Positions 1-64,000 of a DNA stretch of 64,000 bases are shown here, in pieces. Made by a program: the position numbers and the translations under genes. The stretch lies in NCBI RefSeq assembly GCF_036971445.1, contig NC_091472.1, positions 93,434,001 through 93,498,000 of the forward strand, written 5' to 3'. The notes under the pieces were generated by a model, which was not told the origin of the DNA, did no database searches, and was given only the letters and a program-made list of their open reading frames with translations. The stretch is from Narcine bancroftii. Its lineage: Eukaryota. The stretch's first letter is position 1; the number at the start of each line of letters is the position of its first letter.

Positions 1-581
1 ACCTTATCTGTCAGAGCCATTTCATACCTCTTCTTTCCATCCTGATTCCCCTCAGATGAATCCTATACTGATTGCCAGCTCTGTCCTTTGTAAAAAAAAA
101 ACTGGCTGTCATAGGAAAAATTAAAAAAAAAGAAACCTTAAGATATCTTTATCAGAATCTTCTGGCCCTTCTCATTGAAGCCTGGTATTCAGCAAAACCT
201 GAACTTTGACCACTAGCACCCCTTCTCAAAATGGCCACTCTACTCAGGCCTACTCTCCTTTGATACTCACCTTTAACAGTCTCTTTATAATCTTTACTTC
301 ACTGCTCCTCCTCTTTGCTTCTCTGGATTATGCTTGCTGAAACTAAAATTGAAAAGTATCTGATGCCGTTTTATGCAGAAAATAGATTGCAAGTCAAAGT
401 TAGGTTGGTTTAACAAAACTTTTATCAAACATTCTCTCATTTTGTGCAGCTCCATTAAATCTTTTTGATAACATGTTGCACACTGGTGCTTCTAAGATAT
501 CTACCTTTCTTTTTAACCTCAAAAAGGTGTGGGCTCTCTCCAACCAGATGTTGTTAACATCAACTTCTTTGGTTTCTGCTC

Positions 582-769
582 TGTACTGACAATAACCACA
601 CCAGCTGTGTGAGTATAAGACAGCTTTAATAAACTAATATGTACACTAAAAGGTCTTGTCTCTCTACAAGACGAACCTGGAAGGCAATACTGTAGCTCTG
701 GACTGCTTTATATACATCGTCACCTGGATGACCCCTGGTGACCTAGTGGTGTAATTACATATCATCACA
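582..769 (-). repeat. 3' LTR of Gypsy element 1
   Basis: Direct repeat of 5648-5833, roughly 10% diverged by eye; adjacent to the polypurine tract. Confidence 0.95.
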
Positions 770-1283
770 TTCACCCCCCCCCCTTTAAAAAATTGTTATT
801 TCCCCCGCCCCCTCACCCACCTGTCCTCCTTCCCTTGTTTGTAAGTTCATAAGTCCAAAATTTTTTGTGGCTTCTGTTGCCTTCTGGACCTCCTCAGTAG
901 TGGTATAAGGGTGGGGAGTGCGGTCTGCCTTTCGTCCTTTCTTGGTGGAGATGTGGGGGTGGGAAGTACTAGATAGCCATGTGGCCATGTGGGCTGAGGA
1001 CCCTCTTGTATGGGATTAGGTCCTGCCATCAAGTCTAGGGTGGTGATAATTTGTGGGGCGGGCGTACCTAGGGTCCTGATTTCCGGTGTGGGTGGTATAC
1101 TCCTCTGGGGTAACTCGATGGACGACTGTTCTAGTGACTGCTGCTGCGCTCCTTGTTGATCCGTAGACATCTGTGTTTCCTTCGCATTGTTCACACATCC
1201 GGCCGGTGCGCGATCCATGGTGGCCACCGAGTCTTCTCTTCCATCTGGGAATGTGACAAAAGCGTACTGAGGGTTCCTGTGCC

Positions 1284-2459
1284 TCAATGGGGGTCCACTT
1301 TGTGGGGTCTGCATTGCTTCCAGAGGAGAACAGGCCCCGGTGTCATCATCCATTTAGTCAGCACTGTGCCCGTCGTGGCTTTCCTTGTGAAAGAAAAGAT
1401 ACGGTCATGTGGGGTCATGTTAGTGGCACTACGCAACAAAGAATGTATAGCATGTAGGGCTTCTGGCAACACTTCTTGCCATCTAGTAACAGGCAGGTCT
1501 TTTGCTTTTAAAGTCAAGAGGACCATTTTCCAGATAGTGGCATTTTCCCTTTCGACTTGTCCATTTCCCCTGGGATTGTAACTTGTCGTGCAGCTGGTAG
1601 CAATCCCTCTCTCGTGCAGGTATTGCTGTACTTCTGCGTTCATGAATGCAGCACCCCTGTCTGTGTGTATGTAGTTCGGGTACCCAAATATGCTGAAGAT
1701 GGGTTGGAGGCATTTTATAACAGTGGTTGCTGATACATCAGAACACGGGATTGCGAAGGGGAAACAGGAATATTCATCTATTACGTTTAGGAAATAGTCA
1801 TTTCTATTATTGGACGGGAGCGGGCCTTTAAAATCGAGGCTGAGGTGCTCAAAAGCTTTGGTAGCTTTTATCAGGGTGGCTTTGTCTGGCTGGTAAAATT
1901 GCGGTTTGCATTCCGTACAGATGAGGCAGCTCTTGTTCACTGACCTCACTTCCTCGACTGAAAATGGGAGGTTTTGGGTTTTAATGAAGTGAAACAGTCT
2001 AGCGAACTCCGGGTGGCCCAGCTCATTGTGCAAGCTCTGCAACTGGGACGTGTAGTTAAGGATGACACAAGTGCCTCTGGACAGCGCGTCCGGGGACTCG
2101 TTGAGTCTCCCGGAGCGGTAGAGAATGTCGTAATTAAATGTAGACAATTCTATCCGCCAGCGCAGCATTTTGTCATTCTTATTTCTCCCCCTGTTCTGGT
2201 TATCGAACATAAAAGCCACAGACCGTTGGTCTGTGATGAGGGTGAAGTGTTTGAACGCCAGATAATGTCGCCACTGCTTTACTGCTTCCACAATGGCTAG
2301 GGCCTCCTTCTCTACTGCTGAGTGTCTTACCTCGGTCCCCTGTAGGGTTCCCGAGAAAAAGGCCACTGGTTGTCCGTTGTGGTTTAGGGTGGCTGCCAGA
2401 GCCACATTGGATGCATCTGTTTCTACTTGAAACGGGATCAACTCATCTATGGACCACAT
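1284..2459 (-). pseudogene. Gypsy pol remnant: RNase H + integrase (391-aa ORF)
   Basis: RNase H motifs (VETDASN, EKEALA, TDQRS), HHCC zinc finger (LHNELGHP...CLICTEC), DDE core. Confidence 0.93.
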
Positions 2460-2561
2460 GGTAGCTTTAGCGATATGATCCCTAATGTCCCTGAATGCTC
2501 TGGTGGCTGCTGGGCACAGTGGGAAAACTGAGGCTTTTATAAGTGGGCAGGCCCTGTCGAC

Positions 2562-5060
2562 TTAGTTGGGGACCCATTGGGCGTAGTAAGCGAACAGTCC
2601 CAAACACCTTTTTAGTGCTTTCAACGTTTGTGGCACTGGGAGGTCTCGGAGAGGGCGCATACGGGCTGGGTCTGAGCTGATTTCCCTCTTCTGCACTATG
2701 TAGCTCAGCATTGGCAACTTCCTGGCGCTAAAGACGCATTTGTCCCTGTTGTATGTTAGGTTCCTTTCCTCGGCTGCCTGGAAGAAGTGTTTTAAATTCG
2801 TGTCATGATCCTCCTGGGTATGGCCACAGATTGTCACGATATGTTGCCATTGCTTTACTGCTTCCACAATGGCTAGGGCCTCCTTCTCTACTGCTGAGTG
2901 TCTTACCCCTGACCCCTGTAGAGTTCCCGAGAAAAAAGCCACCCGGTCGTCCGTCGTGGTTTAGGGTGGCTGCCAGAACCACATCGGATGCATCCATTTC
3001 TACTTGAAATGGGATCGACTCATCTATGGACCGCATGGTAGCTTTAGCGATATGGTCCCTAATATCCCTGAATGCTCTGGTGCCTGCTGAGCACAGTGGG
3101 AAAACTGAGGCTTTTATAAGTGGGCGGGCCCTGTAATGTAATTTAGTAACTTACATTATCTAAGAAGGGGAACACCGCTTTCAGTTGGAACTCATCTACT
3201 ATTCGGTACATTTCTCTCTGAAACAGGAACACTCCATTGGTGACACTGAAGGGGAGTCGCAGAAATTGATACAGCCTGCCGTCTGCCTCAAATGCCGTGT
3301 AAATGCAATCCCTGTTTCTAATGGGCAGTTGGTGGTATGCTGCCTTCAGGTCTATGGTGGAGAACACCTTATACTGCGCAATGTTGTTGACCCTGTCTGC
3401 TATGCGTGGCAAGGGTTCGCCATCTAGTTGTGTAAATTTGTTGATTGTCTGGCTGTAATCCACTACCATGCACAGTTTTAATCCTGACTTCACTACAACC
3501 ACCTGGGCTCTCCAGGGGCTAGTGCTCTGCTCTATGATGCCCTCCTGTAGTAGCCTGCAGACCTCTGTCCGAATGAAGGCTCTGTCCCTCAGGTCGTATG
3601 TACCTCCTGCTCTTTGTGGCTATTGGTGTGCATTCTGGGGTCAGGTGTGTGAACAGCGGAGGGGGTTCTATGTTCAGGACAGACAGGCTGCAGCGTTGTT
3701 TCTTTGTAAGGCGTAGTGGGGGGTGAGGCCCATTGTACACTATTGTAATACTTTCTAACTGGCATTGAAAATCTAACCCCAATAATACCGGGGCACAGAG
3801 GTGAGGGAGTCTAGTAATTTGAACCCTTCGTATTTTGTGCCCTAGATTTCTAGAGTAACCCTGCAAAACTGTTTTACCTAGCTGCAAGGCTGCTGGCTGC
3901 TAACAGGATCTGGTGCTCACTCGGGCATGTGGGGAGGGCAAGGTGGTTGTCTAACCCCTGGCCAATAAAACTTTCAGTGCTTCCACTATCTATTAAGCAA
4001 CTTACCCTCACATCATTAATTTTGATGCACACAGTGGCATCAGATAAATTGTGTGGACTTGCCTGATTCATGCGTAGGGAAGCAAGTCTGGCGTATCCTT
4101 CGTGTCCTTCCATCCAATAGTACTCGGCGTCATATTCATCTCCTGAAAACTGTGTCCTCTGCTTTGTAGCATTTGTCCAAGATGGCTGGCTGCATGTGAC
4201 ATTCTTCTTCTTCTTGTTTGTGGAGAAAGAAGAGCTTTCCCCGCCTCTTATTAGCATGAGAATGGGCCTTGGCTGTGGCCTTGGGGCTTCTCTAGACTTT
4301 TGCATAATGCCCACGTTTTCCACAGTTGGAACAGATATTTTCTCTGGCAGGGCAGAGGGCTCTGGGGTGCTTTCTTTGTCCCCAGAAAAAGCACTTGGGC
4401 CTTCGAAGTGTGTTGCTGCTGCTGTGAATTCCTGTGAAGCAGCATACTTTTCTTTTCGATGGGCTCGAGAGTCCAGCAGTGTGATGTTTGTCCCAGCCCT
4501 AGGGTCCTGTGAGTACTCCTCCAATTCTTTCCTGGTGCTAAAGCTTCTGCAATAGTCTCTGCCTCATTTAGCCCCACCATTCCTTTCTCCAGCAATCAAT
4601 GTCTCGTCTCAGTGGACCGTATGCCTGCAACAATTCTGTCCCTAATAAGGTCCTCGGCATACTCCTGAGATGATACTGCTTTAAAGTTGCAGCCTCTCGC
4701 CAGGTCTTTCAGAGAGAGTATAAAGTCTCTGGCAAACTCCCCTACTTGTGACCTGGTCATGAGGCTGTACCAGGAGTGGAGTTCGCTATGCCCCTTACTG
4801 TAATGTCTCTGTAAAATATTCATTGCCTCTTGATAGGACCTGGCTTCCTGTATAAGGGAGTAAGGGTGGTCTCCCAGCTGCGCTAACAGCAGCATTAATA
4901 GCTCTTTATCCGATGCCTCAGCATCCTCCACGTAATTCAGAAAGCATCTCTGCCAGCGGCCGAAGTGTTTGCCGGCTCCGGGATTTCTGAGGTCGAGCTC
5001 CAGCCTGTTTGGTCGCAGCACATGGCTAAGCCACAGACTCTGGTCCCTTAGGTGTAGCAA
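2562..5060 (-). pseudogene. Frameshifted Gypsy gag, protease and reverse transcriptase
   Basis: ORFs 4596-5060 (gag), 3874-4524 (protease DSG), 3143-3502 and 2562-2942 (RT); broken by stops, frameshifts and an internal duplication. Confidence 0.9.
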
Positions 5061-5647
5061 GGGCGGACCCAGGGGTACTGGGAGCTGCTGGTAGAGCCTC
5101 TGTGGGGCTCGTGTCTGCTAGAGGAGTAACCTGGGTGATTGGGGCTGTTGGCTGAGTCTCTGGCTTTGGGACATTTGTAGCGGGCTTAGGGGGGATCCCA
5201 GAGGTAGCATCAGGGGTACTGGGGAAACTGCTGCTGGGGGAGTGACAGTAGCGATGTCTGCTTTCCCTGGATCTGGAGTGATCGGGAATTCTGCACATAT
5301 GTGGCGATCGGGAGCACAACTTGTGGAGATCCTTCCACCCGCACTTGTAGTGGCCCCTTTCTGATCAGACTGGGGTTTAGGGTCAGCGCCGCCTGTACCG
5401 ATGAACTCATGGGCAGACAGGGCTCTTGGCCATTTCTTAACTGCCCTATCGTACTTCTGTGGTCTTCCCCACATTCCACCACGATTCCAGTACAGCGGTC
5501 CCTCACCGTCTCTGTCCTCAGATGCACGGGCGTGCTAGTCATCCCCGGATTCCATTCCTTAGGAAGAGTCTCCAGGTGGTCGGGAATGTGCATTGCAAAA
5601 GCAGAAGCAGCTTCCATCCTAGTAGCTATCATATTAGTTTATTAAAT

Positions 5648-5833
5648 TGTACTGACAATAACCACACCAGCAGTGCGAGTATAAGACAGCTTTAATAAAC
5701 TAATATGTACACTGAGGTATTGTCTCTCTGCAAGACGAACCTAGAAGGCTAGCCTGTAACTCTGGACTGCTTTATATACAAGATCACCGGGGTGACCCCT
5801 GGTGACCTAGTGGCATAATTACATATCACCACA
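5648..5833 (-). repeat. 5' LTR of Gypsy element 1
   Basis: TATATAAA on the minus strand at 5771-5778, ATTAAA poly(A)-like signal at 5691-5696, TG...CA termini. Confidence 0.95.
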
Positions 5834-5839
5834 TGATCG

Positions 5840-6180
5840 ACCACACCCCATTCTCCATCTCTTCCCTATTCCTTTGTCTCCTGTCCTCCAGCTCTCCACC
5901 CCTTCCCTCTCCCCCTCCCTCCTGTTTGCTGTTGTGACTTCACTCCTTTATCCTATTATTACCTCTTGCCAGTGGGTCTGTCCTCCTCCCTTGCCACTCC
6001 CCTCCTCCATTTTATTCAGATGCCTGCCTACATTTTGCTCATAAGTTGATGAAGGAGTCAGGCCCGAAATGTTGGTTATGTATTTTTATCTTTGTTGTAC
6101 AAAATACTCTGTCTGCCCTGTGTTTCTCCAGCATTCTGTTTTTACTTCAATAACAGCTGTAGACTTTCATGTTTTACTCC
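5840..6180 (+). mobile_element. Penelope-like element 3' end / pseudo-LTR fragment
   Basis: Pyrimidine-rich tract, then ttgatgaaggagtcaggcccgaaatgttgg and tttctccagcatt; the same motif ends the GIY-YIG-encoding copies at 42959 and 63569. Confidence 0.7.
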
Positions 6181-7404
6181 ATCTTTCTTTTTAAATTGGT
6201 TTGCAACGTTAACTATGCCATATCTTACATTTTTCTTCTCACCTGATCTCCTCCCATCTGGAGTAAAAATAGTTCCTTTTTTCCTCATCCTGTCCTCCAC
6301 CTGATTTTATGCTCAACAGATTATCCTCTTTAATTTCCATCATCTTCACCTTGATGCCACATTCAGTTAGAGGGGTCTGTATTCCCTATGATACTCTGAT
6401 TAATTCCTCTGTCTCCAGCAACATCCAAATACTTTCCCCTATACTTTCCTATGACTCACCTTCCCTTCTCAATATCTGAGAGCATAAAAACTCTTAGGTG
6501 TAGCAGTGAATCATTTGAACTACTTCTGATTTAGTGGTTTTTCTGCTCAAGTAAGCAGTACAGACTGCCAGTTAAATATATCTGAGACAGAGATAGAATT
6601 TTGCATTGTAGGGGAATTAAGGATTATGGAGAAAAAGATAGGTGGAGTAGAGTCTACAGCCAGATTACTCATGATCCTATTGAATGGTGGATCAGGCTCC
6701 ATGGGCCTTCTCATGTCCCGATTTATTATGTTCTTATTTACTGACCTCAGTGTTCATAATGTGGTCTTCTCTACAATTAATAATTCAAATGTGGATCAAG
6801 TGATGGCTTTGCAGAGCACTTTCAGTCAGTTTAAAGAGGTGAACCTTAGCTTTCAGTTGACTGTCATTTCAATGTACCAAAGAAACCTAAGAATGGGAAC
6901 CTGGAGGGAGTCAGAGTCAGTTTAGCAGCATCCAGAAGAGAAATGGTCAGTCAACATTTTGGATTGGAACCTTATTTTAAGACCCACCTTGAAGAGGTTC
7001 CTGGCCCAAAATATTGATTGCTCACTTCTCTTAATGATGCTGCTTGACGTGCTAAGTCCCTTCAGCTTATTGTTGACTTTAATTTTCCATTTCACTTCCA
7101 ATTTGACCTTTCTTTGGGTTCCAACATTCTTTAGCACCACTAACAGCATCTTATCTCCTGACAAAGCACATTATAGCCCTTGGGAACAAATTCCACAATT
7201 TTAGCTAAGCAGCCAATCCAATTTGAATTTGAACTGGCCAAGTCTGAAACAAAGTTAATTACCTATAATGTTAACACAGTCTTTTTCTCCCCTCAAATGT
7301 ACTGTTGGATATTTACAGCATCTTATTTTGTTTCAAATTTCAAGCATCCTCAGTTTTTGTATCACACATTTCCAGCATTATTTTGACTTTTCCCTCTCCT
7401 CCAG

Positions 7405-8780
7405 GATTGTGATCTCAGGAGGGCTACCCGTGCCACGTGCTAGTGAGGCCAGAAATAGGAAGTGAATGCAGCTAAATACGTGGCTAATGAGATGGTGCAG
7501 GAGGGAGGGCTTCATGTTTCTGGACAATTGGGCTCTGTTTCAGGGAAGGTGGGACCTGTTCTGATGGGACGCTTTCCACCTAGGTTTGCTAGTGCTGCTC
7601 CGGTGAATTTAAACTAGATTGGTGAGGGGGATGGGAACCAGGGTGTTAGAGCAGATAATGAGGTGGAGACGGATAAAAGTCATGCGAGGACTGCATGTAA
7701 AGACAGAAATCAAATGTTTGTACGTGATAGAAATGTTCTCAGGTTTATTTATTTCAATGCAAGTAGTATTGTCAGAAAGGCAGACGAGCTTAGGGCATGG
7801 ATTGGCACGTGATTATGACATTATTGTTATTAGTGAGGATTCCATTGCTTCAGACTTGATATTAGGGGAAGGGATGAAAGAAGGCAGAGTGGCATTTCTG
7901 GTCAGGGAAAATATAGCTGTGCTTAGACAGGTCAGCCCAGAGGGCTCATCTACAGAGACAATATGGTTGGAGCTGAGGAACAGGAAAGGTGTGACCACAT
8001 TGATAGTGCTGTATTATAGACCGCCCAATAGTCAGAGAGAATTGGCGGAGCAAATCTGTAGAGAGGTAGCAGACCGTTGTAAAAAAACAGAAAGTTGTAA
8101 TAGTAGGAGATTTTAACTTTTTGCATATTGACTGGGATTTCCATTCTGTAAAAGGACTGGATGGCTTAGAGTTTCTTAAAGGTGTTCAGGAAAGTTTTCT
8201 AAATCAGTATATAGGGGTACAATGAGGGAGGATGCAGTACTTGATCTCCTATTAGGGAACCAGACAAGTCAGGTGACAGAAGTATGTGTAGGCAAACATT
8301 TTGGGTCAAGTGACCATAATATCATTAGTTTCAAGTTAATTATGGATAAGTATAGGCCTGGACTTCGAGTTGAGATTCTAAATTGGAGAAAGCCCAATTT
8401 TGTGGAAATGAGAAATGATCTAGGAGGGGTGGATTGGGATAAATGCTTTCTAGCAAGAATGTGTTAAATAAGTGGAAGGCCTTCAAAAGCAAAATTTTGA
8501 GAGTGCAGTGTTTGTATGTTCCCATCAGAAATAAAGGCAAAGTTAACAGGCATAGGGAACCTTGGTTTTCGAGGGATATTGGTGATCTAGTTAAGAAGAG
8601 AAAGGTGTATAGCAGGTATAGGCAACAGGAGCAAATGAGGCATTAGAAGAGAATAGAAAATGTAAGAAAATATTTAAGAAGACAATCAGGAAGGCAAAAA
8701 GAAGACATGAGGTTGCTTTGACAGATAATGTGAAGGTAAATCTGAAGGGTTTCTACAAGTATGTTAAGAGTAAAAGAATG
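7405..8780 (+). mobile_element. CR1-clade LINE fragment (ORF1 end, APE endonuclease of ORF2)
   Basis: IWLELRNRKG...YYRPPNS, LDLLLGN...GSSDHN and NLKGFYKYVKSKR motifs in broken ORFs. Confidence 0.9.
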
Positions 8781-9047
8781 GGAATCACATTATTGTGGTC
8801 AGGCTTTACAGCTGTTTCAGCCCAAAGGATAGTAGCCCTTTCAACGTTGATGGCAAGGAGACCTGTATTACTTAAATGGAAAGATTGTAATCCACCTACT
8901 CTTTCTCAATGGCTTTCTTCTATTATGTCATGCTTAGATTTAGAAAAAAGTAGAAGTCGGACATTTGATACTACCTTTAACCTTGAAAAAACCTGGTGGC
9001 CATTAATTCAATATTTTCGTGTGACTCAAACTAATAAAGAAAATTGA
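8780..9047 (+). mobile_element. L1-clade LINE ORF2 C-terminal fragment
   Basis: ALSTLMARRPVLLKWKDCNPPTLSQWL...LEK...TWWPLI resembles the C-terminus of fish L1 ORF2. Confidence 0.7.
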
Positions 9048-9092
9048 ACCATGTGCATTTTGTTTACTCAGGAAGAATTTATTTTATACTTA

Positions 9093-9405
9093 CAGTACAA
9101 CTCCAATTATCTGAAATCGAATTCTCTGAAATCCTCAATGATCTGAAATTTTTTTAAAAATTGGATAAATGAGGATATCTGAAACAAATCAGAAATCTTA
9201 ATTTATCCAAAATTTTTTTGGAGCTGAACTGACCGGGGACACCAAGCTACTTTACATTTTGCACTGTCTTTTGTCTTTTTAAACTGTGTATTTTTAATGC
9301 AGGTGTATTACTTAGGCATTGGAAGAGTGAGTCTCACATATCTGGAAAATTCTCATACCCAGCATCCACGATCTCTGAAGGTGCCAGATACCAGGGATTG
9401 TGTTG
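9093..9405 (-). mobile_element. Tc1/mariner-pogo (Tigger-like) MITE, internally deleted
   Basis: TA-flanked imperfect TIRs (cagtacaactcc...); 9270-9335 is the reverse complement of 44180-44245 in the longer copy. Confidence 0.75.
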
Positions 9406-10559
9406 TATCAAGAAAGCACATTCTTTAGGCCATTAAATATAAATATCACAGAAAAGCATGTACTTATTTTTTAAGCATCCTGAACTAGATTTTTGTAACG
9501 TGGTCAGATCTGCTTAATAACTCCATGGAGCAAATATTTCCATTTCTGTTCCAGGACGACCCCTCCTAAAATTAGGTCATGGAATGAATATAAGAAATAT
9601 TATTTTCACTATGTATTTCGGAAAGAATGGAGAGGGAATTGAGTGACTAGCAATTCAAGTATTGTGTAATTTATTTGATAAAGCCTGACATTATCCTTCA
9701 GTTATTAGAGAAATATTGAACTTTTCAGCAGAGGTTAAAAAAGCCCATTATATATTCAATGCCTTTTCACTAAATCGAACAAAGCCAATCTCATTGCCCT
9801 ATTTCCTCCCACAACCCTTTATTACAATTCATCAAAAGAATGATTAGTCTTTATCTTCTCCAATTCATGTAATCAACACAGTGCACATTCGAACAACCAT
9901 TTTCATAAATAAGTGCTTCCTACCCAACATACAGTTTAGAGATACAAACTGACAACCTACACTGATCTTACCTTTTCTGTTGAATACTTTCAGCATTTTT
10001 ATTTCAAATTTACAGGACCTGTTATTCTCTACATCTTGCAGATCCAATTGTCCTCATTCAATTTCTTCTGTTCATTCTTCACCAGATAGATCATCTTTGA
10101 TTCATTAGGTACTACCCCTCCAACTTTGTGCAATGTTAAATGTTTTTTTTCACTGAATGATAAAGGATCATTGACTTGTAATTCTAATTCTGTGTTTCTC
10201 TCCACAGACACCTGAGTGTCTCCCAACATTTTTCATTTTCTTTCAAAGTTTTTTTTCCTGCTTTTCAACAAATGGGCAGGGGTCTTTATAGCCATTTGTT
10301 TGACAGATGGAAGTAGCTTTATGTTCCATCTGCCATGTTCTCACAGTTAACACAATCTGATGCAATCATAACAAATGGATATATATCACATTTGTCCAAT
10401 TAAAAAATGGAAAGAGTTAATTTTTAGTGCATAAATAATGAAAGGGAAAATGTTGGGGGAAAAAAGGATTAGATATTCAAGATGTGGTAGGAAAAAGAAA
10501 GAAAGGGCAGAGTGAATGTTTTAAGAAAGAAGTGGAAAAAGAGAGGCTAACATGAGATG

Positions 10560-12130
10560 ACCAATAAGATTGACAAGGACAGGCAGTAGACATTATCTAC
10601 GTAGACTTTAGCAAGGACTTTGACAAGATCATCCCATTAGTAGCCTGGGCTGGAAGGTCAGATCACATGAGATCCAAGGTGAGCTGGCCAGTCAGATACA
10701 GAATATGGATTATAAGAGGCAGAGGGTGGTGGTAGAGGATTGTTTTTCAGATTAGACTCCTGTGTCTGGTCATGTGCTGAATTCAATGTTATTTTTCATC
10801 TATATTAATGATTTGGATCCCAAACAACAGCATAGTTATTAAGTTTTCAGATGACACCAAAATTGGTGATTCAATGAATAATCGAGGCATCAACAGAATT
10901 TAAATCAATTGAGAAAGTGGGACAAGGAATGACTAATCGAATTTAACTCAGACATATGCGAAGTGTTGCCCAGGAGAGTATTGTGGAATAGAGAGACCAA
11001 GGGATAAGCTACATATTGTAGTTCTTTGAAAGTGGCCACACAAGTATGGTGATGAAGGTGTTTGGCATGCTTTCCTTCATTGGTTAGGACACTGAGGTAT
11101 TGGGACAGGGCCATCATGTTACAACTGTACAAAACATTGGTGAGACTGCCCTTGCAGTATTTTAGTAGTTTTGGTCGTCCAGTTATTAGAACGATATTGT
11201 GAACCTGGAAAGAGAGCATAAAAAGTATGTTAATGAGTCTAGGGGGTGTGAATTATAAGGAGAGGATGGATTGGCTAGGCCTTTTTTCTCTAGAGTATAG
11301 ATGACTGAGGGGGTGACCTGAGGAGGTATATTAAATCATAAGGGGCACAGATAAAGTAAGTAGTCACAATCTTGTGATTGCATCACAGTCTGGTTTGGCA
11401 ATTCAAGTGTCCAGAAGCCTACAGAAGGTAGTAAACATTGCCAGGTCCATCACAGGCTCCGACCTCTCATCCATTGTTGGCATCTTTATGAGGTGCTGCC
11501 TCAAGAAGACTGCCAACATTTTAAAGGAGCCCATCACCTTGGACACAACCACTTCTCACTAACTGTTATCTTCCAATAGTTAGCAGACTCTTGAACTTCC
11601 CCTTGGTACACAAATAATAGACTGCTCCAATGCACAAAAGGACAGTTTGCACAATGACAAGACACTTTTCTGAACCAGGATTACTGTGAATATTTATATT
11701 TATTGTCTCTTTTAATTTAATTAAATTAATTTACTATTATTGGTTTTCTTTACAAGTACCTGTTCTGTTGCAGCAAGTAAGAATTTCAGAGCCTAAGAAC
11801 ATTGTTAAATGCATATGACAATAAACTCATCACCTTTTTCCCCAGGTATTGGAGTGTAAAAGTTAAGGGCATAGATTTTAGGAGAGAGGGAACAAATTTA
11901 AATAGACTTGAAGGACAATGTTTTAACCCTGAGAATGGTATGTTTGCCAGAGGAAATGGTAATGGGAGGCACAATTACATTTGAAAAAACTTAGGCAGGC
12001 AAATACATTGGTAAGGCCTAGAGAGATATGGGCCAATAACAGGCAAATAGGTAGGCAACTTGATCAGCATGGACTAATTGGTCAGAAGGATTTATTTCAA
12101 TATTGTATGACTGCATTACTCTGTGACTGC
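10560..12130 (+). mobile_element. Degenerate CR1 LINE RT and 3' end, interrupted by a Rex1/Babar fragment
   Basis: Recognisable DFSKxFDK, YINDLD and FSDDTKIG coding remnants; CR1 3' UTR resumes near 11835. Confidence 0.8.
11373..11830 (+). mobile_element. Rex1/Babar LINE 3' fragment
   Basis: LQKVVNIARSITG...RCCLKKTANILKEP and tail tgacaataaact; similar to 35860-36360. Confidence 0.75.
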
Positions 12131-13809
12131 AACCAAATTTTCACTCCCCTAATGAAAATAAAAGCAACTGAATATGAAATTGATCTTCACTTGCAATGAA
12201 ACCTATTTCCCACTCTCTCTGATGTTCATTTTGGTTTGGGAGGAAAGTAAGGGCGTATAATGGGCTATCCAAAAGTTCATTATTACCAAAGTACATTGTT
12301 CTTTAATTGGCATTAGCATTATTGGATTTATGTCCCTGGAAGCCTCATTTAAGGTTGGAACACTGAGGTGTATGTTGCTTTGAGAGGAATGACAGAAGAA
12401 ACAGTTGCTGCTGGGAATCTTCATTGTATCTCTTTGCTACCAGCAACATATGCTCCAGTAGCTTTTCTAAAAAGTTTCTTAATAATGTCAGAGTAGTTAA
12501 TATTAATGTGTTCAACATGCATTTGTTGAGTATTCAAGCAATCCAGTTAAATAGATGTCAACCAAATCCTCATGGACTTGCTGACATATGGTGGCACAGA
12601 TGACTGATTCAAAGCGACGAGTGAATGTGGTGTATGACTTGGTCAATTGAGGGAGTTGTACTTCTAAATAATTTCCAAGGTAGAGAATAGAAGATATAGA
12701 GCATTAAAAGTATAAAGTTTGTTCAGACTAGAATCCCCAAATTTTCTACTGTTAATCTATGAAGAGAGTTGAATACCCATGAATATGTATCACCAGAAAA
12801 TTCGTTTACAGATCCATCTGTTGGAGCATAGCCAAAGATTATTCTAATTATGTTCATTTTTTTCATTTAAACTAAATTTGTGTTCTTTTTAATCTCTGTT
12901 GCAAATTCATTTACAGCAATTTTCATTTGCAAAATTTGAACAAACTGGTTATCTGAAGCACATACCAATGTAGAAAAATAGTTTGCTTCTCTGTGTAAGG
13001 AACAAGGTATTGTTGTTGTCAGGGCTACTGATGTAAGGTGACTAAATAAGCCAAATTAAACTATATTAAAATAATGAAACAAAAATGAAAAAAAAGTTCA
13101 AAGTCTCTATTTAAGTGCCTTTAAAATAGATAAATTTAATACATGGTCTTCTTTATCTGTTCAGAACTTTTTTATGACTGTTGCAATTAATTGACTGGCA
13201 CCAATGTTCTCAGTGATTTTCTGTTTCTCTTATGGAGAAAAATCCTGCCCTCTTAACTTGCATCCTCTTATTTGCCTATTAATTGAGCAAAGAGGGGCCT
13301 AAACTCCTCACCATATGCAATGAGATCAGCAAGAAGTTCCTCTGAACCAACTTAGAAAATATATTTTCTAAAAAAGATATGGATCCTGAACATGTCTTGC
13401 AACTAAGAATTTGTTTTGTTGGTGTGATATTATCCATTCAGAAACCTCAAGGAGTAGCCCTGAAAGCTTTGAGTCCATGACTTAGGAGCATACAGAAATG
13501 CAGAGTGAACAGTAGGAACACATTACCTCACAAGCCCCCATTCCACTCAGCATTTCTTGTCCCACTCTTTGTCTCTCATTGTCTCTCAGGCTGCTCAGAA
13601 CCTTGGAAATGGCATGCAAATATTATCCTAATCCTGATATATAACTTCAGATGTATGCTGACTCCAGCATTATTAAATAAAGTGAAGCCCTTAATGAACT
13701 ATTGAATCTACATTGGTCTTCAGTTCAGCACTGTTTCATTGAAAAAAAAATTTATTCCATTTCTTTTAAGGTCTCAGTCCTCTCAACCTCTGTAATTTAT
13801 TCCAATTTT

Positions 13810-14052
13810 GTCATCGCTGTGTTCCATGAGTTCTAATGTTCGTGTATCTCCAGGTTTCTTTGCTGCACTCAAAAGGCCACACCTTCAGCTGGCTTGGCTC
13901 TAAGGTCTGAAATTCTTCCTTTTTTAAACCTCTGTTCATCTTAATACTGCTCTTATCTTTTAAATTGCTATTTAAATGATTACCAGATTTTGATTTATCA
14001 CACTCCAGAAAGTGCGTTAGTTTTAGGTGATACATTAAATGCAAGTTGTTGC
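13810..14052 (+). mobile_element. Old L2-type LINE/SINE 3' tail
   Basis: ccttcagctggcttggctctaaggtctgaaattc...taaatgcaagttgttg resembles vertebrate L2 3' ends. Confidence 0.5.
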
Positions 14053-14659
14053 TAAACCTTATAAGGTGATATAAATTAAAATGGGACTTGAAGTTCTCAT
14101 TACAAGCATGTAGTTACAACAAAGCCACAGGAATTCAAGGCAAAATAAATGCTGCAAAATGCAAGCTTAACATCAGAATAACATTTGATTGATCTCTTAA
14201 TGTATACTGATCTTTGTTACATGACCTTTTTGGACTGAATTTAGATTACAGGTACACATTGTGATCTGTGTATTACAAAAAGTTTAGAAAGTCACTGTAG
14301 AAGGTATGAAAAAACTCTTGAAATTAGTATCAGAAAAGACTGAACCAGTCAGATAAAAGTGAGTCTGGACCATGACCATTGGAGATCTTTAAAATGAAGG
14401 CTAGGAATGCTGTAGATGTTTGCACATGGGGGAAATTCAAACTATAATAACATCCAAAGCTTATAAATATCAGATAGATCCTAATAAATTCTACCAGGAA
14501 TTCAGGAGAAGCTTCTTTACCCAGAGCAATTAGAATGTGGAATTTGCAATTGCTTTCAACAGCTGAAGCATGTAGCATAGATGCATTTAAGGATAAACTT
14601 GATTAATACATGAGGGAAAAAGAAACAAGAGTATGTGGAAATTGTCAGATAGTGTAGAG

Positions 14660-14980
14660 ATGGAGCGGTCCAGTGGCACTGCAGTTGTTGGTTCCGTCCT
14701 CAGGCATCACCTGTTTAGTTCTTGGATATTTTTCTTATGGCCATGTTGATTCCCCCGAGGTTCTGATTTATTGCTGCATTCCAGAAATGTGCTGGTAAGT
14801 TAATTGGCTACTATAAATTCCCCATAGTGTATGTGGGTGACAGGAGAACATGGAGGTGATGGGCATATGAGAGTGAATAAGTTAAAACCAAATAAATGGG
14901 GAAATTGGATTGCTAAGAGTGCTCTGAGGGCTAGCATGGAGTCAAATGGGCTGAGTGGCTTACATTTATGTTCTAGGATG
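14660..14980 (+). mobile_element. Degenerate V-SINE-like element after a CR1 3' fragment (~14350-14650)
   Basis: Remnant V-domain and gttaattggctactataaatt motif, LINE-like tail. Confidence 0.45.
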
Positions 14981-16011
14981 ATGCAGGAATATGAATTGGA
15001 TTACCTTTTGGGCGTATATACTGACATGGATCATTTGAGCATTATGACCTGTTACGAATTTTATTTTTAAAAATTGATTGTAATGTAATTTTGATTTGCT
15101 GAGATGATCAGTGCCAAGTTATCAAAATTCACTCAAAATATATGAGCACCTATAGTGATATATAAGCCACTGCATGTTCCTTCTCCACAGTGAAGTAATA
15201 TGCCAAATGCCTGCAGTAATCCACAGAAAACAAGGACTCTAAAATGTGTCTCCGATGGATTCAAGATTCTTCTCAGACTGCACACATTCACGCAATATTA
15301 CAAGTGATCATATTGATCATGCAATGATATCTCACTTATTCTTTCTTTTGTTCATTAGTTCTGCCTTGCAGGTTCCTTCCTCCCATCAGCAGGGAACAGG
15401 ATCTTTCAACTTACCCTAAACCTCTCCAGCATCATTCACTTCCAGAGAAATTACACTAAAAAAAGGCATTGTTCATCTCGACTCCCTGCTTATTCTTTCC
15501 ATGGCAACCCCAGCTACTTGAACTTCATCATTATATGCAAGATGATGATGGGCATGAAGCTGCTTAATATGATAATATTCAAGAATAGATGCTGTTTTAA
15601 TGCAGCACTGAATTAATACTGATTTATTTGACCAACAAACTTTTAACATTCAGTGATATTTTCTCAGGATAAAATTGTCATAAGGGTACAGAAGGCGTAC
15701 ATCAAAAGTGGTATTTGAATTTTCAATCTCTTCAGAAAATAGAAATATTCATGGAAGGGGAGTTGGGTTTGTGCAGAAGCAGTGCTTTCAGTGAAATTCC
15801 ACATCAATACCAATTGACACCTTATAAATCTTTTTTGTATCAGTCTGCAATTGTTTCATTGATGCAATGCATAAAATATAAAAAGGGTAATTGAACATTT
15901 TTTGAATGAAGAAACAGTTGTTTTCTTCTGTTTGAAAGGTGAAAAAGTCAAAGGAGATGCACATTTTTGAAATGAACCTATGGTAAAAGCACTGGAAAAG
16001 ATGGTTTTGGC

Positions 16012-16880
16012 ATGACAGCTCCCCACCATGACTACCAGCCCCCCCACATCTCCATCGGGCACACAAAACTCAAAACGGTCAACCAGTTTACCTATCTCGG
16101 CTGCACCATTTCATCAGATGCAAGGATCGACAATGAGATAGACAACAGACTCGCCAAGGCAAATAGCGCCTTTGGAAGACTACACAAAAGAGTCTGGAAA
16201 AACAACCAACTGAAAAACCTCACAAAGATAAGCGTATACAGAGCCGTTGTCATACCCACACTCCTGTTCGGCTCCGAATCATGGGTCCTCTACCGGCACC
16301 ACCTACGGCTCCTAGAACGCTTCCACCAGCGTTGTCTCCGCTCCATCCTCAACATCCATTGGAGCGCTCACACCCCTAACGTCGAGGTACTCGAGATGGC
16401 AGAGGTCGACAGCATCGAGTCCACGCTGCTGAAGATCCAGCTGCGCTGGATGGGTCACGTCTCCAGAATGGAGGACCATCGCCTTCCCAAGATCGTATTA
16501 TATGGCGAGCTCTCCACTGGCCACCGTGACAGAGGTGCACCAAAGAAAAGGTACAAGGACTGCCTAAAGAAATCTCTTGGTGCCTGCCACATTGACCACC
16601 ACCAGTGGGCTGATAACGCCTCAAACCGTGCATCTTGGCGCCTCACAGTTTGGCGGGCAGCAGCCTCCTTTGAAGAAGACCGCAGAGCCCACCTCACTGA
16701 CAAAAGGCAAAGGAGGAAAAACCCAACACCCAACCCCAACCAACCAATTTTCCCTTGCAACCGCTGCAATCGTGTCTGCCTGTCCCGCATCGGACTGGTC
16801 AGCCACAAACGAGCCTGCAGCTGACGTGGACTTTTTACCCCCTCCATAAATCTTCGTCCGCGAAGCCAAGCCAAAGAAAG
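16012..16880 (+). mobile_element. Young 5'-truncated RTE-clade LINE with open 270-aa C-terminal ORF
   Basis: FTYLG, RLAKANSAFGRL, LLFGSESW, QLRWMGHV, RLPKIVLYGEL, C-terminal CxxC zinc finger; CpG-rich; tail gccaagccaaagaaaga. Confidence 0.96.
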
Positions 16881-17640
16881 ATTGCTATTTTAATTAAGCA
16901 TCTTACAAAAGATTTTTTAAAAACTTGCCAAATAATGTTTTCATGAGGATTTTTTTGGAGTTTGTTACTTAACTTTTCATTCACAGTGGCATCAAGAATT
17001 TTAGAACTGGCCATGCAATTTGTAAAACTTTGTACCATCAGAAAAAGTATTGTGTGTGAAACTATCAGTAGTGAACTGGCAGCAAGTTTATATCTCTCCC
17101 AATGCTTATTTCTTCTAAATTCAATGGAAGTGACAGATATAAAAAGAGCTGCCAATTTTCCATCTCCAAATTTCTCTTGGTATTTAAAGGCAAATCAGCT
17201 AGGCAAATACCTGACGAGCTGGGTGGGAGATTTAGAGTGTGGTCATGACAGTGTTTTGGGGTGTTCAGAGATACCCTGAAGAGAGTAGAAAGAAGTTAAA
17301 CCAGTGCTTTTCAAACTCCCACCCAAACTCACATTCCACATTAAGCAATCCCTATGCCATAAGTGCTCTGATTAGTCAGGAATTGCTGAAGGTAGTATGT
17401 GAGTGGGAAGAAAAAAGTTTGAAAAACCACTGTTTTAATCGTACCTAATTGACTCGTTATGTGCACAATTTCATAACTCCAAAGGAATTGAGCCAATGAA
17501 AATTTTTCTCAAGCAAAATATTTCAGTTACCATTGGGTATAGAGTAGTGGTTCTCAATCTTCCCTTCCCACTCACATATCACCTTAAGCAATCCTTTATT
17601 AATCACAGAGCACTTATGCCATAGGGATTATGGAAGGTGG

Positions 17641-20449
17641 TGTTATATAGTCAGGATAATGTAAACCTTTTTGTAACTGCATAAGAATACACACTTCTCA
17701 CTGTAGTAACTGTGGTGCACCACTGTGGTGTGTATGTATATATATATATATATATATATGTGGGTGTGTGAACAGTTTTATGAGATGGTGGAAGGCATCA
17801 GTTAGCAAACTCTCTTCTGTTATTTGAATCTTCCATCTCTAAGTTATTTAAGAAGCCTCCTAAGTAACACAGAGACATAACATGATGGCAGCGGTATAAA
17901 AGAACAGCAATAAAGCCATATAATTGATTGTAAGTCACTGAAATACGAAGAGGAAGAAGAGAAAAAAACATGACTGGAAAAAAAAGTGCTGGAGCAACAA
18001 CAGTTCACCCAGTGATGGACTGGGAGGCTGAAGACATTGTTGAATCATTTAAAAAGTTTCAGCAGAAGTGCAATTTAGCATTCAAAAGCTATTTTAAAAA
18101 TGCATCAGCAAACGAGAAGGTCAGTTATACACTTCTCTGGACAGGGGAGCGAGGCCTTGACTTATTTAATAGCTGGGACCTTACAGAGGTGGAGAAAAAT
18201 GATCCAGAGCAGATATTTACTAAGTTTGCTTCTCACCTTGAACCCATGTCAAATCATAGAATTAAACACTATGAATTTCAAGGCAATGCAAGTGACTGAT
18301 GAACCTGTTGATAACTTACTCACTAGACTAAAAATTGTTGCCGTAAAATGCAGATTTAAGGTTATAGAAGAAAGATTAGTTGATCAACTAATATGGGGGT
18401 GTGCCCTTCCCAAAGTGCAAAAGTCTCATTGGGAAGGATAGCTTGAAGCTGGCTGAAGCTATAAACACAGCCAGAGCCTTCAAAGCCACGAGGATGCAAA
18501 TAAAATCCCTATCTATGCAGACCCACCCACAGCAAAGAGAAGGAAAGGTTGACGCTATAAAGGGCACAATCAGAAAAGGAAAAGTGCAAACCCCCAAGAC
18601 CTGCAGGAAATGCGGTAGAAAACACCCCAGTTCTGAATGTGGAACCTGTGGTAAAGCAAACCATTGGGGTAAGATGTACAAGTCTGGCATTAAGAAAACA
18701 GTAATACCAGTGAAGAAAAAAGGCAAGAAGAAGATCCACCACAGAAAAGGAAACAACAATGACGACTCCACACCCAGATACTGGACATAGAATCCATACA
18801 CCTTCAAGAGATGTCGGGTGAGATGAAAGAAGGAAGTGAGTTGCACATAAGGATCCAAATACAGAGGACAATCCAGAATAAGCCTATGATATTAAACCTA
18901 AAGGTGAAGCTAGATACTGGATCACAAAGCAATGCCCTTCCATTCAGACTCTTCCACAAGATGTTTCCAGCGAACATAATAAAAGGGTATCCAAAAGACA
19001 GTGCTTTGGAAACAGCAAATGTCACATTAATGGCCTATGGTAGACCCATGATCAAGCAGCTAGGGAGAACTAAGACCATTGACTTCCATAAGGGAAAGAA
19101 CATCCTCTGTACATTCAACGTGGTAGACTCAGATGGGCCAGCAATTGTAGGTCTGGAGTTGCAATTGATCTCTGTCAATTATGAGATCCAGATGAAGAAG
19201 ATATTCAAAAGGTTCAACATAAACACACAACAAGAAGAGGAAATGATTTCCACAGAAGTACCTGCCAGGCCATGGCACACAGTGGGTTTCCATTCTTCCA
19301 TAGGGTGAAAGACCTGAGAGAATCAACTATTACCTCAAAAATGAGAGTACTCCTTGCTGAACAAGTAATATGTGACAATGCAACACAGTTCACATCACAA
19401 GAATTCAGAAAGCTGGCAGCAGAATATGGGTTTGTTATCACTACATCATCCCCATATTACCCCAAAGGTCATGGGTTCATTGAAAGACATATGCAAACTG
19501 TGAAACACCTACTAGTTAAGTGTTTCAAAACAAAAGAAGACCCACACCTAGCTTTTCTATCATTACAAGCAACATCTTTAAGGGCTGACATGAAGTCCCT
19601 GCAGAACTTCTAAATGGCAGGAGATATAAAACAACTCTGCCAAGCAAAATACACCTTCCAGAAAACCAGGAGGAAACCAGAATAAGACTAGCTGACACGC
19701 AAGAAGGACACCAGCATTAGAACAAACATGCACAAACACTGCCAGAACCCTTCAAACGGCAGCATATGCATATTCAAGAGCTGACCCAGCAAAGGTCATC
19801 AGAGAAGCTGAGATATCCAAATCATACATTGTCGAGACAGGCACTGGGAATCAGCTGAGGAGAAACAGAATTCACATCCGGCCGATACAAGATGTGATGA
19901 AGCAGAAAGCTTTAATACCAGTAAAGCCTGCAATATCAGTATCAAGTGAAGAGACCACAACCACTAATCAACATCATCAACACAGCAGTGATCAGGTGAA
20001 GCACAACAAGCTACATCACCTACATGTCTACAGGCAACACAGAGCCCAATGGTCACAGCCAAATCCACAAGATGGCGAAGGAATATACTGCCGCCAATGC
20101 GATATCGATGTGAACTTTTAAAAAAAATAGTTGTATAAATAAATTAGGGTACAAGTTCAGTTACTTAAGTGGCACTTGAAAGAAAATGATAAAGAACACT
20201 AATTTTTTCTTTATCTTGAGAAGGAGGGATGTTATATAGTCAGGATAATGTGAACTATTTTGTAACTGTGTAAGAATATACCCTTCTCACTGTAGTAACT
20301 GTAGGGCACCACTGTGGGGCATATGTATATGTGAGTGTGTGAACAGTTTCATGTGATGGTGGAAGGCATCAGTAAGTAAATTCTCTTCTGTTATTTGCAT
20401 CTTGCATCTCTAACTTAAGAAGCCTCCCAAATAGCACAGAGACATAACA
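17641..20449 (+). mobile_element. Gypsy LTR element 2, internally deleted (gag, protease, partial integrase; no RT or RNase H)
   Basis: LTRs 17641-17882 and 20230-20449, near-TSD ggtgg/gttgg, PPT gagaaggaggga, gag with CxxC knuckles (CRKCGRKH, CGTCGKANH), protease KLDTGSQ, integrase CDNATQF...GFIER. Confidence 0.95.
17883..17895 (+). promoter_or_regulatory. Primer binding site, tRNA-Leu type
   Basis: tgatggcagcggt directly after the 5' LTR is one mismatch from TGGTGGCAGCGGT, the complement of the tRNA-Leu 3' end. Confidence 0.75.
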
Positions 20450-20964
20450 GTTGGAATGTGAGTTTGAGGGGGTAGTTTGAAAACCACTGGGCTAAAGGCT
20501 ATCAAGTGATTCCAAAGACAAGTTTAGTTGGAGATGGTTAAATTTTAACTTAGACTTTGAATAACAAGCCTCGAATCATTTGTGGGGTCCATCTGCCCAA
20601 TATAATTTTAAGCATTTGAGGTCAATGGATGTTACATATTGCATTTTTATCTCTGCACATTTCTCTTCATCTCTAAGCCTTCAATGCTGAAATCTAATTT
20701 ACAGATGCATTACTGGCACACAAAGTAAGCAAATGCATTTAGCCATTCATTTTTGATTTTTTTTTCAATTAGTACATAAAAAGGCTGATTGCACAATGGA
20801 ATTAATAGACTCAAGTATAAAGGGAATATAAACTATCATGCTATTTGAATTCTAAAATAATTATATTATATATGAGATTAATTTGTACTCTTAATAAGTC
20901 TTTCTATTCATAAACAAGTTAAAAGCCTAGGACATCACTACACCGTGCAAAATCAGTGTTTCAA

Positions 20965-21590
20965 ACTTAGTTTGAGAATCAGAATTTATTGTCATGAACA
21001 TGTCATGAAATTTGGTTTTTGTGGCAGCGTCACAGTACAAACATTCATATTATAACTATCTTACAACATGACTATAAATTTAAAAAATCAGTAGTGCACG
21101 AAAAGTAAGGCAATGTCTTTGGTTCATTGATTATTCAGGAATTTGATGGCATCAGGGAAGAAGCTGTCCTTTGGCCGTTGAGTGCTCATCTTTCCGCTCC
21201 TGTACCCTTTTCCTAATGGTAGCAGAGTGAAGAGGGCATGGTCTGAGTGGTGGTGGGGTCTTTGAGGATAGAGGCTGCTTTATGTCCTCGATGGAGTGAA
21301 ATCTAGTGCCTGTGATGTCGCAGGCTGAGTTAACAACCTTCTGGAGTTTATTCTTGTACTAGTTGGTGCCTCCATGCTAGGCAGTGATGCAACCAGCCAG
21401 AATGCTTTCCAAGGAACACCTGTAGAAGTTTTCAAGAGTTTTGGTGACATACTGAATCTCCTCAAACACTCACAAGGTGAGCCTTCTTTGTGATTACATC
21501 AACATGAAGGCTCCAGGACAGATCCTCGGAGATGTTGACACCCAGGAATTTGAAATTCTTGACGCTATCCACTACTGATCCCTCAATTAT
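20965..21590 (-). mobile_element. Rex1/Babar LINE 3' fragment
   Basis: Minus ORF VDSVKNFKFLGVNISEDLSWSLHVDVITKKAH; tail seen on + as agaatcagaatttattgtca. Confidence 0.85.
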
Positions 21591-21609
21591 CCTGACCAAA
21601 TATAATTTT

Positions 21610-21960
21610 GTTGAATCTACTGAAATTCTGCCATATATGAGTCTTTCTTTCTCCCTATCCCTCCGTCGCCTTTCCTCTAGGTCCCAATCATCTTCCTTCT
21701 CTAATTCAGAGAGCTGACCCCTCACCCATCGCATCAGCTATTTTTCTCTTCTACCCTCCCATCTCTATCCACCTATGACCTCTTACCTATTTGCCTGTAC
21801 TCCATCTGCCACTTCTGGCATTTTTGCTCATACCTTGATAAAGGGCCCAGGCCTGAACAATAAGTTACCCTGTAGATGGTGCGCAACCTGCTGAGTTTCT
21901 CCAGCACTTTTGTGTATTACATTACAATCACAGCATTTACAAAATTTCCTGTTATTCACT
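21610..21960 (+). mobile_element. Penelope-like pseudo-LTR fragment
   Basis: ttgctcataccttgataaagggcccaggcctgaa...ctgctgagtttctccagca. Confidence 0.7.
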
Positions 21961-22044
21961 CTGGCATATATTTTGTTTTTAAATAAATCCTACTTTTTAA
22001 TGATCATAATACAGTACTTTTTTACATCTGATTCATTGACCTAT

Positions 22045-23055
22045 TGAATCCAGAATCAGAGAACCAGACAACATTACAACAAAGAAACAGGTCCTTCAGC
22101 CTTTCTAGTCTGTGCCGAACTATTTTTTTACTTAGACCCACTGACCTGCACCAGTCCATACCCTCCATATCCCTCCCATCCACGTACTTGTACAAATTCT
22201 TCTTACATGTTAAAATTGATCCCGCATTCACCACTTCAGCTGACAGTTCATTCCACACTCCCACACTTCCATAGTCTGTGTGAAGAAATTCCCTTCAATG
22301 TTCCCCTCCCCCAAAAAGCTTTTCCCTTGACTCATATCCTCTGGTTTGATTCTCACCAACTTTCAATGGAAAAAGCCAACCAATATTTACTCTATCGCCT
22401 CATTCTTTTACAGTCCAGGGAATAAAGTCCTAACCTGTTTAACCTTTCCATGTAACTCAGTGCCTGTAGTCTGGGCAACATCCTAGTAAATCTTCTCTGC
22501 CCTTATTGATGTCTGACCAAAACTCTGCACAATACCCCAAATATTGCTTCACCAATGTCTTATATGGCTTTCCCATAGCATCCCAACTCCTATACTCAAT
22601 ACTTTGATTTATGAAGGCCAATATCCCAAAAACTCTCTTAACCACTCTATCTATCTGTAACTCACTTTCAGGGAATTATGTATCTGTATTCCCAGATCTC
22701 TTTGTTCTATTGCACTCCTCAGTTCCCTCCATTTATCATGTATGTCCTTTCTTGGTTTGTCCTTCCAAAATGCAACATCTCACACTTGTCTACCTTAAAC
22801 TCCATCTGCAATTTTTCAGCCCATTTTTCCAGCTGGTCAAGATCCCTCTGCAAAGTTGAAAACCTTCCTCACTGCCCACAACGCCTTCAATCTTTATGTC
22901 ATTTGCAAACTTGCTGATCCAATTTACCACATTATCATCCAGATCATTAATATAGATGACAAACAGCAATGGTCCCAGTACCGATCCCAGAGGCACACCA
23001 CTAGTTACAGCCTCCACTCTGAGAAGCACCACTTTTTGGCTTCTCCAGTTTAGCC
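22045..23055 (-). mobile_element. CR1 LINE 3' portion
   Basis: VTSGVPLGSVLGPLLFVIYINDLD...ISKFA ORF and CR1 3' UTR. Confidence 0.92.
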
Positions 23056-23512
23056 AATATGCTTTATGTTGACATATAGGCCAAACAAATTCTATCTTGC
23101 TTCTTGTAAAATTATGGTGAAATCTTTGAGAGTCACTAAGGTGTGGAGGATGTCCTATGCCTTACTATTGCAAATGGACAAAGCTAGAGTATTTGGTCAG
23201 ACATCAATAAGATTAAAACAGGGCAGAGAAGATTTACTAGGATGTTGCCCAGACAACAGGCACTGAGTTACATGGAAAGGTTAAACAAGTTAAGACTTTA
23301 TTCCTTGGACTGTAGAAGAATGAGGCGATAGAGTAAATATAGAGAATACTTTAAGTTGCTTCTCCAGGAGACAGCTTCCAGCATCTCCTTCATGTCGTTG
23401 TGAAAGGTTTTAGAAATTTCCTCGCAACTCTTGTGATTGGCCATATAACTTTATTTGATAGAGTGAAAGGAACCCTGTTTGAATCTTGATCATTACTCCT
23501 GCTTAATCTGGG

Positions 23513-26500
23513 TGTAGTGTAGATAAAACTGGAAGGAGAACAAATGCTGTTATTAGCTGACAACACAGGTAGGGTTCACGAACAAACTTCAGAGGGGTTC
23601 TGGGTTTAGGCGAGAAACCAGGGTTATATATGGGTCCTATGGGGAGGAGCCGGGAGTTGGGACCTGTCGTCAGTACAGCATACCTCATGAATCTCAGTCA
23701 CTTCATTCACCCCTTCCTTCAGAATTAAGGGTCTGTGGATGAAGAGAACAAGGATCAGATGCTAGTTATAGACAGAGAAGAGAAATATTTACAATACGAT
23801 TTACAGATTTAGGCAGTCCGGGTGTCTGGAGATCGTGGTGGAGCACCTTAGCACTGGGGGACCTTGAGTTTCTTGAGTCTCCTGATCCGCCTGTGATGAA
23901 AGGGTAGAGGGTTGGGGCTCCGTTTTGATGATAGAGGGGAGTTCACCCTCCTCCTGAACCAGGTCCCCTGAGGCCCTGAGTGGAAGTGGGGAGAAAAAGC
24001 TTGGTAGCTCATGGGAAACCTGAGGCAACGGATGCTCTGCTCTGGCAGGTGCCAGGTCCCTGATGGAGATAGTGTCCTCCCTACCATCTGGGTTCTCCAT
24101 ATAGGCGTATATGGGGTTGGCATGCAGCAATTTCACCCTTTTCACTGGGGGTCGGTCTTGCTTCTCCTCATATGCTTCTCGAGAAGGACTGGACCAGGAC
24201 CAGTGAGCCGGGCTGGGAATGTAGTCCCTGATGGCGATCTTCTGTCGAATGTAAACATGAGCTTATGAGGAGTAGCACAGTGCAAAGTAGCGACTGAATT
24301 GAGTGGAGCGCTATGGGGAGGACATCCTGCCAGCACAAGTCTGGAAAGCTTTTTTGCATCAGGGCAAGTTTGACAGCCTTCCAGATCGTGGCATTCTCTT
24401 TTTCAACCTGCCCGTTCCACCGTGGGTTATAACTGGTAGTCCTGCTGGATGTGAGGCCCCTCACCAGCTTGTTGCTCATGAAGACTGAGCCCTGGTCACA
24501 ATGAATAGAGCTGGGATGCCCGAACAGGGTGAAAATAGAGTCTAAGGCCTTCACAACAGACGAGACGGACGTGTCTGGGCACAGGATGGCGAACAGGAAG
24601 TGGAAATACTCATCGATGACCGAGAGAAAGTAGATGTTCCCATTCATGGAGGGGAGAGGTCGCTTAAAAATTAATGTTTGAAGGGCCTGGATGATTTAAG
24701 TGAAAAAAGTGCAGCTTGCACTCAGCACAGTCCCGGCATAACCTGGTCATTTCCCTGACGTCTTTTAGTGAGTAGGGAAAAATTGGAGGACAACAAAATG
24801 AGCCATGCAGGTGACTCCTGGATGGCAGAGCTCATTGTGTATGATCTGCAGTTGATTGGTGTGTATGGAGGCACAGTATCCCCTGGACAAGGCTTCTGGA
24901 AGGTCATTAAGGGACCCTGGCAGGTAGGCGATGTCAAAACTGTTGGTGGAGAGTTCGATCCTCTACCAAGCAATTTTGTCATTCTTGATTTTGCTCCTCT
25001 TGGCGTTGCTGAACATGAATGTGACAGGGTGCTGGTCCATGAGGAGCATAAATCTTCTACCAGCCAGTTCTGAATGCACACTTGTCAGAATTGTAAGTGA
25101 AATTCAGTACTCTCGCCACATGGAGATAGCTCTTGAGATTGGCATCATGGTCTTCCATGGTGTGGTCACAGATGGTGACATTGTTGAGGTTGGAGAAGGT
25201 AGCCTTCAACCTGTACTTGTCTACCATCCTGTCCATCTGCCGCTGGAAAATACACATCCCATTGGTAATACCGAAAGGTACCTTCTGGAACTGATAGTTG
25301 ACCGTTAACCTCAAATGCCATGTACAGGCGGTCCTCAGAATGGATTGGCAGTTTTCAGGTCGATGGTTGAATAGACATGATACTGCGCGATATTGTTCAC
25401 CATATCCGAAATGCAAGGGAAGGAGTATGCTTCCAGGAGTGTGTATCTGTTAATTGTTTGGCTATAGTCAATCACTAACCTGGACTTGTTTTCCCCTTTT
25501 ACTACCACCACTTGCACTCTCCATGGGCTGGTGCTGTGTTTGATGATCCCCTCCTCCAGCTGGCGCTGGGTCTCTGTCTTTATAAATTCCCTGTCTGCCA
25601 CACTGTACCTCCTCCTCTTGGTGATGATGGGCTTAGAGTCAGCAGACAGGTTTGTGAACAGGGCGGTGGGGGGGGGGGGGGGGGGGGGCTCGATATTCAG
25701 TGTGGAGAGGCTGTAAGTAGGTCCTCATTTTGAGGGCCCTCCGTTCCGAACCGTTACTGGGGTACTGGGGGAAGGGGATCAGAAAATTCCAAGGTCACAC
25801 TTTTAAGGTGACACAGGAAGTCCAAGCCCAACAATACTGGAGCACATAATTCATCTAAAATGTACATGCAAAATTTACAAAATTCCCCCCTTTAAATAAC
25901 AGATGAACTATATAATGTCTCTGTACACACGCCAAATAGGACTGGGATGCTAGGAAGATTCGGTAATTAGACGGGTACATTTTTTATTTATATTTTTGCA
26001 CAGTCCCTGAGTCTATGAAACTTTCTGTGGAGCCTGTGTCAATCAGGCACTTGGTTGAATGTCTGTTTCCCTTCACCATCACCATTGAGTTGTTGAGCTG
26101 GTGAGGTCTATTCTGGTTGAAGATCAGTGATGCCAGGTCTCTGAAGATGCCATGTTCTTCCCACGAGTGACCCCTCCATCCTGAATCAACCTGTGCAGGT
26201 AAGATGGTGCCAACCTCTTGGCATGGCAAGATGGCCGCCCTCTTTCCTCCTCTAATGATGATGATGGTGCCGAATTCAAAATCAGGCTGATGCAAGATGG
26301 CTGCTGAGCCTTTTTGCGCCATTTCTGTAGGCGGCAGGTTGCACCGCAGGCAATCCTGGGTGAGTTCAGGGTGGATGGCTAGGGGCTGGAATCGGATCCA
26401 GGAGCAGTACAGCCCATGGACCTCCCTTAATGTGGCAGAGCCTCGCCCAATGTCCCTACTTTCAGCAGCGGGAGCACGCCGAATCTTTGGCTGGGCAATG

Positions 26501-26850
26501 GGCACAGGGGTGCTGTCCCTTGCCATAGAAAAATCATGGACTTTTAGCGGCAGCCGTTAGAGCGGGGTCCGCCGTAGCAGGAGGAATTGGACCTTGGAGG
26601 TGCTTACCCAAGACCCCGAGTTCCCTGGCCTCAAGGTCATCGTTCTTGAGACTGGCCGTTCCAGTGATTTGGCTAGTTCGACATGGCTAGTGAGGTCCTC
26701 CCTTCCCAAATCGAGCAGTCGCTGCCTCACATATCTCGAGTGGACCCCAGTGACTAGAGTGTCCCGGATCTGTTCATCTTCCCAGACGCAGTCAATATAT
26801 CCAGGAAGAGTGCACCTGTAGCCCTCGTTTTGCTGTTTTGCAACACACTC
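23513..26850 (-). mobile_element. Gypsy LTR element 3 (related to element 1), 5'-truncated and internally deleted
   Basis: 3' LTR ~23513-23705 with PPT 23706-23720; gag (QIRDTLVTG), protease (CLIDTGSTESFI), RT (SPWRVQVVVV, YSTIDLK, VPFGITNG), integrase (NGQVEKEN). No 5' LTR found. Confidence 0.92.
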
Positions 26851-26859
26851 CTCAGAGCC

Positions 26860-27510
26860 TAACGGCACTCTTCCTGGCTTGACGGCACTCCCCAAGACCT
26901 GATGGCATTCTGCAGGACCTGGAAACACTCCTCAGGGCCTTACCATCTATTCTGCAGCTCCTGCCATGGTTTGAGTTCTAAAATGCAGCAACTCACACTT
27001 ATCAGAGTTATGTTTTATCTGCCAGTCCTCTGGTTTGTAGCTCACCTACTTACAGTGTAAAAAGCCTACCTAAATTTATTTTATCTATACCCTTCATAAT
27101 TTTAAATATCAAATCTCCCCTCATTCTTCATTTTTCAATATATTGAAAAGGCTTCAGAGGAGATTTGTCAGGATGTTGCTAGGACTTGACGGGTTGAGTT
27201 ATAGAGAGAGGGTGGACAGGCTGGGTCTATATTTCCTGAAGTGTAGAAGGCTGAGGGGTGCTCTGGCAGAGGTTTATAAAACTATGAAGGGCATGGATAA
27301 AGTGAATGCTTATAGCCTATTTCATAGGGAAAGTAATGTTGCAGTGCAATAAAACAAACTTGATAACCTCCAGCACTCTCCACTTGCACATTTGTGGTGT
27401 CACCTGCAAATTTACTGAGCATGCATTCTCATTCAAACCATTAATACAAAAAACAAACGACAGGGGGCCCAGCACTGATCCTAACCACACCACTCGTTGC
27501 AGGCCTCTAA
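26860..27510. mobile_element. Cluster of short CR1 fragments in both orientations
   Basis: QRRFVRMLLGLDGLSYRER (+, 27143-27330) and GSVLGPL (-, ~27340-27510). Confidence 0.7.
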
Positions 27511-28369
27511 TCAATGAATTATGGTAGAGGATGTTGATAAAGCTGGAAGGTACATTTTGAACATTGTTATTAAATAAATCTTCAACTAAAAATACCTGGA
27601 AGCACAAGGAATTAATTTAAAATATTATGTTGAAGTGAAAGGAAGATAAACCAATCACCTTTTATCAAGTTCATCAACCCTTTCAAATGAAGGGGTTCTG
27701 TTCTTGGAGGTGGAGATAGAGTGGTCCCTGACACTAACAAGAACTGGCCAGAGGTAAATATGATTTGGTTAAACATTTGAATCCATCTGAACCTGAAGGA
27801 ATGTGTTGGAAAAGAATTGCTCCATGAATTGTGTGCTTTAACATTTACCACTTGATTCAGCCTGTTGTTCATCCAAATCTGTCACAAATAAATAATATGT
27901 TCAAACTAGCCAAAAAGGTCAGTACTAATGCTTTATTGTTCTTTTGGATGAGGTGCTAATGTGAAAATTAAAAATCCAATAATCCCATATGGAGAATAAT
28001 CTGGATTTTTCTCAAGGAACAACTTTAAATATCCCTATTTTTAGATAGCCCCAGAAGCAGCCTAGTGCCAAATATGTTGCCCTTTCACAGGATGCTGTTC
28101 ATTCTTATTTCTTGCCAATCCTTCAATTGCTGCCCATTATGGAGCCTAACTCATATTGGACCAGACTGCCACACAAAAATTAAGGACCTCAAATTTCAGC
28201 AAGGCCATAGCTCCCAAAGACCGATAAAATTTAGAATGTTAAGGAAGCAGCACTTGGAAGTGATAGTAATAAAACAAAAATTGAATCAAAAGTAGTATTA
28301 TTGAGATTTAGTCTGAAAGCATGTGCCATTATGACCATAATCTAATTAATTTGCACAGGATTTTCATAT

Positions 28370-28755
28370 GCTTTTCTCCTTGGAGTGACAAAGGATGTGA
28401 GATGACTTAATAGGTTGACAAGATTATGAGGGGCTTAGGTCGGGAAGACAACCAGTACCCTTTTTATGGGACGACAATAGCAAATATCAGAGGACATCAG
28501 TTTAAGGTGAATAGAGGAAAGTTGAGGGGAGATGTCAGAGGCATTTTTTTTTTACACAGACAGTGGTGGGTGCCTGGATGTTGGTAAAATAGGAACATTC
28601 AACACACTCTTAGATGCAAGAAAGACACATGGATGTCAGAAAGAATAGAGGATTACGGGTGTGAGATAGGGAAAAATTAGATTGTTGTGGAATTGGTTTA
28701 CATAGGTTGGCACAACATTTTCTGAAGGGCCTGCGCTGTGCTGTAATGTTCTCTA
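28370..28755 (+). mobile_element. CR1 3' end
   Basis: ttttctccttggag...aagattatgagggg...tttacacagacagtggtgggtgcctgga and a typical tail; related fragment at 37380-37620. Confidence 0.75.
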
Positions 28756-29334
28756 TTGCTGATATATGTGGATCTCTTAAGATGTTTGTGTACACTGACT
28801 TCAACCAGTAATGGAAGTCTGTATTTTTCAGGTATATTCAGTACAGTATTGTCAGTACATTCATAGTGAGAACATTCTTAAATGCACTTGGGCCAGCATT
28901 CAAAGTCTTTGAAATTTTAGAGAACTGTACTGCACCCAGACTTGAGCAGTTGAGATGGTGAGCTTTGCGAGGTGTGGAATTGAGGCCCTTAGTATGGTAT
29001 GTACATTCTTTGACAAGCTACTCTAAACATGGAACAAATTATTTTTTCAGTATTGTTGAGATGCATCTGTGCAGAAAATGTGAAATGGAAGTGCAGTTGA
29101 GTATTTTAGGCAAACATAAGATTTTATGTGGATGTGGCATGATAGTAACCTGCCGCTTAAAATTCTAAATCCGTGCAGAGGCATCTTCTTGCATTAAAGC
29201 ACAGACAAACTTTCTGTTTGTGCCTGAAGCTATTGGGATGGAGTGCTCAAGTAAACTGCAGGGTTATAATTATGCCCTGATACCATCACCACTCTTAACC
29301 TTTTGTCTTAGAACAAACTCTGTATTAGGACCAC

Positions 29335-29935
29335 CTTCTTCTTCTTTGGCTTGGCTTTGCGGACGAAGATTTATGGAGGGGTATGTCCACGTCTGCTGCA
29401 GGCTCGTTGGTGACTGACAAGTCCGATGCGGGACAGGCAGGCATGGTTGCAGTGGTTGCAAGGGAAAATTGGTTGGTTGGGGTTGGGTGTTGGGTTTTTC
29501 CTCCTTTGTCTTTTGTCAGTGAGGTGGGCTCTGCGGTCTTCTTCAAAGGAGGTTGCTGCCCGCCGAACTGTGAAGCACCAAGATGCACAGTTGGAGGCTA
29601 TATCAGCCCACTGGCGGTGGTCAATGTGGCAGGCACCAAGAGATATCTTTAAGCAGTCCTTGTACCTCTTCTTTGGTGCACCTCTGTCTCGGTGGCCAGT
29701 GGAGAGCTAGCCATAGAACACGATCTTGGGAAGGCGATGGTCCTCCATTCTGGAGACATGACCCACCCAGCGCAGTTGGGTCTTCAGCAGCATGGATTCG
29801 ATGCTTGCGGACTCTGCCAGCTCAAGTACTTCGATGTTGGTGATGAAGTCATTCCAATGAATGTTGAGGATGGAGCGGAGACAGCGCTGATGGAAGCATT
29901 CTAGGAGCTGTAGGTGATGCCGGTAGAGGGCCCAT
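29335..29935 (-). mobile_element. RTE-clade LINE 3' fragment (same family as 16012-16880, more mutated)
   Basis: Reverse complement aligns closely with 16285-16880; (GAA)n tail. Confidence 0.95.
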
Positions 29936-32089
29936 CCACTTTCCCTTTAATTCCATCACTCATGTCTGCAACATCTCCCGCATTATCGTAATTCAACTTT
30001 TTTGGCACATCAAAACAATTCAATCAAGCAAGTCAGGCAAGATTTGCCTTCAACAAATCTATGCCATCAATCCTTAATTAATGTGTACCTTAACAAATAA
30101 AAGTTTATTTTGTCCCTATTAGTGAATTGCTTGCTTTGATGTTAGTCTGACTGGTCTGTGATCGCTGGTTTATCCTTCTTCCCTTGAACTGTCCTTGAGC
30201 TCATTATGCATTTTTTTATAAAGACGTGGACACCACTTCTCATTTTACTGTGCTGTCTTCCTGTCCATCAGGCTTTTTATTTGTGGCTTTAATATTGTCT
30301 GCAAGAATTGTAACCAACATTTTTGGGATGAAATGAAGTGATTTAAAAGAATTAGGTTCAGGTGTTTTGGCCAATGGTAATACTTCGTTAAATAAAAAAA
30401 CAAAATGAAAAACACATGACTAAAAAAAGTTCAAAGTTGTGTCTGAAGTGCACCAGGAGCACAACAATTTGCATTTCCATCTATTTTGCTGGATATTTTT
30501 AAAAAAATTACAAATAATGCAGTGTCCTTACTTAATGTAGCAATTGATTCAAATTCAGATTCATTGCAGCGTACATACATGACATCACATACAACCCCGA
30601 GATTCTTATTTCCCATTGGCGTGGCAAAATTATCACTAATTAGCAGTGAAAGAAATAAACTGTACATAATATTTTAGAAGGCTTTACGCTCAGGTGTATT
30701 GGTGTTCCTGATATGGTACAGGTTTTATTTTATTATTTCCGATACTCATTAAAATCCAAGGGTCATCTTGCAAAGTATCCTTGAACTATTTTCTACATCA
30801 GTGCATTTGTGATTTGCAATTCTTGATCATTCATCCAAATTATTTCCAAATCTGTGTCGATTGATGAATGGGCTGTTATATGGTCAATGCTAAATGACCT
30901 TGGAAAGCAACTGTAATAGTACACATTCGTGTACAAAATCACATCACCTTTATTTTTCTACTTTTTTTTAATCCAATGAAGCATTCTTGACAGGATTATT
31001 GGTTTCAATATCTGAAACTGCTATTAATTTAAGTAATCTCCCACAGATATGAATTACTGTTTTTTGTTCTCTAAGAGGGTAAAAAAAATTCCCTTCCCAT
31101 TTTTTGTACTATTGTTCAATTTCTTTGCATTGTAAATTCATCCCAACAAAACATATTAATTTGTAGCTTCATCATAGAATTCACCAGCTCATTCTATAGG
31201 TATTAACTGATGTTTGTGGTTTGTCCTGAACCTGTCAATGTATTTCATGAAACTGCAATTCACCAAAGGTTTGTGATTAACTATTCTTCAGTTATTTATT
31301 TGCCTAATGAAATTGCAGATGCATTTACCAAGAGATTGTCACTCTGTGACAGCTTTATTTTTGCATTTCTGGCATAAACTACTCGAGATCTTCACTTTCC
31401 TAAATGAGCTGTCAGAATTATTTCTGACATGAGGGTACCAGGAAGATTTTATTTTCACTAGTAACTCAAATTCATAACTTCCTGCATAAATTACAAATCA
31501 CTTTTCCCCATTTAAACATGTATTACGAACATCCTGAATGCATTGAGAAGGTTATTCAACTGCTTTGCTTCATTGGCAGAAGTAAATCCTTCATCATTAA
31601 ATCGGACAAGTCTGTGTATTTATGCCCTTGCTTATGGTCTACCATTCCAACACATATTGAATATTTTTTTCTACCAGTGTGTTTGGATAATTCCTGTTTC
31701 CAGCATGGAGTCATACTGAAAATAGGTAAGGATTGAAAATACATATCCGACCTGATTGACACTGACTTGTACTCAGTTTCAATAGAGAATCACATTAAAA
31801 CAAGTTTGCTGTTACACAAGGAGCTTCCTGTGTCAGAAATTTGGACTTGAATAGCATTAACAATTTATGTGATTAATGAATGACCACCCCTCATGATCAT
31901 TCAATTGCTTGGGTATCCTATTTTGAAATTTAATGGAACAAACATTGGGTATTTTTCTCCATAACAAAATATCTTGCTGAAGGCATAATTGAAATGCTTA
32001 ATTAAACTAGTTTATATGGTTACTTATGCAAATTTTTAGCTGCATGTTTGTCTGCTTAAAAATACAACCTGAAGATGTATCCTTCTAAT

Positions 32090-32540
32090 CACCGCTTCTC
32101 TTGGCAGTAGGTTCCAGGCACCTAGAATTTTCAACATTTATTAAAAACACGACTTTTAAGTCTCCTTTAATGTTTCCCCTTCTCGCCTTCATCCTAAGTT
32201 CTCTATGTTCTACCCTGGAAAATCAGGGCATACCTCAGCCTCTGATGCTACAGAGAGAGCATCCTCTGTTTGTCCAGCCTCTCCTTATATCTGATGCTCT
32301 CTAAAATAGGCAACATCCTGGTCTCCCTCTTCTGCATCCTCTCCAAAGCCTCCAGATTCTTCTTGTAATATGGTGACGGCACAAACACTCCAGATGTGGC
32401 CCAACTAAAGTTTTTTTTCAGCTGCAACATGATTTCTTGTATTTTATACTCATTGTCCTGTTCAATGAAGGCACCCTTTCTCCTTATGTTTTCACTTCCA
32501 CTTACACCCAGTGCTCCTAATGGCCCTGCCATTTACTTCA
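32090..32540 (-). mobile_element. Degenerate CR1 3' fragment
   Basis: ALERMQKRETRMLP...YKERLDK minus-strand ORF. Confidence 0.7.
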
Positions 32541-32552
32541 TACCTTTCTCTT

Positions 32553-33270
32553 ACTTTTTTTTGAATATTTTATTTTAATTTTCACACTTACAAAATCCAA
32601 TAAACAAAGCCGTTTGTGTACATGTGCATACACAAAGTCTGTTTTTGTCCACCCCCACTCCCCACCCACCACAGCAAATACATTCCAAAAACTTTTCTTG
32701 ATCCCACTCATCATGGGGCACATGACCCCTATCAAGACCTGTAATAAAAGTAAATCACAATGGCAATGCCATTCAAAGAAAACACTAAAAAGAAAAGAAA
32801 GAAACTCAAATGAAAAAGAGAAGTAAAGACCTGAAAAGAAAAGGGCAGGTGTGTCGTCTGCACCAAGTCCTATTTCCGTAATCACACCTCTGGCCGTACT
32901 GGGATAATTTAACCTTATCCCTATTTAAAAGGGGGGAATCAATCTATCTGAGAACCAAAGTACTGCAAATAAGGTTGCCAGACTCAAATAAATGTGGCTT
33001 TTTTTTTCCATAGGTTATATGTGATTTTCTACAGGGGATGCAACTCTGCATTTCCATATTCCTTTGTGTGGTATTTAGCTAGGAGTCAGTCTTCCATGAA
33101 ATTGCTATACACTTTCTGGCTACTGCCAAAGTGACTTTCACAAACAAAATGTGGAATTTAGTCAGTCTAAACTGCACTTCTCCAATATCCTCCAAGAGGA
33201 ACAGCTTCAAGTTCTGTGGAAAATCCACTCATAATTTTTTTTAGAATATCTCCTAGGCTTTCTCTTGTGC
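32553..33270 (-). mobile_element. L1-clade LINE 3' end
   Basis: Poly-T on + at ~32555; the minus strand reads FVKVTLAVARKCIAISWKTDS...EMQSCIP, like an L1 ORF2 C-terminus. Confidence 0.75.
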
Positions 33271-33949
33271 CTGGATTAAGATACATAAGCTATTTCTCTG
33301 GTCGTATTTCCGCCAGTTTATTTTGCACTGTATCTTTTGACAAATTTCTTCACTATCGATAACTCTACCATTTTCATCCAAAATCAGAAAACCATTGGGC
33401 ACAGACTTCCAATCCTTCCACTAATACCGTTGGTCTTCTATGGCAAAGCTAATTTGAATCCAATCTACCAAGTCACCATGGATTCCTTATATTTTAATCT
33501 TCTGAATCAGCCTATATAAGGATCCTTGTTGTTTTCCTCAATCCGTCTGGCCAAGGCTTTCTCATGGTCCCTTTCAGATCTCCTCAACCTCTTCTTAAGT
33601 TCTTCCCAGCTGCCTTTTATAATTCTCAAGAACTCTCCCTAATTTTTGCTTCTTGAATCTTAAATATCCTTCCTTTTTCCACTTGACAAACTGTTCCACC
33701 TCCCTTGTCAACTATGGTTCCTTTAATCCATCATCCTTTCTTTATTTCAATGGGACAAATCTATCCAGAACTCTATGCATGTGGTTCCTAAACAATCTCC
33801 ACATTTCTGCTGTGCATTTCCATGAAAATAATTTTTTCTCACTTAATGGTCCCAAAGTCCTGTCTAATCATAATTTGCCCTTCCCAAATAAATATTTTCC
33901 CATATCGTCTTCTCCTATCCTTATCCATGGCAATACTATAGGTCAGGGA

Positions 33950-35185
33950 CTAAATGTCAGTCCATTCCTTAAGAAGAAAAATAAGCAAAAGGCAGAATAT
34001 CATAGGTCAGTTAGCTTGACTTCAGTAGCTGGTAAGATTTTACAATTTGTTATTAAGGAAGAAGTATAGGGTACTTGGAAGAATAAGCTAAAATAAGCCG
34101 AAGTCATCTATAATTTCATTCAAGAGAAATCTCGCTTGACAAATCTGTTGGAGCTCTTTGAGGATGTAACTAGCAAGATAGACAGAGCAGAGTAAGTGGA
34201 TGTTATTTACTTACATTTTCAGAAGGCCTTTGACAAGGTAATGCAAATGAGGCTGCTAACCATATAACCGTTTACAGCACGGAAACAGGCCATGTCGCCC
34301 CTTCAAGTCCGTACCGGTTCACTTGAACAACTCCATTCGCTCCTCCGCAAACTCCTGAGGAAGTAGAGGCTTTCTTCATGATGTGGCATTCTTCTCCCGC
34401 ATGTTATGCGGACCTGAACATAAACATCCTGCCATTGAAAAAGAAGCTGTTCGTTACTGGAGACACAGGAAAGATACTAGCATGGATAGGCTGACTGGCA
34501 GAAGGCAAAGAGTGGAAATGAAATGTGGATGGGGAGAGGTTTATCATTTCATGAAGACTGATGAATATTGAAAGAGTGGATATGGGAAAGAGGATTCCAT
34601 TTGTGAGAATGTCTATGATTAGAGGGCACTGCCTCAGAATAAAAGGACGTCCATTTAGAACAGAGATGAGTAGAATTTCTTTTTCCAGAGTGCGCGGAGC
34701 TGCATCTATGGAATTCAGTGGCACAGAATGGTATGTTGACTATCATTGGATACATTTTTAAATTTAAATTTCTTAAAATTTAAATTTAGACATACAACAT
34801 GGCAACAGGCCATTTCAGCCCACAAGTCCGTACCTGCCAATTTACACCCGATTAACCTACACCACCACCCCATACATTTCGAACAGTGGGAGGAAATCGA
34901 AGCCCCTTGGCAAATTCTAAACAGACGTGGGGAGAACGATCCAACTCCTGACAGATAGCGTGGAATTCGAAACATGGTCACGATCACTGGTGCTATAAGG
35001 CAATAGCGAACCACTACGCCAACCACGCCACTCATATAAAGCGAGGTTTATAGGTTATTGATTAGTGAGTTTGTCAGGGTTATGTCAAGAAGGCAGGAGA
35101 ATGGGCTTGAGAGGGAAAAGTATATTATCCATGAGCAAATAGGGAGCAGAATTGATGGGCCAAATAGCCTTATTCTGATCTTCTG
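33950..35185 (+). mobile_element. CR1 LINE fragment carrying a patchwork insertion and a SINE
   Basis: YHRSVSLTSVAGKIL and FQKAFDKV remnants; 3' UTR resumes after the SINE near 35035. Confidence 0.8.
34760..35032 (-). mobile_element. tRNA-derived V-SINE-like element
   Basis: Minus-strand A box (tggcgtagtgg) and B box (tttcgaattcc), V-like core, tail of (taaatt)n; same family as the split copy 51150-56520. Confidence 0.82.
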
Positions 35186-35859
35186 CCTCTAGGTCCAAGC
35201 AAAAACTCCCTTCACTATTCCCACAAATAAGTACAATTACCAGTGTGAGGCTAAATATAAGTTTGATAAACAATGCACCAGTTTCCTTGTGGATGGCTTT
35301 AACTCAATTACATAAACATCAATGTTTACAATTCCTGGTGACCCCCACCATTTCTCACTCTTCTGTCAAACCATCACCCACCTCCCAGTGGTTAGAGGTA
35401 ATCTCCCTCTACCTGTCTCTCCACCTCTCCCTCCTTATGTCCAATACCTATTCACCTATTAGCCTCTCCCCAGTATCATCATCCCACTGTTATCCCCTTT
35501 GCTATACTTGATATCACTTCTTCCTGCAGCAGGCTTGCTGAAGCTCCTGACCTAAAATGGTGACTATTTATATCCATGAATGCTGCCTGACTCAATGAGT
35601 CCCTCCAGCTTCTCATTGTTAATTAACTTAAATTTGTAAATTAAAAAATTCTACCCCTAGTAATAACAAACATTTAATTGCCATATTGTGAAAACCCAAC
35701 TAATTCTGTGATGTATTTTAGGGGAAGAATTTGCAAAAGTTTCCATGCAAATATCTGGATATTAAATTTGAAAAGCTGTGCATGGCAGACATCTCCATTA
35801 CAACTCTAGTTACTTTTTGTTCCACTGGCAAGATCTAACCAACCAGCATTGGAAGTATA

Positions 35860-36360
35860 TTGGTTTGGTTTGGACAGGAAAGCAGAAGGTTGCAGAAAAT
35901 AGCAAACATGGCCATGTCCATCATTGGTTCTGATCTTCCAATGCATTAAAGACATTTATGTGAGATGCTGCCTCAAGAAGGCAGCTGACATCATAAAGGG
36001 CCCCCATCACCCTGCTCACAACCTCTTCTCACTGCTACCTTCAGGAAGAAGATATGAAAGCCTGAAGTCCAGCACCTCTAGATTCAAAAATAGTTTTTAT
36101 CCAATGACTATCCAGCTTTTGAACCTTTTCTTATTACTCTAGTCATAAACTATTCCAGGACCACCAGAAAGAACCGTCTGCATGATTGAAATGCCACTTT
36201 TTTTCTTGCACTAACTTTAACTATGAATATTTATCTATCCATCCTTTAGATTTATTTTCTCTTACTAGGATAATTTAATGTATACTATTGTTGTTGGTGT
36301 TTGGTTGCAGCAAGGAAGCGTTTTGGTGCATTTGTATGTATGCGACAATAAACTCTTTAT
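35860..36360 (+). mobile_element. Rex1/Babar LINE 3' fragment
   Basis: RCCLKKAADIIKGPHHPAHNLFSLLPSGRRY...RFKNSFYP. Confidence 0.88.
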
Positions 36361-38431
36361 CGTTATCATACAGGTGCAAAGTGTAGCTCCAAGAGATCTC
36401 AACATTGACTCCTGATCCCACAAATTCTCATGTCACCGTCAAAATTGGCAAGGAAATGTCCTCCTGAACGCCAATCATAATCCACATTCATAGTCATGCT
36501 AAATGGATAGGACTCAAAAAACAGCAGGAAGCTCCAAAGAGGGCATCTTTGAAGCATTGTGAACCACTACCAAACACAGAAGTCGCTCCATAGCAGTCTT
36601 TCATCACATGAACTGGCATATCCCCAACCAGATTCAATGAAGAGTTCAGAAGGACATGTCAAGACAGCACTAGGTGTGTCTGAAAATGTATTATGCAACA
36701 GACAGAAATAAATGATTCCACACCTGATGATCATATCAAAATACTGAAGTCCTGCCACATGGTGGTAGACAGTTAAACAGCTATTGGGAGAGTTCTAAGA
36801 GCATATTAAATTCCTTATTTGGAAATTTATTGCTATTGTTCCATTATGTTGAAACCATGGAACTTCCTTCACAATATCTTTTCGAGAATACCTTCACCAG
36901 AAGTACTGGAATTGTTCCTGAACCACCACCACCTTCTCAAGAGCAATTAAAGACGTAATCAGTGATGCCCTTTCCAGTGACACCCATATGACGTTCTTAA
37001 AATTGTATTGTAAAAGATTACAGCTTATTGTGGGCAATACAAACAGAAATTCAATTTTACCATCAAATGATAAATAAAAAGTATACTTTCTACATGAAGT
37101 AAAACTTAAAGTCTTCTTGATAATGTTTATCATTTTAAAAAGTAGAGCAAGACCAGATTAAATTTGATAAGCAATTTGAAAATGGATAAAAACCGACCCT
37201 TAGGCAATGGACTCCATAAAGACTGCATAGAAATGTACAGCCTGTGGATGGACTTGGCAAAGTTTGCTTCTGGGAATTTCTATTAGACTATTGAAAGAAA
37301 AGATATTCCATAGATCTTTCCAGTTTGCTATTTAATTAATACTGTGATTAAGAAAGTGTCTGATGGATTTACATTTTCAGATTTTCTCTTTGGAGTGATG
37401 AAGGATGAGAGGTGATTTAATGGAGATATACAAGATTATGAGGGGCATAGACAGAGTGGACAGCCAGAACATTTTTCATGGGGTGACATTAGCAAATAAC
37501 AGAGGACATCCGTTTTAGGTGAGTGAAGAAATGTTTAGCGAAGATGTCACAGGTAGGTTTTTTTTAACACAGAGAATGGTGGTTACCTGGAATGCATAGT
37601 TAGAAGGTTGGAGGCTTTGGAAGGGAGATCATCTGATGTGATGAGAACCATGATAGCCTGGGAGATGATAGCCTGATGATGGGTAATGAGCTCCTGGACT
37701 AGGGGTAGCTGTGAGGAGCTGACATCTGACATTGACAACGTAAGTACAGCAGACTACAACCATGCTTCTTTTGCCCGTGGGTAAAAGTTGGGATTGATGC
37801 AGAGTGAGTGGAGAACCACACATTCAGACAGACTGAGGTTCATGTGTGATGGCAACTTCTCATTGGTTAAATGACCTTTTGGCAATTGGAGATGAAAAGG
37901 TCAAAATTAGGAAACTTGCTGGGGGTGGGGATGGGTAGGTGACCAAGAGGAGGAGAACAGTTGGAGGTGGGTAAATAGATCTTTAGTGAGCCTCAGGATT
38001 TCTTGCCAATCAGATAATCAGAGATGGGAGGTTTAAAAGGATGATAAAGACATTCTTGCTCTTGACCTTTAATTTTATCCTTCCTTGATATCAGTGAGAT
38101 GAAACGTTGATTGGACAACCACTTTGCCAAACACCTGCGTTCTGTCTATGGGTCAAAGCTAGAACTTCCTGTTGCCAACCATTTTAATTCCCCTTATCAT
38201 TTCCACACAAAAATGTCCTCACCCTCAACCATTTCCAGGGCAAGATCAAATTTTAGGTAATCTCTATCTCTCTGGTTCACCATTCTATCTCTATCTCCTA
38301 TCATTCTTACTTTTTTCAGACCTTCACTCCCTCCCAGCACTTTCTCTCTCCATCTATCTCTCCACCTCTCCCACTTTCTATTCAATACTCTATTATTCCT
38401 AGATGCTCTCCAGGTTCTTCCTCTTCACCTC

Positions 38432-40250
38432 TTAACATAACATAACATAACAATTACAGCATGGGAACAGCCCATTAGGCCCTTCTAGTCCGCACTGAAC
38501 CAAACACCCCTTTCTAGTCCCACCTCCCTGCACAATGCCCATAACCCTCCATCTTCTTCTCATCCATATACCTGTCCAACCTTTTCTTAAATAATACAAT
38601 TGACTCCGCCGCCACTATTTCTCCCGGAAGATCATTCCACACAGCTACCACTCTCTGAGTAAAGAAGTTCCCCCTCATGTTACCTCTAAACCTCTGCCCC
38701 TTAATTCTTAACTCATGTCCTCTTGTTTTAAACTTTCCTCCTCTTAACGGAAATAGTCTATCCACATCCATTCTGTCTATCCCTTTCATAATCTTAAATA
38801 CTTCTATCAAATCCCCTCTCAACCTTCTACGCTCCAAAGAATAAAGACCCAATCAGTCCAATCTCTCCCCATACTTCAGATGCTTAAACCCAGGCAACAT
38901 TCTGGTAAACCTTCTCTGCACTCTCTCCACTCTGTTTATATCCTTCCTATAATTAGGCGACCAGAACTGCACACAGAACTCCAAATTAGGCTGCACCAAC
39001 GTCTTATACAATCTCAACATCACCTCCCAACTCCTATATTCCATGCAATGATTGATAAAGGCCAACATACTAAAAGCCTTCTTCACCACCCTATTCACGT
39101 GAGTTTCTACCTTCAGGGAACGATGTACCGTTACTCCTAAATCTTTCTGCTCTTCTGTATTCCTCAATGCTCTCCCATTTACCACATATGTCCTATTCTG
39201 ATTCTTCTTACCAAAATGAAGCACCTCACACTTATCAGCATTAAATTCCATCTGCCATTTTTCAGCCCACTTTTCTAAGCAGCCCAAATCCCTCTGCAAT
39301 CCTTGAAAACCTTCTTCATTATCCACTATTCCACCTATCTTAGTATCGTCTGCATATTTACTAATCCAATTCACCACCCCATCATCTAGATCATTAATGT
39401 ATATAACGAACAACAATGGGCCCAATACAGATCCTTGAGGCACACCACTGGTCACCGGCCTCCAACCTGACAGACAATTATCCACTACCACACTCTGGCC
39501 TCTCCCTTTCAGCCAATGTTCAATCCATTTGACTATCTCAAAATTTATACCTAAAGACTGCACCTTCCTAACTAACCTTCCATGTGGTACCTTATCGAAG
39601 GCCTTACTGAAGTCCATATAGACAACATCCACTGCGCTACCCTCATCCACATTCCTAGTCACCTCTTCAAAAAATTCAATCAGATTGGTCAAACATGACC
39701 TTCCTCCCACAAATCCATGTTGAGTGCTCCTGATCAGACCCTGTCTATCCAGATGTTTATAAGTACTATCTCTAAGAATTTTCTCCATTAATTTACCTAC
39801 CACAGACGTCAAACTTACAGGCCGATAGTTGCCAGGCTTCCTCCTTGAACCCTTTTTAAATAACGGAACCACATGCGCAATGCGCCAATCCTCCGGCACT
39901 ATCCCCATATCTAATGACATTTGAAAAATTACCGCCAGAGCCTCTGCTATTTCCTCCTTCACTTCTCTCAATGTCCTGGGGAAGATCCCGTCTGGTCCCG
40001 GAGACTTATCCACCTTTATATTCTTCAAAAGCCTTAAAACTACACCTTTTGTAATCTCTATATTCCCCATATTTACCCAATTTGCTTTTTTTATCCCACA
40101 TCTCCCAATATCCTTCTCCTTAGTGAATACCGAAGAAAAGAAACTGTTCAATATCTCCCCCATTTCTCTAGGTCCCACACACAGTTTTCCACTCTGATTT
40201 TCTAAGGGACCAATTTTGTCTCTAGCTTTCCTCTTACCATTAACATATTT
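38432..40250 (-). mobile_element. Young 5'-truncated CR1 LINE with near-intact RT domain
   Basis: 487-aa ORF (KSPGPDG, NYRPVSLTS, DFSKAFDKV, GVPQGSVLGP, KYADDTK) continues in frame after one TGA at 38853-38855 into 38514-38852; (TTATG)n tail at 38432-38451. Confidence 0.97.
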
Positions 40251-40680
40251 GTAGATATTTGTTAAACTGTATATCATCCCTTTCCATTTTAGTCTCAATA
40301 AAGAGTTCCAATCCAAAACATTGACTGGCTGTTTTTCTTCATGGATGCTCTCTTATCCCCGATTCCTTCTAGCTTTTCTTTGTTTCCTCAAGATTACAAC
40401 TTCTGCAGTGTATGGTTTATTTAAGTTCATTACTGTTTCTACTTTCTCATATCCCTTGATCTCTTTCACCATACAGATTTTATTAAGCTTTATCTGCACC
40501 TAACTATATCTGTCTATCCCAAAAGTCTCTCCCAAACAAGACTGTTAATTCATCTTGTAACACTTACTTGAGAATGGCATGCTCTCCATTTGGTTCCTCA
40601 ACATTATCAGTGCAGGAAACTATGGCCTAAAGACCAATCTATTTCTCTGATGGTGAGAATAATAACCCAAGTAATCAAGG

Positions 40681-40884
40681 TATTCAGTAAAAACACAATG
40701 CTGGAGAAACCCATATTGTTTGGGTGACTGCCTATATTTTGCTCATATCTTGATGTAGGGCTCAAGCCCAAAACATTGATTATGTATTTTATATTTGCTA
40801 TATAAAGGACATTGTTTGACCTGCTGAGTTTCTCCAGCTTTAGTGTTTTTACTTCAATCATGGTGTCTGCAGGCTTTTGTGTTT
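40681..40884 (+). mobile_element. Short Penelope pseudo-LTR insertion with inverted 5' piece
   Basis: Flanked by the 9-bp direct repeat taatcaagg (40672-40680, 40885-40893); 40693-40710 is inverted relative to 40829-40848. Confidence 0.75.
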
Positions 40885-40899
40885 TAATCAAGGAACACT

Positions 40900-42727
40900 T
40901 CCCAATGTTTCTGGCCTGTTCCCTTCTTTAAGGTATGAACAAAAAGCAGACAGGTGCCTGAATAAAAGCTGGGGTAGAAAGGAAGCAAGGACTTGGGGAG
41001 GAGCATAAGCCAACAGACAAAAGGTGATCATTGGAGATCGGGAGAGGGAAGGTGAGAATTGATTGGAGAAGGATGTTGGCTCTCTGATTGGAGGAAAGGA
41101 GACAGTGGGAAAGAAAAAGACCGAGACAGAAAGAGCTAGACAAAAGGAGAAATAAGAATGGTGGGGGGGGGAGGGAGAGAGAGATGGGGTGGAGCTAACA
41201 GCAAACAGAGAAGTCCATGTTCATGCCATCTGGTTGGAGAGTGCCCAAATGGAATATGAGGTGTTCCTCCAATTTGTGGGTGGTCTCAATCATGAAACCA
41301 CCAAATCCTACAGCTCCTTGTCCCATGTAAGGATTCCAATCTTTTCTTGTGATACCTCCATCTCTGTGGCATCTGCTCCCAGAATGAAGTCTTCCATAAG
41401 ATGTCACCTGAGACATACTGCTTCTTCAAATAAATGGTTTTCCCCCTTTACCATCAATTCAGCACTTTTTGCATATCCTCCATCTTCACATCTCCCCTGG
41501 CCCCTTCTGCCCCTACACACAACAAGGACAGGGTTCCCCTTGTCTTCACCTACCACACCACCAGCCTCCACATCCAACATGTCGCCATCCACCATTTCTG
41601 AACTGATTACATGATCCCACCACTAGATGCATGTTCCTCTCTCCTCCCCTCAATGCCTTCAACTAGGATCACTCCCTCCATGACTCCCTCATCCACTCCT
41701 TCCTTCCCACCAATTGCCCCCTTGGCTTCTACCCCGGTAACCACCAGAAGTGCAAAACTTGAACCCATACCCCCTCCATCACCACCATTTTGGGCCTCAA
41801 GCAGTCTTTCCAAGTTAAGCAACACTTCACTTGTGAGTCTACAGGGGTCTTCTACTGTATCCGGTGCTTTCCTGTGGTCTCCTCTACATTGGGAAGATTG
41901 GACACAGACTGGGAGATTACTTTGTTGAGCATCTCGGCTCTGTCCCCTGCAATAGCATGGATCTCCCAGTGACCACCAATTTTAATTCTTCATCTCATTC
42001 CCTTGCCAACATGTCTGTCCATGGTCACATGTACTGCCAGACTAAAACCTCCTGTAAATTGGAGGAACAGCACCTCATCTTCTGACTGGGCACTTTTCAA
42101 CTTGATAACATTAATATTAACTTCTCTGGCTATCATTAAAACACCCTACCACCCCCTGCTTCCTCGACATCTTTCTATTCCCTGTCTCCTTTCGCACAGA
42201 CATGATAAATTCTACCTAGTCCCTTATCATATCCAATTAACACCTTTTGTTGTTCTGGATTTCTCCCCCATTGTTTGAATTCTGAGACGTTCTGGTACAT
42301 TCTGCTTCTGCCTTTTCTGATTTTTCCTTGAAGAAAGGCTCAGTCCCAAAATGTCAGCAATATATCTTTGTCTCCTATAGGTGCTAAAAAGACCAACTGA
42401 GTTCCTCCAGCATTTTGGTGTCTTCTACTGCATCGTTGTGGCCTCGTCTACATTAGAGAGGGGTGGACACCAACTGGGAACTCAGTTCATTGAGTACTTA
42501 GCTCTGTCTGCCACAATAGTGGGATCTCCCGGTAGCTACCTATTTCAATTCCCCACCCCATTCGCATAATGACATATCTGTCCATGGTCTCATGAAATGC
42601 CAGACTGAGACCACCACCTCATATTCCTTTTCAGCACCCTCTAACCTGATGGCATTAGCATTGTCTTCTCTGTTTTCTGTTAGCTCCTCCCTCCAGTCCC
42701 ACTCCTTCACTCCCCTTCCCCTATTTA

Positions 42728-42763
<36 letters not shown>

Positions 42764-43085
42764 TACAAAGATCTCTTTTCCTCCTCCAACTCTGCATTCA
42801 CAAAGCCATGCTCCTGCCCCAATCAATTCTCACCTTTCCTTTCCTCCTATCCATGTCCAATTATCACCTTTTGACTATTGGCCTGTGTTCCACCCCCTGC
42901 CCTTTCTTCCCTTCTCCACCAGCCTTTTTATTCAGGTTCCTGTCTGCTTTTTGCTCATACCTTGAAGAAAGGCTCAGTCCTGAAACATTGGTTATACATC
43001 TTTACCTCCTATAGATTTTGTGAGATCTACAATTTTTTTTTTGTTTTTACCACATTCACAGTCTCCGCAGATTTTCATGTTTCAT
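40900..43085 (+). mobile_element. Penelope-like element cluster: inverted 3' copy (40900-41290, -), body with GIY-YIG endonuclease (41290-42420), tandem partial copy (42420-43085)
   Basis: KQSFQVKQHFTCESTGVFYCIRC and CGLLYIGKIGHRLGDYFVEH...LEEQHLIF GIY-YIG motifs; repeated pseudo-LTRs. Confidence 0.9.
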
Positions 43086-43194
43086 GACAAGTTATCAGTT
43101 CCGAGAAAACCATATCAACAGATATTTGCATTCCTCTTTTTGAGCCTGCTGCTATACAATTAGTATTGAGTACACTAAGCTAAGTACATAAAAA

Positions 43195-43700
43195 TAGAAG
43201 AAGTATGGCATACTTCTGCTCTATTCATCATGAACATGACTGACCTTGTATTTCAGTGCTCTTCCCAGAACTGCCCCTATATCTCCTGATTCCCTTAATG
43301 TTCAGAAATTTATCAATCTCTGTTTTTAATGAACAAAATGTATGAGCTTCTACAGCAGTCTGGAGCAGAACATTTCAAACATTCATCACTTTCTTAGTGA
43401 AGAGGATTCTCATTCTCAGTTCATAGTAATTCAGCCTTTATTCTAGGAATGTGCTTCAGGCCCGAGGCTCTTCAACCAGGAAACATCCTCTCACCTGGCC
43501 TGTTAAGCCCTGTAAGTTTCAATAAGATGTCCTCTTATTCTTCTATAAATTGACTTATTCTCTCCCTGTGTAACAAACCCACCATTCTGGGAGTCAATGT
43601 AGTGTATCTTCTCTGTACTTCTGTGACAATTATATCATTTCCTTGGTGGAAGATGAAAAATGTACACAATAATCCTGGTGTGGTTTCATCAAGATATTAT
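43195..43700 (-). mobile_element. Old CR1 3' fragment
   Basis: Degenerate CR1 3' UTR and ORF2-end similarity on the minus strand. Confidence 0.55.
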
Positions 43701-44113
43701 ATAATAGGTTTATCTCTGTCCTTTTAAACATAACACTACCAAATCATTCACCATTCACAAATATTCTGCCTTTTCTGTTATGTGTACTGTAGTGACAGTT
43801 TTGCACTTCAAGTTCCCTCTGCCGTGTATTACAATTAATACAAACTTCTGCATTTATGACAAGCATGTAAAGCACATGGGACCAATTAAAAAATGGAATG
43901 GTGTGGATTTGTGGGGCAATAAGAATGAGATTGAAAAACTGAGGGGCAAGAAGGAAGTGATGTGGAAGGAAAGAGAGGAAAAGCCAGAATGTAGGAAGGC
44001 TTAAGGAGGGAGAGGAAACAGGAAAGCATAATAATGTTATTCAATAAGATCAAGGCTTCCTTTTGACTTCAGCATCATTTTCTATGCCTTTGGATTCCCT
44101 GAATATCCAAATA

Positions 44114-44812
44114 CAGCAAAGCCCCTGGTATCCAGCATCTATGGGGTAGATGCTGCATAAATGTGTTTTTTGGTTGCTTGAAACTCGCTCTTCCGATGCC
44201 TAACTAATACACCTGCATTAAAAATAAACAATTTAAAAGAGAAAAATACTATGCTGTACTTAGATGGAACAAATTTAACTTGCAAGAATATATAAACCTG
44301 AAAGGACATTTTATTTTATTTTTCGTGACATTCTTCGAAAACATTTAACCATCACTGTATCTGCAGGTTCCTCCCCCTCTATGGAGCTGCCTGAAAGACG
44401 AAAAATGAACAATTACATCTTAATTAACCCCCCCCCCACTCAAGTTTACAGATAAAGTCTTACTAATATACTTAATAATATATTAATAAAGATAAAGACT
44501 CTTAGTAAGCAGGGATAAAGAGACACTTTAAGAGTGACACCCTAATGGTGAGCGTGATCAACCAGTTCTTCATTCTTCCATTTTATTCAAACACAACTTT
44601 ATTCAAACAGCTGCTATGAGCAAAGCTGGCTGAATATCACCCCCCCCCCTCATCTGCACCAAATGTTTATATGCTACGTCAGAGAACTTTTAAACTTCTA
44701 TTTAAATTTTTTTTCTTATTTATTTCAATTTATTTATTTATTTTCATCGAATATTTTGCTGATTATTTGAGGTTGCTAGTTGCTTGAACTCTGGATAACA
44801 GAGGTTTCACTG
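44114..44812 (+). mobile_element. Tc1/mariner-pogo (Tigger-like) non-autonomous DNA transposon
   Basis: TA duplications at 44112-44113 and 44813-44814; TIRs cagcaaagcccctggtatcca / tggataacagaggtttcactg; no ORF. Confidence 0.85.
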
Positions 44813-44827
44813 TACCTATTAATATGT

Positions 44828-44861
44828 ACCTTGATGAAGGGCTCAGGTCTGAAACGTTGGT
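44828..44861 (+). ncRNA. Minimal type I hammerhead ribozyme-like motif of a Penelope pseudo-LTR (U3 variant)
   Basis: acc-TTGATGA-a-gggc-tcag-gtct-GAAAC-GTT-ggt gives stem I acc/ggt, the core, stem II and an NUH triplet. Activity is not shown. Confidence 0.65.
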
Positions 44862-45489
44862 TTTATATTTTTGCCTCTGATGGACACTAAGGGTGTTTCT
44901 GAGTTTCTCCAACAATTTTGTGTATTTATCTATTAATCTGTGTCTTTAATATTTTCAGTGGCAGACTTGCTTAGGAAAGATAATTCAATAGGTTCAATAC
45001 CCTTGAACTGAAGAAGTTTCTTTCATCTCTCCTTTTTTTTATTTTATCCAAGTGGATAAGCTAACATTTTTAAAAATGTATTCCATCTGCCATGCTGATA
45101 CTAAGTCACATATTAAAGGTGAGAGGCACTTTTGGGAGAGTTGTGGAGTGTCTCAGAAACAACACTGTTGGAAAGAGTATAATTCAAGAATCTTTATGTA
45201 TATTTGTGATGTGTAATGTACTTCTATGTGTGTGCACCATGGTGTGGAGAAACACTGTTTCATCTGGTAGTATATGTACAGGTAAACTTGAACATGAATC
45301 TTGGAAGAATCACATGGACAAATGTTACTTGGGTGAGCAATGTTTTGCAAGAGTTTCTTGGGCTATCACATTCTGGAGCTAACTATAGGCTGGACTATGC
45401 TGGACTTGGTATTGGGCAACAAGAAAGAATTAGTTAATTACATCATAATGAAAGCACCCCTTGGTAATCACAATATGATGGAATTTTAC

Positions 45490-48270
45490 ATTCAATTTGA
45501 GGAAGTCAAGTACTAGGGAACTTTGGACAGTCAATGATAGAGTCTTGACATCAGTTAGAATGACATTGGAGGAGGTGGTAAAGGTCCTAATGCACATTAA
45601 GGCTGGCAAATCTCCTGGACCAGATCAGATATATCCAAGGACACTGTGGGAAGCAAGAGAGAAAATTTTAGGTCCTTGGATAAGATTTATGAGTCATCCT
45701 TAAGTACAGGTGAAGTGCTAGAAAACTGAAAGATGGCAAATATTAAAACCATAGAATAGAACTACAGCATGGAAACAGGCCCCTTTAGCCCTTCTAGTCT
45801 GTGCCAAACCTTTATTTTGCCTAGTCCCCATGACCTGCACCCAGTCCATAGCCCTCCATACCTCTCCCAACCATGTACCTGTTGAAATTCTTCTTAAATG
45901 TTAAAATTGAGCTCGTTCCACACTCTCACAAGTCTCTGTATGAAGAAGTTTCCCCTTATGTTCCCCCTAAACTTTTTCCCTTTCACTCTTAACCCATGTC
46001 CTCTGGTTTGTATCTCATCTATCCTCAGTGGAAATAGTGTATCTACATTTACTCTGTCTAACTCCCTCATAATTTTAAATTCCTGCATCAAATCTCCCCT
46101 CATTCTTCTTTGCTCCAGGGAATAACCTTTCCTTGTAACTCAGTTCCAGGCAGCATCCTAGTAAATTTTCTCTGCACTCTTCCTATCTTATTGATATCTT
46201 TCCGGTAGTTAGGTGACCTAAACTACACACAATACTCCAATTTGGCCTCACCAATGTCTTATACAATTTTTTCCATAACATCACAGCTCCAAAACTCAAT
46301 AATTTGATTTAATAAGCTCTCTTTACAACCCTATCAACCTGTGATGCTACTTTCAGGGAATTACTGTATGTATCTATATTCTCAGGTCCCGCTGTTCTAC
46401 TGTACTCCTCAGTGCCCTTCTATTCACTGTGTACAACCTTTCTTGGTTGCCCTTCCAAAATTCAACACTTCACATTTGTCTGCATTAAATTCCATCACCC
46501 ATTTTTCAGCCCTTTTTTCCACCTGGTCAAAATTCCTTTGCAATCTTCGCTGTCAACAACACCTCTAATCTTAGTGTCATCTGCAAACTTGCTGATCCAA
46601 TTTACCACATTATCATCTAGTTCATTGATATAGATGACAAACAACAATGGTCCCAGCACCGATCCTTGAGGCACACCCCTAGTCACTGGCCTCTAGTCTG
46701 AGAAACCTTCCACCACTACTCCTTGCCTTCTCCCAAGCAGTCTGAACCTTCCTGACTAACCTTGCATGCAGGACCTTGTCAAACACCTACCTAAAGTCCA
46801 TGTAGATAATATCCACAACCTTTCCATCATTAACTTTCCTGGTAACCTCCTCGAAAAACACAACCTACCACGCACAAAGCCATATTGATTATCCCAAATC
46901 AGTTTCTGGCTATCCATTCATTGGGCAGTCTATTATACAACACCATGAGTGTAGTCATACCTTTCCTGTTCCTCAGCGCCACCCATATGCCTCAGTAGAT
47001 GAGGCTCTGATCTGTCCTGCCTGAGCACAGCTGTAATATTTTCCCTGACAGGCAATGCCACTCTTCCCCCTTTCATCTTCCCTGTTCTATCACATCTAAA
47101 GCAACAGAAGCCTGGAAAATTGAGCTGCAGTCCTGCTCCTCCTGCAATCAAGTTTCATTAATGGCCACAATGTCATAATTCCACGTGCAAATCCACGCTC
47201 TAAGCTCATCTGCTTTTCCTACAATACTCCTTGCATTGAAATAGATGCACTTTAGAAAATTTCCACTGCATTCAACCCATTGATATCTAAAGATGCATGT
47301 AATTTTCACATCATCTTTTCCTCTCCACACTTTTATCTGCTCTGGCACTCTGGTTACCACCCCCCTGCCAACCTAATACATGCTCTCCATCAGAGAACAC
47401 TAGCAAATCTTCCCACAAGAATATTAGTCCCTCTTCAGTTCTAATGCAAACCATCTGTTGGAACAGGTCCCACCTTCCCTGGATGAAAGCCTGAAGCACT
47501 CCCTCCTGCACCATGCCTTTAGCCACATGTTCAGCAGCATTATCCTCCTATTTCTAACCTCACTAGCATGTGGCACAGATAGCAATCCTGAGATCATAAC
47601 CCTGGAGGTTCTGTCCTTAAACCTAGCACCTAACTCCCTTAACTCTCCATGCAGGACCTCCTCTCCTTTCCTATCAAAGTCATTGGTCCCTACATGGACC
47701 ACAACATCTGGCTGCTCACCCTTCCTCCTGAGAATCTGAGATATCTCAGACCCAAGTGCCAGGGAGGCAACATACCATTATTTAAGAAAGGCTGCAAGTA
47801 AAGGCCTGGAAGCTGCAGACCAGCTAGCAAAACATTTGTGGTTAATAAGTTACAAGAGAGCATCCTAAGGGAGAAGAAAGGCATGCAGTTGGATGGACAA
47901 GGGCTGATTAGGGATAGTCAGCAAGTGGGAAGACATGCCACACAAATCTAATTATGTTTTTTTGAAGATGTGACCAAGAAGTTTGACATTGTGTATTGTT
48001 GCTGCCCCATTTCGAGTATTGTGTTCATTTTTAGTCACCATGCTATAGCAAAGATGTTGTCAAGTTGGAGAGGTTGAAGAGAAGTTTTACAAGGATGATG
48101 CCGCGATTCAGGGGCCAAGCTATAGGGAGAGGTTGATAAGGGGTGATTTCATAGAAGTATACAAAACCTTGAGAGGAATAAATCTTTTCCCAAAGGATGG
48201 AAGTCAGTAAGAAGAGGAAAGAGAGATTTAACAGGTGGGGTGCTGAAGGAGGTGGTTCAGGCAGGTGCAA
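45490..48270 (+). mobile_element. CR1 fragment split by an antisense CR1 insertion
   Basis: KSPGPDQIYPRTLWE at 45497-45745; sequence resumes at ~47775 (accattatttaagaaagg, PLFKKG). Confidence 0.8.
45750..47775 (-). mobile_element. Internally deleted CR1 (ORF1 esterase, ORF2 start, RT end, 3' UTR)
   Basis: VHVGTNDFDRKGEEVL (SGNH esterase ORF1), LKCIYFNARSIVGKADEL (APE start), GVPQGSVLGP...FADDTK. Confidence 0.92.
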
Positions 48271-48379
48271 TTCCCAGCTCTCCTGCTGTATTGTTTAATA
48301 GGCCTCTGCATCTCCTCACTTGTCAGGAAGGCACAATAGTGACTGTATTTCCTGAGAAGAATGAAGCGGGCGAGACTAC

Positions 48380-49660
48380 TGACCACCATCACGTTAATTT
48401 CTGCAGGAGCACTATCGAGAGTGTTCTGGCCAACTGCAACACAGTGTGGTAAGGCTCCTGCAGTGAAATAGATCGGAGATCAATCCACAAGACCATTAGA
48501 GTGGCAGAGAGGATCACTGCAGTCTCCCTCCCCACCACTGACATGATCTACCAGGATTGTTGTCTGAAGAGTGCGCGCAAAATTATTGAGGACCCTTTCC
48601 ACCCTCACATACAGCATCTTTCAGCTGCTCTTGTTTTTAACTTAAGTGTAATATTTTTTCAGATTCTCTTTAAGCCTGCTCATCAAAGACATTTCTTTGC
48701 TGCTTTTGGTTTTCCTAATGCCCTGCTTGAGTTCTTCCCTGTGATCTTTAGATTCATTAAGGACCATGTCTCATTTTAGCTTCCTTACTCTTTTTGACTA
48801 AACTGACAACCTCTGTTGTCATCCAAGGTTCTCTTACCTTTCCCCAAGGTTCTCTTACCTTGCCATTGCTGTTCTTCCTCCTTACTGGAATATGCCAGTC
48901 CTGGACTATGATCAGCTCATCCTGAAACAATTCCCAAAGTCGGATGTGGATGTCCAAAAACAGCTGCTCCCAATTAACTCCTGTAGTTGTTGTCTAATGA
49001 TGCTGTAATTTATCCTCCAATTTAATGCAACAAATATATATATAATAGATATTTTACAATGTCAAAGAAAAAGAAAGGACTGAGCATCTATTGTTTCAAC
49101 AAAAAGAAGATTAAGGATGGTATTAATTATAGTGAACATTGGTCCCATAGAAAGTGTGCTGGGGAATCAAGAATGGGAAAGAAGGTGATGGTGGATGATT
49201 AAATGCATCATTACTCCCAAAGGACATATGTAACATCCCAGTAATATCTGAGGGCAAGAAAGATAGTTGATACATTGGTTTTCATTTTTCTAAATTCTTG
49301 AGATTCAGAAAAGGTACCATTCCACTGAACAATAACAAATGTAATTAGTCAGAAAGGGAGGGATAAAGAAGGCAAGAAACTATGGACCAATCTGCCATCG
49401 GATAAATATTATAAACTGTTATTAAAGAGGTTGTAATAAGACATCTATAAAAAAAATCAAGGGCATCGAGTAAAGCCAACAAGGTTTTGTGGAAAGGAAA
49501 TTATATTTGGCCAATTCATTGGAGTTCTTTGAAGAATAAAAGATGCTGTTGATAAAGGGGAAATTAACATTTACATTACATTGAATAAGATGCCACATCA
49601 AAGTCTATTGCAGAAAATAAAAGTAAGATACCTATGTGAATAAAATATTGACTAGCTAAC
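48380..49660. mobile_element. Mosaic of Rex1/Babar (+, 48380-48640), CR1 (-, 48650-49030) and CR1 (+, 49090-49660) fragments
   Basis: TIESVL...AERITAVSLP; VREPWMTTEV; degenerate CR1 RT remnants. Confidence 0.7.
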
Positions 49661-49774
49661 AGACATAGCGACATAGAGGGGAGACATAGATGGAGTTGAA
49701 CAAAAAAGTCTGCCAGTGTTAGCACAAACACAAACGTGCTGGAGAAATTCAGCAGGTCATGCAGCATTCATAGA

Positions 49775-50630
49775 TTATATTAGACTCACGTTATTGTCAT
49801 CATACCAGTAAACCAGCTAATGAATACAACCAGCATCTAACCAGATGTATAAAAAATAATGCTGTATACATTATAATAAAACATGTGCAATTAAAACTAA
49901 AAACAAACTATTCTACAACAAACTTTTAAAAAGTACTGATTTTGCAATGTGAGTGCAGTACCACTCAGCACCGTGATTCAGAGTTTAACATAGTCAGAGC
50001 TTCATAAAAAAAGTTCTTCTTGATCCGACTGGTGCATGAGAGAAGGCTCCTGTAGCATCTGCCCGATGGGAAAAGAGTAAATGGTCTGTGATTCGGGTGT
50101 GATGAATGTTTGATGATGTTTCTTGCCCTGCTCAGAATATAGATGTTTTTGATGGTACACAATTGGATGCCAATAATCTGTTGGGAAGTTTTCACTACCC
50201 TCTGGAGTGCCTTGCAATCTTGTGCAAGATAATTCCCGTACCATACTGAAATACCACGTTAACACGCTCTCAATTGTGCATCTATAGAAATCCAACAGTA
50301 TCCTGGGACAGAGGTGGATCTTCCTCATACTCCTCAAAAAATAAAGACACTGTTGTGCCTTTTTAATCAGAATTGAAGAATTCAGGGACCAATGATCTTC
50401 AGAGAGATGGATGCCAAAGAATTTAAAGCTAGATCAACATTCCACCACCACTCCATTGATGTAAATCGGGATGTGAGGGTGACTTCTGGCACACTTGAAG
50501 TCCACGATGATCTCCTTGGTCTTCTGAATGTTAAGTGTCAAATTGTGAATAGCACACCACAAGGCTAGGTGCTGAACCTCATTTATTAAGGCCATTTCAT
50601 CATCCCCTTTAATCAGGCCTACCACCATGG
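49775..50630 (-). mobile_element. Rex1/Babar LINE 3' fragment
   Basis: WCAIHNLTLNIQKTKEIIVDF, FYRCTIESVLT, HPNHRPFTLFPSGRCYRS. Confidence 0.9.
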
Positions 50631-51149
50631 TGCCAAATCAGGAGCACCAGATGCAGTAAATGACCCCTGCAGATTCATGTAAAATGTTGCTTCACTGAGA
50701 AAGACTGTTTTGGGCCCCAAATGGTGATGAGGGGGGTGGGTGTGTGTAGCATTTCTTCATTGATTAAGATGGCTGTGAGGCAGCAGAAAGGAAATTATAG
50801 ACCTATTAACCTGATGTTGGTAATTATGAAACTGTTGGAGTTGAATGGCGAAGATGAGGTTGCGTAATACCTGGAGGTGCATGAAAAGATGGGCCCAGAC
50901 AGTATGGTTTCCTTAAATAAAAATCATGTCTGACAAACCTATTGAAGTTTTTTGAAGAGATAATAAGTAGGATACACAGGGGAGAAGCAGTGGATGTTGT
51001 GTATTTGAACCTTCAAAATGCCTTTGACAAGGTGACATACATGAGGGTGCTAAACAAGTTGAGAACCCATGGAATCACAGAAAGGAATCATGGGTACAGT
51101 ATTGGCTGATTGATAGGAAACAGAGAGTAGGAATAATGGGATCCTATTC

Positions 51150-54100
51150 CTTTTTAAATTTAGATGTACAACATGGTAACAAGCTTGTAGTGTCCAAAAG
51201 AGCCACAATAAGTTTAATTAGTTTACTTACCTTGTTAGGTTGGCATCCTGTTGAGCCCCACAACCACAGGAGGCGTCCCAAGTGCATTTTGATTGGGCAC
51301 AGCATCTTTATAGTTGTGAGCATGCGTGTTCCTTGAGCATGCTCAGTGCATTCGGGTGTTAGAGCGCTGTTTAGAGCATCCGCTGTTATGTATGATGCGA
51401 ATAAGTAGAATTAGTTAGAATTAAGGATGGAACCATGGAGAAGGGTGAGTGAAAACCTCTTAACTTTAGTTAACTGTTAACAGTGATGTTACTCTGTTTT
51501 CACGGAGCATCAGTTCAGATGTTATTTATGAATATATCAACATTAGAGAAGATAATTTCAAGTTTATGTGTTGAAAATAAAGAATTAAAAAGCATCTGGA
51601 CTTGTATTAAAACTAATTGAAAATGCATCATTAATAGGTATTTCACTTAGCCTTCAAGCAACTGTTTATTGGATCAAAGTCACTATATATTAGTCAACTA
51701 AAGACTGTTTAGAATGAAAAATTGAAAGATAGAAGAAACTCTCGGTGTTTTGAATTGCTATTGAAAGTTAAATGTCAGCCATCTTTTAAGTGCCTTGAGT
51801 TGGGGTCTGTTTGTAATCCATATCCATCCTCCATGAGTATCAGCCAGAGAGTAATTTAAAGTATCTAATATAATAGCAAAGTGCCTTATAATCACGTTGG
51901 TGAAGCCATTTCTTGAAAATCAGTGATATTATTGGCAGATGCTACTGTGGAAACTCGTTTGTTAATATCAGCACATTACAGCCTTTAGAAGTGGTGGGCT
52001 TAAGTCTGTGGACTCCTGTGTATTTGTGGAAACTTTGAGCACAGTTTGGATTTTGCTGCAGCTAGTTTATTGGGGACTGTTGAATTGGCTTGTGTCGTAT
52101 GTTCTAGAAGGACTGTGAAACAATACAAGTAAAAATGGATGAAGAAGCACATGAAGGTTGCAGAACTTAGAGAAGAAATGAGTAAACAGAATCTTGATTC
52201 AAGTGGAAATAAAAATGTTCTTATGGCAAGACTGAAGGAGCCAAGGGTTTGGTTGATGGGAATGAAGACATTTGAAAAATCATTGCAGAAGACAACAACT
52301 GAATATGAAGGCAACAATGTGCATATGCTTGAATATGTTTTACTAAAAGATAATGAAAAAAATGGTGAAGATGCAATGGATATATTATTTGAATTGGATC
52401 AAGAGGATAACATCTGACCTGCAGGAAGAAATACAAGGTGACAGTGCATCAAATGTGGAAAGCAAGAGAAGTAAACAAAGTTCTTCAAGACCAAGCTCCA
52501 GAGTTTCCAGTATAACATCAACACATTTAAAATTAAGAGCTGAAAGGGCTGCTATTAATGATGAATGGCTTAAATATGTCTTTGAAGAAATAGAGGAAGT
52601 GCAGGAGAAGCAGCAATATAGAAAGCAGGAGTAGGAGCATCAAAGGAAGAAGGAGGAGCAGATAAGAAAGCAGCTAAGAAGGCAAAAGGAGCAAATGGAA
52701 TTGAGAAAAAGAAGAGTTGTTATTGATTCATTGTTGAATGCACTAGAAGATTCAGAGATATCTGGTGCTAGAAGTAGATTACCTAAAGTGTATGATGGTA
52801 TAGAATCATATTTTAGGAAAGAGCCATAGGAAACAAAACCAATTATTGACAGAAATCTTAGTACCATGGGTACAAGACAGGCATATACAAGAACAAATCC
52901 TTACAGAGCCAAACCACATGTATCAGTGGCAAAATCCGCCAACAGAGCTGCAACATTGGTTCAGTCAAATGCTGCCTTTTCTTTGGCATTCGAGTCAAAT
53001 ATCAGAAATATGAGTGAACCTACTCCAGTAAGGTATCCAGATACATTACCTGCTACAAGAGGTTATGAACAGGAACACAAACTATTATCTCTGGGAAGAA
53101 ACAATGAAATCACTGCATCAATGATCCAGCTACACTTCAGTACCAAACGTTCATGAGAACTTTTAGATGCAATATTGAAAACAAGTGTCTCGACTCTGAA
53201 GACTATTTTTATTATTTAGAAATGTACACAGAAGGACAGCCAAAGGAATTTGTAAAGAGTTATCAACATATGTCTTCAGTTAGAGGATTTGAAAGAGCTA
53301 AGTATTTACTAGAGAAGAATTTTGGCAACAAGCATTGAATTGCTTTAGCTTAAATGGTCATCAATAAACCGAATATTGCAAAGGCTCTACAAGCTTACAC
53401 TCTTAGGATGTTGTAATGGCATGGAAGATATTGACAATATTTGTGATCTTGAAGTGCATGGTAATATGCAAATCATTTTAGATAAATTACTCTATCGGAT
53501 ATGGGCTAAATTGAGAAGAATGGCTTGTGATTTCCAGAAAAAATATGATCAAAGAGCTACCTTAGATCATTTGGTGGATTTCCTAGAACAGCAGGTGTAC
53601 GTTGAAACAGATCCAATATATAAAAATACCAGAGATATTTCAAAGGGGAGCAAATAAGTAAGGAGGTCTAACTCACAGTCTAGTCCAAAATTGAAAAGGA
53701 ATACTTTTGCTACTAATGTGTCAGTTACAAATAAGGAAAAAAATAAAGTAAATAAGGAAAATGAAAATTTGCCTAATGAGAAAACTTGTTTGTTCTGTAA
53801 AGGTGGACATGCTTTGGAAATGTGTTGATGGTTGGAAAAGAAGGAACACATAGAGAAAATCATTTTTTTAAAGGAAAATGGAATATGTTTTGGCTGTCTG
53901 TATCAAGGGCGCATCAGTGAAAACTGCAAGAAGTGACTTAGTTGTAAAAATACAATTTGAAGTATCCTAAAATACTGCATATCCATCAAAGGAATGAGGA
54001 ATTGGAAAAAGAGCAAACAGAAACAAAGGAAACATCAGAAAACAGTGTTATAGCCTTGGTTCAGACAAATGGTTCTACTGGGGCTGGTGTGGATAACTGC

Positions 54101-56520
54101 AAATTTTAAATAGTGCCTGTATGAGTCAAGAGCAAGAATGGGAATGTAATAATATGCATGTTGGGACTGATGAACAATCCTAATCTTCATGGAAGAAAGT
54201 TGAAGATTACCGTATGTTGAAAACCATGGAACAAGAAAAGGTTGTTGAAACCAGCATTGTTTCAGACTTAGAGATTACTGGATTGCATGATGGAAAATGT
54301 TGTGATCTTCCAATTTTATACACTCAGAAGACTTTGCCTGTGCACAAAGGAACTATTCCACATAATAACGATGACCTTCAGTTTTCTTATCTGTGGAACA
54401 TTTATCGACCTGAAGTTAAATCTGAGGTGGAGATGCTGATTTGTTCAAATGTTCCAAAGGCTTTGGAACCACTAGAAGTTATATGAAGTAGGGAAGATGA
54501 CCCTTATGCTGTTTAAACTAGACTTGGATGAACAGCTAATGGACCTTTAGAAGGAAATAATTATATTGCTCAGGAACAGTTAAAGACAAGTGTCAACAGG
54601 ATTTCAATTGTGAAAGTTATGAGAACAGCAAAAGACTGTAAATAAGAAATTCACTTCTGAAGAAAATAAAATGTGAAAATAAATCAAAGGAATCTAAGAC
54701 AATATTGAAGGAATTATTTTCATCAGAAATGGATGAAAATGAAGTATTAGAAGATATTGTAAATATTGCTGGTGATTATTCCTGTGTAATTGAATCAGAG
54801 GCGAACGCAGAAAATTGCGTTGATGGAATAAGGGAACATGTGATTTAAAATTTGGTAAAATTGGATTCCGAGAACAAAATATTGAAAAAGGTCTTAGAAA
54901 TACTAGATAATCATGAAAAAAGTGAAAGGAAAAATATTAAGTTTGTAATTGAAATCAAAAATCGATTTCAAAGGATTGAGAATGATTTCAATAATTCTTC
55001 AGCTTCGAAAGTGACTGAGGGAAAGGTCCAGAAAAAAGTTGACAAGAATAAAGATTTAATTGTAAATAAAATTTCAAGGTCAGAAAGTGAAAGAAAAGAA
55101 TAACTGCTGAAGAAATTAATACAGTTATTGAGGAAAGAGATTCAGCATTATCAAAATGTGAACAGTTGGAGGAAGAAATTCATGTTTTGAAAGAAAACAG
55201 GTTATTGGTTAATAACAGAAAACAGTTGACTACAGAAAACGAGCAAGAATGTAACTTGAAGGATCAGTTACTAACAACGCAGAAAGAAAGAGAAATTGCA
55301 TGTCAACAATGTGACAAACAAGAAGAAATAATGTTTGAATCTTGTCTTCTTTATAACCAATTGCAAAGAAAGAAAAGGCTGAGCAAATCTGTTGCAGAGA
55401 AGGTTAAAGAGACTCGATTATTGAAATTGAGAGAAGCAATTAAATTTTCAAGATTTGGTATTGAGTTCAAATTATTTCTATGAGAAGCAGAATGCTGAAG
55501 AAAGGAAGAAATCCAAAAGATGTGCTGAAGAGATATTTTGTCTGAGGAAGATTTGAGGTTTACTGATCCATGTTTTAACTCAAAGATTCTGGAGACAAAG
55601 AAACTTATGTACAAACTGACTTTATTTTGTTGTTTACAGACTGTACAGGTTACAGTCTTTATTTATACAGAGGTTGCTAGTAATTTCTGGCCTTGTGAAG
55701 AAAGAAGATTTGTATAAAGTTTGAATGTTATATGCTTTATATGTTATTTGTAATATTGTGTAATTATTATTTAATACATAATGTCTAATTATTGTTATTA
55801 GGGCCTGGTATTGTAGTGGCCAAAAGAGCCACAATAGGTTTAATTGGTTTACTTACTTTGCAAGGTTGGTGTCCTGTTGAACCCCGTGGCCATTAGAGGC
55901 ATCCTAAGTGAATTTTGGCTGGGCCCGGCCATCTTTGTAGTTGTGTGCATGTGCAGTTCTCAGAACATACTCAGTGCATTCAGATGTTAGAGTGCCTTTT
56001 AGAGCATGCACGGTTATGTATGACGCAAATAGGTAGCTTCAGTTAGAATTAAGGATGGAGCCATAGAGACGAGTGAGTGAAAAGCCCTTAACTTTAGTTG
56101 ACTGTCAACAATGATGTTACTCTGTATTCACGGAGCATCAGTTCAGATGTTATTTATAGATATATCAGTGTTAAAGAAGATAATTTCAAGTGTATGTGTT
56201 GAAAATAAAGAATTAAAATACAACTGGACTTACATTGAAACTAATTGAAAACGCATCACTAATAGGTATTTCACTTAGCTTTCAAGCGACTGTTCATTGG
56301 ATCAAAGTCGCTACAAGGCCATTTCAGGCCATGAGCCCGTGTGGCCCAATTACACCCAATTAACCTTCAACCCCTGGTACATTTCAAACATTGAGAGGAA
56401 CCCACACACCTATGGGTAGAATGTGCAAACTCCTGAAAGACAGCATAGGATTCGAACATCTGTCCTGATTGCTGGTGCTGTAATGGTGTTCAGCTAACTG
56501 CTATGCCAACCACGCCACCT
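51150..56520 (-). mobile_element. V-SINE-like element split by the BEL element (51150-51185 and 56316-56520)
   Basis: The joined halves match SINE 34760-35032; A/B boxes at 56450-56515 on the minus strand. Confidence 0.85.
51186..56315 (+). mobile_element. Degenerate BEL/Pao LTR retrotransposon lacking recognisable RT, RNase H and integrase
   Basis: ~500-bp LTRs 51186-51687 and 55812-56315; degenerate TSD aagct/aggcc; BEL gag remnants (YYLEMYTEGQPKE, CLFCKGGHALEMC, CFGCL) and protease-region motif (EVEMLICSNVPKALEPLEV). Confidence 0.92.
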
Positions 56521-57544
56521 TAATTTTTGTTGGCCTCTGTTATCAGTAGTATACCGCAGGGGTTGGTGTTGGGGCTGCTTCTTTTTATGTTATATATAAA
56601 TGATTTGGATTATGGAATAGATGACTTTGTGGCTAAATTTGTAGATGATACCAAAATAGGTGGTCGAGGAAGTGGTGCTGAGGATACTGAAAGGCTGCAG
56701 AGAGACTTGGATGGATTAGGAGAATGGACAAAAAGGTGGCAGATGACATACAATGTTGGGAAGTGTATGGTCATGCACTTTAGTCGAAGAAATAGACAGG
56801 CAGACTATTTCGATGGGGAGAAAATTCAAAATTTGGAGGTGCAAAGGGACTTGGGACTCCTCATGCAGGACACCCTAAAGGTTAACCTTCAGGTTGAATT
56901 GGTGAAAAAGAAGGGAAATGCAATGTTGGCATTCATATCGAGGGAATAGCATATTAGATCAGGGATGTAATGAGACTATAGGGCACTGATGAGACTTCAC
57001 TTGAACTACTGTATACAGTTTTTGATGCCTTATTTGAGAAAATATGTGTTGACATTGGAGAAAGTTCAGAAAATATTTACCAGAATGATACCAGGAATTA
57101 AAGGGTTAGCATATGAGGAACAATTGTTGACTTTTGGACTGTACTCTTTGGAGTTCAGAAGGATGGGGGGGGGCGGGATCTCATATGGGCATTTTGAATG
57201 CTAAAAGGCCTGGACAGAGTAAATGTGGCAAGGATGTTTCCCATGGTAGGAGATTCTATGACAAGAGGGCACAATTTTAAGATAAAAGGGTATCAATTTA
57301 AAACAAGATGTGGAAAAATTTTGTTTGGCATAGGGTCACACATTTGTGGAACTTGTTACCACAGGTGGCTCTAGAAATGAAGTCATTGGGGTGTATTTAA
57401 GGGAGAGATTGACAGGTATTTGATTAGTCAGGTTATGGGGAGAAAGGCAGGGAGTGGGGCTGAGTGGTGGATGGATCAGCTCATGATTGGAATGATGGAG
57501 CAGAGTCAATGGGCCAATATACCTCCTTCTTGTAATCTTGTGAT

Positions 57545-58180
57545 ATCTTGAAGTCACAATGGTAAATAGTGAAGGGGAGATTAGTGGGAAAGAATGAGTG
57601 GACGAGCAGGTCCTAGAGGGAGCGATCCCCGCGGAAAGGAGAGAAGGGAAGATGTTTCTGGGTGGGATCACATTGTAAGTGATGGAAATTGTAGAGGATA
57701 CAGAGTCTGGTGGGGTGGTACATGAGGACAAGGAGAACCTTGCCCTTGTTGCATTATGGGATGGAGGAGGTGCAGATATATGGGAAATAAAGGCAATATG
57801 GATAAGGGTTGAATTGATGGCAGTAGAGGGGAGCCATGATTTTTGGAAGAAGGAGGACATATCAGATGCTGTGGAATGTAAGACCCCATCCTGGGAGCAG
57901 ATGGAGACAGAGGAATTGAGAAAAAGGAATGGAATCCATACAGGAGACAGGGTGTGAAGAGGTATAGTTGAGGTAACTACTGCAGGAGTTGGCAGGTTTA
58001 TCAAAGATATCTGTGAAGAGTTTGTTTCCAGAGATGGATGCAGAGAGATTGAAAAAGGCAGGGGTAATGGGGGGAGGGGGGGGAGTGTTGCCAGAGATGG
58101 ACCAAGTGAATTTGAAATTGGAGTAGAGTTGAATAAGTTGATGAGCTCATCATGGGTGGAGGAGGCAACACCAATGTAAT
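57545..58180 (-). mobile_element. Penelope-like element fragment
   Basis: Reverse complement resembles 41310-41720 and 62520-62960 (RT C-terminus and linker). Confidence 0.8.
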
Positions 58181-58554
58181 TGCCATTGTAACAGAGGAAG
58201 AGTTGAGAATCTTGTATTTTCTCTGGTTGGTTTTCCACTGATGCAGGGCATAATCATTTCCACTCATGGAGAAACTATGACCAAGTGAAGACCAAAATTG
58301 TAACCTTTCTACTGAAGCAAGATGTGCAGTGAGCCAATATTAACAAGATTATCCAAACCATTAATTCAAGCTTAATTAAAAAAGAGTTGGATAATTTACA
58401 AATTTTGAATAACTATGCCTGTCTAAAGCTGTTAATCCAACATGGTTGGACTCAGTTTGCATTACATCAGTGCCTCATGCTATTGCTGAACCCCATCCTA
58501 AAATTGGAGGATGATTCAAGATTCCTTTATTGTCATATAATAGTACATAGCATG

Positions 58555-58602
58555 TTCTTCTTTGGCTTGGCTTCGCGGACGAAGATTTATGGAGGGGGTA
58601 AT
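58555..58602 (-). mobile_element. Extremely 5'-truncated RTE 3' end
   Basis: ttcttctttggcttggcttcgcggacgaagatttatggagggggt is the reverse complement of 16837-16878. Confidence 0.9.
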
Positions 58603-60344
58603 ATTAAGCAAAACTACCTGTGCCTGCTGTAAGGCAGACCAAGTGTCACCATTATTGTCTCCCAACACCCCTTACAGTAAGAGCTGGTGGATTTGCCTCC
58701 AGCAATTCCACTGCCTCTGCAGCTGCACAGACTCACAGACAACCCAATCTCCAGTCCAAACCCGTGACATGAGCAGGAAACCTTCAGCGCCTGAAGCCCT
58801 TCTTGCCCTCAGCACCTCTTGAATCCAGCAGCCTGCAGCCTTTGTGAGTCCTTCAGCCACTGATCCCCTCGCTGATCCACTTAGGATTTATTTTTACAAA
58901 CACTGTCTGCTCCTTTAACAAGCAGTTTAAAGTCTGTATGGAGCTGCCAGCATTAGGACTGGGTGATGGAACCCTTCTGAGCAGCACCGTGTCTCCACTT
59001 TCCACCCTCCCAGGATTTCACTAGTAGCAGTGCTGCAATTACAGCAGATCTGCAGTGCCATCATCTTTTTTTCTCATCATTATTTCACAACTAACATAAT
59101 TAAATATAACTTCACAATGAGCTTTCCAATAAGTTTTCATCAATAATATCTATTTACACATTTGTGCTAATAAATCGTATGGGGCCGAATGATAAATTCT
59201 GATAACACACCTGAAAAGACTTGGAATGTTACAGCCAAAGTTGCTGTACAGTTGTCAGCTGTAGTTTGGCCTTAACACTGTTGTATATTATTGCTGAATG
59301 GACCTTTATGTTCATGAAAATATAGGTTTCTTCTATATTAGTCAAATTCTGCAACAATTTTGGAAACAATCATTACAAAGACAAAATGTTGCCTCACAAT
59401 TTATTTTAACACTCATTAACATTAACTGAGAAACTTCCTTCTTTTAGTTATTAATTTGTTAGAGGGTGGCGAGACACCCCGCAGGATGAAAAACAAGACC
59501 TGTCAAATGGGGTCAACGGCCATCTAGCAAACACGTGCTGTGAAGCGTGGAAAGGGAATCAATCCCGGTATCAAAGCTTGGTCTAGTCATTCACTGCAAC
59601 AGAAATCCCCCAGCCATCTTGGTCCTCACCATGCTGCTGGATCCAAGAGGGGATGTCGAGAGCGTGGGTGTGGACCTGTGCAAACCCTACTCACCTAAAT
59701 CCATTCATGCACATGCTGTTCCTTTCTGAGGAGTGGAGTTTCCTCATATCAAACCCCACAAACTGGCTGAAAGGAATCATTGTCATCCTATGGGATGGAT
59801 AGCCAGAAGTTAGATTTTAGATATCTACATTATTAATTTTTGTTTCCTGTTGCCATATTGTTCTTTTGAATATCTAAATGGATAACCATAAGGATGAGAG
59901 AGGCTGACAAACTAAAGAAGGATATTCACAAAGTTATACAGTAGGGAGGTTAAATCTCCAGCAATACTGGAGGAAGTACTGCAGTTGCAAATCATGAACA
60001 CTGAAGCGGAGCCACTCAACTCGATCAAGCTTAGACTGGTTGAATGGATTTATGTAAAAAAAAATCACCAAGCTAATGATAGTTTTTAAATACACAAGAC
60101 ATAAGGACTTCTACACTGTTATTTATATTTGATACTTCTATTGTTTGAATTCTGGGAGAGTGATTTCCATCTTATTGGCAGCCCTGGAGGAAAAAAATTT
60201 GGCAAACTGAGTGAAATGCTGAAGGGCTGCCACAATCCATGACCTACATCAATCACCATCTTAAAGAGAGGAAGGATAAAGAGAGAAGGCTGAAGCAGAA
60301 AGTAAACCTTAGTAGATTGAATAATTTTGATCTTAAAATTCGCG

Positions 60345-60885
60345 AAAAGGCTGAGGACCCTGTGATATCCATCTCTGAGGGTGACCTCAGAACATCATTC
60401 AAGAGGGTGAATCCTCGCAAGGCATTAGGCCCTGGCAGGGTTCTGAAAATTTGCGCCAACCAACTAACTGGAGTGTTCACAGATATTTTCAACCTCTCAT
60501 TGCTGTAGTCAGAGGTTCCCACCTGCTTCAAATGGTCATCAATCATTCTGGTACCCAAGAATAGCTGCCTCAACAACTACCATCCAATAGCATTAACTTC
60601 TACTGTCATGAAATGCTTTGAGATGCTGGACTTGGCCAGAATTAACACGTACCTAAGCAAAGATCTGGACCCTTTGCAATTCGCCTATCGTCACAATCGC
60701 TCCACAGCAGATGCAATATTGCTAGCTCTCCACTCAGCTCTGGATCACCTCAAAAACAGCTGTTATTCATCAACTACAGCTCAGCCTTCAATACTATTAT
60801 TTCCTTAGTGCTGGTCAAGAAGCTACAAACTCGAGGCCTCTTCAAATGTATCCTTGATTTTCTCATCGGAAGACCACAGTCAGTA
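60345..60885 (+). mobile_element. Rex1/Babar RT fragment
   Basis: NPRKALGP...CANQLTGVFTDIFNLSL; MKCFE...LDPLQFAYRHNRSTADAI. Confidence 0.92.
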
Positions 60886-60914
60886 CCAGTGTTTATAATG
60901 AGTAGAGCAGTAGG

Positions 60915-61680
60915 TTAAGCACACATCCTTTGGATGTTCCTGTGTTGATAATCAGTGAGGAGGAGACATTGTTTCCAATTCGTACTGACTGTGGTCTTTC
61001 TATGAGGATCCACTTGCAGAGGGGGATTCAGAGGCCCAGAGTCTGTAGCTTCTTGACCAGCACTGAGGGAATAATGGTATTGAAGGCTGAGCTGTAGTCG
61101 ATGAAGAACAACCATATGTCTGAGTTGTTGTTTCTGATGTGTTCTAGAGCTGAATGGAGAGCCAGCAATATTGCATCTGCTGTGGAGCGATTGTGACGAT
61201 AGGCAAATTGCAGTGGGTCAATATCTTTGCTTAGGTACTTGTTAATTCTGGCCATGCCCAGCTGCTAAAAGCATTTCATCACAGTAGAAGTTAGTGCAGT
61301 AGTTCTCAACCTTTTTCTTTCCACTCATATATCACTTTAGGTAATCGCTATGCCATCGGTGCTGTGTGATTAGTAAGGTGGTATGTGAGTGGGAAGGGAA
61401 GGTTGAGAATCACTGCTCAAAACCCAATTGTTATGGAAATATTTTGCTTGATAAAAATGTAATTGACCCATTTCTTTTGGAGTTATGAAACTGTGCACAT
61501 AACGAATCAATTAGAAACGATTAAAACAGTGGTTTTCAAACTTTTCTTTGCACCCACATACCACCTTAAGCAATCTCTAGCTAATCAGAGAGCACCTATG
61601 GCATAGGGAATACTTAAAGTGGTATGTGAGTGGAAAGAAAAAGGTTGAGAACCACTGAGTTAGTGCTACTGGATGATAAT
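60915..61680 (-). mobile_element. Rex1/Babar RT fragment in inverted orientation, interrupted by a hAT MITE
   Basis: DPLQFAYRHNRSTADAI...FIDYSSAFNTIIP. Confidence 0.92.
61297..61657. mobile_element. hAT (Charlie-like) MITE, 361 bp, composite structure
   Basis: Perfect 8-bp TSD agttagtg (61289-61296, 61658-61665); ~35-bp TIRs cagt(a/g)gttctcaacctttttctttccactca. Confidence 0.96.
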
Positions 61681-61684
61681 ATCC

Positions 61685-63710
61685 TAACAGAAACAGAAAA
61701 ACTTGGTGTTAATGCTATCCAATTGTAGAATACGCAGATGGAATATTAGGTGTTGCTCCTCCAATTTATGGGCAGCCTTGGTTTGGCAATGCATGAGACC
61801 ATGGGCAGTGTAAGAGTGGGGCACGGATTCAAAATGGTTGACCACTGAAAGATCCCTACTATTTCCCAGTCTGCATCCAGTCACTGAAATATGGAGAGGG
61901 CCATAATGGGAACAATAGATTCAGAAGACGACCCTGCTTCACTTTGAAGGACTATTTGGGGCTTCGTATGGTGGTGTGGGGGCAACTGCAAAATTTCCGG
62001 CAGTCACAAGTGGAGGTGTCAAAGTGGTGTATAGTGGGAAGGAATGGGTGGACAAAGAAATCATAGAAGGAGCGGTCCGCAAGATGGAGGCAGAAAGACA
62101 GTGAAAGGGGAGAATGTCGTTAGAGATGGACCAAGTGAATTTGAAGGCGAGGTGAAAGTTAGCAAGAAAGAGGATAAAGTTACATGAAGTAGGAGCAATG
62201 TATTCATCGGTGTAGCAGAAGAAAGGTTGAGGGGCTTTGCCTGTTTAGGCTTGTGGCATAGATGCTCCATGTAGTTGGGATCCATGTAGATACCTATGGC
62301 TACCCCATTGATTAGGAGAAAGTGGAATGTTTCACAGGAGAAGTTATTGAGGGTGGGAATAAGTTCTGCCAAGTGGAGGAGGGTGGTAGTGGAAGATAAA
62401 TGATTGGTTCGTTTGAGAAAATAACAAAGGGCTTTGAGACCTTCACTTTGGAAGATAAAGGTTTATAGAGATTGGACGTCTATCTTGGGAGAAATATTTG
62501 TTGAAACATTTTCTCCAAAACCACCAACTCCCACAATTACCTCAACTACACCTCCTTACATTCTGCTGCCTGCAAGCATTCTGTTCCTTTCTCTCAATTC
62601 CTCCATCTCCATCACATCTGCTCTCAGGATGAAGTCTTCCATTCCAGATCATCTGCGATGTTCTCCTTCTTCAAAAACTTGGCATCCCTTCTACCACCAT
62701 CACCTCATCCCTGCAACTCCTTCATTTCCCACACATCTTCCCTGGTCCCTTCTACCCCAAGACATAACAAAGGCAGGATTCCAATGTCATCACCAACCAT
62801 CCCACCTGCCTCCACATTCAACATATTATCCTCCGAAATATCCATCATCTACTACATGATCCCACCACCTGACACGTATTCCCCTTTCCATCTTCCATGG
62901 GGATCACTCCTTCCCTTCTTCGTCCACTCATCCCTTCTCACTTACTCCCCCCTTGATACCTTCTCTTGTGTCCACAGAAAGTTCTGCACTTGCACCCACA
63001 CCTCTTCCCTCACCACTATTTGGGGCACTAAACAGTCCTTCCAAATGAAGCAGTACTTCACTTTTGAATAAGTGAGGGGTCACCTACTGCATCCACTGCT
63101 CCCTTTGTAGCCTTTACTGTATCAGAGAGACTGGACACAGACTGGAAGATCATTTTTCTGAGCACCTTCAAATTAACTGCAACAATTGTGGGTATCTTAC
63201 AGTGGCCAACTATTTCAATTCCACACCCCACTTCCATGCCAACATGTTTGTCCATGGTCTCATGCACTGCCAAACTGAGGCAATGCCTAATATTCCATCT
63301 AGACACTCTCCAACCACGTGGCATTAACATCATTCTCCAGTTCCTACAAGGCCACTCACCTGTCTCCCTCTCCTCTCCATCCCTCTGTCTCCTTTCCTGC
63401 AGCTCTCCAGCCTCTTTCCATTGAGTGAGCTATCCCCCTCCCCCTATTACTTCTCAGCTTTTTTCTCATGCCCTCCCACCCATATCTACCTATGACCCTG
63501 TGGTCCTCACCTGTCCCCCTGCCTCTTCACCCACCATTTTATTCAGATGTTTGCCTTTTTTTGCTCATACCTTGATGAAAGGCTCAGGCTCAAAATGGTG
63601 GTTTTGCGTATTAGCTTTGCTACGTAAAGAACTCTGTACAACTTGCTGAGTTACTTCAGCATTTTTGTGTAAACTACAATCACAGTGGCTGCAGATTTTA
63701 TTGTTTAACT
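61685..63710. mobile_element. Divergently oriented Penelope-like pair (61685-62450 -, 62460-63710 +)
   Basis: Minus: RT motif INGVAIG and GIY-YIG end LEEQHLIF. Plus: KQSFQMKQYFT GIY-YIG region and pseudo-LTR with hammerhead-like motif at 63569. Confidence 0.87.
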
Positions 63711-64000
63711 CCTTTCTGAGAAGTAAAAATGTTTTGTGAATATTTTGAAATTTTATTTCAAAATTAGATATTTCCTGTTGAACGTGGCAAACTTAAACCT
63801 CCGAGAGCACATGGGCTTTACACTGGGTGGCATCAATATCTTCAAAAGATGTCAATACATGTCAAACCAGATGTTTTCTCGATTTCATTTAAAATCTTCA
63901 GGGATTGAATGCATTACTTGATGCCCCCATCTAGGTGGCATTTTTTAATTAAGACTTCATTGAAAAGTGCTACAACAACCTTCCATTAATGTGTGAGACT

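What the first reader, a model, noticed from the sequence alone, without database searches (positions are those of the whole stretch)
5630..5707. Gypsy element without a tRNA PBS: a 17-nt perfect complement to its own LTR poly(A)-signal region
Seen: just inside the 5' LTR, where TGG... is expected, the sense strand reads TTTAATAAACTAATATG (5630-5646). This is the exact reverse complement of LTR sequence 5691-5707, with a 44-nt loop between them. The LTR arm contains the ATTAAA signal, is identical in both LTRs (625-641) although they differ by roughly 10% elsewhere, and the internal arm ends on the first ATG (5632). Known: Tf1/sushi elements self-prime using the transcript's first ~11 nt. Inference: here the partner lies ~40 nt past the expected TSS and over the poly(A) signal. 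One duplex could therefore prime RT without tRNA (from the 5' R region or the RNA 3' end), hide the 5' LTR poly(A) site, and gate gag initiation. A similar lineage may already be catalogued.
Basis: partly seen in the sequence, partly recalled or inferred. Interest (0 to 1): 0.75.

Follow-up and report, generated by a model that had tools for sequence, protein, structure and literature searches.

The report
Self-priming Gypsy retrotransposon clade in animals
This decayed jumping gene, probably from a ray genome, and 17 distantly related lineages carry at the primer site a mirror copy of part of their own end-repeat instead of a tRNA match, so the group likely starts copying itself with a cut piece of its own RNA.

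Summary
Confirmed: 5630-5646 is the exact complement of LTR 5691-5707 and starts 1 nt inside the 5' LTR of a decayed minus-strand Ty3/Gypsy element. It is clade-wide, not copy-specific. 20 of 25 metagenome junctions and 4 of 4 in a second collection show 11-19 perfect self-matches in this register; 3'-LTR flanks give 4-8, and three distant TGG-primed relatives 5-7. Across 18 lineages the letters change but 161 of 162 scored cells pair (permutation mean 86). One family shows a compensatory change between copies about 99% alike. No lineage has TGG, and no chromodomain was found, so this is not Tf1/sushi by that test. Best reading: Tf1-like self-priming, with the primer cut just after the poly(A) hexamer; no biochemistry was done. 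Poly(A) masking is plausible (11 of 18); ATG gating is not conserved. The scan noted this kind of Gypsy self-pairing before on other DNA (six notes); ten literature searches found no description.

The parts
5648..5833 (-). 5' LTR, 186 nt, TG...CA
   Evidence: many unrelated flanks end at 5648 and 5833 in run X1 (156 and 196 contigs)
5770..5778 (-). TATA-like box TATATAAAG; would predict a start near 5745 (inferred)
   Evidence: sequence; 78 nt upstream of arm G10
5691..5707 (-). LTR arm, the candidate self-primer; 3' end is the last A of ATTAAA (5696-5691); conserved (A/T)G(C/T) at 5701-5699
5670..5690 (-). stretch right after the predicted cut; 5-bp hairpin in the 3' LTR copy (604-624), broken in the 5' copy; hairpin enriched across the clade
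5630..5646 (-). primer-binding site, 17/17 complement of the arm, 1 nt (5647) after the LTR; no TGG
5031..5632 (-). ray-lineage N-terminal extension of Gag, from ATG 5632 or 5617; broken in this copy
4262..5030 (-). gag homology with zinc-knuckle region, broken by stops and frameshifts
   Evidence: tblastn with intact relative L001
3567..4071 (-). protease and linker, broken
847..3598 (-). RT, RNase H, integrase and C-terminal tail; broken, with a ~294-bp internal duplication (2841-3134 vs 2265-2557, 92%); no chromodomain
770..786 (-). polypurine tract
582..769 (-). 3' LTR, 188 nt, with the second arm copy at 625-641
577..581 (.). target-site duplication, 4 of 5 identical to 5834-5838

Best explanation
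The 17-nt site is the primer-binding site of a Gypsy retrotransposon and is complementary to the element's own LTR instead of a tRNA end; the start of the element's RNA likely folds onto it, and RT's RNase H is predicted to cut just after ATTAAA, which would leave a short RNA primer for minus-strand DNA. Shown: position 1 nt after the LTR, perfect pairing, no TGG, and covariation across and within families. Inferred from Tf1: folding in the particle, the cut at 5691/5690, and copying of the primer into the new PBS, which would keep arm and PBS matched. Inferred from the conserved (A/T)G(C/T) at positions 11-9 and the fall-off of pairing after 13-16: transcription would start at or a few bases before 5701, giving an 11-16-nt primer and a very short R. 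The poly(A) hexamer then sits inside the primer because R is short, and the duplex would also hide it in the 5' LTR.
For: Register: the PBS starts 1 nt after CA in the window and in most relatives. 20 of 25 metagenome junctions have 11-19 perfect pairs, against 4-8 for 14 3'-LTR flanks and at most 10 in 1494 of 1500 random windows; 4 of 4 assessable junctions in a second collection have 13-17. 18 lineages: positions 2-11 and 13 pair in 18 of 18; 161 of 162 scored cells pair, permutation mean 86, maximum 119 in 20,000; each PBS fits its own arm best in 18 of 18; 0 of 18 have TGG. Compensation within families: L003 vs L002/L010/L032 (pol 98.5-99.1% for the pairs computed) changes both LTRs and the PBS; L007 vs L008 (92%) likewise. 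Three distant relatives with integrase before RT have TGG sites and only 5-7 nt of self-match. For a start near the arm: G at position 10 in 17 of 18, A or T at 11 in 18 of 18; TATA-like boxes 29 nt before G10 in L055 and L014, and only 55 nt from LTR start to arm end in L055; a position-14 mismatch persists in 3 of 5 copies of one family. Precedent: Tf1 uses its first 11 bases with RNase H cleavage (PMC7175516, passage), and its PBS is copied into the cDNA end (PMC11042837, passage).
Against: No TSS, cleavage site or primer-DNA junction was measured. Both ray elements in the window have a TATA box 73-78 nt before G10, which would put the start about 40 nt upstream of the arm. Only 2 of the 17 lineage representatives scanned have a TATA at -29, in AT-rich DNA. 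Pairing covaries at positions 12-13 and often runs to 16-19, beyond a start at 11. The two extra duplexes of the Tf1 pretzel are not enriched (4.7 vs 4.3 and 6.6 vs 6.2 bp). One junction (L066) has no arm, L081 has G at 9, and uncompensated changes exist (L023 position 2 in both LTRs; L002, L018, L026, L063, L067).
Confidence: 0.6

Rival explanations
1. Self-priming, but not Tf1's cis fold-back: in the ray lineage RNA would start near 5745, the 5' leader would stay uncut and be copied whole, and the primer would come from the 3' R copy of the arm or from the second packaged RNA.
For: TATA 73-78 nt before G10 in two ray elements. A tandem joint in runs X1, X5 and X6 (depth 95, 17, 22) joins 5744 directly to 5647, the predicted TSS to the predicted first base of minus-strand DNA, without shared letters. 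Pairing often extends to 16-19 nt, all present in the 3' copy.
Against: The joint is probably one inherited event, seen in contigs only, and other back-joints (5818 to 5643, about 5721 to 5657) show a background. L055 leaves little room for a long leader. It does not explain the conserved motif at 11-9.
Confidence: 0.2
2. The duplex is regulatory (it hides the 5' poly(A) signal or damps translation), and DNA synthesis is primed by something else.
For: The arm ends exactly on AATAAA or ATTAAA in 11 of 18 lineages. The fold is stable (z -2.55). The ATG is near the duplex.
Against: 7 of 18 lineages lack the hexamer but keep the pairing. A masking arm has no reason to start 1 nt after CA in nearly every lineage. 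No other primer site is visible, and ATG spacing varies from 14 to 37 nt.
Confidence: 0.12
3. The site binds a host tRNA fragment or other small RNA, and the LTR match is secondary.
For: Half-tRNA priming is known in copia elements (PMC6317226, PMC10886601, passages). PBS positions 1-3 and 10 are nearly invariant, as an external primer could cause. Host tRNAs could not be searched.
Against: Positions 4-9 differ between lineages and always follow the element's own LTR, even between copies 99% alike. No TGG. No tRNA-like match in the region.
Confidence: 0.04
4. A copy-specific inversion or duplication made the repeat.
For: Other perfect inverted repeats occur in the window and in fetched loci.
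Against: The same register holds in 17 other lineages. In the high-copy family no common variant of either arm is among the 40 rows shown for X1, X5 and X6 (79 rows hidden).
Confidence: 0.01

Closest known systems
Tf1/Tf2 (S. pombe), Tj1, Tosmo/Tcry and the Tf1/sushi group of chromoviruses
   Same: Ty3/Gypsy domain order; PBS complementary to a stretch of the element's own 5' LTR instead of a tRNA; similar duplex length (Tf1 11 nt, here a 13-nt core)
   Different: No chromodomain found; pretzel side-duplexes not enriched; a local hairpin follows the arm instead; the arm ends on the poly(A) hexamer; 1-nt spacer after CA; short LTRs of about 150-235 nt; whether the primer is the RNA's 5' end is unproven
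Plant TAR copia lineage (Houba, Osr-1) and Tcn1 clade, predicted self-primers (PMC6317226, passages)
   Same: Predicted from the same signature: at least 10 nt just after the LTR complementary to the LTR
   Different: Other superfamily (TAR) or chromovirus (Tcn1), plant and fungal hosts; no poly(A)-hexamer overlap in the passages seen
Cigr-1 clade of Gypsy (lead only)
   Same: Recalled, not from a call: Cigr-1 is a ~4.2-kb element with one ~3.6-kb ORF and short LTRs, as in L001 (4.04 kb, 1213 aa). PMC6238403 (passages, supplements) lists a Cigr-1 clade in molluscs, including Biomphalaria.
   Different: No reference sequence could be obtained, so membership is untested; a Mag-lineage or MolGy clade is not excluded. 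No self-priming was seen reported for Cigr.

Membership tests
Ty3/Gypsy (Metaviridae) | LTRs, PPT, TSD and PR-RT-RH-IN order | tested here: met
   best PDB match is Ty3 Gag-Pol, E 5.7e-63
tRNA-primed Gypsy | TGG-led PBS complementary to a tRNA 3' end | tested here: not met
   0 of 18 lineages have TGG in the first 5 nt
half-tRNA-primed elements | PBS complementary to a host tRNA half | not testable with these tools
   no host genome held; no tRNA in the window or 20 loci
Tf1/sushi group | PBS complementary to own 5' LTR | tested here: met
Tf1/sushi group | chromodomain at the integrase C-terminus | tested here: not met
   none in intact L001 at E up to 0.1 or in the Pfam lists of the 240 listed homologs; loss of the domain cannot be excluded
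Tf1/sushi group | three-duplex pretzel around the PBS (PMC10085805, passage) | tested here: not met
   side-duplexes barely above shuffles in 11 lineages (4.7 vs 4.3; 6.6 vs 6.2 bp); a crude test
Tf1/sushi group | self-primer is the 5' end of the RNA | tested here: inconclusive
   motif at 11-9 and TATA at -29 in 2 lineages, against TATA at -73/-78 in rays; contigs cannot show starts
Tf1/sushi group | RNase H cleavage releases the primer | not testable with these tools
   needs biochemistry
Tf1/sushi group | RT phylogeny within chromoviruses | not testable with these tools
   no named reference sequences available; the tree holds clade members only
Cigr-1 clade | groups with Cigr-1 in RT/RNase H trees | not testable with these tools
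   original paper not held; supplements of PMC6238403 give names and accessions, and the RT motif searched for had no hit

The most novel reading that the evidence does not exclude
A metazoan-wide, non-chromoviral Gypsy clade evolved tRNA-free priming independently of Tf1, and at least its ray lineage primes from the RNA's 3' R copy (or from a second RNA) cut right after the poly(A) hexamer, leaving the 5' leader intact: a priming route not described for LTR elements.
Probability: 0.2. Interest if true: 0.8.

Novelty: new variant of a known kind. Interest (0 to 1): 0.6.

Why it matters
Self-priming has been shown only for Tf1 and is treated as a hallmark of Tf1/sushi chromoviruses, with predicted cases in some plant lineages. 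A large animal clade without a chromodomain that shows the same signature would be an independent origin, and it explains why tRNA-based PBS annotators leave many animal Gypsy elements blank. The fixed register, the G at position 10, the hexamer at the primer end and the hairpin after it give exact predictions for how an RT recognises and cuts an RNA duplex.

Tried and rejected
No whole genome is held, so copies and host tRNAs could not be read directly. Viral collection: no relatives and no match to the arm-loop-PBS pattern. Run search: no RNA holder listed; X6 is only guessed to be RNA, and contigs cannot show starts. One X6 contig switches strand at 5630/5714, as a self-primed product or a fold-back artefact would; not used. 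Rfam: one chance-level hit, mir-548, E 4. No tRNAs in the window or 20 loci. Arm identity in both LTRs is not significant. Pretzel test negative. Reading the AG at positions 11-10 as a splice acceptor was rejected: 6 of 18 lineages have T at 11. A TTACC motif upstream of the arm has no fixed spacing. L066 has no arm. The second element in the window lacks its 5' end. The tree is the quick version, has no outgroup and places the window's element weakly. Look-ups of earlier findings by place and by sequence were empty. Two papers were not held; PMC2774666 has no passage on Cigr or PBS.

Full report
Observation. The window holds a minus-strand LTR element: 5' LTR 5648-5833, 3' LTR 582-769 (about 90% identical), polypurine tract 770-786 and a 5-bp target duplication with one mismatch. 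After the terminal CA and one spacer base (5647), 17 bases (5646-5630) are the exact complement of LTR 5707-5691, whose last six bases are ATTAAA. Shuffles of the post-LTR 30-mer reached at most 13 nt in 20,000 tries. The region folds with this helix (z -2.55, 2 of 200 shuffles as stable). That the arm is identical in both LTRs is expected by chance 18% of the time.

The element. Domains run protease, RT, RNase H, integrase, broken by stops, frameshifts and a ~294-bp duplication. The nearest named proteins are from rays (Narcine bancroftii 79-87%, Hypanus sabinus about 65%); others are from cnidarians, molluscs, insects, crustaceans and flukes. An intact relative, L001, is 4.04 kb with one 1213-aa ORF and no chromodomain. 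The ray lineage has an extra ~600-nt coding stretch before the conserved Gag start at 5030. Public runs show a high-copy family with LTR ends at 5648 and 5833.

Relatives. The metagenome scan confirmed 322 relatives and returned the best 80. I examined 25 junctions: 21 found by their Gag N-terminus and 4 added by eye. L021, L037 and L052 had no Gag start, and L012, split over contig ends, was added only later. 20 of 25 have 11-19 perfect pairs with their own LTR. Four (L018, L026, L063, L067) have 7-9 because of substitutions but keep the register; the 3' LTRs of L018 and L026 pair 16 of 16. One (L066) has no arm. Controls: 14 3'-LTR flanks gave 4-8; 1494 of 1500 random windows gave at most 10, and the six longer ones were not inspected. 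A second collection gave 13 loci. All 4 with a full Gag start show 13-17 pairs. Three distant elements with integrase before RT have TGG sites and 5-7 nt of self-match. The blind scan also listed unrelated inverted repeats, so the test is position plus covariation.

Covariation. I took one representative per lineage: 14 from clustering RNase H-integrase at 80%, with L060/L063/L067 merged by their shared LTR, plus the 4 new ones. L005, L008 and L009 were dropped as kin of L007, L066 was excluded, the best-paired copy was chosen in two families, and the 3' LTR arm was used for L018 and L026; these choices favour pairing. Positions 2-11 and 13 (counted from the primer's 3' end) pair in 18 of 18 while positions 4-9 vary. 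161 of 162 scored cells pair, against a permutation mean of 86 and maximum of 119; every PBS fits its own arm best. L003 differs from L002, L010 and L032 (98.5-99.1% protein identity for the pairs computed) by one arm base in both LTRs and the matching PBS base; L007 and L008 (92%) show another such pair. Uncompensated changes also occur: L023 position 2, L002 position 2, and position 14 in L001, L031 and L059.

Conserved anatomy. G at position 10 in 17 of 18 (G is about 17% of the region), A or T at 11 in 18 of 18, a pyrimidine at 9 in 17 of 18; AATAAA or ATTAAA at the arm end in 11 of 18; (A/G)C(C/T) right after the arm in 12 of 18. A hairpin of at least 4 bp starts at the first base after the arm in 9 of 17, against 3.1 in shuffles (P 0.0006, lineages treated as independent). 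The Tf1 pretzel side-duplexes are not enriched.

Mechanism. Minus-strand synthesis must start beside the 5' LTR, and the only complement conserved there is the element's own arm. In Tf1 the first 11 bases pair with the PBS and RNase H cuts between bases 11 and 12 (PMC7175516), and the PBS is copied into the cDNA end (PMC11042837). I infer the same here, with the cut after the hexamer; re-templating would explain the compensation within families. Where the primer begins is open. The motif at 11-9 resembles an initiator (consensus recalled), L055 and L014 have TATA-like boxes 29 nt upstream, L055 has only 55 nt from LTR start to arm end, and pairing falls off after 13-16. These favour a short 5' primer and a short R, which would also explain the hexamer overlap. 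Against this, both ray elements in the window have a TATA box 73-78 nt upstream, and a tandem joint in three runs links 5744 to 5647, as a strong-stop copy running through an uncut arm would. That joint is probably a single inherited event among several other joints. Tf2 is known to use alternative starts (PMC5341516), so two promoters are possible. ATG gating is not conserved. In run X10 the LTR arm appears to differ from the window's, but a matching PBS change could not be read because 79 rows were hidden.

Known systems. Self-priming is described for Tf1/sushi chromoviruses, which in fission yeasts carry chromodomains and a pretzel structure (PMC10085805; PMC4600332), and is predicted for plant TAR and Tcn1 (PMC6317226). 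Skipper has a different, polypyrimidine site (PMC5006619). This clade works like Tf1 but fails the chromodomain and pretzel tests. A match to Cigr-1 in size and ORF layout is recalled and untested.

Literature seen. Passages only: PMC6317226, PMC3601003, PMC5006619, PMC6238403, PMC4600332, PMC8556966, PMC3670739, PMC2774666, PMC11042837, PMC7175516, PMC13524379, PMC10886601, PMC5341516, PMC10085805. Of PMC6238403's supplements four were searched; a scanned PDF and a slide file were unreadable and may bear on clade identity. [quoted passage not shown] Ten searches listed no paper that describes self-priming in this clade, judged from listings and the passages read; Repbase, GyDB and subscription journals were not searchable. 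Six earlier notes of this scan report the same kind of Gypsy self-pairing on other genomes; they are not independent evidence.

Verdict. A real, clade-wide self-priming signature in a non-chromoviral animal Gypsy lineage; new variant of a known kind; self-priming of either route about 0.8; interest 0.6.

Noticed in passing
window 23513-26853 (minus): A second, 5'-truncated element of the same clade (68% DNA identity over 330 nt); its 3' LTR (about 23705-23513) has a TATA box 73 nt before a decayed arm-like motif.
   Followed up: partly
window 5647-5744, runs X1, X5, X6: Tandem joint duplicating the stretch from the first base beside the PBS to 32 nt below the TATA box; present in two organisms.
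   Followed up: partly
window 5031-5632: Ray-lineage Q/P-rich N-terminal Gag extension of roughly 200 codons, absent from the other relatives examined, whose ATG follows the PBS directly.
   Followed up: partly
L004 3740-3790; L012 near 4010: Strong polypyrimidine-CAG stretches inside the LTR upstream of the arm; possible splice acceptors for a gag-only RNA.
   Followed up: no
L016 4239-8653: LTRs and PBS lie on the strand opposite to the pol match, suggesting an internal inversion.
   Followed up: no
L081-L093: Animal-type Gypsy elements inside contigs filed as bacterial genomes, probably host contamination; L090, L091 and L093 have integrase before RT and a TGG primer site.
   Followed up: partly
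window 60590-61657; 16281-16831 with 29385-29935; 22383-23340: Long inverted repeats, probably DNA-transposon or MITE ends or inverted LINE fragments.
   Followed up: no
window 7613-9047: Decayed frames that look like a CR1-type LINE endonuclease region (family label recalled).
   Followed up: no
L001 7793-13144 (minus): A 1783-aa host ORF ends inside the 3' LTR of an intact element; it looks sacsin-like (label recalled).
   Followed up: no
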